In this document: positions 1 through 52,137 of the stretch, piece after piece
How the letters are laid out: the number at the start of each line of letters is the position of its first letter
How positions within the stretch are numbered: the first letter of the stretch is position 1
Source: a virus
Taxonomy: Duplodnaviria; Heunggongvirae; Uroviricota; Caudoviricetes
Reading direction: 5' to 3' (one strand)
IMG/VR virus record: IMGVR_UViG_2778261534_000002
Length of the DNA: 52,137 nt
Made by a program: the position numbers and the translations under genes
Notes under the pieces: generated by a model
Databases searched by the model: none
The model's input: only the letters and a program-made list of their open reading frames with translations
Told to the model about the DNA's origin: nothing

Positions 1-35
1 CTCAACAGGGGGATCTTTTCACCGCTGGTACCGAG

Positions 36-61
36 TTCTCTTAAACCAAGGTTTAGGATTG
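36..61. other. cix/hix-type invertase crossover site
   Basis: TTCTCTTAAACCAAGGTTTAGGATTG follows the 26-bp Hin/Gin/Cin crossover pattern (core AAACCAAGGTTT); overlaps the invertase stop codon (53-55); partner site must lie left of the window. Confidence 0.55.
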
Positions 62-613
62 AAATGATGACGCCGGAAACTTCTTATAAAGAGTGGAAAC
101 AGCCACATCATAGATGATTGCAACCTGCTTACGGGGGATGCCCTTCTCCAGCAATCGCCGCATTTGCTGCCATGTTTCTTCCTGGTATTTAGGCCGACGC
201 CCACCTATTCGACCTTCTGCGCGAGCTGCATCAAGTCCAGCGCGTGTACGTTCAACAATAAGTTCACGTTCCATTTCTGCCAGCGCCCCCATTACGTGAA
301 AGAAAAAGCGCCCCATTGGTGTACTGGTATCGATGGAGTCAGTGAGACTCCGGAAGTTAATGCCTCTGTCACGCAGCTCTTCCACCAGCACAACTAGGTG
401 ACGCATGCTGCGCCCAAGACGATCTAACTTCCATACGACCAGGGTGTCGCCTCTGGAAAGCATACGGAGAACCTTTTTTAACCCTGGGCGTTCAGCCTTT
501 TTGCCGCTCGCCTTATCCTCAAAAATTAGCTCACATCCTGCGCTTTCAAGGGCGTTTCGTTGTAAAGCGGTGTTTTGGTCATTAGTTGATACGCGAATGT
601 ATCCAATAAGCAT
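53..613 (-). CDS. cin: serine DNA invertase (Cin/Gin/Hin family)
   Basis: 186 aa; N-terminal resolvase catalytic motif GYIRVSTNDQ, C-terminal HTH; size typical of Hin/Gin/Cin. Confidence 0.9.
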   Translation of the reverse strand: MLIGYIRVSTNDQNTALQRNALESAGCELIFEDKASGKKAERPGLKKVLRMLSRGDTLVVWKLDRLGRSMRHLVVLVEELRDRGINFRSLTDSIDTSTPMGRFFFHVMGALAEMERELIVERTRAGLDAARAEGRIGGRRPKYQEETWQQMRRLLEKGIPRKQVAIIYDVAVSTLYKKFPASSFQS

Positions 614-617
614 ATGT

Positions 618-640
618 CCCCCCTTGTATGTTAAGGGGGG
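618..640 (-). promoter_or_regulatory. stem-loop just upstream of the invertase start codon
   Basis: CCCCCCTT-N7-AAGGGGGG, perfect 8-bp stem ending 4 nt from the cin ATG; on the mRNA it would sequester the G-rich SD-like tract. Confidence 0.3.
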
Positions 641-718
641 AGATTTTAGAAGATGTCCTGTAAGGAAATAACAAACTGACTAAGTTAGTGGCGCATTAGA
701 TGTTATTTCTGGAGGGGT

Positions 719-1045
719 ATGTTTGCAGATTATGAAAATCTGGCTGTAGTAGTCATAACATCCCTACTAAGTGGAACCGGCGTATTCCTTCTCGGAGTTA
801 GAGACGGGCGCATTTCTGCGTCCCTGCTCAATCTTGCGAGTGAATTGTTTACTGCGGTAACAGCCGGGCTTGCGGGGTATGGGGTGGCGGTTAGCCAAGA
901 ATGGCCTGAAGGTATCATTTTCTGCGTTGTTCTGATTGCCAGTAACAACGGTAGTGAAATTTTACAGGGCTTGAAGTCCAGAGCTAGTAACGTCTTGAAT
1001 CTCTTAAGCGTAATAGCGAATGGGGGAAAAGGTGGAGAGAAATAA
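719..1045 (+). CDS. holin-like small membrane protein (LydA-like)
   Basis: 108 aa, three hydrophobic segments, SD GGAGGGG before ATG; first gene of the operon that continues into dar-like genes, as lydA does in P1. Confidence 0.45.
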   Translation: MFADYENLAVVVITSLLSGTGVFLLGVRDGRISASLLNLASELFTAVTAGLAGYGVAVSQEWPEGIIFCVVLIASNNGSEILQGLKSRASNVLNLLSVIANGGKGGEK

Positions 1046-1491
1046 TGGGTAACTTTGGAAATTATTTCATTTTTATCATGGCATTTGTTGCCATCATTGA
1101 CCGTTTCATTTTTCGTCGCAAGAGTGTTGAGATTTTGAGTATTGGTGACGCTGTAGTGAAAGAATCCGCTATAGCATTTCCTGTTTCGCTACGTGTTAAG
1201 CGAAGCTGGGTCAGCAATGCTCAAATCGAATATTGGTTGCAAGACCTGAAAAATCCATCTGTGGTTATTTCAGGGAAAACGCGACCAGTTGACGCCTCAA
1301 AACGCGGTGAGAGAGAAGAGTATTTGCTCATCGATACGAAATATCTTGAGCCAACGAAGTGGGATCTGAAAGTCACATTGACTAACGGTAACTGCCGACT
1401 GAATCCGCTTTATCGCATTTTCCCTATCAATGACTGCATAGAGCGCCAGTTTACGATCGAAAAGCGTGAAGGAGACTGGGATGTCAAATAA
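1045..1491 (+). CDS. LydB-like (antiholin-like) protein
   Basis: 148 aa, N-terminal hydrophobic segment, start overlaps preceding stop; assigned by position and size only. Confidence 0.35.
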   Translation: MGNFGNYFIFIMAFVAIIDRFIFRRKSVEILSIGDAVVKESAIAFPVSLRVKRSWVSNAQIEYWLQDLKNPSVVISGKTRPVDASKRGEREEYLLIDTKYLEPTKWDLKVTLTNGNCRLNPLYRIFPINDCIERQFTIEKREGDWDVK

Positions 1492-2101
1492 GAATAATTA
1501 TGTTCTTCTTAATTATGATGAGTTAAACGAAAAGGGGCTGGCAAAACTCGTCAAAGAAATCAGCAAAGGTGGTTACAAGATAGCGAGGGTGATCCCTGCA
1601 AGTAATGGCAGGAAGAAAGATGGGATCATGACGCGCACGTTTACTCTTATTGGTATTGATGAACAGACAATGGAAGTTCAGGTTAACGATACCGGTGATA
1701 TATCTGGGATCAAACTGAATGGTAAAACAGTACCGTTCAAGCCAGTAAAAACAATGTCGGCTTTGGGGCAATCTCTTGCGGCTTTATTTAATCGCGGAGC
1801 AACTTCTTTCCAGAAGTCATTAGCTCGAAAACTTGCTCGTGCAGCAAAAAATATTGATGATGGAAATAAGAAGCGGCAGGGAGTTAAATCTAACGCTCAG
1901 AAATTAGCTGAAGCGAAAGAATCACGTGATGCACTCCGTGAAGATATCGCTAATGCTAACGACAAACTGTCTAAACTCCAGAGCAAGTCAGACAAAGTAA
2001 TGCAAGATACGGGTAACGTTAAAGCTGCCTTGTCTCAGGAAGTAGCTAAGACACGTGCTCTTAAAGAAGAAATCGCGCGCCTGGAGGATGAGCATGATTA
2101 A
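1481..2101 (+). CDS. Hdf-like protein (homolog of DarA fragment)
   Basis: 206 aa from ATG 1481 (SD GAAGGAG); weak resemblance to an internal region of the downstream DarA-like protein; ORF-track start GTG 1466 overlaps the upstream gene. Confidence 0.4.
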   Translation: MSNKNNYVLLNYDELNEKGLAKLVKEISKGGYKIARVIPASNGRKKDGIMTRTFTLIGIDEQTMEVQVNDTGDISGIKLNGKTVPFKPVKTMSALGQSLAALFNRGATSFQKSLARKLARAAKNIDDGNKKRQGVKSNAQKLAEAKESRDALREDIANANDKLSKLQSKSDKVMQDTGNVKAALSQEVAKTRALKEEIARLEDEHD

Positions 2102-4031
2102 CAATCCTTTACGAATTAATATTCAGTCTACTTTTGCTGATACGATCCCCGGCTATATGCCAAGTCGCTGGTCTTCAGAAGAATTAAGCGAAGATGACCT
2201 GATTTTTGAGGCGGCGACCTTAGAAGATATTGAGCTTGCCTATATGGGCAATGAAATTCTGGTTGTGTCTGACGAAGCTATGTTTGAGTCCATAACTACA
2301 ACCAGAATTCGGTTAGCTCAAACAATGCGAGCTTTCGTCCGTGCGCTGAATCGTGGCCTGAATGGTACGAATATTATGGCAGGGACTGATGAAGCTGGGA
2401 CCGATGAAAATGGACGTAATTGTATTGGTGGTGCGATTATCGGTCGTGTACGTCGGGTAGCTAATATCCCTGTTTTGACCGCGCAGATACCGCTTACTGA
2501 CGGGCAGAGTACAAGCATAATTTTCCACTCTCCAACAGCTGACGGGGCAAAAATAAAGAGTAACGACGAGCTTGTTGCATTTCAGTTTTTACTTAATAAG
2601 CGTAACGTAACTCACGTTGTCGCCCCGATTGGTGGGAGAGATGTTTCTTTAAGCCAGGTATGCCAGGCGCTATCTAATTTGATTGAGCGTAACAGCGAAA
2701 AATTTAAGAAAGCAAAAGAGCGCCAGGACAAAATGAAGGCAGATATTGAGAGTTATCTCAATGAAGCAGATAAACTGGCAGAAGAACGGTCAATAATGAT
2801 TGATCAGGTGGAAGTTGCGCAACGTGGGCTGACTGAAAAGCGTGCTGCTCTTACGGAGATGCAAAAAAAACTTGATGCCCAGAAAGCTATCAATGAGGAG
2901 TTACAAGCAAAACGCGATAAATTGTTGTCTTCTAAAGGAGAAAAAACGAAAGAACGAGCGTTTAGTGACCAGCTGCGACATGTAAAACATAATCTTGCCA
3001 TTGACGGAAAAACAGTGCTGGATAATGGCGCTGAAGTTAATTATGTCACGTCCGGCAGTGACAATTTCGTTACGATAGTAGCACCTGAAGGTAAATTCAG
3101 TATTGATGCCAGTGCTGTCAAAGGAGGCAGTTTGGCAGATGCTGCAACCAAATTACTTAAAGCCTACCGAGAGCATAACGCAGAAAAATATAAAGTTGAT
3201 TTGTTACCAGGCCAGCTGGAAGACTCCGAACCACCACAGACGGACCCCGAAACAAACCCAGTATCACAACCAGAGAGCCAAGATGTAGGTAAATACCACT
3301 ATGCACTTCAATCTCGCCCGGCTGGTGTTGGTGCTGTTCCGGATGGAAATAAAGCCGTGCTTGATCGTCCTGACCAGGCTGATCAGTATTACGAATATGC
3401 TCGTCACGGTATCATTACGTATGACCGTAAACTGACAGATGAAGAAGTCAGCCAGTACGAGTTGCTTTATCTTCCTGATGAAGATGAGCTGAAAGATTTT
3501 GCAGGCCAATTGGTTGCGTCCAGCATGTCGAAACATATTGATGGCTATGTGGACCTGTTTGGCAGTGACCTGAAAACATTCAAGGCGCAAGTGAAAATTC
3601 TTTTCCGCAAAGCGTTTCCAAACGTGGCGTATCCACTTAGTGATGGGGAGAACCTTTTCATTATGGACGTGTATAACGCCCTTCAAAATCATTCAAGCGA
3701 AGTAAAAACAGAGCATGTGGTTGAGCCAGAATCACAACCACAACCACAACCACAACCAGCACCAGAACAGGAGTCGGAGCCAGAAGAAGCGGGTGAATCA
3801 GCAAGTGAAGCTGATCAGGAAGCAGATAAAGCGCTGGAGTACCTGAAATCCGTGCCGGAGCAGTTTACATCCCGCGATCTGACGGTCATCAGTGCTGAAC
3901 TTGATCATGTGCAGGAAGCAGCAAACGCTCTAATCAGTGCAGGTCGATACGACGAGAACGAAGCCACTGTGGGTGCAGCAGTTGACTACCTGATCAATAT
4001 TCTGGCTGAAATTCAGCAGGGAGGTGTTTAA
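2094..4031 (+). CDS. DarA-like capsid-internal antirestriction protein
   Basis: 645 aa from ATG 2094 (GGAGG SD; ATGATTAA overlap with upstream stop); size and operon position match P1 DarA; coiled-coil region and PQ-repeat linker. Confidence 0.45.
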   Translation: MINNPLRINIQSTFADTIPGYMPSRWSSEELSEDDLIFEAATLEDIELAYMGNEILVVSDEAMFESITTTRIRLAQTMRAFVRALNRGLNGTNIMAGTDEAGTDENGRNCIGGAIIGRVRRVANIPVLTAQIPLTDGQSTSIIFHSPTADGAKIKSNDELVAFQFLLNKRNVTHVVAPIGGRDVSLSQVCQALSNLIERNSEKFKKAKERQDKMKADIESYLNEADKLAEERSIMIDQVEVAQRGLTEKRAALTEMQKKLDAQKAINEELQAKRDKLLSSKGEKTKERAFSDQLRHVKHNLAIDGKTVLDNGAEVNYVTSGSDNFVTIVAPEGKFSIDASAVKGGSLADAATKLLKAYREHNAEKYKVDLLPGQLEDSEPPQTDPETNPVSQPESQDVGKYHYALQSRPAGVGAVPDGNKAVLDRPDQADQYYEYARHGIITYDRKLTDEEVSQYELLYLPDEDELKDFAGQLVASSMSKHIDGYVDLFGSDLKTFKAQVKILFRKAFPNVAYPLSDGENLFIMDVYNALQNHSSEVKTEHVVEPESQPQPQPQPAPEQESEPEEAGESASEADQEADKALEYLKSVPEQFTSRDLTVISAELDHVQEAANALISAGRYDENEATVGAAVDYLINILAEIQQGGV

Positions 4032-4399
4032 TGACCATCTCTGTTTTAGACCGCCTGAAATTAGGTAAAGAGCTATCAGATCTAATGCAGGCGCAGAAAA
4101 CTGCGCCAGTATTGCAACGCGTCACCATTGGTAAGCAGATTGTTGATGTGATGCTGAAATTGGGCCTGGGGACTGCCGCGCAACCGGCAGCGGAACCGCA
4201 ACAACAGACTGATCCTATTGTAGATGAAGTCCCTAAGATAGTGACTGACTTCCTGGGCGGTGTGTTCACAAAGTCCACACAAATGGAATTTATTGATGCG
4301 CTGCGTGGGATCTCAAACTATGTTGGCGAGTTCCTTACGTTGGAGCAGGCTAAAGAGCAGACCATAAGCTGGGTGAAAGCTAACGGTTATGCCGGGTAA
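4031..4399 (+). CDS. DdrA-like small virion protein
   Basis: 122 aa, start overlaps darA-like stop, followed by intrinsic terminator; assigned by synteny. Confidence 0.35.
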   Translation: MTISVLDRLKLGKELSDLMQAQKTAPVLQRVTIGKQIVDVMLKLGLGTAAQPAAEPQQQTDPIVDEVPKIVTDFLGGVFTKSTQMEFIDALRGISNYVGEFLTLEQAKEQTISWVKANGYAG

Positions 4400-4402
4400 T
4401 CA

Positions 4403-4428
4403 AAAGGGGCTGAAATGCCCCTTTCACT
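4403..4428 (+). terminator. rho-independent terminator
   Basis: GGGGC-tgaaat-GCCCC stem followed by TTTCACTT. Confidence 0.5.
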
Positions 4429-4481
4429 TATCTGTTCTCACATAAATCACACACTTTTTACACTCACAGCTTTCTCTATAG

Positions 4482-5879
4482 TTGGAGTGTATTTTGAACA
4501 AATCAGTTACTTCTGCGCTTTCCGAGGCCGCAGATATTAACAGCGTCATTGCTCTGGTTTCTTCATTAGAGAGGAAAGAAACACGCCTGGGGCGAAGTAG
4601 CTACGTAGTCACCAGCAAAGGTGCAGAGGTAAAGACGGCTTTTAAGGTCGTTGACGCCAGCAGTCTGATCATTTCGAACAACCTTGACGGTGCGATTAAC
4701 CCGGCCTTCCCGGAAGAACTCCAACCACGAGATCGTACCCGGCTATCCAGCAAACTCCAGGTTAACCGTATTGCCTCCAATTTACGCCCGGCACAATTAA
4801 CGGATTCCGGTATGAGCAGCCACGGAGCGCCTATAGTTGGTCCGGACAACGTTGTTGAATCCGGCAACGGAAGGAGTATGGGTATCTGGCGTGCCTATGA
4901 GCAAGGACAGGCGGATGAGTATCGCCAGTACCTGATCGACCATGCGAAAGAGTTTGGTCTGAATCCTGACGAAATTTCGCAAATGTCTATGCCCGTACTG
5001 GTGCGAGAAAGACTCACAGATGTAGACCGCGCTCAATTTGCCCGCGATTCAAACATTAGTGATCTGCAAGAGATGGCAGCAAGTGAAAAAGCGTATGCGG
5101 ATGCGCAATTTCTCACTGAGAGCGTCATGGCGCTATTTAATCCTTCAGATGATGGAAATCTGCTGGCGCGGTCCAATGATGCGTTTATTCGTGCGTTTTT
5201 GCGCGAAATTGGCGATACAGCGATGGCAGGCTTGCTTACTGCCGATGGGCGTCCCACGAAACAGCTTATCGATCGCATCCAGAATGCAATTTTTGCCAAA
5301 GCGTACAAGGATGAAAGGCTTGTTCGGCTGGTGTCGGAAGAGCCAGATCCGGAAATGCGTAATATCCTGACCGCATTAAATACGGCAGCCAGCGATTTTG
5401 CGCAAATGCAGTCGCTGTCTGGCGACGCTCACCATGACGCAGTAACAGGCTTAGTGGACGGTATAGAGCAGGTTAATGGCCTGGATACACAGGCGATAGC
5501 AGCACTCCAGGAAGCAATTAATCTTGTTCGTGAAGCCAAAGACAACGGTCAGGCCGTTGAAGAAGTGATCGCCCAAAGGGGGTTATTCGGCGACAGTACA
5601 CCGGAAGCTGAGGCATTGGCGCTATTCATCGTAGCAAATAATCGCAGTGCGAAGCGTATGGGGGCAGCATTCAAAAAAATGGCGCAAAAAATCAACGACG
5701 AGCTGACTCATAAACAACAGGCATTGGGCGATATGTTCGGCGGTGGCGATGTTGATCTGCGTCGTATTTTGTCTGCTGTATCTGATGAAATTGAGGGTGA
5801 ATTTGGCGAAGGGAAAGGTCTGAACTTTGCTATGTTTGAAAATTCTACAGATCTAAATAATTGCCGTACGGAAAACTAA
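4482..5879 (+). CDS. virion-associated protein (DdrB-like?)
   Basis: 465-aa ORF (track start is TTG; true start uncertain), acidic C-terminus, between dar-like genes and portal-like gene. Confidence 0.35.
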   Translation: MECILNKSVTSALSEAADINSVIALVSSLERKETRLGRSSYVVTSKGAEVKTAFKVVDASSLIISNNLDGAINPAFPEELQPRDRTRLSSKLQVNRIASNLRPAQLTDSGMSSHGAPIVGPDNVVESGNGRSMGIWRAYEQGQADEYRQYLIDHAKEFGLNPDEISQMSMPVLVRERLTDVDRAQFARDSNISDLQEMAASEKAYADAQFLTESVMALFNPSDDGNLLARSNDAFIRAFLREIGDTAMAGLLTADGRPTKQLIDRIQNAIFAKAYKDERLVRLVSEEPDPEMRNILTALNTAASDFAQMQSLSGDAHHDAVTGLVDGIEQVNGLDTQAIAALQEAINLVREAKDNGQAVEEVIAQRGLFGDSTPEAEALALFIVANNRSAKRMGAAFKKMAQKINDELTHKQQALGDMFGGGDVDLRRILSAVSDEIEGEFGEGKGLNFAMFENSTDLNNCRTEN

Positions 5880-5943
5880 ACCAACCGCTGAAATCACATA
5901 CTGATTATGCTGCCGCAAAACTGGAAACAATTTGCGGTGATTC

Positions 5944-7626
5944 ATGGCAACGAAAGACAAAAACAAAGGCTTTCTGTCAGCATTGAAGAAAGCCTTCAAC
6001 GGTGGTGATGTTACGCCCGCCGATCCGGTCGTTTTTACGAGCGGGCATAGTGTCGTTGCTCGTTCCGGCCTGTCTGCTTTACGCCCAGGTATACTGGGGA
6101 GCAACAGCGATGGCATGACGAGTGCAGCAGATTCAATTTCTTTATCCTCTGAACTGCCCGGCGAGCGCCTGCAAAAGTACAACATCCTGGAAACGATGGC
6201 TAAAAGCCCGACTATCTCGACGGCTTTAAATATTCACATTGCACATGCGCTTGCGCCTTCAAAAAAAACCGGACAAGCATTCATCCTTTCGCCAAAGGAT
6301 GGTTCCGATGCTGAGGCAGTAAGTAGATGTGAAGAGTTAACTGCTGATTTGGGGGCGATGATTAATGACGGACTTCCTTCATGGGCCATGATTATGGCGA
6401 TCTTTGGGGTGTCTTATGTCCGCCCTTATGCTGAACAGGGCAGGGGGATAACAGGCATTGAGTCCAGTTATTACACTCTGCCACACTTCGTCCAGGAGTT
6501 TTATCGTGGTAGCCAGCTGGTAGGTTTCAGTGGTGATTACATCCTGGATACGCATAGTTTGCGCAGAGTAATAACCGAACCGTGGAATCTGGTTTCCATG
6601 AAAAATCCCTATTGGACGCCGCAGCATAAAGTTATTCCGGTCAGCTACGGCACAAAAGGGTACTCACTGTTAAGTGAGCAGGCTGATAAGCCGTTAATGG
6701 AGACGCAGAATTACGGAACTTCATTCCTTGAATACAGCTATGAACCTTACCTGAATTTATGTGCTGCGCTCGCCGCGCTGAAATCAACGCGAAATAATGC
6801 AGCCAAAATTGACCGCCTGATTGCTCTTACGACGAACACACTGGACCCGGTTAATGCGGCGAACTATACGCGTGGCGTCAGCCAGGCATTGAAGCGACAT
6901 AGTGACCTGGTGGCGCAAAGGTCGATTAATGCCAACGCTATTCCGACGGTGCTTAACCACCTGATACCTGTTATGGGAGACGGGAAGAACGGTATCACTA
7001 TTGATACGCAATCCATACCCGCAGATATCAGTGGTATCGAAGACGTTATGTTTCACCTCCGGCAGCTTGCTGCAAGCCTAGGCATTGACGCAACAATGCT
7101 TGGCTGGGCTGATCAGATGAGTGGTGGACTTGGGGAAGGCGGTTGGCAGCAAACAGCTATCCAGGCCGCATTACGTGCGAACTGGATCAGACAGGCCGCG
7201 CAGCGAACTATTTATCGGCTTCATGATATTCACCTCGCTTATAAATACGGGAAGGTTTACACCGAAAAAAACCGTCCTTATGACGTGCAATTCAACTCAA
7301 TGAACACTGCTATCCAGGAAGAGGAAAACCGGGAACTGGATGCACGCGCCAACTTTGTTGCTGTCATCTCCCAAATTATGGACCAGATCCAGAACAACCC
7401 GAAACTGGCTGGTAGTGACGCGTTTATGCGTTATCTGTTCACCGAGCAGTTGCACATCGACGATGACACTCTCAACACCATGATCAAAGAGTTTAAGGCG
7501 AATGAATCAGAGCAAAACAACGAGCATGGTATGTACGAATCCGCGCCGTTGTCGTCCGGTGACGATCCGGAAAACTGGACGCCAGAACAGTTAATAAACT
7601 TTGCAAAATTTGTGATGAGCAATTAA
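5944..7626 (+). CDS. portal-like head protein (Prt-like)
   Basis: 560 aa; size and position immediately upstream of a head-processing-like gene; call by synteny, not motif. Confidence 0.4.
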   Translation: MATKDKNKGFLSALKKAFNGGDVTPADPVVFTSGHSVVARSGLSALRPGILGSNSDGMTSAADSISLSSELPGERLQKYNILETMAKSPTISTALNIHIAHALAPSKKTGQAFILSPKDGSDAEAVSRCEELTADLGAMINDGLPSWAMIMAIFGVSYVRPYAEQGRGITGIESSYYTLPHFVQEFYRGSQLVGFSGDYILDTHSLRRVITEPWNLVSMKNPYWTPQHKVIPVSYGTKGYSLLSEQADKPLMETQNYGTSFLEYSYEPYLNLCAALAALKSTRNNAAKIDRLIALTTNTLDPVNAANYTRGVSQALKRHSDLVAQRSINANAIPTVLNHLIPVMGDGKNGITIDTQSIPADISGIEDVMFHLRQLAASLGIDATMLGWADQMSGGLGEGGWQQTAIQAALRANWIRQAAQRTIYRLHDIHLAYKYGKVYTEKNRPYDVQFNSMNTAIQEEENRELDARANFVAVISQIMDQIQNNPKLAGSDAFMRYLFTEQLHIDDDTLNTMIKEFKANESEQNNEHGMYESAPLSSGDDPENWTPEQLINFAKFVMSN

Positions 7627-7639
7627 CCGGAGGGAAATA

Positions 7640-8638
7640 ATGCAATCACTGAATACTGTTACGGATCGCTTCTCCCTGGTAGAGAAAATCCGCAAACACA
7701 CACCGCAGAACAACCGAAATTATGTCATTCAGTCGGTACGAGACACATTCAACTCGCCAGAAACAAAAGAGCGTATCGCGCTGGGTGAGATGTATGGTTA
7801 TTACGGTCATGGTCGCCGGGCGATGCACTATAACAAAACGAAAAGCCTGAACTTGCCGGAAGTCTCTGTTGTGATGGTAGATGGGAAGCCTGTTGTATTG
7901 GAGAACGTGCCGTCAAACAGGACTATCGACATTTCGATTGACGACAACGGCATTGTTACGCATACGCAGGAAATACTGGATACAGACACCGGGCGTATTG
8001 TTCAGGGCATGATTAATTCTGGTGCTGGTGGTTGGTCGTGGGCTACATCTGGTCCAGATTCATCGGTATCCCTGGTAAAGTCTTTCCACGGCTTTGATTA
8101 CGTAACTGTGCCTAACTATATCAGCCTCGACAAGAAAAGCCTGATGCTTGAATCAGCAGAAGAGCGCGATGCGGCTATTCATGCAGCACTTATCGAACAA
8201 GGTTTTACCGATAACGCTGCTACGGATCTGGTTCACCACTTTTCAGCAATGAAAAATCAGCAAGCCATGCTCGAATCTGCACATCGTGAAGCCCTGGAAT
8301 CAGAATTGATGCTCCTTGAAGTGGAAAACATACAGCTTCGAGATAAGCTGCGCGCTCAAACAGCGATGATGGAAAGCCAGGGGGAAAATGCAAAGCAATG
8401 CCGCCGGATTTTGCGTGACGCTATCCAGGAAATGCCTGTTTTTATCAGCGCAGAACAGCGCCGGGCGCTCTGCCGTATGCAGTCTGAAGATGATGCCCGC
8501 ATAGTGGCTGCGATGCTTGAATCTCTTGGGGCAAATGCTACTTATGGCTTACCGGTATCAGGCAAGAAAGAACCAGAGTTATCACCGAAGGAGAACAAAA
8601 ACACCACCCCGTTACTCTTCGTTTCTAGAAGGGGGTAA
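7640..8638 (+). CDS. head morphogenesis/processing protein (Pro-like)
   Basis: 332 aa, tightly follows portal-like gene; C-terminal coiled coil. Confidence 0.35.
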   Translation: MQSLNTVTDRFSLVEKIRKHTPQNNRNYVIQSVRDTFNSPETKERIALGEMYGYYGHGRRAMHYNKTKSLNLPEVSVVMVDGKPVVLENVPSNRTIDISIDDNGIVTHTQEILDTDTGRIVQGMINSGAGGWSWATSGPDSSVSLVKSFHGFDYVTVPNYISLDKKSLMLESAEERDAAIHAALIEQGFTDNAATDLVHHFSAMKNQQAMLESAHREALESELMLLEVENIQLRDKLRAQTAMMESQGENAKQCRRILRDAIQEMPVFISAEQRRALCRMQSEDDARIVAAMLESLGANATYGLPVSGKKEPELSPKENKNTTPLLFVSRRG

Positions 8639-8651
8639 CCGCCTTGTTAAG

Positions 8652-8666
8652 TTAAATTTCTAACAT
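8652..8666. promoter_or_regulatory. operator-like 15-bp motif
   Basis: TTAAATTTCTAACAT, member of recurrent family ATGTTAGAAAACTAA / TTAGTTTTCTAACAT. Confidence 0.4.
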
Positions 8667-8753
8667 AGTGTATTTATATACACTGTTGATCCTGGTGGAT
8701 GGGATCGAGTAGGATCGCGGTCACTGCTCCGGTAGCGACTGCCAAAAAAGCAA

Positions 8754-8777
8754 AAGCCGCTGAGAAGCGGCTTTTTG
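8754..8777 (+). terminator. rho-independent terminator
   Basis: AAGCCGC-tgagaa-GCGGCTT stem followed by TTTTT. Confidence 0.6.
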
Positions 8778-8838
8778 GGTGTATAAATCCACTGCCATAG
8801 ATTTATACGGTAGATAGATTTTTTCACGGAACTATCTG

Positions 8839-9801
8839 GTGAGTATTTTAAATTCAGTTTCAGTAACTTTCAACACTTCTGAGTATAAAAACAACACTGA
8901 ATACCACAAAAAAATCAAAGGTCATCAGTTGAGTTTTTTTGCTCGTCATAGCGGTCTTCTTTCCCCTTCACATAGCGCCATTATTGCCGAGTTCGCCAAC
9001 CTGGCAGGGTCTACCGATGAATACATGATCCGTCGCTCATATGCTGATATGTCCGAGATTACAGGACGCAGCATTTCTACTGTGCGCCGGGCATTTGCTG
9101 AAGCGACGAAGTGCGGAATGCTTGTTAAGCAACATCAGGTAGCGAATAACAATGCCCAGGTGTGTAACGTATATCGGTTTACGACACAATTTCTCCACTT
9201 CATTCATGTAGCAATGGAGATAGGGGGTAAGCAGGGCATCAAATTTGCCAACGCCACAAAGCTGGTTAAGCAGTTGATTTCAAAGGTTCGTTATTTTTTT
9301 GAAACTGGGAACCCCCTGTTCAAATTGAACAAGTCCCCCCATGTTCAAAATGAACAGCCAATAGAAAATAAGAGTCACTCTATAGCCAAAAGAAGAGAAA
9401 GATCATGCGCGGTTCAGCCAAAGGCTTCACCAGCAGATAGTACTCAAGCGGATAATGGGGGACTGGATAAAAAAACAGTAATCAGGGAAGAACATACCAA
9501 CCACTGCCTGGCGGCGGCAAAAGCGAGAGCTGCAAAGCGTCGTTCAGACGAGGGGCACGCAAAACGGCAGGCTCTGTATCGTACCGCTGAAAAGCTGGCA
9601 AAAAAATTTGCATGGATACGTAGTGCCGCTACCGCAGTGAATAAGCCTAAACAATCCAGTGCCCTGGATTTCTCAATGGATTATTCTGGCTCCCAGGGGT
9701 GTGTAACCATTGGTGAAGCCTTTGACCTGATGAAACAGCGTGGCTATCGGTCTGAATTTGACCGTGAGGATTGGTCAATCCCGGCGGGCTTTAGGGGATG
9801 A
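8839..9801 (+). CDS. RepL-like replication initiator (tentative)
   Basis: 320 aa (track start GTG); HTH-like N-terminal region, K/R-rich C-terminus; preceded by operator-like motif and palindromes; identification tentative. Confidence 0.35.
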   Translation: MSILNSVSVTFNTSEYKNNTEYHKKIKGHQLSFFARHSGLLSPSHSAIIAEFANLAGSTDEYMIRRSYADMSEITGRSISTVRRAFAEATKCGMLVKQHQVANNNAQVCNVYRFTTQFLHFIHVAMEIGGKQGIKFANATKLVKQLISKVRYFFETGNPLFKLNKSPHVQNEQPIENKSHSIAKRRERSCAVQPKASPADSTQADNGGLDKKTVIREEHTNHCLAAAKARAAKRRSDEGHAKRQALYRTAEKLAKKFAWIRSAATAVNKPKQSSALDFSMDYSGSQGCVTIGEAFDLMKQRGYRSEFDREDWSIPAGFRG

Positions 9802-9854
9802 CCTGTGTGTCTACAAAACATCCCAATGATCGGAAAATGCTCGCTCGATGATTT

Positions 9855-9898
9855 GTGTTAGAAAATTAATTTGCTGTTTCTAAATCGGAATGTATGAT
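9855..9898 (+). promoter_or_regulatory. operator-like motif overlapping sigma70-like promoter of immunity module 1
   Basis: GTGTTAGAAAATTAA (9855-9869) followed by -35 TTGCTG (9871-9876), 16-nt spacer, -10 TATGAT (9893-9898). Confidence 0.45.
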
Positions 9899-10084
9899 CT
9901 GCATCATCGACTGAAGTCATCCATTGCTGAAATTTTTAGTTGATCTTCCATGTTTTCAGGCTTATATTCATGCCGTCGTAGCAAATTCTGCGACCGGGTT
10001 TGACAGCCTGAATACTTACGCGGACAACCGCACATTTCCGATATTGCGGTATTTTTGTGTCCGTAAAACCACGTTACGCCCGAA

Positions 10085-10180
10085 TTATGGTGGGGCGTGA
10101 TGGGGAGGCTTCGGCCTGCTGGTTTCGTAAGTGCCAGTCTGTCAACCCTGTCACGTCCTGCCACCTGTTTGACAGCGGGT
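10085..10180 (+). ncRNA. c4-like antisense RNA candidate
   Basis: structured leader upstream of icd-like gene; TCGTAAGT (10125-10132) is complementary to ACTTACGA at the icd RBS (10197-10204); GGC-ttcg-GCC tetraloop hairpin; boundaries approximate. Confidence 0.3.
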
Positions 10181-10214
10181 CGCAGGTTGTTTATCAACTT
10201 ACGAGGCCGTAACT

Positions 10215-10439
10215 ATGGTTAATGCCAATCCTTGCTCACGCCCAGAATTCATCTGGCGTTTCCACTCCCTGCAAAAACACTGCGATCACTTCGCAATTGC
10301 CGCAACCGAAAAAGAAGCCCGTTCTCTGATCCCTGATCAGTATGGTGTTCTTACTGGTCGTTTCTCTACTTCCCCACAACCAAACACTAATCCCTGGTAT
10401 CGCAATATTACCAATCCCGGAATTGCGGAGGCACACTGA
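10215..10439 (+). CDS. Icd-like small protein of immunity module 1
   Basis: 74 aa; paralog of 49339..49554 (shared EFIWRF and AATE-EARS motifs); stop overlaps ant start (TGATG). Confidence 0.5.
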   Translation: MVNANPCSRPEFIWRFHSLQKHCDHFAIAATEKEARSLIPDQYGVLTGRFSTSPQPNTNPWYRNITNPGIAEAH

Positions 10440-11146
10440 TGGAAATCTGCATTCTTGAAAAGCCATCAATGACCAGCATTGAGATCGCGGAGCTGGTGGG
10501 AAGTCGCCCGGATAACGTTAAACGCACTATTGAACGCTTGAGTAAATCAGGTGTTATTCCACTTCCTCCAATGGAGGTTTCCGAAAATATCAATAACTTA
10601 GGATTTAAAGTTAAAAATTCACACTACGTCTTCGAAGGCGAGCAAGGCAAGCGTGACAGTATCATTGTCGTTGCGCAGCTTTCTCCCGAATTTACCGCCC
10701 GGCTGGTGGACCGCTGGCGCGAACTGGAAGAACAAGTACGCCAGCCGTTGACCGAAATAGAGATGATCGCCGCAATGGCTGCAAATGCAGTTCAGCAGCA
10801 AAAGCGGCTTCATGTTGTTGAGTCAAAGGTTAGCCAGGTGGTAGAAACCGTCGAGCAAATCAAGAAGGGCAACATGCCAGATGGTTACATTGGCTACCGC
10901 CAGCTGGCTGCGAAATGTGGCCTGACCGAAGCCAAATGCCGCAACCTTGTCAACGCTTACCGGATTCCCACCGATACACATGAGTTTTTAACTCCAGAGG
11001 GGGTATTGTCGCGTCGTTCCATCGTGGCCTTATCTCCCTTCATGAATGCTTTTAACCGGATGATGTCGGAGGCTGAACACCGAGGAAAACGCTGGTATCA
11101 CCCCAAAATGGGGCAATTCCAGGTGATCGGTTGGGGAGGTGAGTGA
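10439..11146 (+). CDS. ant: antirepressor (Ant-like)
   Basis: 235 aa; N-terminal SIEIAELVG...PDNVKRTIE region typical of Rha/Ant-type phage regulators; paralog of 49554..50480; translationally coupled to icd-like gene. Confidence 0.55.
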   Translation: MEICILEKPSMTSIEIAELVGSRPDNVKRTIERLSKSGVIPLPPMEVSENINNLGFKVKNSHYVFEGEQGKRDSIIVVAQLSPEFTARLVDRWRELEEQVRQPLTEIEMIAAMAANAVQQQKRLHVVESKVSQVVETVEQIKKGNMPDGYIGYRQLAAKCGLTEAKCRNLVNAYRIPTDTHEFLTPEGVLSRRSIVALSPFMNAFNRMMSEAEHRGKRWYHPKMGQFQVIGWGGE

Positions 11147-11343
11147 TGGACATCATGCAGGCGGTAAAAAAAATCAGGGAAGGACAGGCTGAAGTGTGCC
11201 GCCGTAAAGCATGGAGTGTTGGTGTATGGGCCTGGCCTGATAATTACTCTACTACCGGATGGTTTTGTATTAATGGACTCCAGGTCCGGGAAGTTGATTT
11301 ATCGACGGCTGATATAGTCGGTAATGATTGGATCGTGACTTGA
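11143..11343 (+). CDS. small DUF2829-like protein
   Basis: 66 aa; CRRKAW...GNDWIVT signature shared with four other domains in the window; start overlaps ant stop. Confidence 0.45.
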   Translation: MMDIMQAVKKIREGQAEVCRRKAWSVGVWAWPDNYSTTGWFCINGLQVREVDLSTADIVGNDWIVT

Positions 11344-11351
11344 AGCGTGAT

Positions 11352-11376
11352 GCCCCGGCCTGGCCGGGGCTTTTTT
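11352..11376. terminator. bidirectional intrinsic terminator
   Basis: GCCCCGGCC-tgg-CCGGGGC then TTTTTT, between convergent genes. Confidence 0.65.
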
Positions 11377-11861
11377 CATGCCTCATTAGTTGAGGTTGCT
11401 GCGTCTCCGACTGGTAACAGAGCGGTATTGCGTGGTTCGCCAGCAGGCCAGCGATAGCCAGACACTCTTGATGTTGGGAATGCGCGAATATTAACCGCAT
11501 CCCCCTGGTTCCCACCCAGGACAAGCAGATCGCCATTGGCGCGGCGTCCGACAACGAAGCCTACGTGCCCACCGCCTACGCGGGTAAATACAACGATACA
11601 TCCGTATGCCGGTGTATCTAATTTCTCGCCCCAATCCAGATAGGATTTTGCCGACTCAAATCTTGTTGAGCGGATGCCTACACGTTCCAGCATTGCACCG
11701 ACAAATGCTGCGCACCACGGCGTTTCATCGTCTTTAATTCCGCCGCGCTTGATGTCGCGCCAGAACTGAACGATTTCAGGGTTGTGTTTAGCGCCTTTTA
11801 TTTCAGTCAGGCCAATGTGCTTACGGGCTTCAATTAGCCAGCGAGGTTCAATGTTTGCCAT
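11376..11861 (-). CDS. CHAP/NlpC-P60-like putative cell-wall hydrolase (TIGR02594-type)
   Basis: 161 aa; conserved Cys motif PWCAAFV and His motif GGHVGFV. Confidence 0.45.
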   Translation of the reverse strand: MANIEPRWLIEARKHIGLTEIKGAKHNPEIVQFWRDIKRGGIKDDETPWCAAFVGAMLERVGIRSTRFESAKSYLDWGEKLDTPAYGCIVVFTRVGGGHVGFVVGRRANGDLLVLGGNQGDAVNIRAFPTSRVSGYRWPAGEPRNTALLPVGDAATSTNEA

Positions 11862-12012
11862 ATTTTTCTCCCGGTCATGGGTTAATAAGTAGGCAAACTA
11901 TGGGGAGTATGTGATTTTGACGGTAGTATCGTCCCCCTGAAAATAACATTCTCCATACCCTCTCAACCGTACCGCATAGCGGAATTTTTTACGGTTTAGA
12001 GGGGGAAATCCT

Positions 12013-15000
12013 TTGGACAAACTACTTCATTCAATCAGTGAAGCCTCCAGCTTAGGCGAACTGATTGAAATTGTTAGTCGGTTGCATAAATTACGTGCTG
12101 TTGCGACCTTTGGCGTCAGGAAAGCCGATGGCGTCAGTATTCAGAAAACACGCCGGGCAGCAAACAATGCCGCAGTAAATCTTCTTAATTCCCTTCCGCC
12201 CGGCTTCGATGGGGCGAAATTAACTGACGAACAACGTCAGATTCTTGCTGGGTATACCGGTGAAGGCGGCCTGACAGATGGTGAGGGCAGCCAATACGAA
12301 TACTACACGCCACAGTTTATGGCTGAAGGTATATGGGATCTGTTTGCTGACTACGGTATTGATGGCGGGCACGTACTGGAACCATCAGCGGGCACAGGTA
12401 TTTTCCAGGAGACAAAACGGCAGGGCATGATAATGACCAGCGCGGAACTGTCTCCGATTTCTGGTCGAATAAACCAGCTTTTGCACCCGGAAGACGATGT
12501 GAATATCGGGGCGTTTGAGGCGCTGGCGGCGAAAGATGCAATGTATGACCACGCTGTTGGTAACGTACCGTTTGGTGAAGGGCGTTCCGGCGTTGCCGGG
12601 CTTGATCCGGCATATGCAAACGAGAAGAACGTTGGCAATTACTTTGTGCTGCGCACGATCGACAAGGTTAAGCCTGGTGGGCTTATCGTATTGGTGGTGC
12701 CAAATGGCATGACCGATGGTACGAAATATAAAAAATTGCGCGATAAAGTCAGCCGTAAAGCGGAATTTTTGGGCGCACATCGTATGCCTTCCGGTACGTT
12801 CAGCGAATCCGGTACAGATACCGTGGTGGACGTATGGGTATTGCGTAAACACCCGGAAACCTTCCTGGAGATGATCCCCGACACGGATGATTCAACACTC
12901 AAATCGGCAAACGTCCTTTGGGATACCTTCCTCAAAGGAAAATGGTTTACAACCGAAGGGAAGCGATTTGTTTACGGCGACATGGAACGTACCAGCTTCC
13001 GCAATACCTTGGTGGTGAAAAAAGACGGTCGTGTATCCAATGAGTCGATGAAAACCGCGCTATCTCGTCGCTTTGATAGTCGCATCAATTGGGATTTGCT
13101 CGGCGTAACTACTCAGGCATGGCAGGGCGCGAAAGTGGGCGATAAACGCCTTGTAGGCGGTATCTGGCATGAGTTTGATGGTCTGAAATGGGTTAAGGAC
13201 ACGACAACTAAATCCTCCGCGCTTGATGTAAGTCGATATGGTGTTTCGACGTTTGGCGATCTGCAGATCGCGTTCCAGTCAACAAACGGGATTCTGTCTT
13301 TGTCATGGGACCAGATATCGGCGATCGCGTCCGACTATCCATCGGTTGTCAGTGATGACGTGGCAGCAATGATTCGCTTTGCTGGCAAGCAGCGAGAAAA
13401 AGACAGGGAGCGCGTTATGCGCGGTGCGCTGATAGGTCAGTTGATCAACAAGGCACTTGATTTGCGTAACCTGGGTGTGAACGTTGATGACAAACTGGCA
13501 GATGCATCCCGCCTGGCGGCAGCAGAAGTTGCGAAGTATGGACCACCGCACGCCATTAAGCTGAATGGGCTTGCTGAAGCTGGCGCTAAAAACTGGATGA
13601 CGTTCACTGGCAATGTGAAACAGGATGGTTCCACTTCTGACCTTCTGGCAGGGCGACTTGATGTAACGGATGGTGCTGCCGGTATTGACTTTACACGTCC
13701 TGAACAAGTGATAGCACATCTTTTCAGTGATGTAGCCCTTAATCCTATAACGCTGGGAGACTTTCGTGAGGCGTTTGCTGGTGAACTGCCAGAGGACGAC
13801 GACGCGGCCCTTGAATACCTGGCGAAATTTGATGATATCGCTATTGATGGGTATGGCTGCCTGCTGCCGATGGACCGCGCCACCAGCGGCGATATTGCAA
13901 CCAAAACAGCATTGCTGATGGGCTGGCGTGATGCGTCAACAGGTGAGCAGAAAGCGAACTTTGAGCGTCAGTTGGCGAAAATCGAAGAGAAACGTATTTT
14001 CACGCCACTAAATAAAGTCACCGTTAATCTGAATGCCCGCTGGCTGGATCGCCGCTTGATAAAAGAGTTCCTGGCAGAGCAGGGCTATGACGAGTTTAAG
14101 TACACTGAACCTGATCTGAAGGTCGTCGATGGCATTCTGGTATCTCCGGACGATTACGAAGGTAAGGACGGGGTATTTACCGGCTATCAGCTACGAACCG
14201 TAAACGGCAAAAACGGGAATGAGTTCAAGAAGGCCAACAATAAAGACGGCTTCCTGAACCAGTTAGAAAACTACCTGAACGGTGTTAAACCGCGTGGGCA
14301 GAACGCTAACGAGTACCTGGATAAAATTGCTCAACTGGAAGTTAGTTTTAACGACTGGTTACGCACTCACCCGCAGGCTGATCAGATAGCCCGCGAGTAT
14401 AACGACGCATTCAATGGTTTCATTCCGTTCACGCATTCTGACGCACCGCTTGGCCTGGAAGGGCTTAGTGGAAAGCGCATTCCTCTTACTTATCAGAATG
14501 AAGAAGTTCGGCGCTTGTCAGAAGATGGGCGCGGCATCATGGGATTTGGTACCGGGCTGGGTAAAACCACGACCGCGCTTGCGCTTGAGGCGTATAACTT
14601 CGAAACAGGTCGCACTAAACGCACGTGTATTGTTGTTCCGAAGGCGGTTTATCAGAACTGGTATCACGAGGCACAGAGTTTCTACAGTGCTGATGCCTTT
14701 GCCAATATGATGTTTATCGGTTTGGATGAAGTTCGTGATGACAGCGGAAATATTCTGACCGCGCCGGTGCTTGATGAAAATGGCGAACCACGCCTCGACA
14801 GTAACGGGCAGCCTCTTACCAGAAATGTTGTGAAAGAGTCCGCCAGCGCCGTTATCGTTCAGCGCATGAACATGATCCCGTCGTCAAATTGGCGAACGGT
14901 CATCATGACAAAAGAACAATTCGCGTCTATCCCGCTACGAGAAAAAACCATCGAGGAGAACTCACAGCAAGCTGTCTTTAATGCTGTGGAAATGGGGCGT

Positions 15001-18000
15001 CTTGACCTGGCGTCCGGTAAACACCGTGATGCGCAGAAGAAGAACAAGATTAAGGATCAGGCCGCGAATACCGGTACAACGAAGAAGCAGAATATCCCGT
15101 ACTTTGAGGATATGAACTTCGATAGCGTGATTGCCGACGAGGGGCATAACTACCGCAACTCCTTTAATGCCGGGCGTGAAGCGGGACAACTGGCATATTT
15201 GCCTAACCCGGCAGTATCCAAGATGGCCCGCGACATGGCTGTAAAAGCTGCGTACATGATGAAACGCAACAACGGGCGTGGTGTAGTCATGCTGACGGCA
15301 ACTCCGCTGGTGAACAGTCCGATTGATGCCTTCAACATGCTGTCTACTGTCATTCCGCAGGAAGAGTGGATGCGCATGGGCATCATTACGCCTGATGATT
15401 TCGTTCGTGTGTTTGGCAAAACAGCCACAGTTCAGGTCCAGAAAATTTCCGGGGAAGTGGAAGAGAAGCAGGGGCTGGTGGGCTTCCAGAACCTTGACGG
15501 CCTGCGTGGTATTTTCCATCGTTGGACCACTCTGAAGACTGCTGCAGATGTCGGAGCAACGGTTAAAATTCCCGACATCATTGAGAACACCTTGCAGATC
15601 CCGATGACAGGGGAGCAGGAGACTGCTTATGAAGAGCTTCGTAAGCGTGCTCAGGAGTTAAGTCGCAATGATGAGCTGACAGTCGATGAAAACGGGCATA
15701 TCACTAACGACAAACCGGATGATTTCATCTTCTCCATCATCCGTGACATGGACAAGGTTGCTATAGACCCGGATCTGTATGCCAGTGCGATTACATTCCA
15801 GTTCCCCGTTGAGCTTGCAGACCAGGTAAAAGCTATTGCTGATGCCTTGCCAAAAGTAGCTGGCGGTAAAGTGGCAGATGATGTTGATGAGGCCGAGGAA
15901 GACGGCGCTGGCGGGCTGGTCAGTACGCGTACCAGCAAGGTAGTGAAGACCGCTTTTAGTGAACATCCGACGCATGTTGAAATACGTGCCAGCATTGAAC
16001 TGGAAGCTGAAATACTTAAGGCCATTGCGGCTGCCGGTATTGATATGCAGCAGGTATCGCACCCCATCCCGCCGAAGTATGCCGCGCTGATCGAAAATCT
16101 TCGTGAAGGTCTGAAGAACGGTAAGCAGATCGTCTTTATTGATGAAAAAGCCCAGCACCAGAAGCTGCGCCGTATTATCGCCAGTGCACTGCAAATGCCG
16201 GAGCAGGAGATTGGCATTATCAATGCGACGACAGTTAGCCAGGCTGGCGGCATCAAGCTGAAGAAGGTGAATAAGCCGACCGAACCTACTCCAAACAAAA
16301 ACGGTGAATACAAAGAAGGGGCATGGGAAACCTACTACAGCAAACTTGCCCAATATGAGGATTATCTCTCAGCCAAAAATGATGCTGGCCTTGAGGGCAT
16401 GGAAGGTATTGCCGCCGACTATAACGAAGGTCGCACGCGCATCATAATCTGTAACAAGAAGGCTGAAGTAGGTATTAACCTGCACATCGGGACAACCGAT
16501 ATCCACCACCTGACACTACCCTGGACACCAGCCAGTATCGACCAACGAAATGGGCGCGGTGCGCGCGTAGGTTCACCGCAAGAGAAGGTCAATGTTCACT
16601 ACTATTGTGGCAAAGGCACATTCGACGACTTCCGTCTGGATACGCTGAAACGTAAGAAAGACTGGATCAAGATGGTGATGACCTCCGACATGTCAGAGAT
16701 CGCCAATGGTGATGCGGATGATGCTGATGAACGCGCCATTATGCTGGCGGCAAACCCGGAAGAACGCCGCGCAATCATGGCTCGCCAGGCGCAAGAGCGT
16801 GAAGAACGTCTGAAACTGAAAGCACAGCGCGAGGCCAACAATGCTCTCGATATCTACCTGAAAGCGGCAAACGCCGCCGGAAAAGATATCGGCATGATGG
16901 AGACAGAACTGAAAAGCGCGATGGAACAGATAGAGTATTACCAGCGCAATCTTGACGACCTGATAAAAGCGGGTACGAACAGGAATGGGCAAAAATACGC
17001 GCTTGAGCAGTTGAGTAGCTACAGAAAACGTGCGCGGGTGCTGAAGTTTGCGATCACCAGGGCAAAAGACGCGGATACCATAATGAAACGCTCTCGTGGT
17101 GATGTGGAGCGCGCTATTAAGTCTGGTGTGCTGGATATCAGTATCGATGTTATTCAGAACCCACAGGAATATATGCGCACTGACAAGAATATCCTGTTGC
17201 ATAAAGGTAGTTATTACCGTGCAGTCATTGATGATCGCGAAACAACAGCGATTGTCCGGGTGGAAAAAATTGACGGTGAAAAAGCACAATACATCTGCCG
17301 TATCGCCTGGCTGGATAGAGCAAGTCGTTACGCTCGATCACCGGGGTCAATCGTTACATTGCCGTTTGACTCTGTGATTGAAGCGGTAACTTTTGAAGAG
17401 GGGGTAGCTGAATCGCGCGCAACGGCTGCGCGTGGTGTTCAGTGCCACCAGCTATCAACGTCACTTACTCGCGATCAGTTCTATGATGCTATTCGTAACG
17501 GAGTAATGAAGGTCACTACAGGCCAGCCTGGTAGAGCATGGGGCGGTGAACCAGGTATTAAATACTGGGCCTATCGCACCGATGATGGTCAGATCGCGCT
17601 GTCATCGACCTATGATGGCATGATAGGACAGAAAATCGGGCGTACATCGGATATTGCACCAGAGCAGTGGATTTACCCTGATATCAACAATGAGGCGCTG
17701 AAGCGTGAAGTGGCAAAAATACAAGCCAGTGATAATCCGCTGAATATCGTGGACGGAGAGGGATTCCTCCAGGCATTGTATGGGTATGATTACATCCAGG
17801 GAATGCAGGCATGGGGCGCACAAGCAACGATGGATGATGTTGCCCAGGAGTTCGAAAACTGGATGGCTGGGCGTGGTCTGTCAGGTCGCTCGCTTAATAA
17901 AGTCACTTCTGAAGATATTCTTAGCTTGTTCCGCAAACCGTCCGGAGAAGGTCTGGAATCATTCTGGAGGACCGTGCTGGCATACCGTTTATTCCAGGGC

Positions 18001-18849
18001 AGGATGAAAGCCTTTAGCAATATCGATGATATTGAACGGATGTTTAATCAGGTCAAGATAGCGAAAATTAAGACGAAGATCGAAAAAACACGTTCTGCGC
18101 TGGTGGCCTGGCGCGATGCATTGTTTGAGCAATATAAATCACTCAGTGATGCAGATGGATGGGCGGCATTGGAACAGCTGGCGAATAATGGGGTAGATGG
18201 AGCGAAACTCGCCATTGTTCAGGCTGATAACCCCCTGGAATCACCGGCAGCACAGTGGATTAAGGTGGGGGCTGTCATCAATGCATTTGATGAAAAATAC
18301 ATTAGTAAGGACGATTTTGCTGATGCTGTTTCTGTTAATCGCCTGGTAGAAATGGCTACCCGCCGCGCCCGTGAGTTGAAAGACGGCGACTATGTGAATG
18401 AGTTGCCGGATACGCTCAAATCGGCAACGTGGCAGGACTATGTATCGCTGAAAAACGGCGGGGCCACTGAATCAGAGATCGCGGAAAGGCTTGAGCAGGC
18501 TGAAAGCAAAAGAGAAGAGCAGGCGGCAGTGGCTGAAGCCAGAGCTGATGAAGCGGCGAATGATGACTATATCATTGTGGTTAATGATAAGCCGATTCGC
18601 GCTAAGGCGCGTGTTCGCGGGCGCTGGTGGAGCGTCAGCGAGGACGTTGGCGCGGTTTATCTCATTGCCGACCAACCAGGTTCCTCGACAATACGGAACG
18701 CCAAAGACGCGATTAAGAAGATTGGCGGGCGTTTCTGGAATTTTGAAGCAAACCCGGTTGCTGATGTGAACTTTGACCGTCCTGCATGGATGGTATCTAC
18801 GCGTTACTCGGTAGATGAACTGCGTAAAATAATCGCCGATGCGGCCTAA
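12013..18849 (+). CDS. darB: DarB-like giant antirestriction protein (N6-adenine methyltransferase + helicase)
   Basis: 2278 aa from TTG 12013 (SD GGGGG); methyltransferase motif I EPSAGTGIF and motif IV NVPFGE; helicase Walker A GFGTGLGKTT and DEGHNY box. Confidence 0.85.
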   Translation: MDKLLHSISEASSLGELIEIVSRLHKLRAVATFGVRKADGVSIQKTRRAANNAAVNLLNSLPPGFDGAKLTDEQRQILAGYTGEGGLTDGEGSQYEYYTPQFMAEGIWDLFADYGIDGGHVLEPSAGTGIFQETKRQGMIMTSAELSPISGRINQLLHPEDDVNIGAFEALAAKDAMYDHAVGNVPFGEGRSGVAGLDPAYANEKNVGNYFVLRTIDKVKPGGLIVLVVPNGMTDGTKYKKLRDKVSRKAEFLGAHRMPSGTFSESGTDTVVDVWVLRKHPETFLEMIPDTDDSTLKSANVLWDTFLKGKWFTTEGKRFVYGDMERTSFRNTLVVKKDGRVSNESMKTALSRRFDSRINWDLLGVTTQAWQGAKVGDKRLVGGIWHEFDGLKWVKDTTTKSSALDVSRYGVSTFGDLQIAFQSTNGILSLSWDQISAIASDYPSVVSDDVAAMIRFAGKQREKDRERVMRGALIGQLINKALDLRNLGVNVDDKLADASRLAAAEVAKYGPPHAIKLNGLAEAGAKNWMTFTGNVKQDGSTSDLLAGRLDVTDGAAGIDFTRPEQVIAHLFSDVALNPITLGDFREAFAGELPEDDDAALEYLAKFDDIAIDGYGCLLPMDRATSGDIATKTALLMGWRDASTGEQKANFERQLAKIEEKRIFTPLNKVTVNLNARWLDRRLIKEFLAEQGYDEFKYTEPDLKVVDGILVSPDDYEGKDGVFTGYQLRTVNGKNGNEFKKANNKDGFLNQLENYLNGVKPRGQNANEYLDKIAQLEVSFNDWLRTHPQADQIAREYNDAFNGFIPFTHSDAPLGLEGLSGKRIPLTYQNEEVRRLSEDGRGIMGFGTGLGKTTTALALEAYNFETGRTKRTCIVVPKAVYQNWYHEAQSFYSADAFANMMFIGLDEVRDDSGNILTAPVLDENGEPRLDSNGQPLTRNVVKESASAVIVQRMNMIPSSNWRTVIMTKEQFASIPLREKTIEENSQQAVFNAVEMGRLDLASGKHRDAQKKNKIKDQAANTGTTKKQNIPYFEDMNFDSVIADEGHNYRNSFNAGREAGQLAYLPNPAVSKMARDMAVKAAYMMKRNNGRGVVMLTATPLVNSPIDAFNMLSTVIPQEEWMRMGIITPDDFVRVFGKTATVQVQKISGEVEEKQGLVGFQNLDGLRGIFHRWTTLKTAADVGATVKIPDIIENTLQIPMTGEQETAYEELRKRAQELSRNDELTVDENGHITNDKPDDFIFSIIRDMDKVAIDPDLYASAITFQFPVELADQVKAIADALPKVAGGKVADDVDEAEEDGAGGLVSTRTSKVVKTAFSEHPTHVEIRASIELEAEILKAIAAAGIDMQQVSHPIPPKYAALIENLREGLKNGKQIVFIDEKAQHQKLRRIIASALQMPEQEIGIINATTVSQAGGIKLKKVNKPTEPTPNKNGEYKEGAWETYYSKLAQYEDYLSAKNDAGLEGMEGIAADYNEGRTRIIICNKKAEVGINLHIGTTDIHHLTLPWTPASIDQRNGRGARVGSPQEKVNVHYYCGKGTFDDFRLDTLKRKKDWIKMVMTSDMSEIANGDADDADERAIMLAANPEERRAIMARQAQEREERLKLKAQREANNALDIYLKAANAAGKDIGMMETELKSAMEQIEYYQRNLDDLIKAGTNRNGQKYALEQLSSYRKRARVLKFAITRAKDADTIMKRSRGDVERAIKSGVLDISIDVIQNPQEYMRTDKNILLHKGSYYRAVIDDRETTAIVRVEKIDGEKAQYICRIAWLDRASRYARSPGSIVTLPFDSVIEAVTFEEGVAESRATAARGVQCHQLSTSLTRDQFYDAIRNGVMKVTTGQPGRAWGGEPGIKYWAYRTDDGQIALSSTYDGMIGQKIGRTSDIAPEQWIYPDINNEALKREVAKIQASDNPLNIVDGEGFLQALYGYDYIQGMQAWGAQATMDDVAQEFENWMAGRGLSGRSLNKVTSEDILSLFRKPSGEGLESFWRTVLAYRLFQGRMKAFSNIDDIERMFNQVKIAKIKTKIEKTRSALVAWRDALFEQYKSLSDADGWAALEQLANNGVDGAKLAIVQADNPLESPAAQWIKVGAVINAFDEKYISKDDFADAVSVNRLVEMATRRARELKDGDYVNELPDTLKSATWQDYVSLKNGGATESEIAERLEQAESKREEQAAVAEARADEAANDDYIIVVNDKPIRAKARVRGRWWSVSEDVGAVYLIADQPGSSTIRNAKDAIKKIGGRFWNFEANPVADVNFDRPAWMVSTRYSVDELRKIIADAA

Positions 18850-18885
18850 CAGATAAGGAGCGGCCCCAACCGGGGCCGAATTTGA

Positions 18886-19320
18886 ATGACGACATTAATT
18901 GACACTGTAAAACCGACGGAATCCTACCTTGAGGACATTTTGCCGCAGGCGCTCAATGGCAGGAGTGAAGAAGAATACCTGACAGTTTATCTTGATGGCA
19001 TGGTAGAAAGACTGAAGAAAAATCCACAGCTTTATCACCTTTATGGGCCGTGGTGGCCTGCGCTTAAAACGTTATTGCTGGAGCGCGGCGACATATCATT
19101 TGGACAAGTTGTAGATAGTGATGTGGCAGAGATCTACAAAATGAGTCGCCCGGCGCTTACGGTTTTGGCTGGGCATCTGTATTCGAGCGATCGCCTGGGA
19201 AATGACGCGGTATACAATCCCGTTCATGCTCTGGAAGTCGCACCTTATGCTGATGATACAGAGCCATACGTGTACATAAGTTACGACGAGTCTATAGAGA
19301 AATATCGAATCATGGGGTAG
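18886..19320 (+). CDS. hypothetical protein
   Basis: 144-aa ORF immediately downstream of darB after a short GC hairpin; no recognizable motif. Confidence 0.45.
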   Translation: MTTLIDTVKPTESYLEDILPQALNGRSEEEYLTVYLDGMVERLKKNPQLYHLYGPWWPALKTLLLERGDISFGQVVDSDVAEIYKMSRPALTVLAGHLYSSDRLGNDAVYNPVHALEVAPYADDTEPYVYISYDESIEKYRIMG

Positions 19321-19322
19321 CC

Positions 19323-19583
19323 ATGCGAAAGAATCGTAGGTTTACGGTCGAAGACCTAAAGGAATATTCCATATCGAAGGGGTATATCCTTGAGTTCCAC
19401 CGATACAAGAAGGTTTTTACGCTGCGAAAAGCAGAAAACCCTGCGAACTGGAGCTGGATATACTTTCCTCACACCGATGATAAGTTGGTAGAACTTGTTG
19501 ATGATTTAACCTATGAAGGTTGGTTGATCGCAATCGACAAGACAATCAAAGAATTATCCGAACAGGATAAAATAACCCTTTAA
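19323..19583 (+). CDS. hypothetical protein
   Basis: 86-aa ORF, 2 nt after preceding stop; followed by hairpin. Confidence 0.4.
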   Translation: MRKNRRFTVEDLKEYSISKGYILEFHRYKKVFTLRKAENPANWSWIYFPHTDDKLVELVDDLTYEGWLIAIDKTIKELSEQDKITL

Positions 19584-19595
19584 AAATAACAGGTT

Positions 19596-19625
19596 GGGTA
19601 AATGCCATGCGATTTACCCTCCTTG
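19596..19625 (+). terminator. terminator-like hairpin
   Basis: GGGTAAAT-gccatgcg-ATTTACCC then TCCTTGTTG. Confidence 0.4.
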
Positions 19626-19756
19626 TTGATTAAGGTCACTCTTTACTCTAAAAGCAAATCCGACCTGTTGCATATAGACCATCCTTGAGTAGTATCTCTC
19701 TTGTTTTACAAATCTAACGTTGTTGTTATTATTTCGCATATTTACTATCAATGGGT

Positions 19757-19771
19757 GTGTTAGAAAATAGC
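19757..19771. promoter_or_regulatory. operator-like 15-bp motif
   Basis: GTGTTAGAAAATAGC. Confidence 0.35.
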
Positions 19772-19904
19772 GCGAAAGAGAAGGCGTCGCAGTGAATATT
19801 CTGAAACATCCCCACATGCCGCAGCTCTTAGAGAACTGGAGAAAAACCCAGATCTAATCAAAAGGAACCATGAGCATTACGAGCAGGTTCGCGTCCTGGA
19901 CTGG

Positions 19905-20213
19905 TTGTATCGCAATATGCGTTATGTGTATGAGCATACTCACGCCACTCCAAACGGTGGCCTGCGAGGCATAAGGACGGCAATAAAAATGGTGGCAGAG
20001 GGCCAAAAGAAGGGATATCCCGATCTTTCTATAGACCTTGCTTGTGGGGGATACCACGGAATGCGCATTGAGATGAAACATGGGAGAAATCGCCTGACTC
20101 CCGAACAACTCGTCTGGATGACCCGCCTCACTGAAGCCGGTTACTACTGCTTTGAGGCGCGCAGTGCCGCTGAAGCCATAAAAGCTATCACGGAGTATGT
20201 TTGTCTTGATTAA
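19905..20213 (+). CDS. VRR-NUC domain nuclease
   Basis: 102 aa; GYPDLSIDL...EMK arrangement typical of VRR-NUC (PD-(D/E)xK) proteins. Confidence 0.6.
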   Translation: MYRNMRYVYEHTHATPNGGLRGIRTAIKMVAEGQKKGYPDLSIDLACGGYHGMRIEMKHGRNRLTPEQLVWMTRLTEAGYYCFEARSAAEAIKAITEYVCLD

Positions 20214-20227
20214 ACGGAGAAATCGTT

Positions 20228-20428
20228 TTGCGTTTACTTAACGTGGCAGAACTTATCCCTGCAGGAACTAATGCTATCGCTCGTCGTCGCTCATGGCAGC
20301 AGGCTCTATGTATTGAGATCTCGAAACGTATCAATGGAAGTTTTGAAGCTCGCAATATTGTTACTGGCGATAAGGTTCACATAACCCCGGAAAGTGCAAG
20401 CGCTGATGATTGGGAGTTTGTACATTGA
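20228..20428 (+). CDS. small DUF2829-like protein
   Basis: 66 aa; ARRRSW ... ADDWEFV signature as in the other DUF2829-like domains. Confidence 0.4.
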   Translation: MRLLNVAELIPAGTNAIARRRSWQQALCIEISKRINGSFEARNIVTGDKVHITPESASADDWEFVH

Positions 20429-20724
20429 GCAAAAAATATTATGTGAGTCTGGCGTTCGCTGACGATGCGGGGAGGACGCGGAGTATCACGTTGAGCACAC
20501 CGGTTAAGGCTGTGACAGCGCCGTTAATCCGTGAAGCTCTCAGAGAGCTGGAATTGGGTGAAAACTCGGCACTGTTGTCGGTTAGTTGGTTAGGGAAAAT
20601 GTCAGAGAAACAATACGTGGATGGAGTTACCCCAATAACAGTAATGAGGCTACTTTCATTGCTGCAATGGGCCATCGTACCTGTATTTATCGCGTATCTT
20701 ATTTATCAGGCTGCAACACAGTAA
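20410..20724 (+). CDS. hypothetical protein with C-terminal transmembrane helix
   Basis: 104 aa; hydrophobic C-terminus LLSLLQWAIVPVFIAYLIY; followed by strong terminator. Confidence 0.4.
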   Translation: MGVCTLSKKYYVSLAFADDAGRTRSITLSTPVKAVTAPLIREALRELELGENSALLSVSWLGKMSEKQYVDGVTPITVMRLLSLLQWAIVPVFIAYLIYQAATQ

Positions 20725-20730
20725 TTGCAT

Positions 20731-20758
20731 AAAAACCCGCCAATTAGCGGGTTTTTTG
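20731..20758. terminator. rho-independent terminator
   Basis: ACCCGC-caatta-GCGGGT followed by TTTTTTG; A-run upstream allows bidirectional use. Confidence 0.8.
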
Positions 20759-20798
20759 TTTATTGCATCTTCCGGTACCGCCATCAAACTAATAAAAT

Positions 20799-20813
20799 AT
20801 GTTAGAAAACTAA
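20799..20813. promoter_or_regulatory. operator-like 15-bp motif (consensus copy)
   Basis: ATGTTAGAAAACTAA, identical 15-mer also at 42923 and as reverse complement at 31428 and 48523. Confidence 0.45.
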
Positions 20814-20822
20814 TTTAACAAA

Positions 20823-22046
20823 GTGACGGGAACAGCAATGAGTCAACACACTGATACTTCTAATCTGGAAATTATCTCGACAGCAATTGAAACGCTGCGC
20901 ACACAAATCGCTCTTATACAGAAACGGAATCCGGGTGATGACCTGTCAAAGCGACTGCACGAGAGTGTCATTGCCACTACAGATAACCTGGTGGCGGAAA
21001 TCAACAAGCTGCTTGATGATGGGGCAGTTGATTACAATAAGCTGGTGGATCAGTTTGAGGAATACCAACAAGCCGTTAATGATGGCTTGATCCGTTTTTC
21101 ACAAGTCACAGGCGTATCAGCGACAGTTGAAAGCCTGGGTGATGCAGTTAATCAATTTGCCGCGAATATGCGTAATGAGATCGGCAATCTGGAAGCGCGT
21201 CTTGAACAGGCAAATACACTGCGTAAATCTGCCGAAGCCGATTTGAACCGTTACAAAAAAGACTATCCGCCCAGCCTGACAAAGCGGCTGGATGTTGCGG
21301 AGAAGGATAACCGCGCGCTGAAAAGAGAGCGCCGGGAACTAAAAGAGCGTTTAACCAAGCTCAATCAGCAATGCATTGATTATCAAGGCGAAGGCGTCAC
21401 ACTGCGTAAAAAGTTGGCTACAGCGCAGAGCATTATCGAAACATTAAAGCGAGAGTGCTCACAGCTTGGTCACGATCTGAACCGTGCTTGTGGCATGGGA
21501 CAAAGACCAGAGACATTTCCACTCATGTATGATGGAAGGGATGCCATTGCCTACATCCATGAGTATCCGCACGGCCTGGTTGCGGAAACAGGGCAGCGTG
21601 GCGAAGCACTGTTGACGGCTAATTACCATCAACAAATCAGAACCAATCGCCTGTTAACGATGGATGTGATCCCATCGGTATGGGGAACGCCGCTTTACTA
21701 TCGCCTGCCGGGCTTCGAAAAGGACTGGAATACCGACATAGACGAATGTCTCGCAGATAAAATTATGGCGTACCTGGAGACGGATTTTCCGCGCTTATAT
21801 CGCCGGATTATGGACTCTAAGGATGCGCCAATCGATGAATTAAAAATGCGTCCGGAGACGCTGGAGGCAATCAAGCAGACGGAGTTTGATACTGTATTCA
21901 GTGTGGCCTGCATTCCAAGCTGTTTCCATGAAAGCATCCCGTTCATGCAAGGAGATCGTCGTCAGGAAATCATTGACGCTTGCCGGGTATGGGCGAACGA
22001 ATGGGATAAGAAGAATGGGGGTGTAGAAGATCTTTATGGGAAATAA
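20823..22046 (+). CDS. hypothetical protein, N-terminal coiled coil
   Basis: 407-aa ORF (probable start ATG 20838); coiled-coil N-half, Cys/His-containing C-half; no recognizable catalytic motif. Confidence 0.5.
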   Translation: MTGTAMSQHTDTSNLEIISTAIETLRTQIALIQKRNPGDDLSKRLHESVIATTDNLVAEINKLLDDGAVDYNKLVDQFEEYQQAVNDGLIRFSQVTGVSATVESLGDAVNQFAANMRNEIGNLEARLEQANTLRKSAEADLNRYKKDYPPSLTKRLDVAEKDNRALKRERRELKERLTKLNQQCIDYQGEGVTLRKKLATAQSIIETLKRECSQLGHDLNRACGMGQRPETFPLMYDGRDAIAYIHEYPHGLVAETGQRGEALLTANYHQQIRTNRLLTMDVIPSVWGTPLYYRLPGFEKDWNTDIDECLADKIMAYLETDFPRLYRRIMDSKDAPIDELKMRPETLEAIKQTEFDTVFSVACIPSCFHESIPFMQGDRRQEIIDACRVWANEWDKKNGGVEDLYGK

Positions 22047-22047
22047 T

Positions 22048-22062
22048 GTGTTAGAAATCTAA
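22048..22062. promoter_or_regulatory. operator-like 15-bp motif
   Basis: GTGTTAGAAATCTAA. Confidence 0.35.
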
Positions 22063-22203
22063 AATCACAATTCGAATGTATTGATTGTGGAGATAACTTA
22101 ACATAGAATTTTCCTTGCTGGTGGGCAGTACCCACGTTTCGCTTGCTGGGCTTGATAGTCACTTATTGGTTATTGTTCGCCCACCAGCATTTAACAAATT
22201 AAA

Positions 22204-22218
22204 GTGTTAGAAAAGGAT
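22204..22218. promoter_or_regulatory. operator-like 15-bp motif
   Basis: GTGTTAGAAAAGGAT. Confidence 0.35.
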
Positions 22219-22699
22219 GGTAATGCAAGAGCACGCTTTGGCACCGTGCAGGCCAAAGTTCAGCAGGTTTAGTGCGGAAAGTGGTTTCAGAGAGAGCACT
22301 TTGCGGAGTAAACGACAATACATGTTGAGCCACGGAAGGTCTTTTTAAGGTGTTCATTGATGATGGTCCGGCAGAGAGTAACGGTACATGCTGCATCTAA
22401 TCATCAATGCACATCTTCAACATTAAGGAGGCATAGGGATTTTTGTGGCGGTTACCTTTTGCCCTGAGTCTCCTTAATGTTGCGGTAATGCACCTATGCG
22501 GATGTGGCCTTGCATTGTGTCTTGAAAGAATGGGGTAAGGCCGGGGATATCCCCAGGGGGAGGCACCCCCGCTGCAACGAACAGCCACAGACGGCAGTCG
22601 AGTGATGGAAACGTGTAAAGACTTTAAACCTCGTTACGGCTGGCGTGGCAAACGCGACAACCGAGACAGAGCGGTGACGGGCGGAGAGAGTGCCGCATC

Positions 22700-22820
22700 A
22701 AGAAAGAAGCCGACTTGTGATCCCTTTCTGCGGGCATTTGAAAGTGAATCCAGCTCAGGCAGTCGGCTTCTTTCTTGTGTGAGATGTAGCGTATTTGCCC
22801 ATCTTCGGGTGGGCTTTTTT
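22700..22820 (+). ncRNA. candidate structured small RNA
   Basis: perfect 16-bp inverted repeat AAGAAAGAAGCCGACT (22700-22715) / AGTCGGCTTCTTTCTT (22761-22776) around a 45-nt loop, then hairpin GCCCA-N8-TGGGC plus TTTTTT (22797-22820). Confidence 0.3.
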
Positions 22821-23280
22821 AGGGTTTTCGTCATGGTTAGCGACTTTGCGGCGGTTTAGAAACCGACCATTAAAGTAAATGCAAACGATGATCTGATGAT
22901 GGTAGCGGCCTAAGAAGCCAGACGCCACGGGGTATGAGTCGTCCCCCGTCAAAAAATCGACCGCAGAGTGTCCCCGTCTGTGTATTAGGGAACGGGGAGG
23001 CATAACAGGCAAGGGCGCTGGTGTGATTAACCAGATGAATGAGAAGGGTCAGGTCTTTCTGGTCAGCGCCCTTACCTGTTACGTCCCTCCCGCGTAACAG
23101 CCATTGATTAATGGCTTTCTGGGATAACATCCTACTACGGGTATATCCCGTCATGCTGAAGGCGCTAATCACGCTGGAAGCCAGGGTTGTGCATCCCCTG
23201 TTACCGAATTGCAGCCAGGGCGCGGTGCGCCGAAAAGCATACGGAGGTGGAAGCCCTCGCCGGAGACGTACCCGGCAAGT

Positions 23281-23357
23281 GATGGTGTAGCTCAGTAGGA
23301 TAGAGCAGCAGCCTTCTAAGCTGTCGGTCGGTGGTTCGAATCCACCCACCATCGCCA
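23281..23357 (+). tRNA. tRNA-Arg (anticodon UCU)
   Basis: 77 nt; 7-bp acceptor stem GATGGTG/CACCATC, anticodon loop CTTCTAA, T-loop GGTTCGAATCC, 3' CCA. Confidence 0.9.
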
Positions 23358-23362
23358 ATTTA

Positions 23363-23449
23363 GGGGAGTTAGTCCGTAGGGGTAGCGGGGTAGACTGTAA
23401 ATCTACTGTCATTGCGACTCGGGTGGTTCGACTCCATCACTCCCCACCA
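23363..23449 (+). tRNA. tRNA-Tyr (anticodon GUA), long variable arm
   Basis: 87 nt; acceptor GGGGAGT/ACTCCCC, anticodon arm GTAGA-CTGTAAA-TCTAC, variable-arm stem GTC/GAC, 3' CCA; D-arm atypical. Confidence 0.7.
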
Positions 23450-23453
23450 AATT

Positions 23454-23529
23454 GCCGGTTTAGCTCAGTTGGTAGAGCGCCTGCCTTGTAAGCAGGATGT
23501 CAGCGGTTCGAGTCCGTTAACCGGCACCA
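23454..23529 (+). tRNA. tRNA-Thr (anticodon UGU)
   Basis: 76 nt; TAGCTCAGTTGGTAGAGC D-arm, anticodon loop CTTGTAA, T-loop GGTTCGAGTCC, 3' CCA. Confidence 0.9.
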
Positions 23530-23580
23530 ACACAACAGGTAAGGGCATTCTCCCTTATGGGGCTTGGCTTAAATGCATCG

Positions 23581-23609
23581 AGTGCTCTTACCGTTGTGAT
23601 GAAGTGCAG
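23581..23609. repeat. 30-nt spacer repeat, copy 1
   Basis: AGTGCTCTTACCGTTGTGATGAAGTGCAG; related copies at 23811 and 24112. Confidence 0.5.
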
Positions 23610-23724
23610 CTCTTTGAAGCAACCAGAAGATAAGCATCTGGCTTCACAACATAAACCGCAGGAACGACCAATAAACGGTAGTCCGTATGGAGAACACCCC
23701 GTTGAGGAAGAGGCCTGGCCGGAA

Positions 23725-23741
23725 CCGTAACCGGCACCACA
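23725..23741. repeat. duplicated tRNA-Thr 3' end fragment
   Basis: CCGTAACCGGCACCAC repeats the 3' end of tRNA-Thr (CCGTTAACCGGCACCA, 23514-23529) about 210 nt downstream. Confidence 0.45.
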
Positions 23742-23810
23742 ACGTTGAGAACACTGGCGTAACGGGGTCATATCCCAATCTATGAATAAATGTTGCGTTG
23801 CAGCGTGACA

Positions 23811-23844
23811 ACCAGTGTTCTCAACATTGTGGTGAATGCACAGG
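23811..23844. repeat. 30-nt spacer repeat, copy 2
   Basis: CCAGTGTTCTCAACATTGTGGTGAATGCACAGG; its first 16 nt are also the reverse complement of AACGTTGAGAACACTGG at 23741-23757 (large stem-loop). Confidence 0.45.
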
Positions 23845-23931
23845 CTGATGTGCCGCAACTACAGTAGTGCGCGCTTTGCGGGGCTTGCTACAACCCTGTG
23901 TCGGAGTTCAGCACCGACCATCACAATCACT

Positions 23932-24018
23932 GGAGAGTAGGGAGCATGGTGCTCAAGCGGTCTTGAAAACCGTCCCATTGCGCAAGCGATGATGGTTCGA
24001 TTCCATTACTCTCCGCCA
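23932..24018 (+). tRNA. tRNA-Ser (anticodon UGA), long variable arm
   Basis: 87 nt; acceptor GGAGAGT/ACTCTCC, anticodon loop CTTGAAA, T-loop GGTTCGATTCC, 3' CCA. Confidence 0.85.
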
Positions 24019-24111
24019 GTGCAACGTTAAGAGTATTTGGCTAATTAAGCGAATGCCGGAAGCAGAACCGGATCACCAAATGCGTACAGGCGTCATCGCC
24101 GCCCAGCCAGC

Positions 24112-24142
24112 CAAGTGCTCTTACCATTGCGGTGAATGCGGC
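24112..24142. repeat. 30-nt spacer repeat, copy 3
   Basis: CAAGTGCTCTTACCATTGCGGTGAATGCGGC. Confidence 0.5.
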
Positions 24143-24281
24143 TAAGCGCACGCGGAACAGTTAAAACAATCCTCCTTAGTGGTTAAGTCAAACATCCCGG
24201 CGTTAATTGTTAACTGGTTAACGTCACCTGGAGGCACCAGGCACCGCAGCTTTTTTATTCGGTAAATAATGGAGTGAGAGG

Positions 24282-24518
24282 ATGCAGAACAATCCGAACA
24301 AATGTCGAACGCTATGGGTGCGGTTATATATTTATGTCGTCCTCTGTTTGATTGTGTCACTGGTTCTGTATGTTTGGCTTTTGCCAAATATGATCTCATC
24401 TGACAGCACAATACTTGTATTGTTGGGAGTCCTTCTCGCGCTCATTTACCCGGCTTTTGCAGTAGTCTTTTTTCGTGAAAAAACCAGGAAATTGATTAAT
24501 GAAAAAAACGTTGATTAG
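24282..24518 (+). CDS. small integral membrane protein
   Basis: 78 aa, two hydrophobic helices, SD GGAGTGAGAGG before ATG; overlaps start of the SPFH lipoprotein gene. Confidence 0.45.
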   Translation: MQNNPNKCRTLWVRLYIYVVLCLIVSLVLYVWLLPNMISSDSTILVLLGVLLALIYPAFAVVFFREKTRKLINEKNVD

Positions 24519-25326
24519 TGCAGCGATTATTTTTGGTTCTTTATGTCTGACCGGATGCGATCGGGTAGAGCCAGGTAACGTAGGGATCAAAGTAAATAAG
24601 CTGGGGGATGATAAAGGTATCGGTGAAGTAGTTGGCGTTGGTCGCTACTGGACAGGCTTGAATACTGAAGTTTATATCTTCCCGACCTTTAAGCAAATGA
24701 AGACATACGATGAGCCGTTCAGCTTCCAGATGAGCGACGGAACAACCATTGGTTACCACATCGGCGTAGCCTACAAGGTTGATCCAGCAAAAGTCACAAC
24801 GGTATTTCAGACCTATCGCAAAGGTGTAGATGATATTACTGATACCGATCTACGCCAGAAGGTTGCAGATGCTCTGAACCGGTTAGCCAGCAAAATGACC
24901 ACCGACAAATTTATCGACGGTGGCAAATCTGAATTGCTTGATGCAGCCCTTAAAGACATTCAGGAAGAAATGACGCCCATCGGTATTCAGGTAATGAGCC
25001 TCTCATATGTGGGCAAGCCGGAGTACCCGCCAACCGTTATCGACAGCATTAATGCCAAAGTCACGGCGAACCAGAAAACTCTGCAACGCGAGCAGGAAGT
25101 CAAGCAACGCGAAGCAGAAGCCAACATGCTGCGCGCAGAAGCTGCTGGACAGGCCGATGCCATTCGCACAAAAGCCCAGGCTGAAGCTGATGCCATTCGT
25201 TTACGCGGTGAGGCTCTGCGCCAGAACCCCGGCGTTATGGAGTTGGAAGCGATCAACAAATGGAACGGAACGCTACCGCAGTATATGACCAGTAATACCG
25301 CTGTTCCGTTTGTTCCGGTGAAATAA
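24499..25326 (+). CDS. SPFH/band-7 (prohibitin-like) lipoprotein
   Basis: 275 aa; signal peptide with lipobox LTGC; SPFH-like core followed by Ala/Glu-rich coiled-coil tail. Confidence 0.65.
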   Translation: MKKTLISAAIIFGSLCLTGCDRVEPGNVGIKVNKLGDDKGIGEVVGVGRYWTGLNTEVYIFPTFKQMKTYDEPFSFQMSDGTTIGYHIGVAYKVDPAKVTTVFQTYRKGVDDITDTDLRQKVADALNRLASKMTTDKFIDGGKSELLDAALKDIQEEMTPIGIQVMSLSYVGKPEYPPTVIDSINAKVTANQKTLQREQEVKQREAEANMLRAEAAGQADAIRTKAQAEADAIRLRGEALRQNPGVMELEAINKWNGTLPQYMTSNTAVPFVPVK

Positions 25327-25339
25327 CCAAATAGATAAC

Positions 25340-25471
25340 ATGATGGAATTTTGGACGTTTGCCGACAAGAACCCTTGGTGGACATTTTTATTTCTGCTGG
25401 TGGTTGCATATGGGGTCGAGCAAGCAGCAAAAGCCTTACGCGGTCCTGGCAAAAAGCGTAAGCGGAATTAA
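25340..25471 (+). CDS. small membrane protein (43 aa)
   Basis: MMEFWTFADKNPWWTFLFLLVVAYGV...KKRKRN; single TM helix with basic tail; below the ORF-track length cutoff; found by eye. Confidence 0.3.
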   Translation: MMEFWTFADKNPWWTFLFLLVVAYGVEQAAKALRGPGKKRKRN

Positions 25472-25480
25472 CAGTAATCT

Positions 25481-25556
25481 GGCCCTTTAGCTCAGTGGTT
25501 AGAGCTGGCGACTCATAATCGCACGGTCACCGGTTCAAGTCCGGTAGGGGCCACCA
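25481..25556 (+). tRNA. tRNA-Ile2 (anticodon CAU, lysidine type) or tRNA-Met
   Basis: 76 nt; very close to E. coli ileX-type sequence as recalled (GGCCC.TTAGCTCAGTGGTTAGAGC...CTCATAA...GGTTCAAGTCC...GGGGCCACCA). Confidence 0.85.
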
Positions 25557-26010
25557 TATTTGGTTGTAACACGGCGTCTGGCACATGCGTCGTTAGCGGT
25601 CTGGTGACGTTAAAGGGGTATCTTTGACTCTTGCTCAGGCAAACGGACCAGGTAGCCGGAATGTGCAAGCCCCGATAACAGTGGCGGACCGAGGACTCAC
25701 CATCCTGGCGATTCGGTGTGACAGCCGGAAGAGCACGGCGCACAACAGGAAAAGGCGTTTAATTAGCGTGAGCGCCGTTTCCGTTGTGGTAATTGCGGCT
25801 ATGCGCTCGTGACGAAGCCATTTTTATTCACTACGTTCTGATAAGTGACGTCGCCAGGAGTGGCTAACCTGGCAGGTGGAGGCACCACCGCCACAACTCC
25901 TTTCAATTCATCATATAGCCGCTCAGGCTGTACCCCTTAATTAATACGAATTTACGACATCACTACCGGCACTTCCGGGGGATAGTCGCGCGTGTAAAAA
26001 AGGAGACGTT

Positions 26011-26586
26011 ATGTTAATGGCGAACGATAACGCATATGCAGAAGAAGATCTCATTTTGAGTGACTTCATAGGGAAGCGGGAACGCTGGACCCAAAAGCGA
26101 GAGGAACTTTACGCCTCATTAGTTCGCAAAGGCGTCAATATCGAAACCGCACAGAGCGGCGATATGACAGTGGTAAGCGTTGGATTGCACGGTGTAAGCG
26201 TGTCAGCAATCAATCATGAGCCATACGTTGCGTTATCCGAGTCAATGGTAAGGTTAGTTAAGTTCCTGAAGTACACAGAAGCGAATAATGTAATCATTGG
26301 CAAAAAGAATATCCCTTTTTCCTCGGCTTTTTACTGGATGATGAAAGGGCTTGATGCCCGGCGGACATCATGGCCTAAAGGGAGCTATATATCGATGTTC
26401 CGTGGCAGCATTGGCAGCAAAGAAAAGCTCTTCGAATTCTTGCCGGAAGAGGCATTCGATATTGTGGAAGGGTGCGATGTGATGGTGATGCCTCGCCTGG
26501 TAATGATGAATGGGGATTTACAGGCGCAGACAGACTGGTTTGCAACTGGTGTGGATATTATCGCGACTGACTGGGAGGCTTTCTGA
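26011..26586 (+). CDS. hypothetical protein with C-terminal DUF2829-like domain
   Basis: 191 aa; C-terminal ~90 aa carry KGLDARRTSW ... IIATDWEAF signature. Confidence 0.45.
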   Translation: MLMANDNAYAEEDLILSDFIGKRERWTQKREELYASLVRKGVNIETAQSGDMTVVSVGLHGVSVSAINHEPYVALSESMVRLVKFLKYTEANNVIIGKKNIPFSSAFYWMMKGLDARRTSWPKGSYISMFRGSIGSKEKLFEFLPEEAFDIVEGCDVMVMPRLVMMNGDLQAQTDWFATGVDIIATDWEAF

Positions 26587-26978
26587 TGTACGGGACTACC
26601 AAATTAAGCACTCAACAGGCCACCAATATGGAGTGGTCTATCGCTAACTGTAAGATCGTGTCATGCAATGCCACGCGTACTGATGTGGGCCATAAAAGCA
26701 CTATAACAGGCTATCTAGTAATGACCACCAGGGGGATGAGGGTTAGATTTCGCTGGAAAGCAGAGCAAGTAACGCCATTCAGAGAGCCATCAATGCCGCT
26801 GCAGGTTGAGCAGGATTATCTATGTTTACCAGAAATAGATGGAGGAATGCTGGTGGAGTCTGATGGTAGTAAGGCTGATTTTGAAGCCAATTTGAAGCTG
26901 GCACAGGCCGTAATCAATAGTTATCGCGGAAAGTGGATCGCAAAAGTGAAACATGTTGTTCGTTTGTCTCGCTGGTAG
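26586..26978 (+). CDS. hypothetical protein
   Basis: 130-aa ORF whose start overlaps the preceding stop; no recognizable motif. Confidence 0.4.
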   Translation: MYGTTKLSTQQATNMEWSIANCKIVSCNATRTDVGHKSTITGYLVMTTRGMRVRFRWKAEQVTPFREPSMPLQVEQDYLCLPEIDGGMLVESDGSKADFEANLKLAQAVINSYRGKWIAKVKHVVRLSRW

Positions 26979-27086
26979 TATTAGGTGTTTAATATTAATT
27001 TTCTAATACAATCATCTTTTTACCAGTCTATACAGTTTTAACATTCTCATTATCATCCCCTCGGTCATTTCCTGCCCGGGGGATTA

Positions 27087-27479
27087 ATGGAACAAATCAG
27101 CAGCGCAGAAATTGCGGATATCATGATCAGGGCTGACTGCTATCTGACAGTCACTGAAATTACCACTCTCGCCAAAGAAAAATACCCTCATCTCCATGTT
27201 TCACGAGTAAGTGTAACTAACATCATTCGTCATTTTGTTCGTTCAAGCAGGGCAATCTGTGAGCTGGATGATCGTGTGTATCCACGAAAATACTGGCTAC
27301 ATGGTCTGAACGGATATCAGTTCAAGGTGCGCGGGCGCACGCCTGAATACGGTAGCTTACTGGTTAAAAACTGTAGCAGGAAATCAGTCGAACAGGCGCG
27401 AAAAGAGCAACGAGAGCTGGTGGACATGGCGAATAAGCTGTGGAATGCCGCCGTTAAAAAGCGTGGTGTTGCTTTATGA
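27087..27479 (+). CDS. Lpa-like late promoter activator (tentative)
   Basis: 130 aa immediately upstream of pacA and overlapping its start, the position of lpa (gene 10) in P1; no motif-level support. Confidence 0.3.
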   Translation: MEQISSAEIADIMIRADCYLTVTEITTLAKEKYPHLHVSRVSVTNIIRHFVRSSRAICELDDRVYPRKYWLHGLNGYQFKVRGRTPEYGSLLVKNCSRKSVEQARKEQRELVDMANKLWNAAVKKRGVAL

Positions 27480-28840
27480 GTCTGGTTAATTGGGAGGAGC
27501 ACCGCGCCCGCTTTATAGCGTTGCGTGAAGAAAAAGGGATCACTGTAAAGGAATACTGTGAGGAGCATGGCCTTAGCTTCAATACAGCCAGAAAGCATCT
27601 CAATATGAAAAAAAATGAGGTGCGGTCGCAGGTAAAGACAACAAAAAAAAGCACCAAATCACCTGAAAAAAAACGGGCGGGAAGAGCAACAAAAAAGCTG
27701 GAAGAGGGTGCAGAAAAAACAAAATTTACAGAAATTGACAATTCGCAGGGCGCAGGTTCTTTCCGAAGTATGCCGAGAAAGAAAACTTCGGATCATGAAA
27801 ATAATGCAAATAATAACAATGAGATAAAAGAATCTGTCAGGAGATCATTGCGCGAAAAAATGGCGAAAATGATCCCCGAAGAAGATAAAAGCGCCCCAAA
27901 AATTGAGGGATCTTCTGCAATGATCCCTGACGGTGCTGTGCAGCGTGCCACATTGCCCACTACGAATGTGGCTCGCGATATGATGAAGAACGGCGCAGAA
28001 GAACACCTGCGGTTAGCAATTCAAATGGCGCAAGAGCGCGCACTTCAGTATCAAAGCATTGTTGATCAGGAGGCCGAACGTCTACAGGCGGAAATAGACG
28101 CCTTGGGCGATAAAGAGCCAGAAGGAATGCACCCTGGGCAGCGCCTTCTCGGTCTAATCAGTGACGCGGCCTACTACATGAATGATTTTATCAGTAGGTT
28201 GGCAGCTATATATCAGTCCGAACAAAAGCTGCGACAGGGGGATGAAAAGCTTCGTCAGAGCGCTCGCCAGCAAGCATTCAAAGAGGCTGAGGCCAGAGAA
28301 AAACTCGAATTAGCACGCCTACAGGCCGAACAGCGTGGCAAAGAGATTGAATATCGCATTGGCGCTGACGCACGCGCAGCCAGAGTTATCGCCGCCGCTA
28401 TACGTATGCGTGAGCGCGAGGAACTGGATGATATCGGTGTTGCTGAATACATCGAGCGCCAGGGGGTCAGCGTCCCGGCTATCCTCGCGGCGCGCGCGGC
28501 GAAAGCTATCACTCTTCTCGAACCACCTGTTTCTGACGTCAATGATGTTGATGATGAACAGCTGGACAAAGAGGCAAGGGAGTTTGCAACGCTTCAGGCT
28601 AACCATCCGCAATGGCTGGCAGAGCGCCGGGCGGATGTGGCAACCATTGTTGAAGAATTGGGGTGCGGAGATTACGACCGCAATGGCGAGCGTAAAGCTG
28701 GAGAATTCGAGGCCAACGACGAAGAGCTGGATATTGACCCTTCGGCAACGGCTGAAATTTACGGTGATTATGATGTATCTGATGCAGGGTATGACGCCGG
28801 AGATGATGATATCGCGATAGAACCGCCGGAGGATGATTAA
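27476..28840 (+). CDS. pacA: terminase small subunit PacA
   Basis: 454 aa; N-terminal HTH-like region, Lys-rich linker, acidic C-terminus; directly precedes and overlaps large terminase gene; contains GATC-rich candidate pac site. Confidence 0.7.
   Translation: MSLVNWEEHRARFIALREEKGITVKEYCEEHGLSFNTARKHLNMKKNEVRSQVKTTKKSTKSPEKKRAGRATKKLEEGAEKTKFTEIDNSQGAGSFRSMPRKKTSDHENNANNNNEIKESVRRSLREKMAKMIPEEDKSAPKIEGSSAMIPDGAVQRATLPTTNVARDMMKNGAEEHLRLAIQMAQERALQYQSIVDQEAERLQAEIDALGDKEPEGMHPGQRLLGLISDAAYYMNDFISRLAAIYQSEQKLRQGDEKLRQSARQQAFKEAEAREKLELARLQAEQRGKEIEYRIGADARAARVIAAAIRMREREELDDIGVAEYIERQGVSVPAILAARAAKAITLLEPPVSDVNDVDDEQLDKEAREFATLQANHPQWLAERRADVATIVEELGCGDYDRNGERKAGEFEANDEELDIDPSATAEIYGDYDVSDAGYDAGDDDIAIEPPEDD
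27790..27926. other. candidate pac site (cluster of Dam GATC hexamers)
   Basis: five GATC-containing hexamers (GGATCA, AGATCA, TGATCC, GGATCT, TGATCC) within about 135 bp in the 5' part of pacA; P1 pac is a cluster of TGATC(A/G) hexamers inside pacA. Confidence 0.4.
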
Positions 28841-30348
28841 TGGCTGGCGGGCGCAAGATTAAATGCGTCACCAGCGATCCACGCTGGCGCGATATGGTAA
28901 TCAAATACCGCTACAACTTTACCCAGGCTGTTGTCGATATTTTTGGGATGTTCCCCTCCCACCAGCAGCAGCAGATCATTCAGTCAGTGCAGGAAACGGG
29001 GAGTAGGACTACCGTCACGTCCGGACACGGAACGGGGAAGTCGTCCCTTACCGCGATGTTGCTGTTGATTTTTATGATCCTGTTCCCCGATGCCCGTGTC
29101 ATCATTGTTGCTAACAAGATAGGCCAGGTAAAAACAGGCGTATTCAAATACGTTAAACAGTATTGGGCGAATGCAGTTAAGCGTCATGGGTGGTTGCAGA
29201 CCTATTTTGTCCTCTCTGACACCATGTTTTATGAGCGCTCCCGTAAGGGGATTTGGGAAGTTCTCTGCAAAGGTTATCGACTCGGCAACGAAGAAGCGCT
29301 GGCGGGGGAACACGCGGCACATTTGCTTCTAATTCTGGATGAAGCATCTGGTATATCTGATAAGGCGATCGGCGTAATGACCGGTGCTCTTACTGAAGAA
29401 GATAACCGGATGTTGATGCTATCCCAGCCAACAAGGCCAAGTGGTTATTTCTACGATTCGCACCATTCTCAAGCAAAAACCCCAGACAACCCGAAAGGGA
29501 TCTGGACAGCAATTGTTCTTAACTCGGAAGAATCACCGTTCGTCACACCACAATTCATCAAGCAGAAGCTTCTGGAATATGGTGGGCGCGATTCTATTGA
29601 GTATATGGTCAAGGTGCTTGGTCAGTTCCCACGAGAAATTAACGGCTATTTGCTTGGTCGTGATGAATGCGATCGCGCTGCTCGCCGCAAGGTGTTGTTG
29701 GAGAAAAACTGGGGATGGGTGGCAACGGCTGACGTTGGTAATGGGCGAGATAAGTCGGTCCTCAACATCTGCAAGGTATCTGGTCACAGGGATAAGCGGC
29801 GCGTTGTTAACTTTAAGGTAATGGAGATGCCTGGCACTATGGACCCATTGGCCTTTGCTGACTTTATATATAACGAATGTACGCCGGAAAAATACCCGAA
29901 TATAACAATCGCGGTTGATGCCGATGGTTTTGGTTCTGATACGTGTGCGCAGTTGGTGCGTCGTGGTGCGAACCCGGTACGTATTCGGTGGGGAAAACCC
30001 ATGTTTGCGAACAAAGACAGGGAGCGATTTGTTAATCAGCGTGCCTACGCAAATATTATGGCGCGTGATGCCATAAAGTCAGGGCGTATGCGGATAGACA
30101 GTGACCCTAAAACGGCAGAGCAAGCGTCAAAAATCCCCTTTTTACTGAATGAGGAAGGGAAAATGGCGATGATGCGCAAAGAGCACATGCGGCAAAAGCT
30201 AAACATCAAATCGCCTGACCGATGGGATACCTACTGCTTCACTATGCTGGTGGACTATGTGCCTGCTAATGAAGATATTGGTGCCGAAATGGCAACTTTC
30301 CGAGATCAGGTTCTGGCGGATATCGAAATGCCAGATCTGGATATATAA
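28840..30348 (+). CDS. pacB: terminase large subunit PacB
   Basis: 502 aa; Walker A SGHGTGKSS, Walker B-like LLLILDEASG; C-terminal nuclease-like region. Confidence 0.85.
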   Translation: MAGGRKIKCVTSDPRWRDMVIKYRYNFTQAVVDIFGMFPSHQQQQIIQSVQETGSRTTVTSGHGTGKSSLTAMLLLIFMILFPDARVIIVANKIGQVKTGVFKYVKQYWANAVKRHGWLQTYFVLSDTMFYERSRKGIWEVLCKGYRLGNEEALAGEHAAHLLLILDEASGISDKAIGVMTGALTEEDNRMLMLSQPTRPSGYFYDSHHSQAKTPDNPKGIWTAIVLNSEESPFVTPQFIKQKLLEYGGRDSIEYMVKVLGQFPREINGYLLGRDECDRAARRKVLLEKNWGWVATADVGNGRDKSVLNICKVSGHRDKRRVVNFKVMEMPGTMDPLAFADFIYNECTPEKYPNITIAVDADGFGSDTCAQLVRRGANPVRIRWGKPMFANKDRERFVNQRAYANIMARDAIKSGRMRIDSDPKTAEQASKIPFLLNEEGKMAMMRKEHMRQKLNIKSPDRWDTYCFTMLVDYVPANEDIGAEMATFRDQVLADIEMPDLDI

Positions 30349-30368
30349 AGCCCCGCGATGCGGGGCCG
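30349..30368. terminator. bidirectional intrinsic terminator
   Basis: GCCCCG-cgatg-CGGGGC flanked by A/T-rich sequence, between convergent pacB and c1-locus gene. Confidence 0.6.
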
Positions 30369-30375
30369 GTTGTGA

Positions 30376-31413
30376 TTACCAGAGCTTCGCGGCGTACTGC
30401 GTTTGGGGGAATGTGTATCCGTAACGTTCTTCGATTGCTTTGCCGTATTTTTTACGAGCTTCATTCAGTTTAATGCCGGTCAGGTCGTCTCCAGAGGCCA
30501 TCATTACGTCTAACAATTCCAGATCCATTTTATCCAGCCTTGCCATTGCTTCACGTGATGTACGTATCTTACGCTCAATGATATGGCGAATAGCCGGATC
30601 GGCATCCTCCAGCATCTTAGCGGATTTCTGCTTAAGGCTTTCATTGCGAATATCGATGTTCCTTAAGATGTACGACTTCGCAACGTAGCTTGGCTGGTGT
30701 TTTTCCAGGTCACGAACACGATATAAGTTAAAATCGCCGAGAAGGCTGCAAGGTACCGATTCGACGCCAGAATAAATTGTAATGCTCCGGCGTTCACCAA
30801 CATTATTGACAACGGGGATCGTTGTCTTCGGTAGTCTTGCGAAAACCAATGCGCCATGTGCGCCAACTCTAAAGCGAGAAAGGGCATTGCTGCCTTCGAT
30901 GTTTGTTGTCAGCACAACATCTGTATATGCCTCTTTACGCGCCCGGTAGATCTCGCCTTCAGGCTCAGCTTCAAAGAAGCGCTGTTCTTCTTCAAGAGCA
31001 CCTACAATTTGAGAAAAAACCCTATTTTTCAGGCTTTTCTTTATGATTTTGTCGTATTTTTTGAGCAATTGTTCACGTGTAAATGTACGTGTTGTTGTAG
31101 CGCTTTGCACAACAACATGCGTGCTTTGATTGGTGTCCTCAATGATGAATGGGATCGGAGAATATACAGACTCAACAATGTTCGACGCTTTGCCGTCGGC
31201 ATCGCGGCACATGTCAACGAAGGCTTTCCATTCAGCAAGACATTTTTCAGCTTCTTCTAATATGTTTTGGTCATGCGTTAATGCAACATGGCGGAATTCC
31301 TCGCCAGCATAACTGGTATCATGGAAAACAGAGTTTGCGACCACCAGCTCTTTCCACCGTTCAGCGGTTTGCAGGAACCGTTTGTACTCTTTCTCGATCG
31401 ACTTCTTACTCAT
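30376..31413 (-). CDS. c1-locus protein, candidate immunity regulator of unknown family
   Basis: 345 aa at the position of c1/coi in P1 (between pacB and the lox-equivalent site); no similarity to P1 C1 as I recall it; operator-like motif 15-29 nt upstream of its start. Confidence 0.5.
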   Translation of the reverse strand: MSKKSIEKEYKRFLQTAERWKELVVANSVFHDTSYAGEEFRHVALTHDQNILEEAEKCLAEWKAFVDMCRDADGKASNIVESVYSPIPFIIEDTNQSTHVVVQSATTTRTFTREQLLKKYDKIIKKSLKNRVFSQIVGALEEEQRFFEAEPEGEIYRARKEAYTDVVLTTNIEGSNALSRFRVGAHGALVFARLPKTTIPVVNNVGERRSITIYSGVESVPCSLLGDFNLYRVRDLEKHQPSYVAKSYILRNIDIRNESLKQKSAKMLEDADPAIRHIIERKIRTSREAMARLDKMDLELLDVMMASGDDLTGIKLNEARKKYGKAIEERYGYTFPQTQYAAKLW

Positions 31414-31427
31414 TATTCCTACTCGAT

Positions 31428-31442
31428 TTAGTTTTCTAACAT
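31428..31442. promoter_or_regulatory. operator-like 15-bp motif (consensus copy)
   Basis: TTAGTTTTCTAACAT, reverse complement of ATGTTAGAAAACTAA; just upstream of the c1-locus gene. Confidence 0.45.
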
Positions 31443-31513
31443 AAAATTACTATGACAAATTTATGTCGAATAACAGAGTGAGTAAAGGATCGAACTGTGA
31501 TTTTTTGTCATCA

Positions 31514-31528
31514 ATTTTAGAAAACCAA
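31514..31528. promoter_or_regulatory. operator-like motif (near match)
   Basis: ATTTTAGAAAACCAA, 12 of 14 positions match the consensus. Confidence 0.3.
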
Positions 31529-31623
31529 CTGTATAAACCACACTTCGCAAATTAAAGACCATGAAGGCAACGTGTTACTGGTCAAAATCAATCTATGATG
31601 GATTAAAAAAAATCGCCATTTTG

Positions 31624-31655
31624 TAACTTTAAATAATTGGCATTATTTAAAGTTA
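31624..31655. other. rox: rox-type recombinase target site
   Basis: TAACTTTAAATAAT-TGGC-ATTATTTAAAGTTA: perfect 14-bp inverted arms; reverse complement equals the published rox sequence as I recall it; 150 bp upstream of the recombinase gene. Confidence 0.85.
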
Positions 31656-31807
31656 AGCTATAATCATGGGTGGATGATCAGTGTTGACATCACTGAAAAT
31701 ACGTGCCTCGAATCAAAGGTTTGAATCTTGAAAATTAACTTATAGCTACCCTGTCATTTTTATATTTTTCGCGTAGCGTCATCTGTATATAGAGGTTAAA
31801 TAGTTTC

Positions 31808-32836
31808 ATGAGTGAATTAATTATCTCTGGCAGCTCCAGTGGTTTTCTGCGCAACATTGGCAAAGAGTACCAGGAGGCCGCAGAAAACTTTATGCGGTTC
31901 ATGAATGACCAGGGGGCTTACGCGCCTAATACTTTGCGCGATCTCCGGTTAGTGTTTCACTCCTGGGCGAGATGGTGTCACGCTCGCCAGCTCGCCTGGT
32001 TCCCGATCTCTCCAGAGATGGCCCGCGAGTATTTTCTTCAGCTGCATGATGCTGATCTGGCTTCGACCACCATTGATAAGCACTACGCCATGCTGAACAT
32101 GCTGCTTTCGCATTGTGGCCTTCCGCCACTTTCGGATGATAAAAGTGTTTCTCTGGCTATGCGGCGCATCCGGCGTGAAGCGGCAACGGAAAAAGGCGAA
32201 CGAACAGGCCAGGCTATACCGCTGCGGTGGGACGATCTGAAACTGCTCGACGTCCTGTTGTCCAGGTCAGAACGGCTGGTGGACCTGCGCAACCGGGCTT
32301 TTCTCTTTGTTGCATACAATACGCTGATGCGCATGTCTGAAATCTCGCGTATTCGTGTAGGAGATCTGGACCAAACAGGTGACACTGTCACGCTACATAT
32401 TTCACACACGAAGACAATAACGACCGCCGCCGGGCTTGATAAGGTGCTTTCCCGTCGCACTACTGCTGTGCTGAATGACTGGCTGGATGTTTCCGGGCTT
32501 CGTGAACATCCTGACGCGGTGCTGTTCCCGCCGATACACCGTAGCAATAAGGCCAGGATTACGACAACGCCCCTTACTGCACCTGCAATGGAGAAAATAT
32601 TTAGTGACGCCTGGGTGTTGCTGAATAAAAGAGATGCCACTCCAAACAAGGGGAGATACCGGACGTGGACCGGGCATAGTGCTCGTGTCGGGGCTGCTAT
32701 CGATATGGCAGAAAAGCAGGTGTCTATGGTGGAGATCATGCAGGAAGGAACCTGGAAGAAACCGGAAACACTTATGCGGTATCTGCGCCGTGGCGGCGTG
32801 TCTGTGGGGGCTAATAGCCGCCTGATGGATTCATAA
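31808..32836 (+). CDS. dre: Cre-family tyrosine recombinase (Dre-type)
   Basis: 342 aa; Cre-like blocks WFPISPEMAREYFL, VSLAMRRIRRE, RNRAFLFVAYNTLMRMSEISRIRVGDL, WTGHSARVGAAIDMA; adjacent rox site. Confidence 0.9.
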   Translation: MSELIISGSSSGFLRNIGKEYQEAAENFMRFMNDQGAYAPNTLRDLRLVFHSWARWCHARQLAWFPISPEMAREYFLQLHDADLASTTIDKHYAMLNMLLSHCGLPPLSDDKSVSLAMRRIRREAATEKGERTGQAIPLRWDDLKLLDVLLSRSERLVDLRNRAFLFVAYNTLMRMSEISRIRVGDLDQTGDTVTLHISHTKTITTAAGLDKVLSRRTTAVLNDWLDVSGLREHPDAVLFPPIHRSNKARITTTPLTAPAMEKIFSDAWVLLNKRDATPNKGRYRTWTGHSARVGAAIDMAEKQVSMVEIMQEGTWKKPETLMRYLRRGGVSVGANSRLMDS

Positions 32837-32851
32837 ATTAAATTTCTAACA
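32837..32851. promoter_or_regulatory. operator-like 15-bp motif
   Basis: TTAAATTTCTAACAC directly after the dre stop codon. Confidence 0.35.
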
Positions 32852-32909
32852 CATCTTTTTAGATTGTTATCTTTGCTGTAAAGTACCCTCGCCTATTTCG
32901 GAGGGTGCT

Positions 32910-33254
32910 TTGCAGAGTCAAATCACGGAATCAAGACGCTTTAAGGTGGATGGTTACACCGTAACCTTCGCCGCTGGTGTTAAGAACAGTCATGCTGTCG
33001 TTGTGTTCGGCATCATGACCGGGCTTGAGGCCGTCCCTGTGTTTACCCTCGAAAAAAACTGGCGAAATCTGGAGGAAGCAGAAAGCTACGTCCGGAAAGT
33101 AACCATCATTGCCGCCGAAAAACTCCTGGCCCACTATCAGGAAAATTATCGCACTATGGTCGAGAAGATTAATCTCGCTTTCACTCGCCCCACTACCGGC
33201 TTTATTGCACCGGATACTAATGCAGGTCGCTATCCTGCAAGGGGGCGTCGGTGA
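32910..33254 (+). CDS. hypothetical protein
   Basis: 114-aa ORF with TTG track start after a hairpin; start uncertain. Confidence 0.3.
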   Translation: MQSQITESRRFKVDGYTVTFAAGVKNSHAVVVFGIMTGLEAVPVFTLEKNWRNLEEAESYVRKVTIIAAEKLLAHYQENYRTMVEKINLAFTRPTTGFIAPDTNAGRYPARGRR

Positions 33255-33727
33255 AAACTTATTACACATCTCTGAATTGTTACCCGTCTTCCTATCCAGA
33301 ATTATCCGGGAAGCTGTTAGCTCTATTAGCTAAAGCACCTACGGAATGGTTTAAGCCAGTCGTTATCAATCCACACTTCCTGGATTACGGATCTGTTCGT
33401 ACTCGTAACGAACTCAAAAACCTACTGGCGCATGGATTCATTCGACACCGTGCCGGGAAAGGCTATCAGTTAGCGATTGCGCCAGAAGAGGCCGTGCGGC
33501 TATTCGCATATCGTGACAGCCAGACAAAAGCTCGGGTAATAGCTCAAATACTTCATAACGGCAGCACCTATGCCCGCCAGTTTGGCGGCGACACGTCGCA
33601 GTTCTTGCGGGCGGTGCGATCGCTGGAGGAGCAAGGAGTTATTGAAAGTTCCTGTCTTCCTGTTCCTACCGTTCCACATATCAAACGTCGGGTTTACACC
33701 TTCACGCAGAGAGCTAAAAAACAATGA
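33251..33727 (+). CDS. hypothetical protein
   Basis: 158 aa from GTG with SD AGGGGG; overlaps neighbours by 4 nt on both sides. Confidence 0.4.
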   Translation: MKTYYTSLNCYPSSYPELSGKLLALLAKAPTEWFKPVVINPHFLDYGSVRTRNELKNLLAHGFIRHRAGKGYQLAIAPEEAVRLFAYRDSQTKARVIAQILHNGSTYARQFGGDTSQFLRAVRSLEEQGVIESSCLPVPTVPHIKRRVYTFTQRAKKQ

Positions 33728-34218
33728 TTTACGTAAAAGTGAAACGCCTACATCCGGCAGCAAAACTTCCAGCTTATGCCACCTCCGGATCGGCGGCGAT
33801 GGATTTTGAGGCTGTTGAAATAAAACCATGCGTCGATAGCAATGGTGCAATTTCCTCAAGCTGGTGGGTGTATACCGGACTGGCTATGGAGATCCCGCCC
33901 GGCTGGTGTCTGAAACTCTATCCGCGATCCGGATTGGGCTGCAAAAAACATACTCGCCTGGCTAACTGCGTAGGAATTATCGACTCCGATTATCGCGGCG
34001 AAATCATGGCAAAACTGATTACTGATCCCGGCGGGGAAGGCGTTTGTCTCAAGCCTGGAATGGCTGTCATGCAAGGAATTTTTGAACGAGTTGAACAAGT
34101 CTCACTAGTCGAGGTTGAGGAACTCAACGAAACGGAACGTGGTGCTGGTGGCTTTGGTAGCACATCGGAAGGCCACTTTGAAATTAAGCGTTCACCGCTT
34201 CAGTACGAAAAGTTATAA
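33724..34218 (+). CDS. dut: dUTPase
   Basis: 164 aa; dUTPase motifs PAYATSGSAAMD, YPRSGLG, GIIDSDYRGE, GGFGSTSEG. Confidence 0.8.
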   Translation: MIYVKVKRLHPAAKLPAYATSGSAAMDFEAVEIKPCVDSNGAISSSWWVYTGLAMEIPPGWCLKLYPRSGLGCKKHTRLANCVGIIDSDYRGEIMAKLITDPGGEGVCLKPGMAVMQGIFERVEQVSLVEVEELNETERGAGGFGSTSEGHFEIKRSPLQYEKL

Positions 34219-34232
34219 GCAGAGAAAAGACT

Positions 34233-34910
34233 ATGAATAACATGGCAACGAAAGAGCTTTTTAAGTTCCTTCCCAAATACAAAGCTCACAAAAACGTTAG
34301 TGCATCGAAAATCAAAAATGTTGTTATTTTCGGAGTAACTGATGCCCCACTTTGGGGCTGCATCGAACTCGTTGAACCAAAAGGGGCAACAGTTTGTGTT
34401 GACGCAATGTTTTTACAAAAACACCGACCAAAAACTGGCGGGTATCTGATCGTTTATGAAAACGGTTATCTGTTCTATGCCCCGGAGAAACCATTTGAGG
34501 AACGCTATGGCCTGGTTAACGACGCCTCCAAAAATGGAACCACGGTCATCATTACGGATGACAACGGCGTGATGATTAATCTTACCGGGAGCGTAACTAT
34601 TTCTGCTGGTGGCATCACCACCCAGCAAGAAGAAATCGACCTTGAAGCAGCCGACTTTTCTGACGCGCTGATGTGGCTGAAGGATGGCAAGAAAGTTGCT
34701 CGACGCGGGTGGAACGGCGAAAACCAATTCTGCTGGCTGGTTCCTGAAGGACAGTACCCGGCACGAATGGAAGCCATTAAGGGATATTTCCCCGGCGACC
34801 TCGTTCCGTATGGTGCTTATTTCGCCTTAAAAAATGCACAAGGTGTAGTTGTTCCGTGGGTTCCTTCTGTAGGCGACTTACTGGCATGTGACTGGTTTGT
34901 AGTGGAGTGA
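34233..34910 (+). CDS. protein with C-terminal DUF2829-like domain
   Basis: 225 aa; C-terminus ALMWLKDGKKVARRGWNGENQFCWL ... PWVPSVGDLLACDWFVVE is the clearest DUF2829-like domain in the window. Confidence 0.5.
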   Translation: MNNMATKELFKFLPKYKAHKNVSASKIKNVVIFGVTDAPLWGCIELVEPKGATVCVDAMFLQKHRPKTGGYLIVYENGYLFYAPEKPFEERYGLVNDASKNGTTVIITDDNGVMINLTGSVTISAGGITTQQEEIDLEAADFSDALMWLKDGKKVARRGWNGENQFCWLVPEGQYPARMEAIKGYFPGDLVPYGAYFALKNAQGVVVPWVPSVGDLLACDWFVVE

Positions 34911-34916
34911 TTTAAC

Positions 34917-35693
34917 GTGGAAAATACTAAAGCAATTCAATACCGCTTGCGTAATGGCCTGCTGGTGGCTGTTAACGCCGACATGTCACTGCCGTTTGAC
35001 ACGATTGAACGTACTATCATGACGTATCTCGGCTTTAATGAAGAGCTGAATGAAGAGCATGGCGTAGCTATATGGAGCGATGCAGAAAGCGGCGTTCATC
35101 GTTACATCACCGCCAGGGGCAAAGACTACTCTCTGGAAGAACTGTTTACCCTTGCACAGTCTTTCGAATGTGTAGCATTAGACATGTTTAATGATCCTGC
35201 TATAGCGCAACGACTTATACGCGAGCTTGGGCTATCCGTTACACCAATTATCTTTAAGAATGGCAGCCTGACTGGCACATGGCGCGTAGAACGCATCTCA
35301 AACTACCTTCCATATAACCGACAGTTAAATGGAGTAATCTCCGGCGTTAATCAGCCCGTAGCGTGTGAAAATGTAAACCTGGTTGTCGCTGTTTTGGCAA
35401 CCGCATGTCGTGTTATCGGTTTGGCTAAACAGGCATTTATTCATTTCCCAAATGGTGCAGAAGGTAGCGCAGAGATTATCGCGTGTGATTTCGAATTTAC
35501 TTGGATGCTACGCGAATATCTGGACCAAACAGTATTCCGTGCCGAAGAACTGGATATGTATATCACGTCAACGATTCCAGACGATGTGCGAGCAGAAGCA
35601 ATCGCTACAGCCAGGGCGAAATGCCGTGCGGCGATTGCAGAACGGGCCAAAGAAGAACAGTCCAATGATACAGCGGCAGAAGAGGTGAAATAA
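34917..35693 (+). CDS. hypothetical protein
   Basis: 258-aa ORF followed by strong terminator; no recognizable motif. Confidence 0.45.
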   Translation: MENTKAIQYRLRNGLLVAVNADMSLPFDTIERTIMTYLGFNEELNEEHGVAIWSDAESGVHRYITARGKDYSLEELFTLAQSFECVALDMFNDPAIAQRLIRELGLSVTPIIFKNGSLTGTWRVERISNYLPYNRQLNGVISGVNQPVACENVNLVVAVLATACRVIGLAKQAFIHFPNGAEGSAEIIACDFEFTWMLREYLDQTVFRAEELDMYITSTIPDDVRAEAIATARAKCRAAIAERAKEEQSNDTAAEEVK

Positions 35694-35696
35694 CAA

Positions 35697-35728
35697 AAAG
35701 CCCGCTTGGTATGGCGGGCTTCTTTTCA
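35697..35728. terminator. bidirectional intrinsic terminator
   Basis: AGCCCGC-ttggtatg-GCGGGCT flanked by A-run and TCTTTTC, between convergent genes. Confidence 0.75.
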
Positions 35729-35944
35729 AATACTGGAAGCACTTTGTCTGCTACCAAGCATTCTCTGTTTAAGCACAACCATTTCCTGACGGCATAACAC
35801 AGCAATAGCGGTCCTGGCACCAATTTGCTTACCAACCAGGTATTGCTTTACCTCGCGGCGACTCACGCCATCAAGAAGCATCTTTAACGCTTCACGGGAC
35901 AACTTGTTGTATTTACGTGCCATTAATCTACTCCGCAGAACCAT
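35726..35944 (-). CDS. hypothetical small protein downstream of doc
   Basis: 72-aa ORF overlapping doc 3' end; basic, HTH-like. Confidence 0.3.
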
Positions 35945-36308
35945 ACAATCTACGTAACGTGTCGGCGACAGAAGATACAGATATCTCGCCAGTCGCAGCG
36001 CCTACAGTAAGGTCTGCCAGTTCAGGTGAATCAAATACCTGCACCCCGTTACGGCGTAGAAATAGCAGCGCACTGTTTAGCGCGGTACGCTTATTGGCAT
36101 CATTGAATATATGCCCTCTCGCTGTAGCCACCAGGTAGGTGGCGGAGACTTCGAAAAGGTCGCTGATCTCTTCGTAGGCAACTCTGGCCTGAACTCTCCC
36201 GATAATGGCCTCTGCCCTACCCGGATCTGACATTCCCGGCAGGCCACCGTAGCGGCTTATATTCGCATCATGAAGCGCAATAAGTTCTTCCGGTGATATA
36301 TGCCTCAT
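35928..36308 (-). CDS. doc: Doc toxin (Fic-fold kinase) of phd-doc addiction module
   Basis: 126 aa; matches P1 Doc as recalled, including HIFNDANKR Fic-like motif; overlaps phd stop. Confidence 0.9.
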
Positions 36309-36529
36309 TATCGGTTAACCAGTTCCTTGTTGGTGGAGTCCAGGGTGTCAAACAGGGATGCAAATTCGGCATCCAGCGCCGCTTTTTTGTAGGCTTCAAA
36401 AGTAGCCTTGCTAACAATTACTGCTGGCTCACGGCCTCTGCGGGTGATTTCAACCTCTTCCCCGGCTTCAACATTGTTGAGCACTTCAGAAAGGTTGCCG
36501 CGCGCGGTACGGAAGTTAATGGATTGCAT
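36308..36529 (-). CDS. phd: Phd antitoxin
   Basis: 73 aa from [13 protein letters not shown] (track ORF starts 2 codons earlier); matches P1 Phd as recalled; GTGTACAC-type palindromes upstream. Confidence 0.9.
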
Positions 36530-36637
36530 AAACACCTCGTGTGCTCGTTATGTGTACGCAATTATAGGTTTTAATGATGCTGAATACCACTTCTTGGTGC
36601 CTTAAATCCTCGAGATGCAGTCTTGCAATTGCTGGGA

Positions 36638-37060
36638 TTAAGCAGAATAAGTGGTTGGAATTCTGAGCAGTAATCCAATCTTGGCTATGTGCTCATATGG
36701 CAGCTCTCCGGTTTTACCGTCATGTATCGAGGCTATCAGATTCAATTCTTGCGCCGCTTTACGAATTTCAGTTTCTGATGGAACAAGGCGAAAACCGATG
36801 TGTAACATTTTGATATAGAAAGGTAATAGTTCGTACTTCACCCGTAACTGTGCTGCCGCATCTTTCAAATCATGGATGATTTCTTGTTTTAAGTCAGAGC
36901 GGGGATTCGATAGCTTTGCTTGGTTAGACAATAACAGATGCGATATTTCCCCCAACTGTTCCTTGAATGAAATGTAAGACTCAACCCCCTTGATGATGAG
37001 TCGACCTAGGACAAAAACGCTTACTCCAGTGACAACAGTGACAAAAGCAGACGAACTCAT
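36638..37060 (-). CDS. membrane-anchored hypothetical protein
   Basis: 140 aa; N-terminal hydrophobic helix FVTVVTGVSVFVLGRLII; between humD and phd. Confidence 0.45.
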   Translation of the reverse strand: MSSSAFVTVVTGVSVFVLGRLIIKGVESYISFKEQLGEISHLLLSNQAKLSNPRSDLKQEIIHDLKDAAAQLRVKYELLPFYIKMLHIGFRLVPSETEIRKAAQELNLIASIHDGKTGELPYEHIAKIGLLLRIPTTYSA

Positions 37061-37194
37061 TCGCGTACCTAAAAAGAGAATTATAACCTCATCTTATCTT
37101 CAAGTGAGTAACCGCGTCTAATGGGAGGAATCATTTAAATGGCCAGGGCGATATAGATCCAGTCATGCCTCTCTATGGTTTCTCTGAAAACAAA

Positions 37195-37584
37195 TCATAT
37201 AGCAGGACTATCATCAAATTCACCGCCCCTGGCGTCATTGATAATGTGGGTGATCACACCAAAAACAGCATTACTGCCCGTGTATCCATCGTCATCTACT
37301 GGTAACGCCTCTTTCTTCCCGGTGCTTAAATCCTCCAGGTGCTGGCGCGGATACTTCCTGTATCTCTTTATGCGATATTCACCCTCCATAGCGCACACAA
37401 GCAGCGAACCATCAACTGGAGTAAGCGAAGAATCAACCACCAGCAAAGCACCCTGCAATATTCCCTCACGGTGATGGCTATCAGCTGCCCGCATGAAGTA
37501 GGTTGCTGATGGATGCCTGATTAGTTGTTGATCAAGAGAAATTCGGCTTTCAACATAATCCGCCGCAGGAGAAGGGAAGCCCAT
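37195..37584 (-). CDS. humD: HumD (UmuD-like S24 peptidase)
   Basis: 129 aa; LexA/UmuD-type fold with Ser-Lys dyad context; LexA box 19 nt upstream. Confidence 0.8.
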   Translation of the reverse strand: MGFPSPAADYVESRISLDQQLIRHPSATYFMRAADSHHREGILQGALLVVDSSLTPVDGSLLVCAMEGEYRIKRYRKYPRQHLEDLSTGKKEALPVDDDGYTGSNAVFGVITHIINDARGGEFDDSPAI

Positions 37585-37602
37585 AGCGTTTTACCTCAAT
37601 GA

Positions 37603-37622
37603 TACTGTTTATTCATACAGTA
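37603..37622. promoter_or_regulatory. LexA (SOS) box
   Basis: TACTGTTTATTCATACAGTA matches CTGT-N8-ACAG consensus. Confidence 0.65.
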
Positions 37623-37774
37623 TACATTGAAAAGGCATAGTTTGTGAAAGCGGGGTTTGTAAGCAACACCGCTGGCGGCAAGGTCTACGTTCACCTTGTC
37701 TCGCTCTTCCTGGCTTTTAGCTGCTATATTTCGATCTGACACAAGAAACCTCCAGGAGTTAGTGGATCGGGCAC

Positions 37775-38125
37775 ATGCACAACAACGTTCTCAATGTTAG
37801 CCGTTCAATTCAGACAATCAGAGACTGCACCAGTGTGGTGGCATCAATCCCATTGCGAAACAGCATAGACGAACTGCAAATTCGTGTATTGAATCTGAAT
37901 CAGGCTAATAAGCAATTGCGCTTTATTTTGACGCTGAAAAGTGAAACAGAGGGGATAAAGCACAGCGTAAAAGTGTTTTCTGAGGCCATTCTGCTTAATG
38001 GGAAGCTCCGGCATCTGGTAAGGCCAGAACGTCAATATCCTGACGTCCTGGCGCGTGAAAAAGACCTTCTTTCTGAAGTTCAGGATAGGGTGATCGATTT
38101 CGTCAAATGCTATCCCCTGCATTGA
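37775..38125 (+). CDS. hypothetical protein
   Basis: 116-aa ORF; competes with an antisense ORF (37844..38122); coding status uncertain. Confidence 0.3.
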   Translation: MHNNVLNVSRSIQTIRDCTSVVASIPLRNSIDELQIRVLNLNQANKQLRFILTLKSETEGIKHSVKVFSEAILLNGKLRHLVRPERQYPDVLAREKDLLSEVQDRVIDFVKCYPLH

Positions 38126-38394
38126 GGGCAGGTGTTCCCTTCCGCAAAGTAGGGAAAACTGCTATCAAGTTCATCACACCATCTGCGATGGTGGTAGCAC
38201 CAAAACGCCTCCCACGGTGCACGGAAATACTTCATCCACCAGGACACTCGATCAGGTATATCTGCTGGTGGCAGTTCTTCTGGCAATAATTTGCCTGATA
38301 ATTCCCTTTCCGCCCGCGACAGCATTTTTTTGAGGCTCGCGTTCTCTTTTTCAAGCTCATCTACGCGCACCTGTAATTCAGCTTTCGTTGGCAT
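38110..38394 (-). CDS. small coiled-coil protein with Cys/His-rich C-terminus
   Basis: 94 aa from ATG 38394 (SD GAGGTGG); CYHHRRWC ... CPQC zinc-binding-like tail; last gene of leftward operon. Confidence 0.4.
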   Translation of the reverse strand: MPTKAELQVRVDELEKENASLKKMLSRAERELSGKLLPEELPPADIPDRVSWWMKYFRAPWEAFWCYHHRRWCDELDSSFPYFAEGNTCPQCRG

Positions 38395-39544
38395 GGTCCA
38401 CCTCATGCTTTTCAGCCACCAGCGGCAATAAAGCCCTGGCCATCTTATGAACCAATAGTGCATCAATAATGCCAAGTGTATGCCCCGGCTTAATGTTTAA
38501 TGCCGCCTCAAGGTGACACCTTTCCAAGCCACTTTTCTCGGCTTGTTTATGATGATCTGGCGTAATAACGTCGCCTAAAACACGGCTAATTCTTTCTCGT
38601 AATTGCTGGGTGCCAGCACACTTGATCGCTGTATCGTGGAGACGGTTAACCAGTTCGCGATAAACATGCGGCTTAATTCGGATACGTTCACCGGTGACGC
38701 CCTTTCCTGGCGCTGGCACCGAACTATCCGGAATATCCGGATAGTTGCCAGCCAGTCTACGCAAAACGGCCTTAACAGCCTCAATACGGTCATCATCGCA
38801 ATTTTCCAGAGTATCTATGCGATCGAGCATGATGATGGCGTTATCAATATCAGGATTGCCGGTCCACTCATTACCGCGATTGGATTCGGCAGCCTGGTTG
38901 CCGCGTACTGGTTGATTATCGGCTTTACCCAGTCTATCGTTGCTGCATGAATGCCCTTCCAGCCAGGCCAATGCTTGTCGCATGAAATACGCAATATGTT
39001 TGCCGTGGTAATCGTCTTCATTGATGTGAAAAGCGATACTGCGGATGTATTCAATTGCGTTTTCAATAGCCTCCGGCGTTATCGGCGCTGACATATTTTG
39101 ATTTTGGAGTGCCAAGACGCGGCTGGCATCCTCAACACCTTTAACGGCATCTGCGCAGTAGTTATAGCGATTGCATTCCACTAACTTCTGCTTGAGGTTT
39201 TCAATTGCTTGCGCGACATCAGCCTGCATTACCGGAACTGGCGGAGTGGTATATAGTTTTCGGCATTTGTTTATCCAACCGGCATGGTCAGGCGTGTCTG
39301 TAAAGCGCAAATCGTTTTCGTAGCCCTCACGACTACGTTCTTTCCATTCCGTCCACGGAACACCGCTATTCCAAGTGGGGCGAGTGCAGGACTGATACAG
39401 AACAGGTTCAGCTTCCAGCGCTGCCAGAGCAATCCGTGCCAGTTCTTCCGCTTCTTCTGCTGGCAGTACAACGTTGCTACCAGGTCCGTATGTTTCGCGC
39501 CACTGCTTGATTGCCAGCAGTCGCTCTTTGGTAATAGTGGTCAT
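38378..39544 (-). CDS. hypothetical protein
   Basis: 388-aa ORF in leftward operon; no recognizable motif. Confidence 0.5.
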   Translation of the reverse strand: MTTITKERLLAIKQWRETYGPGSNVVLPAEEAEELARIALAALEAEPVLYQSCTRPTWNSGVPWTEWKERSREGYENDLRFTDTPDHAGWINKCRKLYTTPPVPVMQADVAQAIENLKQKLVECNRYNYCADAVKGVEDASRVLALQNQNMSAPITPEAIENAIEYIRSIAFHINEDDYHGKHIAYFMRQALAWLEGHSCSNDRLGKADNQPVRGNQAAESNRGNEWTGNPDIDNAIIMLDRIDTLENCDDDRIEAVKAVLRRLAGNYPDIPDSSVPAPGKGVTGERIRIKPHVYRELVNRLHDTAIKCAGTQQLRERISRVLGDVITPDHHKQAEKSGLERCHLEAALNIKPGHTLGIIDALLVHKMARALLPLVAEKHEVDHANES

Positions 39545-39750
39545 TTGTTAATCCTCAAAACTTTATGCCCGGGCGCAAAAGCACGCGTTTTGTCTTTGCT
39601 TATGCGCCAGCCATCCTTGCGCGCCTCTTTTGCACAACCAGACCATGACGTACCGATATACTCACCGAAGTCTGGCACTGGATATACACCTTCCGTACAC
39701 TGGCGGCAGTCACAATAGAGATGCATGGTGTAACTTGCGGCAATAGCCAT
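39541..39750 (-). CDS. small Cys-rich protein
   Basis: 69 aa from ATG 39750; CDCRQC...C motif; RBS region AAAGGAGAGTGATATGG duplicated at the next gene. Confidence 0.4.
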   Translation of the reverse strand: MAIAASYTMHLYCDCRQCTEGVYPVPDFGEYIGTSWSGCAKEARKDGWRISKDKTRAFAPGHKVLRINK

Positions 39751-39751
39751 A

Positions 39752-39946
39752 TCACTCTCCTTTAGTGCGCAAATGGTTTTTCCAGCGGTTTTGCGCCGCG
39801 CTGGGCTTTTTGCAAAAACCACAATCCATCATCCCGTAATATTTCATCAACCCCATCCGTCGGTTGCTGAGTCTCACCCACTGCCAGACGCCAGGAGCGT
39901 TTCTACGAACTAACAGAATCTTTGCTTTACGGTTGTTGGTTGCCAT
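39752..39946 (-). CDS. small basic protein
   Basis: 64 aa from ATG 39946; same duplicated RBS; MDCGFC motif. Confidence 0.35.
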   Translation of the reverse strand: MATNNRKAKILLVRRNAPGVWQWVRLSNRRMGLMKYYGMMDCGFCKKPSAAQNRWKNHLRTKGE

Positions 39947-39947
39947 A

Positions 39948-40709
39948 TCACTCTCCTTTGATGCGAATGCCAGCGGCGCGTGGCACATTAACTTCCACGA
40001 TGCGCACAGTTGGTTTGTACATCTCAATCGCTGTCAGCCAGTCAGCGCCGGTCATATGCTTTTCTGCATCGCCATTAGTCCATTGAACCGGCACACCAAT
40101 AGCTTTCATCGCAATTTCTATTTCCCCGGCAATGGCGCTTTTCCCGCAACCAGTAAAACCAGAGACAACGACAAGAACTTCGCCTTTGGCTGGTTTTATT
40201 TCCCGTGCTTCCAGTTCTGCAATGCGCTTCTCTGCGGCTTCCAGCTTCTCGCGCATATCGTCAACGTACTCGACCAGAGATCCGCCAGCAGGAATTTCGC
40301 ATTCCTCGACCAGTTGGAAGTAGATATCAGCTGCGGCCCGTGTGTTGCTATGCCTAGCGTCGCCCATCTCACCTTCACGAAGAGCATCGCGTTCGGCGGT
40401 AAGATTGGCTATTTTGCTGTCTTTGCCTTCCAGCTCAACGCGCAGCCTCCCAACCGTAAGCGCAATATCCTCGTTCTCCTGGTCGCGGCGTTTGATGTAT
40501 TGCTGGTTTCTTTCCCGTTCATCCAACAATGCCAGCGCGATATCTGGCGAAAAGTGCTTCATAAAATCGTTAAGCGCATTAATTCGCTGATCGAAAGGCA
40601 TTACAGGTGCTTCACCGGCAATTTTTGTTTTTTCAGCGATTTCACGAAGCTTTTGATAATCAATCTGGCTCACTGGTTGCCTCCTTTGCGGAGTTGCGCT
40701 TCGATGCAC
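39948..40709 (-). CDS. coiled-coil protein with C-terminal Walker A-like motif
   Basis: 253-aa ORF (start uncertain); central coiled coil; GFTGCGKS P-loop-like motif near C-terminus. Confidence 0.45.
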   Translation of the reverse strand: MHRSATPQRRQPVSQIDYQKLREIAEKTKIAGEAPVMPFDQRINALNDFMKHFSPDIALALLDERERNQQYIKRRDQENEDIALTVGRLRVELEGKDSKIANLTAERDALREGEMGDARHSNTRAAADIYFQLVEECEIPAGGSLVEYVDDMREKLEAAEKRIAELEAREIKPAKGEVLVVVSGFTGCGKSAIAGEIEIAMKAIGVPVQWTNGDAEKHMTGADWLTAIEMYKPTVRIVEVNVPRAAGIRIKGE

Positions 40710-40909
40710 GAAAAAAAAGACTCCCGAGTATGACTGTTAAGAGCTGGTGCGAACGCCGCGTTAAGAACGGCAGCATCACAGCCGTCATCAATATAGAGCG
40801 CAATTTTTTTCTCCAGGCGCGCTTTGGCTTCCTGCAACTGCATACCCCGGCACGCACGCGGGATATAATCAGCAATTTGAGCGATAGCTTTTTCGTTCTG
40901 TTTAAACAT
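40670..40909 (-). CDS. hypothetical protein
   Basis: 79-aa ORF, overlapping neighbours in operon. Confidence 0.35.
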   Translation of the reverse strand: MFKQNEKAIAQIADYIPRACRGMQLQEAKARLEKKIALYIDDGCDAAVLNAAFAPALNSHTRESFFSCIEAQLRKGGNQ

Positions 40910-41105
40910 GCTTCACCTCGATAGGCTTGATGGTGTCTAACAGCAGTCGACGGCGCGTATTTTCTGCAAAGTGGCGGCGTCCGGTATCTTTGTGGTAAAA
41001 CTCATTTTTGCCGACGACCCACATCCGCTCTGTTTGGTGCAGTTTTTTTACCTGCGGACCGTCTTTGGTGATCACGGTGCCGGTATGGGTTTTTACGATT
41101 GTCAT
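40902..41105 (-). CDS. hypothetical protein
   Basis: 67-aa ORF in operon. Confidence 0.35.
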   Translation of the reverse strand: MTIVKTHTGTVITKDGPQVKKLHQTERMWVVGKNEFYHKDTGRRHFAENTRRRLLLDTIKPIEVKHV

Positions 41106-41188
41106 GCCACTACCTCTTCGAACAGATGAACGAGACAGGCCGATGCTCGTCCACCTGAAAAACTGACGATTTGATGCATACTCACGGT

Positions 41189-41881
41189 TTATTCCTGAAT
41201 GCGCTTAAACTCGATTACCCATACCCACGGGTTAGATAGCCAGTTATCCTGCCCGTAAATACTGCGCCAGATATCACCAAAACCAACGCGATAAACAGCT
41301 TCCGGCGGCGTAATTTTGTACATCGCCGGAGATGCGCCTTCTGCTTTAGCATCTGCCTCGCTCATATCACGCAGCCGTTCCACACGCACGTCGGTAATTT
41401 CCAGCAAAATGCGCGATGCCCAGCGCGGCATGTGAATTGATGGACGCCACCCGCCATCAAATTTTTCATTCACAGTGTGAGGTTTCCAGTCGGCATCATC
41501 GGGTATCGACCACAAGCCGTAATCACCCGGCTTTTGCTCACAACTGGCCCGATAAATCCTTGCTGCGTTCTTCTCATCGCCACGACAAAGGTTGTCGTTC
41601 CAGTCCACACTGCAACCATCCTCATTGCCTAATATCGCCCACGCCTCACGGACCCATATGCGATCACCAACGTTACCGAACGGGCATAAACCATGTTCAG
41701 GTGCATCCATAACGTGGGTATAGACACCATTGCGTTTCTTTGTCGGTTTACGGATAACCAGGCAGTTATCGGCCCTGACATTTTTTACAGGTCGGCGAGT
41801 CTGCGTCTTCCTTCCTTCGAGGATGGCCCTGACCATCTCATCGTTAAAAATCATCCCGCGTTCTTTCATTTTTTGATCCAC
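41189..41881 (-). CDS. ASCH-domain protein
   Basis: 230 aa; MIFNDEMVRAILEGRKTQTRR block typical of ASCH/PUA-like domains; start may be an internal Met. Confidence 0.5.
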   Translation of the reverse strand: MDQKMKERGMIFNDEMVRAILEGRKTQTRRPVKNVRADNCLVIRKPTKKRNGVYTHVMDAPEHGLCPFGNVGDRIWVREAWAILGNEDGCSVDWNDNLCRGDEKNAARIYRASCEQKPGDYGLWSIPDDADWKPHTVNEKFDGGWRPSIHMPRWASRILLEITDVRVERLRDMSEADAKAEGASPAMYKITPPEAVYRVGFGDIWRSIYGQDNWLSNPWVWVIEFKRIQE

Positions 41882-41885
41882 CTCA

Positions 41886-42881
41886 TCAGTTATTGAAAGT
41901 GATCACTCCGCGCTCGATGGCGAAGTCAAAAAGCTGGTTAGCGGCTACGTAAAGGCGTATGCCATGTGCTTTTTCCCATGCCCGGACATCGTTTTCTGCG
42001 CTTCTGGCGCAGTCATCGCAAAGAGGAACAGCCCAGCGGTCGTGTTCGTTTAACGAGCGGGCGCGGTACATGAACGGGTGGTTAACTTTGCCACCGCATC
42101 CGATGCACGGACGAGAAACCACAAACCGGAGATAAGCCGGGCTTTTACCGAGGACCGCTTTTGGTCGGCGCATATAAAGCAGGCCGGAATCCTCATCTAC
42201 AGACAGGTTGACGATCTGCTCTGCGGTTATGTCCACCAGCTCGCGGGTACTGTGCTCCCAGGTGATATCTGATTCTTTCAGCGTACCGGTAGGGATTTCA
42301 GTTTTTGGCTGACAAAATGCAATGCGACCGGCTTCATCTGGTAGCTCATCTTTCAGATTCCGGCGAATGGCCCAAAAAGTGAGTTCAACCATGCTCAGAT
42401 CGCGTTCTGGCGGTAGTTTTAACTCGCTCGCAGCCCAGTTCATAACCCAGTTGGCACGATTCAGGGATAACTGGTCGTCCAACTTGCTGTACCCCTTCAT
42501 CATGTATTCCGCATCATGCTTCCAGCACAGGCGAACGGCAGAGCCGTTATAGAAATGAGTGGTTAGCTGGTGGCTGCAATCGCGCTTATCGTGCGCCTGG
42601 CAATCGTGGATATTGGAACTTACCCAATGAACAAGCGAATCTTCACCGCCCAACGCGTTAAATACGCGCTCGCTTTGAAAAAACGGTTTCAGAGACTGGT
42701 TGGCAACCAGCGAATAATTCAGATCCACTACGCCATCTGGCGTGTTTTCAGCCTGTTCACGCGGAAGTGGGGAGATAATGAAACGGCGACCTGCGCCAAT
42801 GTAGTTACTGGTGGGCTTGTCTACCGGAAAGACAGCCACACCAGCTCCGTTTACGAAATGAGGTGTGATTATTGCACTCAT
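41886..42881 (-). CDS. hypothetical protein with C-terminal zinc-ribbon-like motif
   Basis: 331 aa; CIGCGG ... CDDC cysteine pairs near C-terminus; operator-like motif 40-75 nt upstream. Confidence 0.5.
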   Translation of the reverse strand: MSAIITPHFVNGAGVAVFPVDKPTSNYIGAGRRFIISPLPREQAENTPDGVVDLNYSLVANQSLKPFFQSERVFNALGGEDSLVHWVSSNIHDCQAHDKRDCSHQLTTHFYNGSAVRLCWKHDAEYMMKGYSKLDDQLSLNRANWVMNWAASELKLPPERDLSMVELTFWAIRRNLKDELPDEAGRIAFCQPKTEIPTGTLKESDITWEHSTRELVDITAEQIVNLSVDEDSGLLYMRRPKAVLGKSPAYLRFVVSRPCIGCGGKVNHPFMYRARSLNEHDRWAVPLCDDCARSAENDVRAWEKAHGIRLYVAANQLFDFAIERGVITFNN

Positions 42882-42922
42882 AATGTATACCGACTCTGTT
42901 TTGTTCCGAGCGGTAAAATAAT

Positions 42923-42953
42923 ATGTTAGAAAACTAAAATCAATGTTCTAACA
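42923..42953. promoter_or_regulatory. operator-like motif pair
   Basis: ATGTTAGAAAACTAA (42923-42937) plus partial inverted copy TGTTCTAACA (42944-42953). Confidence 0.45.
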
Positions 42954-42978
42954 AATTTTGAGTGCGTAAATGATTTGA

Positions 42979-43701
42979 TCAGACTTTAAGCTGCCCTCCC
43001 TTCACCTGCATTAGCGTCAGATTTCCGCAAAAAACCGCGCCCGTGTCTATGTAGTGCTGATTCCAGTATGCTTTTGGTCTTCGTACCGGTGTGTGCCCAA
43101 AGATAAAGCGATCTGCGCCTGTGATTTCTCCACCAATGCCATCTATCGAATCACCGACGCGACTGCGCGACCAGACAACATCAAAAAGCGACACATCCTT
43201 ACCGAACTGGTACTCTCCACCTGGATAGTCGGCATGGGCTATAACGATAGTTTCATGCCCGGTGTTCAACTCAATGATATATGGCAGACGCTTTACCAGC
43301 TCCACCAGCGCCTTGGCTAATATTTCCTGATCAGTGTCCAGCATGAAGAACCATTGTCCGCCATTCATTAGCCAGTTATTCACGTTGCCATCAGGACTTA
43401 ACGCATCAAGCATCAACCGCTCATGGTTCCCCATTACTGCCCTGAACCAGGGCATCTGCAATAGTTCCAGACATTCGACATTTTCAGTACCGCGATCGAT
43501 AAGGTCGCCAACCGATATCAGTAAATCCTGCGCCGGGTCAAAATCCACACGATGGAGTTCGGACATCAGTCTGGTGTAGCAACCATGCAGATCACCAACA
43601 ACCCATATGTTTCTGTAGCCAGAACCATCAATACGGCTATATAAATTCACTTCATGCATAGCCTGGATCATGCGGCAACCTTCTCCCGCAGCCAGATACA
43701 A
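42979..43701 (-). CDS. Ser/Thr protein phosphatase (calcineurin-like metallophosphoesterase)
   Basis: 240-aa ORF; GDLHG, GDLIDRG and GNHE metal-binding motifs in the order seen in lambda-type phosphatases. Confidence 0.8.
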
Positions 43702-43979
43702 ACTGGACCATCTTCAGTGTCATGAATAGAGCCAACAAACCAGCCTTCACCCTCTGGTCGCTCCGGTTCCCAGGCGGCAATATCGGGACCAGCTGCGTCC
43801 AGATCAAAATCATCTTCATCCATACTGCGAATAGTCCACTGAAGATTATTTTCCTTCATCCAGGCGTCAAATTCCTCAGTGGAAATATATTCACGGCCTG
43901 CGCAAAACTTTTCATACTCCGGATGTGTCCAGCAGCCATATTCATCACGTTCTACCGGCATTTCTTTAATTGTGCTCAC
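43668..43979 (-). CDS. hypothetical acidic protein
   Basis: 103-aa ORF in operon. Confidence 0.4.
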
Positions 43980-44200
43980 TCTTCATCCTCCAAGTCGGCA
44001 ACGGCATCCATCACATCAGAACCGCGAATAAACTCAAAAGCACGGCAAGCCATTTCAAACACCTGTTGTTCTTGCGGATGCGGTGACTCCCAATACTTAA
44101 AACCAGGTCGATGCTCGTAACCCATCATGGAATAAAAATCGCCAGCAAGTTCAATCGCGGCATCAACAAGTTCGCGATTTGTCATCGTCTGTTCTGTCAT
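43976..44200 (-). CDS. hypothetical acidic protein
   Basis: 74-aa ORF; 4-nt overlaps with neighbours. Confidence 0.4.
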   Translation of the reverse strand: MTEQTMTNRELVDAAIELAGDFYSMMGYEHRPGFKYWESPHPQEQQVFEMACRAFEFIRGSDVMDAVADLEDEE

Positions 44201-44505
44201 TTTGTTTTCTCCTGTCTGAACATCACTATCATCAGGTCGCCTTTTGTCGCTATCCTCGCTGTTGTGCCTGGTTCAATGCTGCCAAGTTCAAATGCGTCAT
44301 AGAACGCTTCTAATGCCTTCTGGCGTAGTTCCTGTTTGCGCCGTTTTTTCCACTGTTTCAGGAAAATGGAACCCAGCCATCGCCATGTACGGGACATGAT
44401 GTAAAGCCAACCGAGAAGTGCCAGACCGGTATTTAGGGCCGTATCGAGCGTTATCGTGGTGTCGATATTCACTGGCTGCTTCCTTTGCGAATCTGTTCCG
44501 CCCAT
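44197..44505 (-). CDS. hypothetical membrane protein
   Basis: 102 aa; hydrophobic helix LALLGWLYIMS followed by basic stretch. Confidence 0.4.
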   Translation of the reverse strand: MGGTDSQRKQPVNIDTTITLDTALNTGLALLGWLYIMSRTWRWLGSIFLKQWKKRRKQELRQKALEAFYDAFELGSIEPGTTARIATKGDLMIVMFRQEKTK

Positions 44506-45254
44506 TCTTCAAGGGATTTCTCCGCATATTCACCGGACAGGCCATCAAGCGGATGCGGTTCATTAGCCAACTCTTCTTTCGCTGACAAAATCATGCGTGT
44601 AACGTCGAAAACTTCACGCAAAGACTTATTGATAAATCCGTGATTGAACGCAGCAGCAAGACGGCTTGCGGTGTAGTTAATCCCCTCGTTGCGTGCCTCC
44701 GCACGTACTTCAGCCAGGAAAGCGTCGGTGGCCGGAGTTTCAGGAATCCGTCTCCTCATCAGTTCTATTGCATGATTGAACCCGAAATCTTCCGCGAGAG
44801 ATACGTCATCCATATTGTCATTGTCATCCTCAATATCCCGTGATTCTGGAATTGCAGACTTTATTCCCGCATTCTCCGCCGCCAGCGCCGCGCAATTACC
44901 CTCCAGCTCTGCAATGCGCTGTTTTGCGGCATCAAGTTCAATCGATAATTTTTCCAACTGCTCTTTATGCTTCTTGTATTCCTGATATGCGTGCCAGGAC
45001 TGACCTTTGCGCACACTATCAGTAATATCAGTAATCTGTTCTGGTGTTAGCGTGGTCAGTGGCTGTGCTGGAAAAATCATCACTTGCCCGGCATCCCAAT
45101 CAAAACCCACCTGAATTGACTGAACCTCAACTGATGGTGTTGAACCGATGCGACCAGGCGAATGAACAACGATCGTTACATCCATATCGCGACGATGGCT
45201 GTGGTTGTTGGACAAAATACGATTCACCAACTCAGAAAATTTGGAAAATTTCAT
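44469..45254 (-). CDS. coiled-coil paralog A (Ea22-like family)
   Basis: 261 aa from ATG 45254 (ATGA overlap with upstream gene); shares coiled coil ([15 protein letters not shown]) and C-terminal block ([19 protein letters not shown] ... EQIRKG) with 45574..46242 and 46239..46748. Confidence 0.5.
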
Positions 45255-45577
45255 GCTGATTCCCTTTGCTCTTCCTGGATAATGTTGTTGCAATCTTTCA
45301 CGCACTCGTTGCAGATGAAAACGTTGTCCCCGGCAATTAACTTTTTAACGGTGTGCTGGGATTTGTTACAGAAGCTGCAATAAAGCGTTGGACTGGCTGA
45401 TACGGATGGTGCGCCAGATGTCAGCCGCGCGATGTCGTTCTTGCGACGCAATATCACACGGCTGCACTCGACCAGCATCTCCGGGGATATCTTCTCCTCC
45501 GTAGCGAGCGTTTCTAATCGTTCGAGTATGTGGAAGGCTTTTTCCTGGGTAATTGCAGAATGCGATGTGGTCATCAT
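45251..45577 (-). CDS. protein with ClpX-type zinc-finger domain
   Basis: 108 aa; C-terminal [35 protein letters not shown] closely matches the ClpX N-terminal C4 zinc-binding domain pattern. Confidence 0.6.
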
Positions 45578-46242
45578 CTTTTCCCTTCAAAGTTCGGGCG
45601 CAGGCAGGATTGTCCTTTACGAAGCAGGGCTGCGAACCTGTCAGCCGCATCCGCGCAAGCAGAAGCAACGGAATCAAAAAATGGATCATCTCCGGTATCG
45701 CGCATCGTCAAAGCGAATGCCTCCAATCCCTGAGCCTGTATTTCAACAAGGTAAGCTTCAGATGTAGTGCTTTTCACCTCGCCTAATTTGTTATGAGCTA
45801 TGTTCGCTACACATGCGATGTCTATATCTGGATGATTAATTGGGAGATGGCTAAGAATTTCCTCAAGTGCTGCTTTTTTGTTTTGGCATTCCGCCACCAG
45901 CGCCCCGCAATTGCTTTCCAGCTCTGCAATACACTTTTTAGCGGCTTCCAGCTCAACACGCAGATTCTCAAGCGTTAGAGCCATCTCCACGTTCTCGTCC
46001 AGCAGTTCAATCACATCAGGATCGCTATCATCAACTACTGTTATGCGCGATTTTTTGTAATGCTCGTCAGCATAAGTTCGTCCAGTTTTGAAGCATCCGT
46101 CTTCCTCCATGCCAGAACAGGCATAAACAACATGTGATCCAGATATGCGCTGCATTGACATTTCCTCGCCACAAACAGAGCATTTAGGCGCTGGTTTCGG
46201 TGAAAAACGTTCACGTAACGTCTGATAATAAAGCTCGCTCAC
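45574..46242 (-). CDS. coiled-coil paralog B (Ea22-like family)
   Basis: 222 aa; N-terminal Cys cluster, coiled coil [29 protein letters not shown]. Confidence 0.5.
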
Positions 46243-46748
46243 TGGATGACTCCTTTACGAAGCTGTTCGGCGATATCTTCGAGAACGCCATCAGAGAATG
46301 AGCGGTCAAAATCGCCTTCCGGCGCATTAGCCATAAACTCAGTAGAGGTAAGAATCATCCGGGCAATATCCGCGGCGTTCTTCGCAGTATCATCAATAAA
46401 ACCAGCTACCCAGGCAGCCAGCATTCTGTTCGCCACAAAGTAAGCGCCCTCCTTGCGTGCTTCAGTCTTCACTTCATCCAGGAAAGTGTCGGTCGCAGGA
46501 GTAGTTTTTTGTGGTGATAGGGCGATACGAATTGTTTCAAGAGCTGGATCTATTTCCACTGTTGGCACCTTGATAAAACCAAGCTGCACGCCATTCATAA
46601 TGAACGTGCGGCGATCCTCACATATCGCCTTCAGTCTCGCATTCTCCGCAGCCAGCGCCGCGCGCTCTTTCTCAAGTCGGGAAATTTCCGTTACATACTC
46701 AGCGTTACGCTCTGCCAGTTGTGCGGGCGTTAAACCTTCAGACTTCAT
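46239..46748 (-). CDS. coiled-coil paralog C (Ea22-like family)
   Basis: 169 aa; coiled coil and C-terminal block TPATDTFLDEVKTEARKEG ... EQLRKG. Confidence 0.5.
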   Translation of the reverse strand: MKSEGLTPAQLAERNAEYVTEISRLEKERAALAAENARLKAICEDRRTFIMNGVQLGFIKVPTVEIDPALETIRIALSPQKTTPATDTFLDEVKTEARKEGAYFVANRMLAAWVAGFIDDTAKNAADIARMILTSTEFMANAPEGDFDRSFSDGVLEDIAEQLRKGVIQ

Positions 46749-47055
46749 ACACTCTCCTTTCGAAATAAACGTACTGATTAATCATGCCCAGGGGCATTTC
46801 GAGTTTTTCCGCGATCTCACGGCGGGGAACACCACACTGATGAAGCTGCCGTGCCAGTTCTATATCGCTCTGCCGGTATTTGGCTGACGGATGAAAGTCT
46901 CCTTTCAGAATCATGCTGATCCCCAACTCCCGCGCTTTAGTCCTGACGGCATCACCGGTACGACCGATCAGCTTCCCAATACTCTCGACCGTCATAGTTC
47001 CGGCGCACTGGCGGAGTATCATGATTTCTGCCCTTCCCCATCCCCGCCAGCTCAC
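46738..47055 (-). CDS. HTH DNA-binding protein
   Basis: 105 aa; two helix-turn-helix-like segments (TVESIGKLIGRTGDAVRTKAREL; VPRREIAEKLEMPLG). Confidence 0.45.
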   Translation of the reverse strand: MSWRGWGRAEIMILRQCAGTMTVESIGKLIGRTGDAVRTKARELGISMILKGDFHPSAKYRQSDIELARQLHQCGVPRREIAEKLEMPLGMINQYVYFERRVYEV

Positions 47056-47678
47056 GCCGACATCCTCTGAGACATAAACTCCACAAAACGAACTGCATCT
47101 TCAGAAACAACGCCGCATGACTTCAGATAATTCATTGCGTCATTAGGTAGCGGATTAGTTGGTTCGGCATTTGCCAGGGATTGAGATAAACGCGTGATTA
47201 ATTTGACCATTCTCCGCTGCCGGAGGTTGTATCCTTCAGCTAAAGACAGGTAACTGGAAAGGGTATTGCTTAAGCGGGCGCGAAGCTGATCCGTGCCGTG
47301 ACATTCAATAGCAACATCACGTAATGCATCGACCAGTTCACGGTAAAGATGCGCTGCCATTCTGCAATCTGTGTCAGATGGTGCTTCATAAATTACCGTC
47401 AACCCCAGTTTTTCAGCCAGAGCGTGTTCTGCACGTGCTCCTGCGGACACATCCCATCCCTTAAGCAGATAGATCGCATCAGCAGAACGCACCATTGCCA
47501 GACAAATATCCATGTATTCGCTCTGGCAGAGGCCAGCAGGTAACAGCGCCGGATTCAGAACAATATGCCCTTCCTCCATCAGCTCTTTTGCTTTCGAAAA
47601 AAACGCTGTGCGGTTGTAGTCGGGATAACCAGTCATCGGCCCCGCGATGTAAATTTTCAAAACACATCTCACCATCAA
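47052..47678 (-). CDS. DUF4406-like (nucleoside 2-deoxyribosyltransferase-like) protein
   Basis: 208 aa; N-terminal IYIAGPMTGYPDYN ... LLKGWDVSAGARAEHALAEKLG resembles the nucleoside 2-deoxyribosyltransferase-like fold; extra C-terminal domain; first gene of leftward operon. Confidence 0.45.
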   Translation of the reverse strand: MMVRCVLKIYIAGPMTGYPDYNRTAFFSKAKELMEEGHIVLNPALLPAGLCQSEYMDICLAMVRSADAIYLLKGWDVSAGARAEHALAEKLGLTVIYEAPSDTDCRMAAHLYRELVDALRDVAIECHGTDQLRARLSNTLSSYLSLAEGYNLRQRRMVKLITRLSQSLANAEPTNPLPNDAMNYLKSCGVVSEDAVRFVEFMSQRMSA

Positions 47679-47868
47679 AATTTCCCCAGCATCGTGACGA
47701 AAAACATCAGCACGGCAAAAAGCTCAATACCTAATTCAAGTAGCGCCAACGCCCCGAAAAAAAACACATAGAACAGGCCAATCTCATTCACAGATGGCTG
47801 GTGGATCGCACTTAAAGCTATAAGCATCATGTCCTCCAAACATTTATCAGTGATGATATTAATGTTTT

Positions 47869-47883
47869 GTGTTAGAAAATCAA
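47869..47883. promoter_or_regulatory. operator-like 15-bp motif in divergent promoter region
   Basis: GTGTTAGAAAATCAA with partial inverted partner TATCTAACC 10 nt downstream. Confidence 0.4.
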
Positions 47884-47947
47884 TTTTGAATATCTAACCA
47901 TTTTGATCAATCATAGAAAAATCGTTGAAAAGTAAGAGACTGCCATC

Positions 47948-48526
47948 ATGCAGAAACAGAGTTATTGGGAGAAACAGAGACAAAAAGCCATGCAAAAATT
48001 GGCTGACCCGGCCTGGCGAGAGGAACAAAGGGCAAAGCGCCTTCAACAAGCTCAACGCCAGCAGCAGCGAGCGAGAGAAAAAGCCGCATCGCCTGAATAT
48101 CGGCAAAAGAAAATTGAAAAAGCAAAACAATATGAACAGCGGAGAAAAGATAAATCTGTATCCGCTCCGCCCAAAAAAACACGCACGTCACGCGGCCTGA
48201 AGGGCAGATCACTCACAGCCGATGAACGCCGGATACAGACCGCTATCGGTACTCTCCCCTGCATTGCCTGCCATATTCACGGGCAACATAGCCCAGTGGT
48301 ATCCCTGCACCATATCTTCGGGAGAACGGCAGAGAACGCGCATAAATATGTCCTCCCTTTGTGTAAATGGCACCACCAGTACGCAGCGCCAGCCGAGGTC
48401 CGAGACCAATATCCCTGGCTGGTCCCTGTTCATGCTGATGGAAAAATAGGCGGAAAAGCAGATTTCATGCGGCACAATGCCGATGAAATGACGTTGTATC
48501 TGATGGCGATTGAATTGATAAATTAG
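47948..48526 (+). CDS. Ref-like HNH endonuclease
   Basis: 192 aa; K/R/Q-rich low-complexity N-terminal 80 aa followed by Cys/His motifs CIACHIHG ... LHHIFG ... CKWHHQ, the architecture described for P1 Ref. Confidence 0.5.
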   Translation: MQKQSYWEKQRQKAMQKLADPAWREEQRAKRLQQAQRQQQRAREKAASPEYRQKKIEKAKQYEQRRKDKSVSAPPKKTRTSRGLKGRSLTADERRIQTAIGTLPCIACHIHGQHSPVVSLHHIFGRTAENAHKYVLPLCKWHHQYAAPAEVRDQYPWLVPVHADGKIGGKADFMRHNADEMTLYLMAIELIN

Positions 48527-48537
48527 TTTTCTAACAT
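48523..48537. promoter_or_regulatory. operator-like 15-bp motif (consensus copy)
   Basis: TTAGTTTTCTAACAT overlapping the ref-like stop; followed by -35 TTGAAT / -10 TACATT-like promoter. Confidence 0.4.
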
Positions 48538-48857
48538 TTTAAGTTGAATTGAAAAACACTCCGATGTACATTCACTACCGATTGGCACACCGGTCAACTT
48601 TTTGAGACAAACTATTTAGTTTTTCGTATTATTGCCGCCGCCATACCTATGGCGGTGCAATATAGGTGGCTGAAAAGCCCCCGTTGACTCACGGTGTTCC
48701 AGCCTTTATTGCGCCGCCACCAGACCGTGGAACAGTCGATGGCGGCTCCGAAAGCAAGGAGTCACTACACTATGAACAACTACAGTCTTTCCCCATCACT
48801 CGTCGTCCACCACTCACGCGATAATCTGCATTCTTTACTCGCGCTGGGGGTGTCAAA

Positions 48858-49025
48858 ATGACCGTTCGCTACCTCAACTTTCAAATCCAGAACATCACTG
48901 GCGGTTGCTATGACTGGTTTGTCACTCTCGGAAAAGAAGTGATCACCGGGAAGCTGGATGAAGTGAAGGCTAAAGCAATGGCCTACGCCTGCAAGCAAGC
49001 CAGGAAGAAATCCACCAAAGCATAA
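48858..49025 (+). CDS. small ORF (55 aa)
   Basis: found by eye; coupled by ATGA overlap to a 29-aa ORF (48772..48861) that has SD AAGGAG; followed by terminator; an antisense 126-aa track ORF competes. Confidence 0.25.
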   Translation: MTVRYLNFQIQNITGGCYDWFVTLGKEVITGKLDEVKAKAMAYACKQARKKSTKA

Positions 49026-49131
49026 AAATACAGACTGTTGCGCCCTGGCATTATCGTGGGGTATATTTCTACGGCACCTTAGAAAAACGGGTGCCGGGAT
49101 TGGAACCCCGGATAATGTCAAAGGCGACACA

Positions 49132-49153
49132 GACGCCGAAAGCGTCTTTTTTT
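49132..49153 (+). terminator. rho-independent terminator
   Basis: GACGC-cgaaa-GCGTC followed by TTTTTTT. Confidence 0.65.
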
Positions 49154-49169
49154 GTGTCATGCCATCGCA

Positions 49170-49300
49170 CAGCCATACGTAGCGTTTAGCTCAGAGATCA
49201 ATGGTAGTGCTGGCTGGGCTGCCGAAAGGCAGGCCGGTTCCCTTTGACGCCGGTAGTTCCAACCCAGTCAGTGCTACCGCCATTGAGATTGGAACCTCAC
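49170..49300 (+). ncRNA. c4-like antisense RNA candidate (module 2)
   Basis: structured leader upstream of second icd-like gene; CCTTTGAC (49232-49239) is complementary to GTCAAAGG at the icd RBS (49311-49318); CTGCC-gaaa-GGCAG hairpin; boundaries approximate. Confidence 0.3.
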
Positions 49301-49338
49301 GCGGTAGCTCCTTAACTTAGTCAAAGGAGGCTGCCAAT

Positions 49339-49554
49339 ATGGCTACTATCCCCACCCCAACTCATTCTGAATTTATCTGGCGTTTCTATTCCTGCCAAAA
49401 ACACCTCTATATCTGCGTCATGGCTGCAACCGAAGCAGAAGCGCGCTCATACCTTCCCGAAGAACCCTGCATTTTTGCTGCTCGCTTCACTCTTGATGCG
49501 ATGGAGATCCTCAATTACTGGAATCTGCCGATGAACTGCGTGGAGGTGCACTGA
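49339..49554 (+). CDS. Icd-like small protein of immunity module 2
   Basis: 71 aa; paralog of 10215..10439; SD AAGGAGG; stop overlaps ant start. Confidence 0.5.
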   Translation: MATIPTPTHSEFIWRFYSCQKHLYICVMAATEAEARSYLPEEPCIFAARFTLDAMEILNYWNLPMNCVEVH

Positions 49555-50480
49555 TGAATCTGTCCATCTCTCAAAAAGCGACAATGACCAGCATTGAGAT
49601 CGCGGAACTGGTAGGTAAGCGCCCTGATAACGTTAAACGCACCATTGAACACCTGGCGGAACGGGGGGTAATATCTTTTCCTCAAATTGAGGAAAAGCCC
49701 ACCGCAGGCCGCCCGGCGAGCTATTACGTCTTCGAAGGCGAGCAAGGCAAGCGCGATAGTATTGTCGTCGTCGCACAGCTCTCTCCCGAATTTACCGCCC
49801 GGCTGGTGGACCGCTGGCGCGAACTGGAGAATGCCCGGGTACAGTTAAAATCAAAAGCCGAAATCCTGGCTGAAATGGCGCAAATGCATCTTGAGCATGA
49901 ACGCCGGATCAACGCCGTTAATGCCCAGGTAGCCGAAGTATCGGCACAAGTGTCCAAAGTCGCTGAAACCGTCGAGCAAATCAAGAAAGGCAATATGCCG
50001 GAAGGCTACATTGGCTACCGCCAGCTGGCGGCGAAATGTGGCCTGACTGAAGCCAAATGCCGCAACCTTGTCAACGCTTACCGGATTCCCACCGATACGC
50101 ATGAGTTTTTAACTCCAGATGGTTTGCTTGCGAGACGCTCCATTGTGGCCCTGGCCCCCTTCCGGAAAGCCTTTAAGCAGGTGATGTCGGAGGCAGAACC
50201 ACGCAATAAACGCTGGTATCATCCAAAGATGGGGATGTTTCAGGCAATCCACCATCCTGTGCCTGAAAGTCCAAAGGCAAACCTGTCGTTGCATACCGCC
50301 AGAGAGAGGATTAAAACAGGGTATGCAATCGTATGCCGTCGAGCATCTTGGCCTGAAGGTGTATGGGTATGGCCCGAAGGTGGATCACGAAAGCACTGGC
50401 GCACTATCCGGGATGGGAAAATCCATGCGATTGATTTAGCTCCAGAGGATGTTGTTGCTACGGACTGGATTGTTAGTTAA
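49554..50480 (+). CDS. antirepressor (Ant-like) fused to C-terminal DUF2829-like domain
   Basis: 308 aa; first ~235 aa paralogous to 10439..11146; last ~60 aa (CRRASWPEGVW ... VATDWIVS) paralogous to the separate 66-aa ORF 11143..11343. Confidence 0.55.
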   Translation: MNLSISQKATMTSIEIAELVGKRPDNVKRTIEHLAERGVISFPQIEEKPTAGRPASYYVFEGEQGKRDSIVVVAQLSPEFTARLVDRWRELENARVQLKSKAEILAEMAQMHLEHERRINAVNAQVAEVSAQVSKVAETVEQIKKGNMPEGYIGYRQLAAKCGLTEAKCRNLVNAYRIPTDTHEFLTPDGLLARRSIVALAPFRKAFKQVMSEAEPRNKRWYHPKMGMFQAIHHPVPESPKANLSLHTARERIKTGYAIVCRRASWPEGVWVWPEGGSRKHWRTIRDGKIHAIDLAPEDVVATDWIVS

Positions 50481-50488
50481 TTACTGTT

Positions 50489-50510
50489 GCCCCGGCCTGT
50501 CCGGGGCTTT
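50489..50510 (+). terminator. terminator-like hairpin
   Basis: GCCCCGGCC-tgt-CCGGGGC, near-identical to the hairpin at 11352; only a short T-run follows. Confidence 0.45.
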
Positions 50511-50539
50511 AACTACTAAATAACCGGATTCTCCGCACG

Positions 50540-50824
50540 ATGAAGAAAATAGATTTCACTTACTCTGCTGCCACAATCCAGCGACGTTTCCGTCTCATAA
50601 GGGAAGTGGAACTATCAAAAAACTGGTATCAAATTCTACTGGATGAAGAGTTTTCACTGATGGTTATAGCAGAAAAATTGGCTATGCCGAATGACCGGCA
50701 CAAGGTCATAGCCAGCCTGGATCTGGTGACAAACAGATACTGGGAATCCGAGGAACTACTTGAAGTTGGCTTGATACGCGAGATGATAGAACAGGCTGTT
50801 CCCCTCCACTTACAGCAACCATAA
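50540..50824 (+). CDS. hypothetical protein
   Basis: 94-aa ORF downstream of immunity module 2. Confidence 0.4.
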   Translation: MKKIDFTYSAATIQRRFRLIREVELSKNWYQILLDEEFSLMVIAEKLAMPNDRHKVIASLDLVTNRYWESEELLEVGLIREMIEQAVPLHLQQP

Positions 50825-50960
50825 TTGAAAGGTCTTAACGATAGTCTGCCACGAATAGTTACTTTCACTGCCTAAAGTTATTTAATTGCATTACAAAGTG
50901 TAAATTAGTAACATTAGAATCTCACACAGCACTATAACTATATGTTTTTTATGTAAAAGG

Positions 50961-51320
50961 ATGATAATTGTGGCTACTAAAATTAAACTTGAAAACCCTC
51001 AAACTGGCGAATCAATCACCGGTTTTTATGGTTTTTCCTGGACTACATTCTTGTTTGGTGCTTTTCCAGCTTTGTTCAGGAAAGACTTTATAACTTTTAT
51101 TGGGGTATTCGTAGTGATGCTGATACTGGCATTCCTCACAGCCGGAATTGGCCCGTGGATTGCCTCATTTATCTGGGCGTTCATGTATAATAAATATTTC
51201 ACCGTAAATAAGATAAAACAAGGCTTCATTTTTGCTGGTTCTCACACAGAAAATGAGTTGGCTGCTAGCAAGCTAGGATTGTCATTAAATCAAAACAACT
51301 GCAAAACTATTACCGAGTAA
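50961..51320 (+). CDS. integral membrane protein
   Basis: 119 aa; two or three hydrophobic helices. Confidence 0.45.
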   Translation: MIIVATKIKLENPQTGESITGFYGFSWTTFLFGAFPALFRKDFITFIGVFVVMLILAFLTAGIGPWIASFIWAFMYNKYFTVNKIKQGFIFAGSHTENELAASKLGLSLNQNNCKTITE

Positions 51321-51359
51321 AGCCAAAAAGCAGGCTTAATAGTAAGCCTGCTATATCAA

Positions 51360-52049
51360 TCACGAATCTCTCTGACAATTCAGAAACATAAACGCCCGCT
51401 TGTCTGTTAAATCCGTAACATAATACTCTCTCATGCCTGTAGGTTTTATTCTACGAGCATATACAAACTTATGAACTGGTTGTTTTTCCCCATAACTTAC
51501 ATCAGTCCTAAATTCATCAACCACGCTACCATCTTTTTCGACTTCCTTTCTCACCAGCTTATTTTCTAATGCTGGCTTTGATTCGTCCATGCCACTAAAA
51601 GCATCCTGGCCTGTACTATTGCCTCGATTTCCGCGCGGCAAATCCCATGAGAAATAAGTGCCATAGTCAGTAATCACACGATCCCAGACTCCAGTATCCC
51701 CCATATAGTTAGAGCGCTTTCCATTGTAGGTTACAGCCACTTTACAGGAGTACGTTTCTTCATTCCCTCCAGCCTTACTCGCTGTGGTTGCAGGGATATT
51801 TTGGATAGATGCGCTTACGTCATCTTGCGTTAACTCCTCAACTGGAGCAAATTCATATATGGGGGTGCCGAGGCTATTTAAATATAACTTATATCTAACC
51901 CTAAGCGCACTTCCATCTGAGAATTCATACGTTCCCAGGCATTGGAGCTTATTTTTTTCTCTTATCTCATTGATCTGATTATAAGCATCGATTACAGAAA
52001 TTGCTTCCTGATCGTCCTTCAGCAGTTCATTATAATCATCGATTAACAT
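51360..52049 (-). CDS. hypothetical protein
   Basis: 229-aa ORF at window edge; coordinates from ORF track (displayed sequence near 52020 appears 1 nt out of register with the track translation). Confidence 0.4.
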   Translation of the reverse strand: MLIDDYNELLKDDQEAISVIDAYNQINEIREKNKLQCLGTYEFSDGSALRVRYKLYLNSLGTPIYEFAPVEELTQDDVSASIQNIPATTASKAGGNEETYSCKVAVTYNGKRSNYMGDTGVWDRVITDYGTYFSWDLPRGNRGNSTGQDAFSGMDESKPALENKLVRKEVEKDGSVVDEFRTDVSYGEKQPVHKFVYARRIKPTGMREYYVTDLTDKRAFMFLNCQRDS

Positions 52050-52137
52050 CTGCCTAGTTTTAGGGGAATTGCAGTCAATTTTGCTAAAATCATAAGCAAA
52101 GGTGAGTGTGGGGACAAAAAGAGCAACAACAGTAGCT

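Follow-up and report, generated by a model that had tools for sequence, protein, structure and literature searches.

A conserved stem-loop and a predicted intrinsic terminator in the untranslated leader upstream of the tRNA genes of a D6-like phage-plasmid

A perfect stem-loop that is closely followed by an intrinsic terminator raises the question of whether the two make up a small RNA gene or belong to something larger. The question is posed by positions 22700-22820 of a stretch of viral DNA of 52,137 nucleotides (the window, meaning the whole of the DNA analysed here), where a preliminary description had placed a candidate small RNA in 1.2 kb of non-coding DNA upstream of a tRNA array. That setting was described correctly, with non-coding DNA at 22047-23280 and tRNAs from 23281 onward. 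Over 22000-23300 the window is 98.3% identical to Escherichia phage D6, a P1-related plasmid prophage in which the counterpart of this leader stretch lies unannotated between a pmgS-like gene and the tRNA genes; nucleotide alignment to P1 covers 17.7% of the window, with 5% at an identity of at least 90%. By nucleotide similarity the window is best placed as a D6-like plasmid prophage of the P1 family. Phage-plasmids of this family are common in E. coli, Salmonella and Shigella and carry resistance and anti-defence genes, and their tRNA and early accessory genes are preceded by a long untranslated leader on which annotation pipelines are silent. The two structures are best read as neighbouring parts of that structured, untranslated leader of ~1.17 kb, and not as a self-contained sRNA gene.

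The stem-loop is somewhat longer, and considerably more elaborate, than had been reported. Its sequence is as first given, and the inverted repeat extends one pair further, with arms of 17 nt rather than 16 (22699-22715 and 22761-22777) that are 100% complementary and lie 45 nt apart. The spacing behind the reported "45-nt loop" is therefore correct, but the loop itself is structured. Above the basal stem of 17 bp stand a middle stem of 3-4 bp (22719-22721 with 22748-22750), an apical stem of 5 bp (22724-22728 with 22740-22744) and an apical loop of 11 nt, UGCGGGCAUUU (22729-22739), the GGG-centred core of which is near-conserved, G40-G42 being invariant and G38 and C39 each conserved to at least 90%. 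The whole forms a three-tier hairpin at 22699-22777, a candidate RNase III processing or stability element. It folds at -33.3 kcal/mol (z = -4.19), a value that none of 200 dinucleotide shuffles attains, and the entire 136-nt stretch has a folding z of -3.55. Perfect inverted 16-mers with a loop of up to 200 nt occur twice in the window, overlapping each other and both belonging to this repeat, and not at all in 20 shuffles.

Relatives were drawn from PLSDB plasmids, from IMG/VR viral contigs and from a metagenome scan. In PLSDB, 121 plasmids match 22047-22830, all but two of them non-mobilizable and all of those examined D6-like; the metagenome scan returned no stem-loop lineage beyond three known types and otherwise chance matches. 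The 91-nt stretch around the stem-loop is represented by 12 distinct indel-free versions in three lineages, namely lineage A (the window and D6), lineage B (e.g. L003, E. marmotae) and lineage C (S. dysenteriae and E. fergusonii). Counted on a model of 17 basal, 4 middle and 5 apical pairs with the 11-nt loop, 97.8% of cells among these 12 variants are paired and 7 pairs have changed on both sides, pairing values that are reached by 0/500 shuffles and that contrast with at most 51% in slid controls. The covariation analysis that had been proposed across relatives is thus positive, with seven compensatory pairs and a three-tier hairpin kept in three D6 lineages. The extent of pairing, the compensatory changes and the shuffles together argue that the hairpin is under structural selection, as seen in three independent lineages only.

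Which strand carries the selected structure is ambiguous from the repeat itself, as an inverted repeat is compatible with either strand and with RNA or DNA. The stem-loop folds equally well on both strands, and its wobble pairs provide one case for each: lineage C has a U-G pair that agrees with the + strand, and lineage A has a C-A combination that becomes G-U on the - strand. The + strand was assigned to the stem-loop from context. Compensatory changes are also equally compatible with a hairpin in DNA, and one may ask whether the palindrome acts at that level, as a cruciform, a hot spot of recombination or deletion, or a protein site. Homology breakpoints do fall exactly at the stem edges, with lineage B diverging at 22777 and a deletion in two lineage C relatives (L005 and L145) ending at the left arm, and a further relative (L059) carries an inversion within another hairpin of the leader. 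Two nested interior helices are nevertheless also kept by compensation, which a dimeric protein site would not need; the palindrome sits in a hairpin-rich leader beside a strand-specific terminator, and no known P1 DNA site maps here. A purely DNA-level explanation is accordingly extremely unlikely in our estimation.

The GC hairpin and T6 reported downstream of the stem are present, starting 19 nt past it. The hairpin, GCCCATCTTCGGGTGGGC (22797-22814, + strand; GCCCATC-UUCG-GGTGGGC), has 7 pairs, 5 of them G-C, around a UUCG loop, and TTTTTT follows at 22815-22820. Its fold of -12.5 kcal/mol (z = -3.47) is equalled by 0/200 dinucleotide shuffles and is strand-specific, the - strand giving -8.2 kcal/mol and the T-run being present on the + strand only. 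Hairpin and U-tract are predicted to constitute a canonical intrinsic terminator of the + strand. The terminator stem is invariant or still pairs in P1 and in all D6 lineages, with G-U replaced by G-C and with altered loops in lineages B and C and in E. fergusonii, and the T-run varies from T6 to T8 among relatives. Further, the terminator stands first in a block that P1 shares, and it forms the 3' end of the stretch that the P1 record labels "dicF-like region". Between the two structures lies a single-stranded linker (22778-22796, + strand) with a U-rich end, UAUUU. The final UUU (22794-22796) is invariant in P1 and the D6 lineages, and the linker sequence, which would be the seed of a base-pairing RNA, is unlike between lineages A/C, B and P1.

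An ORF of 85 aa (22602-22859, + strand) passes through the region and had been dismissed as spurious, a judgement that the relatives bear out. The two lineage C relatives named above lack 22579-22698, a deletion of 120 nt within the ORF, and lineage B has 107 additional nt inside it; neither this ORF nor three neighbouring ones, taken from both strands, matches a Pfam or PHROG family, and relatives interrupt the frames. Conservation of the protein-coding frame, which might have overturned the RNA interpretation, is not what is seen, since relatives do not keep the 85-aa frame. The ORF had also been called the only one here, which is mistaken: smaller ORFs exist on both strands, among them one on the - strand over the terminator that is disrupted by the differences in T-run length among relatives.

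If the structures are transcribed from the + strand, the origin of the transcript becomes the central issue. The sole promoter-like site in 21900-23400 is a sigma-70-like sequence, TTGATT-17-TAGAAT (22081-22109, + strand; predicted, with a presumed start at ~22115), the hexamers of which are invariant or nearly so across D6-lineage leaders (n = 27). Just upstream is a motif resembling the C1 operator, O1 (22043-22066, + strand), with its core GTGTTAGAAA at 22048-22057, and a second such motif (22199-22216, + strand; core 22204-22213) lies within the transcribed leader. The O1 core is invariant in the 27 D6-lineage leaders and the second core is invariant in the alignment. For the motif GTGTTAGAAA the window has 14 copies where 3.35 would be expected, 0/100 shuffles having as many, and its contexts yield the consensus RTGTTAGAAAnnTAAwtt which, reversed, resembles the P1 C1 operator; one copy, at 9855, stands 107 nt ahead of the c4 a1/b1 targets, like Oc4 in P1. 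Taken with the sequence that follows, these features suggest a leader running from the promoter at 22081-22109 into the tRNA array and early accessory genes, which would correspond in the D6 lineages to the Pban/Op72 leader of P1. The tRNA array itself (23281-24018, + strand; ARAGORN and Rfam) comprises Arg-TCT, Tyr, Thr and Ser-TGA, the last at 23932-24018.

The leader so defined is a chain of hairpins. It opens with a 5'-terminal hairpin (22115-22190, + strand) recognised as an inverted repeat, with an 11-bp closing stem, GCUGGUGGGC / GCCCACCAGC, for which RNAalifold reports one compensatory pair and two one-sided changes. A conserved series follows at 22235-22578 (+ strand), supported by inverted repeats and by RNAalifold on 14 distinct sequences; it includes hairpins at 22349-22415 and 22422-22478, and in those 14 sequences it shows 3 compensatory pairs in 22235-22249, 2 in 22258-22330 and 3 in 22422-22478, together with a multi-branch domain (22479-22578) that is almost invariant. 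In the whole window, the Rfam matches that pass gathering thresholds are confined to tRNAs, two C4 RNAs, c4-a1b1 and isrK, all outside the region of interest. Below threshold, Rfam matches in the leader are noise only (STnc240, MicA and miRNA families), apart from weak matches to tmRNA_permuted, and no Rfam cis-regulatory family matches the leader region. A search for the D6-specific 5' leader in other phages returned D6 only, and a literature search found nothing on the P1 leader RNA or on the P1 "dicF-like" region. As a separate candidate, a CsrA sponge was considered and rejected, GGA not being enriched (18 observed against 24 expected).

Are the stem-loop and the terminator nonetheless one unit? 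They adjoin each other in lineage A only. In lineage B as in lineage C they are separated by a module of 107-120 nt, and in P1 the module and the terminator are present and the stem-loop is absent. With modules between the structures in two lineages and no stem-loop in P1, the adjacency in the window is a lineage-specific juxtaposition brought about by a deletion. Adjacency being limited to lineage A, it follows that an RNA of exactly these two parts is not conserved.

The proposal of a candidate small RNA consequently survives in part: both structures are real and selected as structures, whereas a discrete sRNA gene is contradicted by the lack of a nearby promoter and by the splitting of the pair in relatives. 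A stand-alone gene, with a dedicated promoter just upstream of 22699 and a trans-acting RNA of ~120 nt, has some features in its favour. Across 22699-22820 the order of hairpin, U-rich stretch, GC hairpin and U6 is the layout of an Hfq-type sRNA 3' module and is typical of Hfq-dependent sRNAs, and the near-conserved, GGG-centred core of the apical loop would suit such an RNA. Against these stand the absence of any promoter-like, sigma-70-like site from 22110 to the stem at 22699, the nearest conserved promoter being ~600 nt upstream; the 107-120 nt that split the structures in lineages B and C and the missing stem-loop of P1; the deletion in L005 and L145 that removes the upstream DNA right up to the stem; the lack of an Rfam family match; and a linker that varies among lineages, with no target found in a screen of ftsZ and the window. 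Complements of the apical loop within the window number 14 against 19.6 expected, which is no excess. An independent sRNA gene is for these reasons decidedly improbable, and a small RNA could arise here only by processing of the long leader transcript, by analogy with DicF.

The reading that we favour, with confidence about evenly balanced, is that the pair represents a partial terminator (attenuator) and a processing or stability hairpin in a repressor-controlled leader, with a DicF-style, Hfq-type fragment as a possible product. When the repressor is lifted, RNA polymerase would transcribe the leader and part of the transcripts would end at 22815-22820, so that their 3' portion would consist of the three-tier hairpin, the U-rich linker, the terminator hairpin and a U tail. 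The 17-bp helix and the upper helices stacked upon it would make a plausible target of RNase III or a plausible 3'-protective hairpin, and a fragment of ~45-120 nt might be released or stabilised, as RNase E and RNase III release DicF. Other polymerases would read through into the conserved block and the tRNAs.

A purely cis-acting role, tentative when taken by itself and nearly as likely as the favoured reading, would have the pair tune transcription into the tRNA and early genes (e.g. by damping leakiness in the lysogen) or shield the leader from nucleases, with no functional product. The site does lie between a repressor-controlled promoter and the genes that it serves, the terminator is the most conserved part, the would-be seed in the linker is variable and no target was found. 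What such a role leaves unexplained is the compensatory upkeep of the three-tier hairpin with its conserved apical loop, as well as the presence of a trans-acting sRNA in the same slot of the Qin prophage. Nor was an antiterminator alternative conserved across lineages found with which a regulated attenuator might operate: a GGCAA/UUGCC option noticed by eye exists in P1 and lineage B only, and not in A or C.

Downstream of the terminator the sequence takes on a different character. A structured non-coding block (22821-23280, + strand) extends to the first tRNA and is near-invariant between P1 and D6. Homology to P1 starts exactly at 22794, and 22794-23280 is 94-100% identical apart from 23042-23136 at 60-72%, a degree of identity that could partly reflect recent exchange of the module rather than constraint. 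Of 5,426 complete E. coli genomes, 561 (about 10%) carry the shared block, nearly always on plasmids, and RefSeq annotates within it an occasional hypothetical protein only, with a tRNA at the 3' end of the query. Structure is evident in it all the same: a hairpin at ~23098-23117 is formed by four unrelated sequences, and a long hairpin (22994-23020 with 23064-23090) contains a C-G to U-A compensatory pair.

Within this block lies a frame that resembles the tag of tmRNA, GCA AAC GAT GAT CTG ATG ATG GTA GCG GCC TAA (22881-22913, + strand), reading ANDDLMMVAA-stop. Neither a start codon nor a Shine-Dalgarno sequence accompanies the frame, and TAG precedes it in phase at 22857-22859, seven codons upstream; at loci collected independently of the tag, its variation is nearly confined to codon 8, which is valine or alanine. 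In the window as in P1, L003 and L005, the Rfam family tmRNA_permuted matches at the frame with 22-25 bits (E = 0.013-0.12), set against a gathering score of 47. Like tmRNA, the block has a start-less, ten-codon frame that begins with GCA (Ala-Asn-Asp) and ends in Ala-Ala-stop, an A-rich linker after a hairpin, a stop codon in the loop of a small hairpin followed by further hairpins and possible pseudoknots, and a place beside tRNA genes; unlike tmRNA, it has no acceptor stem, T-arm or CCA. Searches for a tmRNA proper gave little: ARAGORN called none at its default or 90% thresholds, and its calls at 80% were mixed with obvious false ones; Rfam tmRNA families scored 11-25 bits, their gathering scores being 47-84; a local alignment with ssrA of E. 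coli scored 25, with shuffles at 23.5 +/- 3.0; and a search of GTDB representatives for a bacterial ssrA with the ANDDLMMVAA tag matched only P1-like contigs. The literature search returned no phage tmRNA-like elements and no mention of the ANDDLMMVAA peptide. A two-piece tmRNA with its acceptor in the "dicF-like" module was also considered and rejected, the CCA-ending stretch of P1 being absent from lineage B and the module absent from the window.

These observations bear on how the UUCG hairpin itself is to be understood. It might be mainly the 5' element of a downstream RNA at 22794-23280 rather than a terminator, with the stem-loop an unrelated neighbour, a view to which the exact start of P1 homology at 22794, its continuation at 94-100%, the tag-like frame and weak tmRNA_permuted matches 60 nt downstream, and the retention of hairpins in the block despite sequence turnover would all be congenial. 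Yet a 7-bp GC hairpin that is directly followed by U6-U8 is a textbook terminator, no promoter follows the hairpin, and the block has neither a tRNA-like domain nor an ssrA alignment that rises above shuffles, all of which makes this view very unlikely. A related proposal, that the UUCG hairpin starts an RNA of ~460 nt which all P1-type and D6-type phage-plasmids have kept with hardly a change and in which the mRNA-like domain of tmRNA has a descendant or a mimic, is speculative and rather unlikely. If functional, the block would give the phage an RNA with which to tap or subvert ribosome rescue or degradation tagging, and if the proposal is true, the stem-loop and terminator would become the upstream gate of a tag-bearing RNA. 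The neighbouring tag-like block could be where the real surprise lies.

More broadly, what is added here is the recognition that conserved RNA structures follow one another along the leader, that it has the scaffold of the dicBF operon of lambdoid prophages, and that a conserved terminator occupies the place of DicF. In the records and literature searched there appears to be no earlier description of the D6-lineage hairpin, of the structured leader or of the exact nature of the "dicF-like" similarity; the terminator is already contained in an uncharacterised note of the P1 record. The leader is thus a concrete place in which to look for a regulatory RNA encoded by the phage and for the way in which expression of its tRNAs is controlled. 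In practice the benefit stays modest as long as no trans-acting product comes to light and no function is established for the tag-like block.

Among the closest known systems is P1 itself. The P1 record (NC_005856) places its "dicF-like region" at 68791-68892, with P1ban/P2ban and the C1 operator Op72 situated 100-200 nt upstream of the homologous spot. Like the window, the P1 leader stands downstream of an early promoter under C1 control and upstream of tRNA genes, and like the window its "dicF-like region" ends in a homologue of the same terminator hairpin and U-tract. Unlike the window, P1 has neither the 17-bp stem-loop nor the D6-specific 5' leader of ~650 nt; conversely, the first two thirds of the "dicF-like region" are missing from the window. 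The P1 record shows no + strand promoter between Pban and ban, and therefore read-through of the hairpin would be needed for ban to be expressed. The "dicF-like region" is in P1 an uncharacterised similarity note, with no demonstrated RNA.

The similarity behind that note can be traced in the dicBF operon of Qin. The module that separates the two structures in relatives matches the segment of ~100 nt immediately upstream of Qin dicF, with identities of 92% in L003 (lineage B), 82% in L005 (lineage C) and 78% in P1. On the other side, a segment at 24128-24248 (+ strand; STnc100-like) was found by local blastn to be homologous to the stretch downstream of Qin dicF, the dicB leader, at 81% over 124 nt (E = 2e-29); STnc100 itself scores 34-41 bits in Qin, P1 and L003, below threshold. 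With module and downstream segment both matching the flanks of dicF, the comparison points to a shared scaffold: the leader and tRNA region are built on that of the dicBF operon, with the terminator filling the DicF slot. The terminator is located in that slot in P1 as well as in lineages B and C; in the window the upstream module has been deleted and the downstream segment is present. What the "dicF-like" label of P1 reflects is therefore similarity to sequence flanking dicF, and none to DicF.

The identification of the terminator with DicF was examined separately and rejected. The Rfam model RF00039 scores 76.7 bits in Qin and finds no match at E <= 10 in 22000-23300, nor at E <= 1 in P1, L003 or L005. 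Pairing of linker plus terminator with the start of ftsZ is matched or bettered by 181/300 dinucleotide shuffles for the window, 276/300 for P1 and 297/300 for L003; a longer candidate from the window that includes the stem-loop gives 46/300, and DicF itself 17/300. RNase E releases DicF from a polycistronic transcript, and the end of the RNA is an intrinsic terminator or an RNase III cut (PMC5069750). The window slot and Qin are alike in the intrinsic terminator at the end; DicF, for its part, is excised from long RNA through RNase E and RNase III. The window slot differs from Qin in holding a different RNA, followed by the conserved block of ~460 nt and the tRNA genes.

Two wider classes of RNA element complete the comparison. 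The 3' module through which enterobacterial sRNAs bind Hfq reportedly consists of one or more hairpins, an internal U-rich stretch, a terminator hairpin and poly(U), and the window presents the same order in its hairpin, UAUUU, GC hairpin and U6. The likeness is one of layout and, compared with Hfq-dependent sRNAs, the element has neither a promoter of its own among the sites found nor a conserved seed. Processing hairpins for RNase III are familiar in phage early transcripts, the R sites of T7 and the N-leader and sib sites of lambda being examples. Like these, the three-tier hairpin is a long, near-perfect helix with internal loops in untranslated early phage RNA, here with 26 pairs in three tiers; measured against RNase III sites, with their helix of about two turns, its perfect basal helix of 17 bp falls short of two full turns, and its 17, 4 and 5 pairs are stacked one upon another.

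The untranslated leader that precedes the tRNA array is modular, because in one P1-like contig (L122, reverse strand) its last ~67 nt (equivalent of window 23210-23276) lie directly after P1-type C1 operators and precede a protein gene, not a tRNA. A different rearrangement is found in an IMG/VR contig, L059, in which the inner portion of the leader hairpin at 22422-22478 (equivalent of window 22429-22471) has flipped inside its palindrome and so runs opposite to the orientation seen in every other relative. P1 and D6-type elements share 94-100% identity across the non-coding block at 22794-23280. In the loci of three relatives (L015, L088, and L092), an insertion sequence whose end is TnpB-like stands, just 5' of the equivalent of window 22860, in place of all sequence upstream of CAAACTGACCATTAAAG, and these loci keep the remaining block intact, including a frame without a start codon (ANDDLMMVAA-stop, window 22881-22913). 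This frame resembles a tmRNA tag, and Rfam tmRNA_permuted gives a weak match there; no tRNA-like domain is present alongside it. Within the variable part of the block, a short hairpin at 23098-23117 occurs in four unrelated sequence versions among the window and its relatives, all four of which retain the fold.

As the first tRNA 3' of the leader (window 23281-23357; 1994-2069 in L001; 3016-3090 in L005, of D6 lineage C), the window and the lineage-B locus L003 carry Arg(TCT), but P1, L005, and the D6 record carry Asn(GTT). The acceptor stem is identical in the Arg(TCT) and Asn(GTT) versions, so close relatives seem to have exchanged the anticodon arm. Further along, CCGGAACCGTAACCGGCACCA (23715-23745) resembles a remnant 3' end of the tRNA-Thr gene (23454-23529), which suggests that the array has gained and lost tRNA genes in the past. 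Also 3' of the tRNAs, one ORF (26011-26586) has a Tad2-like (anti-Thoeris) domain and another (24499-25326) encodes an SPFH/Band_7 protein; a search with the 454-aa ORF at 27476-28840 found no Pfam match.

Across the window, the motif RTGTTAGAAAnnTAAwtt occurs at 14 sites, four times the expected frequency, nine of them at 9855, 19757, 20799, 22048, 22204, 32843, 42923, 47869, and 48528, and is probably the operator of a D6-type C1 repressor. Two separate C4 antisense-RNA loci lie at 9962-10168 and 49074-49284, one with a1/b1 targets upstream and the other with an isrK-type RNA ahead.

At the tip of the reported stem-loop, TCTGCGGGCATTTGAAAGTGAAT (22728-22751) resembles the DicF 3' end and the bases that follow it, TCTGCCGCCCTTTTTAAAGTGAAT (826-853 in L152, from prophage Qin). 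This likeness, detected with the lineage-B version in L003 (82% over 28 nt, E = 0.28), is not in a syntenic position and is probably due to chance. Beyond the tRNA-Ser gene, window 24128-24248 is 81% identical to 857-980 of L152 (Qin), the stretch 3' of dicF (dicB leader; STnc100-like, below threshold). The whole leader-tRNA region is thus syntenic with the dicBF operon.

Follow-up and report, generated by a model that had tools for sequence, protein, structure and literature searches.

Covarying hairpins may punctuate the tRNA operon of a D6/P1-family RNA island

Why do the spacers of a short viral tRNA array carry sequences that recur from one spacer to the next? The question is raised by a stretch of viral DNA of 52,137 nucleotides (IMGVR_UViG_2778261534_000002; hereafter the window), in which a sequence-only reading had described five tRNA genes, three copies of a 30-nt repeat and a duplicated tRNA-Thr 3′ end, and had proposed duplication, recombination scars or shared processing signals. 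ARAGORN finds exactly five tRNA genes in the array, at the same coordinates as that reading:

23281-23357, plus strand: tRNA-Arg(UCU) (tct); ARAGORN, Rfam tRNA model 72.1 bits
23363-23449, plus strand: tRNA-Tyr(GUA) (gta), class II; ARAGORN, Rfam tRNA model 41.9 bits
23454-23529, plus strand: tRNA-Thr(UGU) (tgt); ARAGORN, Rfam tRNA model 74.9 bits
23932-24018, plus strand: tRNA-Ser(UGA) (tga), class II; ARAGORN, covariation, PGAP annotation
25481-25556, plus strand: tRNA(CAU) (cat); ARAGORN, Rfam tRNA model 64.7 bits

Four of the five (Arg, Tyr, Thr and cat) pass the gathering score of the Rfam tRNA model, which is 29. Covariance models had been named as the check on the Tyr and Ser candidates, and they accept Tyr; tRNA-Ser(UGA) is absent from the output of the tRNA model at the gathering score, and its best Rfam match is the tRNA-Sec model (44.6 bits, below 47). 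This tRNA has a short D loop, G73 and the pairs G1-C72, G2-C71 and A3-U70. Its class II cloverleaf is found in five homologues, among which double changes preserve 9 of 27 pairs, and the homologue in NZ_CP050999 is labelled tRNA-Ser by PGAP (RefSeq). With these compensatory changes and this annotation for Ser, all five tRNA genes are genuine. By its sequence, the gene for tRNA-Arg(UCU) is chimeric, joining an Arg-like D loop (A20) and anticodon arm to acceptor and T arms that match those of P1-family tRNA-Asn exactly or nearly so. tRNA-Tyr(GUA) is also found in Ro157c2YLVW and rV5-like phages. Direct comparison shows the cat tRNA to be identical to P1 trnI, labelled in the P1 record as an ileX-like tRNA-Ile2, and comparison with P1 bears out the statement that the set is unlike the Asn/Thr/Ile2 set of that phage.

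The tRNAs had been described as largely rare-codon decoders. AGA, AUA and ACA occur in the window ORFs at 5.6, 9.7 and 14.2 per 1000 codons, respectively, about 2-2.7 times their frequencies in E. coli, and UCA at 1.4 times, while UAC shows no enrichment in these ORFs over its E. coli frequency. Codon usage therefore supports the description for AGA, AUA and ACA, and weakly for UCA; Tyr does not fit. The tRNAs would chiefly supply decoders for these four over-used codons of the plasmid.

The recurring spacer sequences are parts of long hairpins:

22995-23090, plus strand: hairpin H0, core arms 23001-23020 and 23063-23083, found by arm matches; -46.6 kcal/mol, z -5.55
23531-23598, plus strand: hairpin H1, arms 23531-23549 and 23581-23598; z -4.40
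23735-23852, plus strand: hairpin H2 and tail, arms 23735-23757 and 23812-23834; z -5.48
24017-24134, plus strand: hairpin H3, arms 24017-24040 and 24111-24134; z -3.32
25724-25812, plus strand: minihelix 4, hairpin H4 and tail, H4 arms 25741-25759 and 25771-25789; z -1.87

H0-H3 fold better than shuffled sequences (z = -3.3 to -5.6), H4 only marginally so. The stems of these five are 17-24 bp long, the loops range across the family from 23 to 236 nt, and the consensus is 5′ CACAAC-A-GGUAAGRGCAUU / 3′ RAGUGCUCUUWCC-GUUGUG, after which GGUGAAUGC and a further, small hairpin usually come. H1 begins 1 nt past the CCA of tRNA-Thr, and both H1 and H3 start at, or no more than 2 nt from, a tRNA CCA end. 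The H2 arms of 23 nt are 96% complementary, and the tail of this hairpin is GGUGAAUGCACAGGCUGAUGUGC; the tail after H4 is GGUAAUUGCGGCUAUGCGCUCG. The 3′ arm of H3 contains CUCUUACCA, and the 65-nt core of its loop (24043-24107) is 98.5% identical to lambda 44866-44930. The three spacer repeats described before are the 3′ arms of H1, H2 and H3. They are real, as 26-nt copies at 23581, 23814 and 24114 with 69-85% identity (a pattern search gave 2 matches against 0.00 expected), but they are the 3′ strands of inverted-repeat hairpins and not direct repeats. The matching 5′ arms, and the two hairpins at 22995-23090 and 25741-25789, had been missed.

The explanation that we favour overall, and to which we give an even chance, is that the hairpins punctuate the tRNA operon of a D6/P1-family RNA island of ~3 kb (~22.8-25.8 kb), most of it untranslated. 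The whole island would be made as one long precursor, in which the hairpins, of about two helical turns, would be insulating sites or sites of double-strand-specific processing, in all likelihood by RNase III, keeping tRNA blocks, small RNAs and downstream mRNAs apart and freeing the tRNA 3′ ends that directly adjoin stems. Once released, the fragments may carry tRNA-like 3′ ends that resist exonucleases, supplied by the units of minihelix and CCA; as DNA, the repeated arms may serve as patches of homology through which phages exchange tRNA and gene cassettes. We infer the role of RNase III from stem length, covariation and analogy. Known RNase III stems include the rrn stems flanking 16S and 23S with the spacer tRNAs, the T7 early-mRNA sites, the lambda N-leader site and the 23S intervening sequences. 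As expected of such sites, the hairpins have near-continuous stems of ~20 bp or more, with pairing kept in the transcribed strand, and would likewise punctuate a polycistronic tRNA-containing precursor; as in the 23S rRNA intervening sequences, a conserved stem bears a variable apical part. The family differs from the known sites in its unrelated sequence and in stems that directly adjoin tRNA CCA ends.

Smaller elements accompany the hairpins:

23259-23276, plus strand: minihelix 1, GCCGG-AGACGUAC-CCGGC (inspection, motif search), ending 4 nt before tRNA-Arg
23718-23739, plus strand: minihelix 2, GCCGG-AACCGUAA-CCGGC and ACCA, abutting H2
23900-23918, plus strand: minihelix 3, GUCGG-AGUUCAGCA-CCGAC, ending 13 nt before tRNA-Ser
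25724-25739, plus strand: minihelix 4, just before H4
23615-23645, plus strand: small hairpin UGAAGC..GCUUCA (shared sequence)

The four GC minihelices precede tRNAs or hairpins, often with (C)ACCA after them. Within 800 nt, one strand has the motif CCGGA-N7-CCGG three times, whereas 0.25 occurrences are expected window-wide; the minihelix 2 motif is also present in PY54 and Sasha and, as GCCGGAGAUCAGCACCGGC-CACCA, in MK54-like contigs. Minihelix 3 is comparable with the GCCGGAGUUCAGCACCGGA variant of L113. The second copy of the tRNA-Thr 3′ end exists, with 12 nt exact (23518-23529 = 23728-23739) and 15 of 16 when a one-base gap is allowed, but it belongs to this acceptor-like minihelix family. 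Taken alone it could be a chance match, as we estimate ~0.25 such pairs in 2.9 kb; in PY54 and Sasha, minihelices are present and tRNA-Thr was not found nearby. The UGAAGC..GCUUCA hairpin recurs in Sashavirus and, in the P22-like phage SPN9CC, in the leader immediately before gene N.

Furthermore, a tmRNA-like module lies upstream of the array and heads the hairpin scaffold:

22823-22880, plus strand: 5′ part of the module (sequence likeness)
22881-22913, plus strand: tag-like frame ANDDLMMVAA and UAA (GCA AAC GAU ...), with UAAAU before it
22927-22961, plus strand: H-type pseudoknot ACGGGG..GUCG..CCCCGU..CGAC (homologue comparison)

The 5′ part, GGGUUUUCGUCAUGG, is akin to GGUUUCGACAGGG, a segment found in the complete two-piece tmRNAs of phages, and inspection found no acceptor strand in it. 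Viral contigs supply more than 10 tag variants that differ in sequence but keep the 10-codon frame, and in the Moogle homologue ARAGORN recognises a tmRNA tag. Of 14 diverse homologues, 13 have a pseudoknot 12-14 nt past the stop codon, its stem 2 being formed by six different pairings. Complete permuted tmRNAs with related tags occur in viral contigs. With two-piece (permuted) tmRNAs the module shares the resume context (UAAAU followed by GCA), the 10-codon AN(D/E)...(L/M/V)A(A/V)A tag with its stop codon and the pseudoknot after the tag, but an acceptor stem, G3·U70, a T arm and a free CCA are all missing from it. We therefore do not regard it as a complete tmRNA, which would also have the tRNA-like domain (G3·U70 acceptor, T arm, 3′ CCA). 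Rfam tmRNA_permuted scores the module at 24.1 bits (E=0.013; gathering score 47), and neither the window nor P1 nor MK54 yields a tmRNA call from ARAGORN. The module has the coding part and lacks the TLD, the opposite of the case in mycobacteriophage DS6A, whose tmRNA consists of the TLD alone and reportedly inhibits that of the host (PMC4131195, PMC11915505). The tmRNA database pipeline discards truncated forms (PMC11915505), and we found no description in the literature of a tmRNA form with coding part and without TLD.

These features bear on a second reading, which we consider unlikely: that both hairpins and minihelices resemble tRNAs or derive from tmRNA and are handled by RNase P, the tRNA-trimming 3′ exonucleases and the CCA-adding enzyme. 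The resulting stable small RNAs would act on translation or trans-translation; they might, e.g., titrate SmpB, or make up a split phage tmRNA jointly with the leader that bears the tag. A T arm is indeed found in some loops (GAGGGUUCGAAUCCCUA in P1 H1, L043, L057 and L113), but most loops, including all five in the window, are without one. The upper stem resembles a 7-bp acceptor stem followed by ACC(A/G), literally CUCUUACCA in H3, but G3·U70 is absent from the stems and the ACC is base-paired, in the lower stem. The (C)ACCA after minihelices, the conserved tag frame and pseudoknot and the reported inhibition by the DS6A RNA (PMC4131195, PMC11915505) agree with this reading, as do many viral contigs in which the hairpin 3′ arm directly precedes the tmRNA-like module, much as in a permuted tmRNA the acceptor piece comes ahead of the coding one; the silence of ARAGORN and the Rfam score of 24 bits vs 47 argue against it.

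The reading of the hairpins as processing sites involves their pairing as RNA, which was assessed in a set of 29 copies from different phages, H0 among them. In this set 93% of stem cells pair, a percentage inflated by selection since the copies were gathered by arm similarity and partly by eye; compensatory changes are unaffected, and 16 of 19 pairs vary on both sides. None of 500 shuffles attains the observed values, and slid controls of the alignment pair at 40-54%. Where the UGCUCUU core is altered, the partner arm is altered alongside. The sense-strand fold is the stabler in 36 of 37 unique stems, with a mean stem energy of -26.2 kcal/mol vs -19.7 kcal/mol for the antisense (Wilcoxon p = 1.2e-7) and 81 G·U pairs vs 12. 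The hairpins are selected for pairing in the sense-strand RNA and are not a scar; apparently, they are members of an undescribed family of structured RNAs. It is accordingly improbable that the repeats are neutral, functionless scars of duplication or recombination between tRNA cassettes. Shuffling of cassettes is real (the SJ46 hybrid hairpin, the RCS47 extra copy, the Ser cassette), decayed tRNA pieces lie in some loops, and the P1 region is dispensable in the laboratory, but neutrality would not account for the double substitutions, the strong sense bias of G·U pairs or the copies of PY54, Moogle and rV5-like phages, in which entirely different stems surround the same loop or tail. Among the three origins proposed in the sequence-only reading, shared processing signals come closest and direct-repeat scars drop out.

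The segment is syntenic with the P1/D6 tRNA region at 89-96% identity, and 100% identical to ~92-kb E. coli and Salmonella plasmids. With the P1 ban-operon region (trnA-trnT ... tciABC-trnI-ban) and D6, it shares tRNA-Thr, tRNA-Ile2, H0-H3 and the tmRNA-like leader. Asn, which occupies the first tRNA slot in P1, gives way to Arg(UCU) and Tyr in the window, the Ser cassette is shared with D6 and P7, and in P1, P7 and D6 tciA/B(/C) occupies the slot held here by an SPFH operon. In the P1 record, plp and upl are annotated on the opposite strand across the hairpins, while hairpins and tag are unannotated. CRISPRi in P1 found trnT, plp, upl, tciABC, trnI and ban nonessential, which fits accessory cargo (PMC10695390). 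Homology to P1-type relatives begins at 22794 and ends at 25740-25742, at minihelix 4/H4, where P1- and D6-type backbones diverge. Breakpoints against six relatives (23549, 23735/6, 23850, 24107-24116, 24155 and 25740-25742) are element edges, so tRNAs and genes swap as cassettes. Recombination, as suggested before, is thus involved, but as cassette exchange at conserved elements and not as repeat scars.

Absence of the repeats from all relatives had been named as evidence against the earlier reading; they are present, the hairpins being found also in P1, P7, D6, RCS47, SJ46 and Ro157. Lambda has a homologous module between Q and S, and others are found in PY54 (same architecture as H2, different stem sequence), Sashavirus, P22-like (SPN9CC), FelixO1-like and rV5-like phages, Moogle and MK54. 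The match to Klebsiella phage MK54 over 23530-23609 is 92.6% identical, and the H1 loop has a match in Moogle. MK54 has promoter, tmRNA-like module, hairpin and two tRNAs together in one self-contained cassette, which runs antisense to the tail genes that flank it. In chromosomal prophages, the hairpins lie in the gap between antiterminator and holin genes. Stem length throughout is 19-24 bp. Elements are co-oriented with transcription in lambda, other lambdoid late leaders and several unrelated enterobacterial phages, and a pattern scan returned only Enterobacterales, plus lambda-length matches on tiny contigs.

Such a spread might suggest mobile or site-specific recombination sites, attC- or MITE-like, that move cassettes as DNA, which we judge highly improbable. 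The layout is cassette-like, with imperfect inverted repeats of variable centre and loop length between exchangeable cassettes as in attC arrays, breakpoints at element edges and occurrence in unrelated phages, including the MK54 insertion antisense to late genes; but orientation always matches transcription, and the G·U bias points to selection of structure in the sense RNA. Inspection of the arms for the attC core (R''/L''/L'/R', RYYYAAC...GTTRRRY) found none, nor were GTTRRRY/RYYYAAC cores or target-site duplications seen. In the loci examined, no dedicated recombinase is adjacent, and the annotation tables list no integrase gene next to the arrays. In contrast to attC arrays, every record in which the elements were found is of a phage, a plasmid-prophage or a prophage. 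The chromosomal records examined place them in prophage late-gene regions, and the pattern scan gave only Enterobacterales plus lambda-length matches on tiny contigs.

Least probable is that the 3′ arms are boxA-type (NusB/NusE) antitermination signals protecting the long untranslated operon from Rho, as in rrn and lambda nut: H1 and H3 read UGCUCUUAC and most family members UGCUCUUUCC, resembling rrn boxA UGCUCUUUAACAA and lambda nutR CGCUCUUAC, and an untranslated transcript of 2-3 kb would need Rho protection, but the GCUCUU(U)A motif, single-stranded in boxA/nut, is here tied up in a stable stem, paired to a strand that is transcribed before it, and other bases take its place, with pairing kept, in H0, H2, H4, P1 H1, L057b, L058b and L105b, so that structure and not boxA sequence is conserved.

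For the favoured reading, in which hairpins divide a long precursor, the following signals and cargo are relevant:

22081-22109, plus strand: sigma-70 promoter-like site TTGATT-17-TAGAAT, downstream of a pmgS-like ORF
22797-22822, plus strand: intrinsic-terminator-like hairpin and U run, ending an upstream sRNA-like unit
24128-24248, plus strand: leader resembling STnc100/PasD (Rfam RF02076, 39.4 bits)
24282-25471, plus strand: protein cargo of three ORFs
24282-24518, plus strand: 78-aa ORF, Ro157c2YLVW homologue annotated 'membrane protein'
24499-25326, plus strand: 275-aa SPFH/Band 7 protein (Band_7, 9.7e-31)
25340-25471, plus strand: 43-aa ORF of the cargo

A noncoding transcription unit possibly starts at the promoter-like site, the only consensus match in 22000-26100, where shuffles average 4.6 and the match is thus weak evidence. 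The sRNA-like unit holds a 16-bp perfect hairpin (arms 22700-22715 and 22761-22776). Its terminator-like element is homologous to the 3′ end of the P1 'dicF-like' region, and Rfam DicF gives no match up to E = 10 in 22000-23300, nor up to E = 1 in P1. Because the terminator-like site stands between promoter-like site and array, and the promoter match is below chance, a single precursor is a tentative reading for this backbone. The backbone is D6-type, with the pmgS-like ORF upstream and lpa/pacA downstream; no match to the P1 C1 operator within 3 mismatches was found near the array, and the P1 mode of control, through Pban and C1 operators, is not supported here. The leader upstream of the protein-coding cargo matches STnc100 over part of the model (31-147; E=2e-6) below the gathering score of 47, and P1 scores 33.4; with STnc100/PasD, the H3 tail and leader share UGGUGAAU and a 3′ CACC-GG-AGGCACC-GGCACC segment. 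According to a preprint, members of the STnc100 family are located in regions of prophage and bacteriophage origin (10.64898/2026.05.13.724894).

P1 and lambda, among the best-studied phages, thus hold an unannotated family of covarying hairpins and a tmRNA-like tag module, situated in P1 in the ban-operon leader, partly annotated as the opposite-strand ORFs plp and upl, and in lambda in the Q-S late leader. Should the hairpins prove to be processing sites, they would explain the release of tRNAs, small RNAs and mRNAs from long precursors, the differences in tRNA repertoire between close relatives, as cassettes swap at the joints, and the origin of STnc100/PasD-type prophage sRNAs. It is a doubtful proposal that enterobacterial phages (lambda-, P1-, N15- and FelixO1-like ones among them) carry a functional TLD-less tmRNA derivative, with the conserved 10-codon tag and pseudoknot retained, working with acceptor-like hairpins and CCA minihelices. 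Such a derivative might, with similarly low probability, form a multi-piece trans-translation system or a decoy against the host tmRNA-SmpB or RNA-decay machinery. We hold it equally unlikely that the scaffold doubles as a mobile platform moving tRNA and moron cassettes between phages. If a TLD-less tmRNA is active, it would be a new phage route to acting on ribosome rescue.

The three 30-nt spacer repeats of the tRNA array, which the sequence-only reading took for duplication, recombination scars or shared processing signals, are each one arm of an RNA hairpin: every copy (family D2) pairs with an upstream complement (family D4 and inverted repeat I2). Five long hairpins of this one family, H0 to H4, punctuate the array together with minihelices, small GC hairpins often followed by (C)ACCA.

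Hairpins and minihelices of the array, in window coordinates
22995-23090, plus strand: hairpin H0, fold z -5.6; absent from the sequence-only reading
23259-23276, plus strand: 5-bp minihelix ending 4 nt 5′ of tRNA-Arg
23531-23598, plus strand: hairpin H1, fold z -4.4; contains a repeat copy
23718-23739, plus strand: minihelix 2, GCCGG-AACCGUAA-CCGGC-ACCA, meeting H2
23735-23834, plus strand: hairpin H2, fold z -5.5; contains a repeat copy
23900-23918, plus strand: 5-bp minihelix 13 nt 5′ of tRNA-Ser
24017-24134, plus strand: hairpin H3, fold z -3.3; contains a repeat copy
25724-25739, plus strand: 5-bp minihelix directly 5′ of H4
25741-25789, plus strand: hairpin H4, fold z -1.9; absent from the sequence-only reading

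Over the whole 52-kb window, matches to the arms with up to three mismatches are confined to 23001-25757. The pairing of the hairpins is under selection in the sense RNA. The comparison covered 37 unique arm pairs, drawn from viral contigs, the window, six P1-like phages and further phages, and oriented by the strand of their tRNAs or tags. In 36 of them the sense RNA forms the more stable stem (mean -26.2 vs. -19.7 kcal/mol for the antisense, p = 1.2e-7), and G·U pairs number 81 in the sense and 12 in the antisense. When 29 stems are aligned, 93% of cells are paired, a fraction inflated by the gathering of copies through arm similarity (a few by eye), which cannot generate compensatory changes, and 16 of the 19 pairs carry changes on both sides. 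The observed values lie beyond all 500 shuffles, and pairing in slid registers is 40–54%. Copies in PY54, Moogle (a FelixO1-like phage) and rV5-like phages keep the loop or the tail, the segment 3′ of the hairpin, with a wholly different stem sequence.

A mobile element of the attC or MITE type was considered and rejected, because the hairpins on inspection have neither core motifs nor target duplications, always lie in the sense orientation and show a G·U bias of the RNA type. A boxA/Nus antitermination site was also rejected, since its UGCUCUU core lies in the stem and covaries away. No Rfam family matches the hairpins apart from microRNA models (mir-142, mir-577 and others), artefacts expected from any long hairpin. 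Some loops (loci L033, L043, L057 and L113, and the H1 loop of P1, L001 2958-3010) hold isolated T arms (GAGGGUUCGAAUCCCUA) or anticodon-arm-like hairpins, either decayed tRNAs or tRNA-like inserts inside a conserved stem. A plp-equivalent ORF on the minus strand (23517-23858) spans the hairpins antisense; it has no Pfam match and is rejected as a gene. Likewise, the Plp (“putative lipoprotein”) and Upl ORFs of P1 and RCS47 (P1 L001 2910-3479) are antisense to the structured hairpin region. ORFs of the Plp/Upl type are probably not genes.

The copy of the tRNA-Thr 3′ end belongs to minihelix 2, and the minihelix is a conserved element rather than a one-off scar. CCGGA-N7-CCGG occurs in three copies, all on the plus strand within 800 nt, where 0.25 is expected in the window, and a further minihelix lies inside the H3 loop. 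PY54 and Sasha carry the same minihelix 5′ of their hairpins, and ARAGORN finds no tRNA in the loci of about 3 kb around these hairpins. In MK54-like contigs, named after Klebsiella phage MK54, GCCGGAGAUCAGCACCGGC-CACCA-CAAC stands 5′ of the next hairpin or tRNA. Since minihelix 2 retains the first 5 and the last 15 nt of tRNA-Thr, the motif may be derived from a tRNA-Thr.

ARAGORN gives the same five tRNA genes, at the same coordinates, as were read from the sequence. Arg, Tyr, Thr and the CAU tRNA pass the tRNA model of Rfam, while Ser(UGA) falls below the gathering score; its top match is the tRNA-Sec model (44.6 bits, under 47), and tRNAscan-SE does not call the amino acid of its homologue in the D6 record. 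The homologues in D6, P7, rV5-like EmilHeitz and Moogle share a class II cloverleaf in which 9 of 27 pairs are preserved through double changes, PGAP annotates the gene as tRNA-Ser, and G73, G1-C72, G2-C71 and A3-U70 agree with the serine identity elements of E. coli; tRNA-Ser(UGA) is treated as real. The CAU tRNA is identical in direct comparison to P1 trnI, an ileX-like Ile2 according to the P1 record. tRNA-Arg(UCU) (23281-23357) is chimeric: it has the acceptor and T arms of the tRNA-Asn found in the P1 family, nearest the Ro157 copy, and differences are confined to an Arg-like D loop (A20) and anticodon arm, so that it looks like an identity switch through exchange of internal arms. The tRNA order in relatives is Asn-Thr, Asn-Tyr-Thr, Arg-Thr or Arg-Tyr-Thr, with Ser present or absent. 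Nuclease evasion through anticodon-loop differences is unsupported, as the Tyr and Arg loops match those of E. coli.

A tmRNA-like module that lacks a tRNA-like domain (TLD) lies beyond the array as first delimited, at 22823-22990, between a terminator-like site (22797-22822) and H0; it consists of a tag, a stop codon and a covarying pseudoknot. Its tag ORF, UAAAU-GCA AAC GAU GAU CUG AUG AUG GUA GCG GCC-UAA, encodes ANDDLMMVAA. The Rfam permuted-tmRNA model scores the tag segment at 24.1 bits (E = 0.013, corrected for all families), under the gathering score. Viral contigs scanned for the resume motif yielded 75 loci with 10-residue tags, a constant length that is partly ascertainment because the filter passed 10-codon frames only. 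One group consists of complete permuted tmRNAs, recognised by ARAGORN, in which both TLD halves are present. The other, found in P1-like, MK54-like, lambdoid and Moogle-like elements, is without the acceptor strand, and its tags include ANDDLMMVAA, ANEEMYLAVA, ANDEQFLAVA, ANDDVVLMAA, ANDDLMLMAA and ANDNVFLAVA. ARAGORN calls no tmRNA in the acceptor-less contigs, the window, P1 or MK54; the exception is a “tmRNA*” in Moogle, whose acceptor piece is doubtful because the call spans three tRNA genes. A complete tmRNA in the window is rejected, being unsupported by ARAGORN and Rfam. An H-type pseudoknot begins 12–14 nt 3′ of the stop codon in 13 of the 14 diverse members compared, with six stem-2 pairings (GUCG/CGAC, CCGA/UCGG, CCAG/CUGG, CUCCA/UGGAG, CUAG/CUAG and CCAA/UUGG). 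The module is unannotated in P1 (L001 about 2330-2500) and also occurs in MK54, Moogle and many viral contigs. The accessible parts of the tmRNA literature list phage tmRNAs, together with a form in DS6A that has the TLD only, and reject truncated forms (PMC4131195, PMC11915505); a form with the coding part only was not found described in those parts. No description of these elements was found in literature on the P1 ban operon and tRNAs, P1 RNA-seq, phage tmRNA and lambda late-leader RNase III.

The modules are spread across phages. H1 is 92.6% identical to MK54 and shares its loop with FelixO1-like phages, a small hairpin at 23615-23645 recurs in Sashavirus and, in a P22-like phage, in the leader of gene N, and minihelix 2 with H2 is common to PY54. 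Lambda 44866-44930, which lies between orf-64 and S, matches the H3 loop core (24043-24107) at 98.5% identity, and a segment 3′ of tRNA-Ser in rV5-like phages matches it at 88%; in lambda a full family hairpin lies directly 5′ of the core homologue. In chromosomal lambdoid prophages the modules occupy the unannotated gap between antiterminator and holin. When a single genome of each species was scanned by pattern, the hairpin turned up in Klebsiella, Citrobacter, Kluyvera, Pantoea, Enterobacter, Brenneria, Rouxiella, Raoultella and related genera. Many 60-nt matches (L135, L141, L143, L148, L161-L168 and others) fall in unrelated taxa such as Pseudoxanthomonas, Algoriphagus, Bradyrhizobium, Kitasatospora and Enterococcus; they have the length of the lambda copy and lie on tiny contigs of about 1x coverage. 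They are probably lambda contamination of assemblies rather than spread of the family. Orientation in every case examined follows local transcription or, in MK54, the module's own promoter and tRNAs. The MK54 cassette (L009 1301-1869) is self-contained between two tail genes and antisense to both, with a promoter, a tmRNA-like module, a hairpin, tRNA-Arg(UCU) and tRNA(CAU), neither tRNA being annotated in the record.

The 3-kb segment around the array is 100% identical to non-mobilizable plasmids of about 92 kb from E. coli and Salmonella, and piecewise 89–96% identical to D6, P7, P1, RCS47, SJ46 and Ro157c2YLVW. Of 5426 complete E. coli genomes, 1093 contain some of the array, and 159 of these have 80% of it or more. 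Homology with the six relatives breaks in a modular manner.

Breakpoints of homology with the six relatives
23549: where the 5′ arm of H1 ends; an extra H1 in RCS47
23735/6: where minihelix 2 meets H2; 161-nt insertion in Ro157
23782 to 24107: SJ46 deletion fusing H2 to the H3 3′ arm
23925 to 24107-24116: Ser cassette
23850 and 24155: tail ends
25740-25742: start of H4, where P1-type (toward ban) and D6-type backbones part

The cargo 3′ of H3 is either tciABC or an operon of a 78-aa protein, SPFH (a Band 7-type protein) and a 43-aa protein, with a sub-threshold STnc100/PasD-like leader in front of it. The gene order is D6-like: upstream lies a pmgS-like ORF, and downstream come orf6, orf5, an lpa-like gene and pacA. 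Control by C1 is rejected, as no C1 operator was found near the array. Pfam finds a Tad2-like (Thoeris anti-defence 2) domain at the C terminus of the 191-aa ORF just 3′ of H4 (26011-26586), with 39.1 bits for a cut-off of 25 and E = 1.1e-9; in D6 the homologue carries the label “hypothetical protein.” The noncoding stretch of about 700 nt at 22116-22822, 3′ of a promoter-like site, is a candidate sRNA, given its intrinsic-terminator-like site and a perfect hairpin of 16 bp (arms 22700-22715 and 22761-22776). Its match to the P1 “dicF-like region” is limited to the terminator part, and DicF identity is rejected for both because the Rfam DicF model does not match. Elsewhere, two separate C4 antisense RNA genes (9962-10168 and 49074-49284; 69.6 and 77.1 bits), one accompanied by c4-a1b1 target sites, the other by an isrK-like RNA, suggest two immI-type immunity modules within one window. 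In the D6 (L003) and Moogle (L013) tables, tRNA rows are minus on reverse-complemented loci, and ARAGORN places the genes on plus with their neighbors; either the rows were left unflipped or the records are wrong.

The equivalent region of P1 is nonessential under laboratory conditions (PMC10695390). Of the proposed rare-codon decoding, codon usage supports a supply by the array tRNAs for AGA, AUA and ACA and weakly for UCA, and does not for UAC, in comparison with E. coli values. Anatomy, selection for RNA pairing, spread and modular breakpoints are established here, and the mechanism is an inference. Each stem spans about two helical turns, and some begin at a tRNA CCA end. We take the stems to be putative processing sites of a double-strand-specific (RNase III-type) enzyme, or insulators, within a long precursor that is not translated, in which minihelix-CCA units would form protected 3′ ends. 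RNase III specifically as the processing enzyme is a tentative choice, to which we give somewhat less than even chances; that the elements combine RNA processing or insulation with recombination joints has, in our estimate, an about even chance of being correct.

Follow-up and report, generated by a model that had tools for sequence, protein, structure and literature searches.

[quoted passage not shown] A 52,137-nt stretch of viral DNA (Caudoviricetes; IMG/VR record IMGVR_UViG_2778261534_000002; hereafter the window) carries a gene for such a protein in a small block of membrane-protein genes. What is this block, and what does it do for the phage that carries it? The window is from a D6-like phage-plasmid, a plasmid-borne relative of phage P1: it shares 98% identity with phage D6 and 99.9% identity with ~92-kb Salmonella and E. 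coli plasmids. The original prediction placed a three-gene membrane module inside a tRNA array, and this was borne out, as all three ORFs lie where they had been placed and are flanked by genuine tRNA genes. Upstream of the cassette stand those for Arg(TCT), Tyr, Thr, and Ser; the tRNA with anticodon CAT that bounds it on the right is nearly invariant across five aligned genomes. The slot and its contents are:

23932-24018, + strand: tRNA-Ser(TGA), a real tRNA gene and the last tRNA before the cassette
24128-24248, + strand: STnc100-like conserved leader, the left anchor of the slot, ending at the left cassette junction
24251-25475 (about), + strand: exchanged cassette, which takes the place of D6/P1 tciA-tciB-tciC in a five-way DNA alignment
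24282-24518, + strand: 78-aa two-helix protein, predicted to lie in the inner membrane (PHROG 1130)
24499-25326, + strand: SPFH/Band-7 lipoprotein of 275 aa (Pfam Band_7, PHROG 200, AlphaFold2, Foldseek)
24499-24558, + strand: lipoprotein signal peptide and lipobox L-T-G-C of the SPFH protein, read from the sequence
25340-25471, + strand: TciC-family 43-aa membrane peptide (70% identity to D6 TciC)
25481-25556, + strand: tRNA with anticodon CAT, the right anchor of the slot; the P1 homologue is annotated tRNA-Ile2 (trnI)

The five-way alignment shows that, in the window, tciA-tciB-tciC has been replaced by a horizontally exchanged block of three genes (78-aa, 275-aa SPFH, and 43-aa) between tRNA-Ser and tRNA-Ile2(CAT). 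At the left junction, the sequence common to all five genomes ends in ...GGCACCGCA(G/A)C, and beyond it D6 and P1 split off into tciA. The D6-like window has exactly the same SPFH-type junction, TTTTTTATTCG.TAAATAATGGAGTGAGAGGATG, as two P1-like phages, Ro157c2YLVW and RCS47. The flanks are 96.8% (left, 23901-24248) and 90.7% (right, 25466-25700) identical to D6; the cassette interior cannot be aligned to D6 or has saturated synonymous sites. For the slot, annotations were compared across P1, D6, RCS47, and Ro157c2YLVW, with the P1 operon described after its GenBank annotation. Among 577 P1/D6-like PLSDB plasmids that match the flanks, 188 (about a third) carry the SPFH block, and the remainder mostly have TerB and DUF3927 genes in the slot. 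The three-gene block is the unit of exchange in D6-like elements. Previously, tciABC was described as a variable region that is absent from about half of P1-like elements (PMC9603915). Since the SPFH cassette replaces tciABC, this published "loss" is at least partly explained, and the tRNA-bounded slot can be understood as one that holds alternative membrane modules.

The two cassettes are alike in make-up. The P1/D6 version, which encodes a TerB-domain protein, a DUF3927 two-helix protein, and a small peptide, occupies the same slot on the same strand, with the same tRNAs, operon, and TciC, and each cassette comprises one larger, one two-helix, and one single-helix protein. However, the TerB domain (E=2e-14 in D6 TciA) gives way to an SPFH lipoprotein in the window, where the block has no TerB match, and the order of the two-helix and larger proteins is reversed.

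The largest gene of the block encodes, as originally predicted, an SPFH/band-7 lipoprotein with the lipobox LTGC. Residues 22-208 match Pfam Band_7 (PF01145) at 107.6 bits (cut-off 23.6, E=9.7e-31), which places the protein in the superfamily, and it matches PHROG 200, "lipoprotein," over its full length (E=3e-113). The signal peptide, residues 1-19 (MKKTLISAAIIFGSLCLTG, directly before the Cys), consists of MKK, a hydrophobic core, and the lipobox L-T-G-C, in agreement with the pattern [LVI][ASTVI][GAS]C. The predicted lipidated residue is Cys20, encoded at 24556-24558, with Asp21 at position +2. Most close homologues (21 out of 23) keep [LMIV]-[TVAS]-G-C followed by D/E, while Tyr replaces Cys in the other two; in the homologues inspected, which span 26-99% identity and include distant ones, the lipobox Cys is retained. 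At the sequence level, Asp at +2 is the inner-membrane retention signal of Enterobacteria, and close homologues have Asp or Glu there; stronger retention signals than Asp then Arg are known in E. coli. The SPFH protein is predicted to be held at the inner membrane, on its periplasmic side.

Its architecture is SPFH1 plus SPFH2, then a helix of ~65 residues and a conserved C-terminal motif, KWNGxLP...PF. The AlphaFold2 monomer (mean pLDDT 75.8; <50 over the last 30 C-terminal residues) has the domain layout of cage-type SPFH proteins: strands and helices at residues 20-175 and a long helix at 178-242. In Foldseek searches, HflK/HflC ranked first (7vhq, E=1e-13), followed by prohibitin and erlin, above stomatin, flotillin, and QmcA (8z5g, E=2.3e-8). 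The modeled fold resembles those of the cage-forming HflK/C, prohibitin, and erlin. In comparison with phage P88, the mature protein has pS 0.51 and pN 0.01, and judging by these substitutions it is under very strong purifying constraint. The other two genes also show purifying selection relative to their homologues (the 78-aa protein with pS 0.81 and pN 0.28 against the P88 partner; the 43-aa peptide with pS 0.76 and pN 0.18 against D6 TciC), which shows all three to be more than chance ORFs.

HflK/HflC, the E. coli SPFH cage around the membrane AAA+ protease FtsH, is the best match to the phage protein by sequence (E=1.9e-4) as well as by structure. The two have the Band-7/SPFH fold and a long C-terminal helix in common, and a periplasm-facing position at the inner membrane is predicted for the phage protein as well. 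This raises the possibility of an HflK/C mimic, in which a phage cage would capture FtsH or displace HflK/C and so alter the turnover of regulators, membrane proteins, or LpxC. The low pN would suit a conserved host target, and the next-best folds point in the same direction, as prohibitin and erlin work with systems of membrane proteolysis and are oriented away from the cytoplasm. However, identity to HflK/C is only 18-20%, and scores against the NCBIfam equivalogs are far below the cut-offs (HflC, 24.7 bits against 134.4; HflK, 23.3 against 159.4). While HflK and HflC are two paralogues, each with an N-terminal transmembrane anchor, the phage has a single SPFH gene whose product carries a cleavable lipoprotein signal, and hence a lipid anchor instead of a transmembrane helix, and this product has a two-helix partner of its own. 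Two further points count against mimicry: the Foldseek scores of all SPFH families are close together, and related proteins occur in haloarchaeal viruses, whose hosts are not known to have FtsH. We consider a mimic unlikely, though an FtsH-type idea has been raised by the author of a phage genome paper for another phage SPFH protein (PMC10269572).

SPFH-NfeD operons (QmcA-YbbJ, YqiJ-YqiK, and the archaeal stomatin PH1511/PH1510) offer a second comparison, as they likewise join an SPFH gene to a small membrane-protein gene. Here the partners differ: those of the phages are 61-78 aa long and have two helices, no OB-fold, and no NfeD match. The SPFH domains of SPFH-NfeD systems face the cytoplasm, whereas the phage SPFH protein bears a lipoprotein export signal.

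The partner in the window is the 78-aa protein, which matches PHROG 1130, "membrane protein," along its full length (E=2.4e-15), and in Pfam matches neither NfeD (PF01957) nor any other family above cut-off. It has two hydrophobic helices in a predicted N-in, C-in topology, joined by a short periplasmic loop with the motif P-x-M-I-S. Pro35 and Ser39 never vary, and Gly49 hardly does, across 16 diverse partners and N-terminal extensions of long homologues. We also considered this protein as a diverged TciB and rejected the idea, as BLASTP against P1 TciB gave no alignment and there was no DUF3927 match.

The gene for the 78-aa protein overlaps the SPFH start by 20 nt in the window, and homologous partner ORFs overlap it by 4 nt in P88, phiP27 (where the ORF is unannotated), and Pylas (gp28). 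The SPFH gene had been described as flanked by overlapping small ORFs; this applies to the 78-aa gene but not to the 43-aa gene, which starts 13 nt past the SPFH stop. In 122 of 140 sampled viral loci, the ORF upstream of the SPFH ORF had both two helices and the P-x-x-x-S loop motif, the two features required for it to be counted; the Pistou and Pae-1 family members are without a P-x-x-x-S partner. Altogether, this shows that the core of the block is a two-gene phage module, in which a two-helix protein is translationally coupled to an SPFH lipoprotein. The genes of PHROG 1130 and PHROG 200 are adjacent, on the same strand, and overlapping in the window, and the window pair is structurally no different from these families, which have no assigned function. 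A description of the two families as a pair was not found in the literature searched. Nothing about the pair points to a new category of system, and many records already annotate its SPFH gene. In homologues of 330-390 aa, the partner and SPFH parts share one frame. Some or all of these one-frame "fusions" may be neighboring in-frame genes joined by gene callers.

The SPFH family is present in 432 of 50,697 phage genomes (about 0.85%) and full-length in 410, including many obligately virulent phages. Carriers include N4-like, rV5-like, FelixO1-like, and LUZ24-like phages, phiCbK, crAss-like phages, and Lak phages, and the pair is present in P2-like, lambdoid, N4-like, and rV5-like phages. Near-identical annotated copies are found in RCS47, Ro157c2YLVW, P88, phiP27, and Stx-converting phages. 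In the P2-like P88 and the lambdoid phiP27, the pair lies among early-region genes in the same orientation, and it is also in the early regions of Pylas and KB57.

These distributions bear on two further readings of the module. A virion or assembly component could account for the three SPFH-lipoprotein peptides reported from mass spectrometry of a Vi01-like phage preparation, but this is a trace-level count compared to the hundreds of peptides for structural proteins (PMC10892097). The protein also has a lipoprotein signal peptide, its gene is located among early/replication genes rather than structural genes, and PHROG 200 is filed under "other" instead of a structural category, making a virion role scarcely credible. 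An abortive-infection or toxin-like membrane effector, which would depolarize the membrane once triggered, strikes us as very improbable. A pore could in principle arise from small hydrophobic proteins located beside a membrane scaffold, and the 78-aa protein has a weak, non-significant match to PHROG 565, "holin" (E=0.065). On the other hand, the proteins of the block match no PADLOC defense model and have no sensor or enzymatic domain, and virulent phages carry the module among their own early genes, which is unexpected for abortive infection.

To place the cassette in the expression program, we consider the region upstream of the tRNA array, which includes one more feature:

22045-22213, + strand: candidate repressor-controlled promoter of the tRNA/cassette operon (promoter scan and motif enrichment)

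A sigma-70-like, promoter-like site at 22081-22109 is the only one found upstream of the tRNA array, and the promoter scan found none from 22110 to the cassette. Operator-like motifs lie on either side of it, at 22045-22057 and 22201-22213. The motif, AWWDTGTTAGAAM, was derived from the window itself, replacing the P1 consensus, and has 12 copies in the window compared to 1.47 expected (0 of 100 shuffles reach 12), with further copies upstream of lpa (27000) and beside c1 (31433). We infer that this enriched motif is the D6 C1 operator. For the P1 C1 operator consensus itself, the window contains one weak match, at 42942 with 3 mismatches, no more than chance would give. The candidate promoter is separated from the tRNAs by a strong terminator-like hairpin (22797-22814). 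The annotation of P1 includes a C1-controlled Pban/Op72 operator pair, which is also present in the SPFH-carrying phage Ro157c2YLVW; in carriers of the P1 type, this Pban pair is upstream of the cassette.

The original prediction proposed lysogenic conversion or superinfection exclusion, that is, a module expressed in the lysogen that would shield its carrier from other phages. Several observations are consistent with this: the slot that the block occupies is known to vary in its cargo among P1-like elements; the alternative occupant, tciABC, has TerB relatives with links to the inhibition of phages and resistance to colicins; and a prophage HflK/C-like protein is a reported virulence factor of Pasteurella multocida (PM0222; PMC9872710). 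The work on PM0222, a 25-35 kDa SPFH protein of a lambda-like prophage, reported it from outer-membrane vesicles and dealt with what it does to the animal host (PMC9872710), and we liken it to the phage SPFH family by description only, not by sequence. Evidence from the locus and the family argues the other way. The promoters upstream of the cassette are associated with operators (annotated in P1, putative in the window), with no promoter-like site closer by in the window, strictly virulent phages often carry the family, and the sequence is strongly conserved rather than diversifying. The three cassette proteins had no match at E<=1 among 5027 PADLOC models (PADLOC-DB v2); of the D6 tci proteins, only TciA matched, to PDC-S48 and below threshold (E=0.0048). 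The premise that SPFH proteins recur in phage exclusion and defense likewise found no support, as literature searches turned up no work on the function of a phage SPFH protein in either context. Based on the operator-flanked promoter and the frequency of the family in virulent phages, together with the Pban operators and early-region locations, we favor an early lytic function over lysogenic conversion, and we regard protection of the lysogen as quite unlikely. Superinfection exclusion during lytic growth is possible.

The best explanation as a whole, to which we assign a probability of roughly 45%, is that the coupled pair forms a dome on the periplasmic side of the inner membrane and protects the envelope early in lytic growth. 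The SPFH lipoprotein would be exported, lipidated at Cys20, and kept in the inner membrane. Its retention there is suggested by the Asp at +2, by an SPFH domain that begins 3-6 residues after the Cys, and by a partner that is an inner-membrane hairpin, sometimes in the same frame. The protein would then oligomerize via its long C-terminal helix to form a periplasmic-face dome like those of HflK/C, prohibitin, and erlin, with the two-helix partner embedded at the rim or inside. The module would be co-transcribed with the tRNAs from the C1-repressible promoter, and thus be produced soon after induction or infection but be absent from stable lysogens. By fencing and stabilizing a patch of inner membrane, the dome may allow the infected cell to tolerate or exclude membrane damage, whether from a second phage injecting its DNA, from pore-formers, or from premature lysis. 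A role in protection from membrane damage would also explain why the pair is interchangeable with the TerB-type tciABC cassette. Phage T4 protects the envelope of the infected cell with an early superinfection-exclusion pair, Imm and Sp, which combines a small protein of the inner membrane with a periplasmic protein anchored to a membrane; the likeness is a functional analogy only, with no relationship in sequence or fold. The TerB phenotypes on which the interchangeability argument draws are from other operons, not from P1 tciABC.

The extreme conservation of the mature protein would fit a conserved host target, e.g., FtsH, better than the exclusion of diverse phages. A broader and more speculative reading, which we think rather improbable, is that the pair is a general host-takeover device: a periplasm-facing cage would capture a conserved inner-membrane client, with FtsH the prime candidate, and reprogram membrane proteolysis or integrity early, and in P1/D6 phage-plasmids it would be interchangeable with tciABC. 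If true, this would tie the TerB and phage SPFH families to the same envelope process. Returning to the dome-forming pair, the phage version of an SPFH system is minimal, with one lipid-anchored protomer and one partner of 60-80 aa, and so small a module could be a tractable model for client choice by SPFH cages. The SPFH and tciABC alternatives, found in one slot, could be compared head-to-head.

The two anchors of the slot enclose a further constant element. On the left, the leader scores 39.4 bits against Rfam RF02076 (E=2e-7 to 3e-6), short of the gathering score of 47; it is shared with D6 and, in part, with P1. The leader region (24105-24262) was also considered as an unusually stable RNA or terminator, which its folding energy (z=0.34) does not support, and the region homologous to the "dicF-like region" of P1 has no Rfam match to DicF. 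On the right is the 43-aa gene, described in the original prediction as a membrane peptide of the SPFH block. The peptide is hydrophobic, with a hydrophobic core and a basic tail, but it belongs to the TciC family and is not peculiar to the SPFH pair. It matches D6 TciC, which is unannotated in D6, at E=2e-18, and has the N-terminal motif FWxFADK.P in common with P1 TciC. Its ORF, which has a weak ribosome-binding site, stops 9 nt short of the tRNA, so that TciC is directly upstream of tRNA-Ile2 in the window, as in tciABC. TciC stands alone in the slot of NZ_CP034790 and comes after a different two-helix ORF in CP057059, and in P1-type SPFH carriers it is cut down to a 3' remnant. TciC is a constant companion of the slot, which the SPFH block has in common with the rival tciABC cassette and which the SPFH pair does not require.

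The cassette between the tRNA genes comprises three open reading frames (ORFs), identified by ORF listing, with flanking tRNAs identified by tRNA scanning:

23932-24018, left of the three ORFs: tRNA-Ser(TGA)
24282-24518, same strand as the other two ORFs: two-helix membrane protein, 78 aa
24499-25326, same strand as the other two ORFs: SPFH lipoprotein, 275 aa
25340-25471, same strand as the other two ORFs: TciC-like ORF, 43 aa
25481-25556, right of the three ORFs: CAT-anticodon tRNA

Further upstream, tRNA scanning found tRNAs Arg(TCT), Tyr, and Thr. The original prediction described three ORFs forming a membrane module between tRNA genes, and this description is correct: the feature exists and is conserved. 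The 275-aa protein belongs to the SPFH superfamily (SPFH/Band-7, Pfam PF01145, E=9.7e-31; PHROG 200 "lipoprotein," E=3e-113) and starts with a textbook lipoprotein signal, MKKTLISAAIIFGSLCLTG-C-D, in which the lipobox is L-T-G-C and the +2 residue is Asp. The 78-aa protein has two hydrophobic helices and matches PHROG 1130 "membrane protein" (E=2.4e-15); its ORF runs over the SPFH start codon, giving a 20-nt overlap. Between the SPFH stop codon and the 43-aa ORF lie 13 nt, and this ORF stops 9 nt short of the tRNA. All three show purifying selection relative to homologs and are genes rather than chance ORFs: pS 0.51 and pN 0.01 for the mature SPFH protein versus its homolog in the P2-like phage P88, pS 0.81 and pN 0.28 for the 78-aa protein versus the P88 partner, and pS 0.76 and pN 0.18 for the 43-aa ORF versus D6 TciC.

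The window is a D6-like phage-plasmid (98% identity with Escherichia phage D6; 99.9% with ~92-kb Salmonella and E. coli plasmids), and the cassette is interchangeable with a known one. In D6 and P1, the same slot holds tciA (TerB domain), tciB (DUF3927, two helices), and tciC, bounded by tRNA-Asn/Thr(/Ser) genes before and a CAT-anticodon tRNA after, the latter annotated as tRNA-Ile2 in P1. We set the junctions by a five-way alignment of the window, D6, P1, and two P1-like phages with the SPFH block, Ro157c2YLVW and RCS47. Sequence common to all five genomes ends at ~24250 with ...GGCACCGCA(G/A)C; past this point, the window, Ro157c2YLVW, and RCS47 run identically into the 78-aa gene, whereas D6 and P1 enter tciA. 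The 43-aa ORF is a TciC homolog (70% identity with an unannotated D6 peptide), sharing the motif FWxFADK.P with P1 TciC, and it lies inside the exchanged segment, because its synonymous sites are saturated versus D6, against 97% and 91% identity in the flanks. In the P1-like SPFH carriers, just the last ~25 nt of the window-type tciC variant are left, and the SPFH stop codon is 27 nt from the tRNA; these carriers probably derived by deletion from a three-gene block like that of the window. Other D6-like plasmids hold different contents: NZ_CP034790 has TciC alone (1691-1822 of the extracted locus), and CP057059 (about 1660-2020 of its locus) has a different 76-aa two-helix ORF (MGFLLSDFRYRWLW...), with no match in Pfam or PADLOC, which overlaps the start of TciC.

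Among 577 flank-matching plasmids in PLSDB, 188 carry the SPFH block (at least 80% of the block present), and the remainder mostly have TerB plus DUF3927. A published survey counts tciABC among eight variable regions of P1-like elements, reporting that nearly half "lost" it and leaving its replacement unstated (PMC9603915). This "loss" is, at least in part, replacement by the SPFH cassette.

Within the slot, no clear Shine-Dalgarno sequence precedes the TciC-like ORF of the window (25326-25340; …gaaataaccaaatagataacATGATG), and AGGA- or AAGGTGG-type sites precede TciC in D6 and other slot alleles; the ORF may be poorly translated in this cassette. In the D6-like record NZ_CP081308, the cassette match breaks off at query base 605, within the SPFH gene, and picks up again at another place in the record, with an IS3-family transposase inside the matched region, which suggests an IS insertion inactivating the gene.

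Unrelated phages share this arrangement, in which a short ORF for a two-helix protein overlaps the beginning of the SPFH lipoprotein gene. The overlap is 4 nt in P88 (67-aa partner), in the lambdoid phage phiP27 (62-aa partner, unannotated), and in the N4-like Klebsiella phage Pylas (gp28/gp29, annotated "2 TMDs N in C in"); in the rV5-like phage KB57, one small gene separates the two. Four different queries gave a sample of 155 viral loci, of which 140 had a recognizable SPFH ORF, with SPFH identities down to 40%. In 122 of these 140, a two-helix ORF whose loop carries the motif P-x-[LMFIV]-[ILVM]-S lies upstream, a fraction that is indicative only since many loci are near-duplicates; nine had another two-helix ORF and nine had none. 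Across 16 diverse partners, Pro35 and Ser39 are invariant, and Gly49 is nearly so. A search of 1.84 billion representative proteins yielded 221 clusters at E<=1e-30, rising to 945 at E<=1e-10, and many representatives of 330-390 aa combine the two-helix hairpin, lipobox, and SPFH domain in a single reading frame. These may be true fusions or gene-caller mergers of adjacent in-frame genes; either way, they imply that the hairpin-SPFH linkage is old. TciC was not found beside the pair outside the P1/D6 slot, at the P88 and phiP27 loci. The pair, a two-gene phage module, is the functional unit.

By tblastn against 50,697 phage genomes, the SPFH family was found in 432 records, full length in 410. 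Carriers include N4-like, rV5-like, FelixO1-like, and LUZ24-like phages, phiCbK, crAss-like phages, Lak megaphages, and haloarchaeal viruses, along with temperate P1-, P2-, and lambda-like phages. The original prediction proposed lysogenic conversion or superinfection exclusion; a lysogen-only function would not explain this spread, which favors a role in the lytic cycle. We consider conversion, or exclusion acting in the lysogen, possible but quite unlikely.

An AlphaFold2 model of the SPFH protein (mean pLDDT 75.8) places the two SPFH sub-domains at residues 20-175 and one long helix at 178-242, with low confidence over the last 30 residues. The top Foldseek match in the PDB is HflK/HflC (7vhq, E=1e-13), followed by prohibitin and erlin, and then by stomatin, flotillin, QmcA, and the vault shoulder. 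HflK/HflC, prohibitin, and erlin face away from the cytoplasm. This orientation agrees with the export signal, though the E-values are too close for the ranking to count as strong evidence. The lipidated Cys is kept across homologs from 99% to 26% identity, and the first SPFH strand (V-E/P-P/A-G) begins 3-6 residues past it, which would set the domain directly on the membrane surface. The protein is predicted to lie on the periplasmic face of the inner membrane, because the +2 residue is Asp (Asp or Glu in close homologs), because the partner is a hairpin of the inner membrane whose periplasmic loop is short, and because the one-frame versions would make both parts one polypeptide. Separately, a widespread subgroup of SPFH proteins from E. 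coli and other Enterobacteriaceae (P0114 and P0119, the latter on 175 contigs) carries Tyr where the lipobox Cys would be (..IIGYDRVEPG..), so lipidation at that position is impossible.

The structural neighbors fit our main rival explanation, that the module is an HflK/C mimic acting on FtsH. The mature protein is also extremely conserved (pN 0.01), which suits a conserved host target better than exclusion of diverse phages. However, sequence similarity to HflK/C is weak (PDB search, E=1.9e-4), and the scores far under the NCBIfam HflK/HflC cut-offs, the single gene, and the lipid anchor indicate that the protein is not an HflK/HflC orthologue. We regard action on FtsH as fairly unlikely, though more probable than the other rival readings.

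The GenBank annotation of P1 places the tRNAs and tciABC in the interval from the C1-controlled promoter Pban (operator pair Op72) to ban, and the SPFH carrier Ro157c2YLVW has the same operator pair, perfect, upstream. The P1 operator consensus was not found in the window. A related 13-nt motif is ~8-fold enriched (12 copies versus 1.47 expected; 0 of 100 shuffles reached 12):

8657, 9852, 20796, 22045, 22201, 27000, 31433, 32843, 42920, 42945, 47866, 48528: AWWDTGTTAGAAM, in intergenic regions

The copy at 27000 is just upstream of lpa, beside a promoter-like site (27029-27056); the copy at 31433 adjoins c1; those at 42920 and 42945 form a divergent pair; and those at 22045 and 22201 lie on either side of the promoter-like site 22081-22109; no other sigma-70-like promoter was found upstream of the array. 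These copies are probably the C1 operators of D6-type phage-plasmids. A strong terminator-like hairpin (22797-22814, GCCCATCTTCGGGTGGGC plus a T run; region 22740-22822) separates this candidate promoter from the tRNAs, whose expression from it would call for read-through or RNA processing; the promoter scan found no promoter-like site from 22110 to the cassette. The hairpin sits where P1 homology begins, near the P1 "dicF-like region," in whose homologous region Rfam detected no DicF, only a weak permuted tmRNA match (24 bits). In other phages, the pair occupies early regions: in P88, an early operon with cox on one side and a replication gene on the other; in phiP27, the leftward early region ahead of xis-int; and in Pylas and KB57, among early, nucleotide-metabolism, and replication genes. 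The pair is likely under early-lytic control.

The module is a conserved membrane pair whose SPFH protomer has cage-type architecture and a lipoprotein signal, and which swaps with tciABC in the slot. We propose that, soon after induction or infection, the lipoprotein and its two-helix partner would build a dome like that of HflK/C on the periplasmic side of the inner membrane. This dome would protect or partition the infected cell's inner membrane, so that membrane damage, caused for example by injection from a second phage, by pore-formers, or by premature lysis, would be tolerated or excluded. We give this statement as a whole a probability of roughly 0.45, and hold the protective purpose taken alone less firmly. 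Protection is preferred because the module is interchangeable with a TerB cassette, and TerB relatives are linked to phage inhibition and colicin resistance. Roles in abortive infection or in the virion are both unlikely for the pair.

The feature is an instance of an uncharacterized phage SPFH module, its families being PHROG 200 and 1130. Unlike described SPFH systems, it has a lipid anchor and a two-helix partner without an NfeD domain, and so is not an SPFH-NfeD pair. Annotated copies in RCS47, Ro157c2YLVW, P88, phiP27, and Stx-converting phages are labeled "SPFH domain-containing protein," "lipoprotein," or, misleadingly, "putative serine protease." The searchable literature on the phage protein only remarks on its presence; one paper speculates on HflC (PMC10269572), and the sole experimental paper found, on a prophage protein described as HflK/C-like, concerns Pasteurella virulence (PMC9872710). 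As this literature does not describe them, the gene pairing, the allelic relationship with tciABC, and the likely early-lytic control appear to be modest new observations.

Other features lie near the array. The first tRNA (23281-23357) has the acceptor, D, and T arms of tRNA-Asn(GTT) of P1, D6, and Ro157c2YLVW, but its entire anticodon arm differs, changes in one strand of the stem being matched in the other, and the tRNA reads Arg(TCT); this looks like an identity switch by anticodon-arm replacement on a conserved scaffold. A conserved leader just upstream of the cassette (24128-24248) matches the Rfam sRNA family STnc100 at 39.4 bits (E about 1e-6), under the gathering score of 47, and has an unexceptional folding energy. 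The recombination junction coincides with the end of its closing stem, and its inner hairpin is CCTGG...CCAGG in the D6 type and CCGGG...CCCGG in the P1 type, with both sides changed. The tRNA spacers contain three copies of a ~26-nt motif, AGTGCTCTTACC.TTG.G.TGAA.. (23581-23606, 23814-23839, and 24114-24139), and a 23-nt inverted repeat (23735-23757 with 23812-23834, 96% complementary), which could be RNA-processing sites or tRNA gene remnants. Upstream, a 2278-aa ORF (12013-18849), labeled "defense against restriction," SNF2-related, or DEAD/DEAH helicase in matching D6/plasmid records, presumably encodes this phage-plasmid's DarB-like antirestriction protein.

Follow-up and report, generated by a model that had tools for sequence, protein, structure and literature searches.

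A Tad2-like gene and an orphan gene where P1 has ban: a candidate anti-defense cassette of a D6-type phage-plasmid

Introduction

Tad2 proteins are tested sponges for 3'cADPR as well as for His-ADPR, N7-cADPR, cGG/cGAMP and cUMP/cCMP, the last four marking directions in which homologs have diverged in specificity. The characterized members (SPO1 gp34.65, HgmTad2/AcrIIA7, SptTad2 and MoTad2) are single-domain proteins of about 90–100 aa, and in SPO1 Tad2 the ligand 1''-3' gcADPR is contacted by W25, N26, W73 and D79. The Tad2 protomer consists of α1 and an antiparallel β-sheet, and four copies form a homotetramer whose pockets lie between the subunits. Acb4 is a dsRBM-like sponge for 3'3'-cGAMP. 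Phages are reported to carry fusions of Acb4 to Tad2 frequently, and a single such protein blocked type I Thoeris as well as type I CBASS. Examples are the fusion of Pasteurella phage Pm86, which has been tested, and Pmp13_0045 of a Pasteurella phage, a protein of 185 aa in which our own searches placed PF13876 at residues 5–80 and PF11195 at residues 99–184.

In the wild-type P1 prophage, ban, which encodes a DnaB-type helicase, is not known to be expressed unless its operator is mutated (bac mutants). The P1 ban operon has the order Pban/Oban (Op72), dicF-like, trnA trnT, tciABC, trnI, ban, and according to the P1 record ban is controlled from Pban and Oban, a divalent C1 operator 2.6 kb upstream of it.

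Here we analyze two adjacent genes, gene 1 and gene 2, in a 52,137-nt stretch of viral DNA (IMG/VR record IMGVR_UViG_2778261534_000002; the whole stretch is called the window below). Our main reading, to which we give a probability of about one in two, is that the pair is a Tad2-like anti-defense cassette at the end of a repressor-controlled early operon.

Results

The window is essentially phage D6, and the element is a D6-type, P1-family phage-plasmid. Positions 25475–27200 match Escherichia phage D6, a plasmid prophage of the P1 family, at 98.6% identity, and the gene 1, gene 2, Lpa and repressor proteins of the window are 100% identical to D6 orf6, orf5, Lpa and C1, respectively. Both genes of the pair are named 'hypothetical protein' in the D6 record; on E. 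coli plasmids in the 2026 RefSeq, gene 1 is a 'Thoeris anti-defense Tad2 family protein' and gene 2 a 'hypothetical protein'. The DUF2829/Tad2 identity of gene 1 is already in current RefSeq names, and the parts of the locus that call for explanation are the leader, the N-terminal half of gene 1 and gene 2. The pair is present in 98 of 5426 complete E. coli genomes, on plasmids only and each time on one of about 90 kb, and 119 plasmids of E. coli, Salmonella and Shigella in PLSDB carry at least 80% of 25481–27090, a query running from the tRNA through the gene 2–lpa spacer. The pair lies directly 5' of lpa-pacA-pacB and the divergent repressor gene, a synteny kept in all relatives. The element also has phd/doc-like genes elsewhere (ORFs at 35928–36529). 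The features of the locus are collected in Table 1.

Table 1. Features of the gene pair and its surroundings, in window coordinates.
Feature	Position	Strand	Description
D6-type repressor operator-like motif	22049-22064	-	TTTTAGATTTCTAACA, 3 mismatches; candidate equivalent of P1 Oban/Op72
σ70-like promoter TTGATT-17-TAGAAT	22081-22109	+	candidate long-operon promoter
tRNA, anticodon CAT	25481-25556	+	76/76 identical to P1 trnI (annotated tRNA-Ile2)
Non-coding leader, 454 nt	25557-26010	+	first 186 nt homologous to P1 trnI-ban leader
Conserved 19-bp RNA hairpin (helix 11)	25741-25788	+	arms 25741-25761 / 25769-25788
Hairpin with GGTGGAGGCACCACCGC motif (helix 16)	25870-25893	+	invariant; second copy 22556-22572
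Hairpin CCGG-N5-CCGG (helix 17)	25966-25978	+	about 20 nt 5' of gene 1 Shine-Dalgarno; one compensatory change
Gene 1	26011-26586	+	191 aa, acidic pI 5.0, phrog_7362; N-terminal α/β and C-terminal Tad2-like domain
Gene 1 N-terminal domain (residues 7-92)	26029-26286	+	α-α-β-β-β-α, dsRBD/Acb4-like fold, no sequence family
Gene 1 Tad2-like domain (residues 103-190)	26317-26580	+	PF11195; Tad2 PDB profile matches
TGATG stop/start overlap	26584-26588	+	conserved in 8 loci
Gene 2	26586-26978	+	130 aa, basic pI 9.4, orphan family, phrog_7004
Operator-like motif, gene 2-lpa spacer	26993-27008	+	marks lpa's own repressor-controlled start, cf. P1 Olpa/Plpa
Lpa gene	27087-27479		PF25716, E 5e-57

A preliminary description of this DNA had proposed a translationally coupled two-gene unit between tRNA-Ile2 and an Lpa-like gene. 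Both the unit and its location are borne out: the two ORFs lie where they had been placed, between the tRNA and the Lpa gene, and the TGATG at which they overlap recurs in 8 loci. Gene 1 has a Shine-Dalgarno sequence (AAGGAG, 26000–26005) with the ATG 5 nt downstream, and that of gene 2 (GGGAGG, 26573–26578) lies within the last codons of gene 1, 7 nt before the ATG. The TGATG junction and the GGGAGG are identical in 8/8 loci that have both genes, including a Raoultella element. Comparison with relatives gives a dN/dS of 0.09–0.10 for gene 1 and 0.11–0.32 for gene 2; this purifying selection on both genes rules out chance ORFs. The corresponding value for lpa is 0.03–0.04 at comparable divergence and 0.12 against the most distant locus, the dN/dS of the pair being about three times that of lpa, and no other gene of the block has diverged as far as these two. 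Both genes are thus genuine, with somewhat relaxed constraint, and the pair consists of fast-evolving, translationally coupled accessory genes.

The preliminary description had also seen a DUF2829-like domain at the end of gene 1, and had named the lack of any DUF2829 HMM hit as evidence to the contrary. Such a hit was found: PF11195 (Tad2-like, formerly DUF2829) matches residues 103–190 with an E-value of 1.1e-9 and 39.1 bits, above the curated cutoff of 25, over profile positions 3–72 of 73, and every full-length gene 1 homolog carries a precomputed PF11195 assignment. When a profile of 16 gene 1 family members, down to 41% identity, was searched against the PDB, the sole matches were Tad2 structures, 8wjd (SptTad2; E-value 0.097) and 8sme and 8wje (SPO1 Tad2; 0.5 for both), which is a weak but specific signal. 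These alignments are collinear and run end to end (residues 3–97 of 101 and 3–88 of 90), and hhalign against the Tad2 structures gave E-values of 0.0009–0.003. An AlphaFold monomer models the Tad2-like half poorly, with pLDDT below 50 for residues 93–130 and 157–191, which make up most of it; the Tad2 fold of this half is a prediction from sequence.

In alignments, gene 1 appears to keep the core of the Tad2 pocket, with two polar contacts replaced. The equivalents of SPO1 W25, W73 and D79 are W121, W176 and D182, which are invariant across the family, so that 3 of the 4 residues with which SPO1 Tad2 holds gcADPR, both tryptophans and the aspartate, are retained. The position of SPO1 N26 is taken by P122, nearly invariant in the family, which turns the WN motif into WP, and that of SPO1 T78 (HgmTad2 T92) by V181. 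HgmTad2 makes its contacts through W21/N22 and S90/T92/D93; this S/T/D trio becomes T179/V181/D182 in gene 1 when the motif PSQTD is aligned with ATGVD. Overall, two polar contacts are lost. Because Tad2 specificity is known to diverge, an altered ligand is as plausible for gene 1 as lost binding, and the pocket predicted from these alignments may bind another ligand, or nothing. Like characterized Tad2 proteins, gene 1 is phage-borne, small and acidic; it differs from them in about 100 extra N-terminal residues and in a β2–β3 insertion of about 28 aa, an intermediate length, and its sponge role here is a prediction. At the level of sequence, gene 1 is a two-domain member of the Tad2 family with an altered predicted pocket.

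The N-terminal half of gene 1 is confidently modeled as helices, three antiparallel strands and a long C-terminal helix, a dsRBM-like arrangement that agrees with the Acb4-type fold. In length, domain order and domain boundaries, gene 1 is almost equal to the Acb4-Tad2 fusion of Pmp13_0045. However, its N-terminal domain is not detectable as PF13876 (Acb4), either by HMM or by profile-profile comparison. Gene 1 gave no PF13876 match at E ≤ 1, and the N-terminal domains of 7 diverse family members gave none to PF13876 or PF18066 at E ≤ 10, in a search whose positive controls, SPO1 gp1.3 and Pmp13_0045, both matched PF13876. With hhalign, the comparison to SPO1 Acb4 (gp1.3) gave an E-value of 0.14 with an 11-residue deletion in the loop region, and that to an 8-sequence Acb4 profile also gave 0.14, on a non-equivalent segment. 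The missing residues, about 11, belong to the β3–α4 loop through which Acb4 binds 3'3'-cGAMP; this ligand loop is deleted in gene 1. Since Pfam, the SPO1 gp1.3 comparison and the 8-sequence profile are all negative for membership in the Acb4 family, we limit the description to architecture and fold class: gene 1 has an Acb4-Tad2 fusion architecture and fold class, with an N-terminal half that matches no sequence family. A similar α/β/α topology is found in the phage ABA sandwich domain (1r7l; PF18066) and in dsRBD and HPF folds, with Foldseek probabilities of up to 1.0 and target-normalized TM-scores of 0.5–0.6, but all Foldseek E-values are above 1e-3 and an HMM match is absent. A dsRNA-binding role was set aside for this domain, which is acidic (pI 5.3) and, judged by eye, lacks the basic helix motif.

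Gene 2 is an orphan. It has no match in Pfam, NCBIfam or PADLOC and falls only in the unannotated phrog_7004 of PHROGs; sequence and profile searches found no relative in the PDB, and tblastn against sequenced phages matched phage D6 alone. A deep HMMER search of 1.84 billion representatives returned 11 gene 2 proteins only. The full-length homologs, of about 130 aa, go down to 30% identity and share invariant positions that include W17, C22, W57, Q61, G115, W117 and K120. The AlphaFold model has a pLDDT of 43.9 and is unusable, and the one clue to function comes from the genomic context. More distant D6-like elements have a gene 1 homolog upstream of lpa and no gene 2, which makes gene 2 an optional add-on rather than an obligatory partner.

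When the window is compared to two related loci, L002 and L016, the leader is better conserved than the genes behind it: its nucleotide identity is 86%, that of lpa 75%, that of gene 1 65% and that of gene 2 63%. An Rfam search of the leader at E ≤ 10 returned only noise and no family. It had been called structured, and this holds in part. The fold of the whole leader is not better than that of shuffled sequence (z = -1.36), whereas one helix of 19 bp is paired in 100% of cells even though 8 of its pairs differ between sequences, through compensatory changes in 2 and one-sided changes in 6. Across a 7-sequence alignment, 5 of the 127 pairs of the consensus structure have compensatory changes, against 3.0 ± 1.1 in shuffles; as the aligned sequences are few and related, this covariation evidence is modest. 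The loop of the 19-bp helix holds a 61-nt insertion in L002 and L016. A terminator scan flagged the core of this helix as terminator-like, and a real T-tract is absent after it. The leader is probably a functional RNA acting in precursor processing or in translational control.

An alternative to a sponge is that gene 1 has the DUF2829 fold and another activity, as a toxin with gene 2 as its partner, as an AcrIIA7-like inhibitor or as an RNA binder, for example of its own leader hairpin. We consider this quite unlikely, although several observations would suit it. Homologs carried the older PGAP name 'MW1434 family type I TA system toxin', and the first report on one DUF2829 protein described it as an anti-CRISPR. 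In addition, gene 1 differs from characterized Tad2 proteins at two ligand-contact positions, the opposite charges of the two proteins (pI 5.0 and 9.4) would suit a complex, and a dsRBD-like N-terminal fold is encoded behind a leader with a 19-bp hairpin. However, the toxin name traces to a purely bioinformatic list from S. aureus and has been superseded in RefSeq, and gene 1 has no match in NCBIfam or PADLOC. The occurrence of gene 1 without gene 2 in related elements goes against an obligatory toxin-antidote pair. The element already has the phd/doc-like genes elsewhere, a further point against this alternative. Against RNA binding stands the acidity of the N-terminal domain, whose second helix has, by eye, no dsRBD-type basic patch. 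To our knowledge E. coli has no Cas9, which we count against an AcrIIA7-like inhibitor. Assignment as a type I toxin was rejected, the protein having no NCBIfam match and being 191 aa long, acidic and not hydrophobic (GRAVY -0.07).

How the pair is expressed was approached through its operators and promoters. The P1 operator consensus ATTGCTCTAATAAATTT has one chance-level match in the window, and a D6-type operator-like motif, AATTARTTTTCTAACA, was therefore derived from window repeats; with up to 3 mismatches allowed, it has 14 matches in the window, where 1.0 would be expected. The 454-nt leader contains none of them, the nearest being at 22049 and 26993. The preliminary description was right on this point, from which it had argued that the pair may be independent of the repressor regulon and possibly expressed in the lysogen.

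The evidence on promoters and homology does not support that inference. Between 25481 and 26030 there is no σ70-like promoter, even at 8/12 matches or with an extended -10, and the sole + strand σ70-like site between 21900 and 27028 is the one at 22081–22109. This promoter and the operator-like motif beside it, about 3.9 kb upstream of gene 1, are conserved after a pmgS-like gene in D6 and in the related loci L002 and L006, and all genes from the promoter to gene 2 are co-directional. The block that they head resembles the P1 ban operon. Its backbone is about 89–91% identical to P1 over 22794–23925 and 25470–25742 (P1 68855–69916 and 70922–71200), with about 90% identity between 22794–23925 and the upstream part of the ban operon and about 89% between the tRNA with the first 186 nt of the leader and the P1 trnI-ban segment. 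The tRNA-Ile2 is identical and the layout is likewise co-directional. The two operons differ in their distal cargo, which is gene 1 and gene 2 in the window and ban in P1, in an SPFH gene that stands where P1 has tciA/B, in the direct continuation of the window block into lpa-pacAB and in an operator of D6 type, not P1 type.

A promoter-less leader, the homology to the P1 operon and the conserved motif and promoter at the head of the block together make it the best-supported reading that the pair forms the distal cistrons of a repressor-controlled early operon, the likeliest arrangement by analogy with P1. Independence from the repressor regulon is thus not supported, and expression of the pair in the lysogen is unlikely. 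The operon model is built on the P1 analogy and on consensus scans, which leave room for non-consensus or Lpa-dependent promoters in the leader, and the upstream operator-like motif of the window deviates at 3 positions from the D6-type motif. A strong terminator-like hairpin (22797–22814) lies between the proposed promoter and the pair, with homologous sequence in P1. In the P1 literature, antitermination has been suspected without proof; neither ban nor the tRNAs are mentioned in a paper on the P1vir transcriptome.

The pair could instead form an operon of its own that does not belong to the repressor regulon, is driven by a promoter within the leader, is expressed in the lysogen and protects or modifies the plasmid-carrying host, for example as a moron. 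There is no operator-like motif within 3.9 kb 5' of gene 1, the unusually conserved leader could hold regulatory DNA, and in lysogens of the E. coli prophage Kapi1 no prophage gene is expressed more highly than its Tad2-like gene. We nevertheless regard an autonomous operon as unlikely: the scan of 25481–26030 at relaxed thresholds was negative, the leader starts at the 3' end of the tRNA and has its P1 homolog inside the repressor-controlled ban operon, and the compensatory stem changes fit an RNA rather than a promoter. In addition, a terminator scan found none in front of lpa, the late activator gene that follows gene 2, so that a constitutive transcript of the pair would continue in the direction of lpa.

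The position of the pair immediately 5' of lpa-pacAB, in a synteny kept in every relative, would also agree with late transcription, whether by late read-through or from a promoter within the leader that depends on Lpa, and with a packaging or late-stage role beside lpa-pacA-pacB. P1-type late promoters need a -10 hexamer and a 9-bp inverted repeat, and P1 LPpac, a single example, has no counterpart in the leader. A scan with this one LPpac and with the palindrome upstream of 719 gave no enriched motif; this is a weak test, to which we give no weight, given that no D6 late-promoter consensus could be derived. Moreover, lpa has an operator-like motif and a promoter-like site of its own, 3' of the pair. 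We regard late transcription as very unlikely.

Discussion

A unifying model, held at even odds as a whole, is that the locus is a Tad2-like anti-defense cassette with which an early operon under repressor control ends. Judged from the Tad2 proteins that have been tested, the Tad2-like half of gene 1 would most likely assemble into a homo-oligomer with pockets between subunits. These pockets would sequester a nucleotide-derived immune signal of the host, candidates being a Thoeris-type ADP-ribose derivative or a cyclic nucleotide, and the host effector would never be switched on. The N-terminal half may be a second module for binding or oligomerization. Gene 2 is probably another counter-defense protein or a partner protein, which is the weakest step of the model.

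The pair would not be free-standing: it would occupy the ban position, distal in a long early operon that contains tRNAs, with the motif and promoter at 22049–22109 as the equivalent of the C1-repressed Pban. The leader would be co-transcribed with the tRNA and would probably serve precursor processing or translational control. We predict no expression of the pair in the lysogen and early synthesis upon infection or induction. Such early timing would fit, because this is when a signal sponge is needed.

A tentative, and in our judgment rather unlikely, extension is a dual sponge. Here the N-terminal domain would be an unrecognized signal-binding module and the Tad2 pocket with its WP and V replacements would serve another ligand, gene 2 would be a new anti-defense protein or a partner, and the structured leader would control processing or translation, again at the end of an early operon containing tRNAs.

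We know of no counter-defense factor characterized so far in the P1-family phage-plasmid lineage. About 2% of complete E. coli genomes contain D6-like phage-plasmids, which occur in Salmonella and Shigella as well. The placement of the pair at the ban position, in a tRNA operon under repressor control, makes a testable prediction of expression timing and argues against the idea of a moron expressed in the lysogen. Gene 2 and the over-conserved leader are small and well-delimited targets for further study, and phage D6 is in culture. The altered pocket, together with an N-terminal domain outside known families, could widen both the ligand range and the domain repertoire of sponges. Should gene 1 prove active as a sponge, a P1-family phage-plasmid would have in it a counter-defense factor.

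Gene content and noncoding elements of the tRNA/early block

Within the co-directional tRNA/early block, the main departure of the window from phage D6 is a gene for an SPFH/Band-7 lipoprotein, flanked by small membrane-protein ORFs and occupying the position held by tciA/tciB in both D6 and P1 (see table). ARAGORN places the tRNAs of the window on the + strand, in contrast to the strand given for the D6 tRNAs in the RefSeq record (L001), where those at ~4315-5020 are recorded on the strand opposite to the flanking genes. The CAT tRNA is also present in the D6 sequence (L001 ~6006-6081), unannotated in that record. An STnc100-like match and a 23-nt repeat are both located among the tRNAs of the window.

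The 186 nt directly 3' of the CAT tRNA (25557-25742) show ~89% identity with the P1 trnI-ban leader and are found in roughly 600 further P1-like plasmids, and a comparison of this segment with Rfam returned no family match. A prophage-like E. coli plasmid (L029) carries a ~175-nt copy that adjoins yfdP, without the tRNA.

Coordinates and scores of features in the window
Feature	Position	Detail
65-aa ORF, Tad2-like	11146-11343	PF11195 at 15.9 bits, under cutoff
Hairpin motif GGNGGAGGCACCNCCGC	22556-22572 and 25875-25891	+ strand block
23-nt element, three copies	23581, 23814, 24114	
tRNA-Ser(TGA)	23931-24015	Rfam tRNA-Sec score 44.6, just under the threshold of 47
STnc100-like match	24128-24248	Sub-threshold, 39.4 vs 47
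SPFH/Band-7 lipoprotein gene	24499-25326	PF01145, E 1e-30
Rha/Ant-like protein, 308 aa	49554-50480	C-terminal ~60 residues weakly Tad2-like

Tad2-like segments beyond gene 1, and loci without gene 2

Besides gene 1, the window encodes two more weak Tad2-like segments, in a 65-aa ORF and in a Rha/Ant-like protein, both of which sit inside a diverged duplicated module of ~1.1 kb (10245-11373 and 49369-50510). Outside the window, a DUF2829 gene of Alcaligenes phage QDWS595 (L028, 1-929) adjoins a separate Acb4-family gene; this pair, immediately upstream of the terminase, is the unfused, side-by-side counterpart of the Acb4-Tad2 pairing. In two D6-like relatives without gene 2 (L009:5613-5776 and L014:5574-5736), the TGATG junction is retained at the end of gene 1 and starts an ORF of just 18 codons, ahead of the lpa operator-like motif. 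This short ORF may be what is left of a former gene 2; alternatively, it may represent the state that preceded acquisition of the gene.

A repeated hairpin in the proposed long operon

The hairpin motif GGNGGAGGCACCNCCGC occurs twice within one + strand block, against 0.06 copies expected, and the stems of the two copies differ by a compensatory change, G:C to T:A. One possibility is that the hairpin is a recurring site in the long operon at which RNA is processed or a protein binds.

Follow-up and report, generated by a model that had tools for sequence, protein, structure and literature searches.

The pac sites of several headful phages, among them P22 (gene 3), SPP1 (gene 1), and Sf6, lie inside the small-terminase gene and are recognized by the terminase that is encoded there. 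We know of no GATC repeat arrays in the pac sites of P22, SPP1, and Sf6 and of no gating of these sites by Dam methylation. The pac site of phage P1 was reportedly described by Sternberg and Coulby. In the P1 record (NC_005856) this site is annotated at positions 90723 to 90904, with cleavage at 90804 to 90813. It is a 161-bp site within pacA that contains seven TGATC(A/G) repeats (grouped as HEX4 and HEX3), an IHF site, and a central cut, and it is controlled by Dam (PMC10028697; PMC11260489). P1 pacase has been proposed to bind hemimethylated pac and to cut it only once Dam has methylated it further, and synonymous recoding of the pac repeats lowered packaging approximately 9-fold (PMC10028697; PMC11260489). 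The placement of pac in phages of the P22, SPP1, and Sf6 type is covered in part by text cited in PMC11260489.

The DNA analyzed here, referred to as the window, is a stretch of 52,137 nucleotides, and positions are those of the window unless another genome is named. The window matches Escherichia phage D6 (AY753669 and MF356679) at about 99% identity, and at 99.3% in the segment from 27000 to 30400. D6 is a plasmid-phage and a relative of P1. The gene order in the D6 records, lpa-pacA-pacB-c1-rox, matches the lpa-pacA-pacB-c1-lox order of P1. In the window, lpa (27087 to 27479) overlaps the start of pacA (27476 to 28840, plus strand), which encodes the small terminase, or pacase A, and shares approximately 99% identity with pacA as annotated in D6. 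P1 differs at this junction, since it has the late promoter LPpac between lpa and pacA. The downstream gene, pacB (28840 to 30348, plus strand), encodes the large terminase, or pacase B, the presumed nuclease-ATPase partner, and is followed by c1 (30376 to 31413, minus strand) and by rox (31624 to 31655, plus strand), the D6 counterpart of P1 lox, whose sequence agrees exactly with the rox site annotated in AY753669. Both pacA and pacB are present and intact. When the predicted proteins were compared with those of P1, PacA matched P1 PacA over its full length at 21% identity (BLASTP E value of 7e-10) and PacB matched P1 PacB at 56% identity. The PacA N terminus gave a weak match to HTH_23, and PacB gave a Terminase_6N match below the Pfam cutoff. 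On these comparisons, the pacA of the window is a true pacA homologue, with pacB, c1, and rox after it in the P1 order. Like P1, D6 encodes a Dam-family adenine methylase (D12 class; E value of 2e-56), and its gene (D6_63) lies outside the 52-kb window. Neither D6 GenBank record (AY753669 or MF356679) carries a pac site annotation. A full-text literature search found no description of a D6 pac site; Sauer and McDermott 2004 (NAR 32:6086) and Gilcrease and Casjens 2018 (Virology 515:203) were outside its scope, so the site may already be described.

The initial annotation of the window had proposed that five GATC sites in the 5' third of pacA mark a candidate pac site. On recount the five positions (27791, 27843, 27871, 27909, and 27922) were all exact, and they fall at nt 316 to 450 of the 1,365-nt pacA open reading frame, which places them in its 5' third, as had been claimed. 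The spacings between sites are 52, 28, 38, and 13 bp, forming a single cluster, and GATC was not found at pacA nt 64 to 315 in the window genome. The location resembles that of P1, where the repeats lie at nt 195 to 376 of a 1,194-nt pacA; in both genes the array falls in the 5' third, within a variable linker.

The window as a whole shows no GATC enrichment, with 194 sites (1 per 269 bp) versus 204 ± 15 in shuffled sequences. No other five-site cluster of the 52-kb window is as tight as these five sites in 135 bp; the next independent one spans 270 bp. The same cluster is also the tightest of the full 91,159-bp D6 genome, in which the next independent cluster spans 331 bp. Comparable GATC clusters elsewhere had been named as an observation that would speak against a pac site, and none was found in the window or in the D6 genome. 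In a control scan of 54 kb of P1, the mapped pac site ranked first, with a tightest five-site span of 134 bp, close to that of the window, and the next cluster outside pac spanned 261 bp. Under uniform random placement, however, the chance of a five-site cluster of ≤135 bp somewhere is 22% in 52 kb and 30% in 91 kb. Bare GATC density is weak evidence, as the scan statistic is not significant, and it was not relied on alone because of these values (P = 0.22 for the window and P = 0.30 for D6). The signal beyond chance comes only from the sub-motif, the position, and the conservation of the sites. With both strands read, ATGATC is present at four of the five sites (bottom strand at 27791 and 27843; top strand at 27869 and 27920), and the TGATC core is thereby shared with P1 at four of five. 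Four ATGATC sequences within 129 bp have a P value of approximately 0.001 to 0.002, for a motif that was picked after seeing the data.

From site 1 to site 5 the top-strand hexamers are GGATCA, AGATCA, TGATCC, GGATCT, and TGATCC; the initial annotation had named these hexamers correctly and had described them as variants of the P1 hexamer. They are indeed not P1 hexamers: TGATCA and TGATCG do not occur in 27700 to 28000, and an exact P1 hexamer is missing from all five sites. They are not, however, loose variants of that hexamer, for they share a unit of their own, AATGATCCC(Y), present in both orientations. This shared motif was missed earlier because only one strand had been read. When the copies were normalized for orientation across D6-type relatives, the consensus was an asymmetric 9- to 10-mer, AATGATCCC(Y). 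The copies in the window occupy 27788 to 27928 in the order minus, minus, plus, minus, plus and agree with the 10-mer consensus at 7, 8, 9, 8, and 10 of 10 positions, respectively.

Repeat 1 (27788 to 27797, minus strand; pacA nt 316) has the bottom-strand sequence CATGATCCGA, which matches AATGATCCCT at 7 of 10 positions and encodes D-H (GAT CAT). Its GATC is kept in eight of nine D6-type pacA genes and is lost only in the 56% relative from Enterobacter. Repeat 2 (27840 to 27849, minus strand; pacA nt 368) reads AATGATCTCC on the bottom strand (8 of 10) and encodes (R/G)-S in a different codon phase. Most of the 68 to 87% relatives have an exact AATGATCCCT at this site and one has AATGATCCCC (9 of 10); GATCA is invariant here in all nine aligned sequences, the Arg/Gly replacement leaving GATC intact. 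Repeat 3 (27868 to 27877, plus strand; pacA nt 396) is AATGATCCCC (9 of 10) and encodes M-I-P, and the AAATGAT that begins at 27867 is invariant in nine of nine sequences. Repeat 4 (27906 to 27915, minus strand; pacA nt 434), with GAAGATCCCT on the bottom strand (8 of 10), is the sole copy of the window without TGATC. In the 73 to 87% relatives it is AATGATCCCT or AATGATCTCT, and the site is kept in eight of nine sequences. Repeat 5 (27919 to 27928, plus strand; pacA nt 447) is the consensus copy, AATGATCCCT (10 of 10), and also encodes M-I-P; its AATGATCCC is invariant in nine of nine aligned sequences and is the longest invariant run of the variable segment. This copy is the only exact match to the 10-mer in the window. 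When one mismatch was allowed and GATC was kept, the window had only three matches (at 27535, 27868, and 27919), each within the 5' part of pacA. Other lineages (L007 and L134 to L136) have an exact AATGATCCCT at three or four of the array sites.

The selective constraint on this segment was examined in an alignment of nine D6-type pacA genes whose products are 56 to 100% identical in PacA. Apart from its 3' end, pacA has its most variable 30-nt windows in nt 141 to 520, where mostly 13 to 43% of positions are invariant. The longest invariant runs of this segment include GATCA (27843), AAATGAT (27867), and AATGATCCC (27919). Compared with three relatives at 68 to 74%, 13% of the tetramers in nt 141 to 520 are conserved, whereas GATC is conserved at five of five sites (binomial P = 4e-5). 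Invariant positions make up 40 of 50 inside the five 10-mers versus 141 of 330 outside (P = 5.5e-7), and among third-codon positions 14 of 17 are invariant inside the repeats versus 34 of 110 outside (P = 8e-5). These conservation P values are approximate, as the tests treat phylogenetically related sequences as independent. GATC occurs in all three codon phases, as GAT CAT (D-H), xGA TCA ((R/G)-S), and ATG ATC (M-I), and it survives the Arg/Gly replacements at sites 2 and 4. Because the repeats use three codon phases and both strands and are conserved at silent positions, the constraint acts on DNA and not on protein. As far as sequence comparison can establish, these data demonstrate that the repeats exist, are under selection at the DNA level, and have the same position and GATC core as the pac region of P1 relatives.

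To sample the pacA family more widely, loci were collected with a PacB profile against IMG/VR, which yielded 80 loci, and were supplemented with loci from plasmids, genomes, and metagenomes; the profile was used because a scan of genome contigs with a single PacB had returned only 2 loci. PacA was matched by 140 plasmid records. Every lineage sampled has GATC sites within approximately nt 140 to 520 of pacA, and in most of them the sites are enriched over expectation. With 16 lineages pooled, GATC is the most enriched tetramer of this segment (110 observed versus 26.4 expected; P = 6e-34), followed by ATCA. The layouts vary. GATC lies at nt 195 to 229 and 325 to 376 in P1, at nt 154 to 237 (with a 12-nt period) and 363 to 379 in the Pantoea type, and at nt 157 to 181 and 380 to 471 in the Enterobacter relative at 56% (L011; eight units), and the pacA of another lineage, L080, contains 14 sites. 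A metagenomic lineage at 44% PacA identity (L138, from Ga0207713) has six units of the TGATCCCC type in mixed orientation at nt 154 to 339, with five units within 88 bp (nt 154 to 238), a gap of approximately 100 nt, and one more unit at nt 339. The flanks follow lineage, being TGATCA in the P1 and Pantoea types, GCGATCA in L080, and TGATCC(C) in the D6 types. L011 and L138 use the TGATCC(C) unit, like D6, at different positions. Retention of the motif while its positions turn over is expected of a functional binding-site array. In the alignment the D6 cluster falls on the right arm of L011, and since the related L011 and L138 are two-armed, the D6 array may represent one arm of a two-armed site. 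The ends of contigs, inspected as a stand-in for pac-cut ends, were uninformative. One draft genome breaks at 27795 to 27804, just past the first GATC site, but the loci are stored in chunks, and 0 of 15 metagenome contigs end inside pacA.

Two elements upstream of the array were considered as possible parts of the site. A possible sixth copy lies at 27535 to 27544 (minus strand; pacA nt 63), 253 bp upstream of repeat 1, with the bottom-strand sequence AGTGATCCCT (9 of 10). Among the D6-type sequences only the Enterobacter lineage lacks it, having instead three copies at nt 157 to 181. Its conservation is uninformative because it lies within conserved sequence that encodes the HTH, and its membership in the array is uncertain. 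The other element is a conserved island, TTTACAGAAATTGACAAT, at 27724 to 27741, approximately 50 bp upstream of repeat 1, in which TTACA and TGACAA are invariant in nine of nine D6-type sequences inside a hypervariable stretch. In the Enterobacter relative the island falls midway between the two arms of repeats, and it is absent from the 44% lineage. It might be a region of cutting or bending, a reading that we hold with low confidence and that is speculative because the island is missing from L138 and the alignment to the P1 cut region depends on the method. Homology of the island to the IHF/cut segment of P1 was rejected: BLASTP pairs AEKTKFTEI with AEKQRVNAV of P1, whereas MAFFT aligns the linker otherwise. 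Also speculatively, the nt 63 copy and the island may both belong to the site, with the cut outside the interval that was originally flagged.

Known accessory signals were also sought. A scan with the IHF consensus WATCAANNNNTTR allowing ≤1 mismatch found no match in 27023 to 28048, a result that, for a consensus scan, is compatible with IHF or HU binding. A perfect match to the IHF consensus at 28049 to 28061 was rejected, as it is not conserved in relatives. A sigma-70-like scan found no promoter in 27060 to 29000, and its only match, at 27029 to 27056, lies upstream of lpa. Reading the array as a promoter or terminator was likewise rejected, since it contains no promoter-like site.

Taken together, the homology of pacA, the uniqueness of the cluster, the conservation at the DNA level, and the clustering of GATC across the family lend comparative support to the candidate pac site of the initial annotation. 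We weighed this reading against other functions for the repeats. GATC clusters are classic targets of SeqA and Dam, and the array could instead be a Dam- and SeqA-dependent regulatory element that controls pacA and pacB expression or mediates sequestration after replication, with pac elsewhere. In the P1 record the cre regulatory region carries annotated Dam sites, the two-arm layout of P1 is missing here, and conservation of DNA shows that there is a function but not which one. Yet no sigma-70-like promoter overlaps the array, and a 9- to 10-mer with specific flanks in two orientations exceeds what SeqA or Dam requires. The flanks, moreover, vary with the PacA lineage while the location within pacA stays the same, and at that location in P1 the repeat array is the pac site by experiment. 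We consider a purely regulatory element unlikely. Less credible is the view that the repeats have no function as DNA and that their GATCs are by-products of peptide motifs (D-H, G-S, and M-I-P) or a chance cluster. The density alone fits chance (P = 0.22 to 0.30), the two best copies each read M-I-P in frame, and the left-arm GATCs of P1-type and Pantoea-type genes follow an in-frame xxDH periodicity of 12 nt. Against these points, the 10-mer is conserved on both strands, in three codon phases, and over unrelated peptides; GATC survives amino acid replacements, with third positions preferentially invariant; the motif persists at nonhomologous positions in L011 and L138; and GATC is the top enriched tetramer over 16 lineages. 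We regard an absence of DNA-level function as highly improbable.

Chief among the caveats is the possibility that the functional site extends beyond the flagged cluster. In its strong form, the array would be a vestige of the D6 pac site or just one of its arms, with essential elements outside it (at 27724 to 27741, at 27535 to 27544, or at another locus) and with the five sites insufficient or dispensable. Three observations fit such a layout: the cluster aligns with the right-hand sub-cluster of the Enterobacter relative, whose left arm is at nt 157 to 181; the lineages without that left arm are precisely the ones with the 9-of-10 copy at pacA nt 63; and there is an invariant island 50 bp upstream. 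A decaying site, however, is not expected to look like this one, in which each of the five sites is conserved and silent positions are conserved as well. The island is missing in L138, and D6 has no other cluster of GATC or of the 10-mer. On balance this alternative also seems improbable to us. The GATC cluster is quite likely the recognition array of a D6-type pac site, consisting of five Dam-methylatable copies of AATGATCCC(Y) in the linker of pacA.

By analogy with P1, a packaging scheme can be outlined for this array. The PacA/PacB pacase would bind the repeats on concatemeric DNA and would cut nearby once the GATC adenines had been methylated by host Dam or by the Dam-family enzyme of the phage. 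The pattern across lineages, in all of which the GATC core is kept while the flanks differ, and the D12-class methylase of D6 would support such methylation control indirectly. Headful packaging would then run toward pacB, c1, and rox. The first headful would carry rox in its terminal redundancy and could be circularized by Dre, a step for which the model is the terminal redundancy of lox in P1 biology. The distance of 3.7 kb from the array to rox, on the same strand, fits this arrangement and is similar to the 4.0 kb from pac to lox in P1. Because PacA is only 21% identical to P1 PacA, the transfer of mechanism from P1 is an extrapolation.

If confirmed, this array would define the packaging signal of the D6 group, whose phage-plasmids are widespread in Escherichia coli and Salmonella, as judged from the plasmid records matched by PacA. 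Phagemid and transduction tools would gain a second pac specificity that is gated by Dam and is probably orthogonal to that of P1, whose pac is already engineered for such use (PMC10028697). The repeats would further offer an example of a DNA signal that is embedded in coding sequence and coevolves with its reader protein, with the methylation core frozen, the flanks drifting, and the positions turning over. For annotation, a scan of pacA nt 140 to 520 for GATC repeats would flag a candidate pac region in most P1-like elements.

Although the D6 array resembles P1 pac in its place in the gene, its density, and its core, it differs from P1 pac in several respects. The D6 unit is the asymmetric AATGATCCC(Y) in mixed orientation, whereas the P1 hexamer TGATC(A/G) is near-palindromic. 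The D6 repeats are five copies in one cluster, whereas the 4 + 3 arms of P1 flank a spacer of approximately 90 bp that holds the cut site, and the consensus scan recognized no IHF site in the D6 array. Other phage-plasmids of the P1 supergroup (from Pantoea, Leclercia/Citrobacter, Enterobacter, and metagenomes), in whose examined records pac is unannotated, have GATC within nt 140 to 520 of pacA, as in D6, but unlike D6 they are mostly two-armed, as in the Pantoea type (154 to 237 plus 363 to 379). Dam-gated pac arrays may be a general feature of the whole P1 supergroup, in which the GATC core is fixed and the flanks diversify with the PacA lineage (TGATCA, AATGATCCC, and GCGATCA) to give mutually orthogonal packaging specificities. 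We advance this generalization tentatively, as plausible but somewhat short of probable. Under it, the D6 form would be one-armed and built of oriented repeats, and the geometry of its pacase complex would differ from the symmetric, two-arm, IHF-bent complex of P1.

Upstream of the array of five GATC-centered repeats that forms the candidate pac site in pacA, an island, TTTACAGAAATTGACAAT (27724-27741), is conserved in D6-type pacA genes. Its TTACA and TGACAA segments are invariant in nine of nine such genes, their surroundings being hypervariable, and the island sequence includes a perfect TTGACA. The Enterobacter relative L011 carries the equivalent island halfway between its two repeat arms; the island was not found in L138, a lineage with 44% PacA identity. 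Five A-tracts lie between 27600 and 27725 (A8 at 27607, 27643, and 27668; A6 at 27692 and 27714), encoding a Lys-rich linker in the place occupied by the left repeat arm in other lineages. Their spacings are 22 to 36 bp, and helical phasing is not clean. An additional copy of the repeat, AGTGATCCCT, lies on the bottom strand at 27535-27544 (pacA nt 63) and matches the consensus at 9 of 10 positions. This copy is found in D6-type lineages without a left arm and is missing from L011, the only one of them with a left arm at nt 157-181.

Within the array itself, a contig break falls beside GATC site 1. In draft genome IMG 2537562191, a D6-like element is split into two contigs at 27795-27804, one starting (L062) and the other ending (L122) there, and the two share a 10-nt overlap, ATGAAAATAA, directly 3' of that site. 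This single case (n = 1) could be an assembly accident or the trace of a physical DNA end.

GATC sites are also grouped elsewhere. At 10284-10335, four TGATC-containing sites (GCGATCAC ... CTGATCCCTGATCAG) occur within 51 bp, in a region matching the 5' end of repL, the lytic replication gene of phage D6. This group may represent a Dam-sensitive origin or promoter element. Three GATCs (TTGATCC, GGGATCG, and AGGATCG) occur within 29 bp at 8688-8716; they were provisionally placed inside a homologue of pro, the head-processing protease gene, but the coordinate offset behind this tentative assignment proved incorrect here. In L080 (IMGVR_UViG_3300027985_000978), another lineage of the P1 supergroup, pacA holds 14 GATC sites (nt 187 to 520), most of them in the context GCGATCA, which is a third flank type surrounding the same Dam core.

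Outside the pac region, the window carries five tRNA genes at 23281-25556 (Arg-TCT, Tyr-GTA, Thr-TGT, Ser-TGA, and Met-CAT). In the D6 record, the annotated tRNAs are those for Ser, Thr, and Asn, and BLAST found no long match to D6 across 23360-25474; the tRNA cassette therefore differs between these near-identical phages. Long BLAST matches to D6 were likewise not found at 39256-41883 and 44485-45268, which are probably replaced accessory genes, with the remaining sequence around them 92 to 99% identical.

Just upstream of lpa, the open reading frame at 26011-26586 (D6 orf6, annotated as hypothetical) matches a Pfam Tad2-like domain (Thoeris anti-defense 2; E value, 1e-9), which suggests an antidefense gene. 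The lpa stop codon and the pacA start overlap at 27476-27479 (ATGA), and from this overlap the two genes look translationally coupled. In P1, by contrast, lpa and pacA are separated by an 85-bp gap containing the late promoter LPpac.
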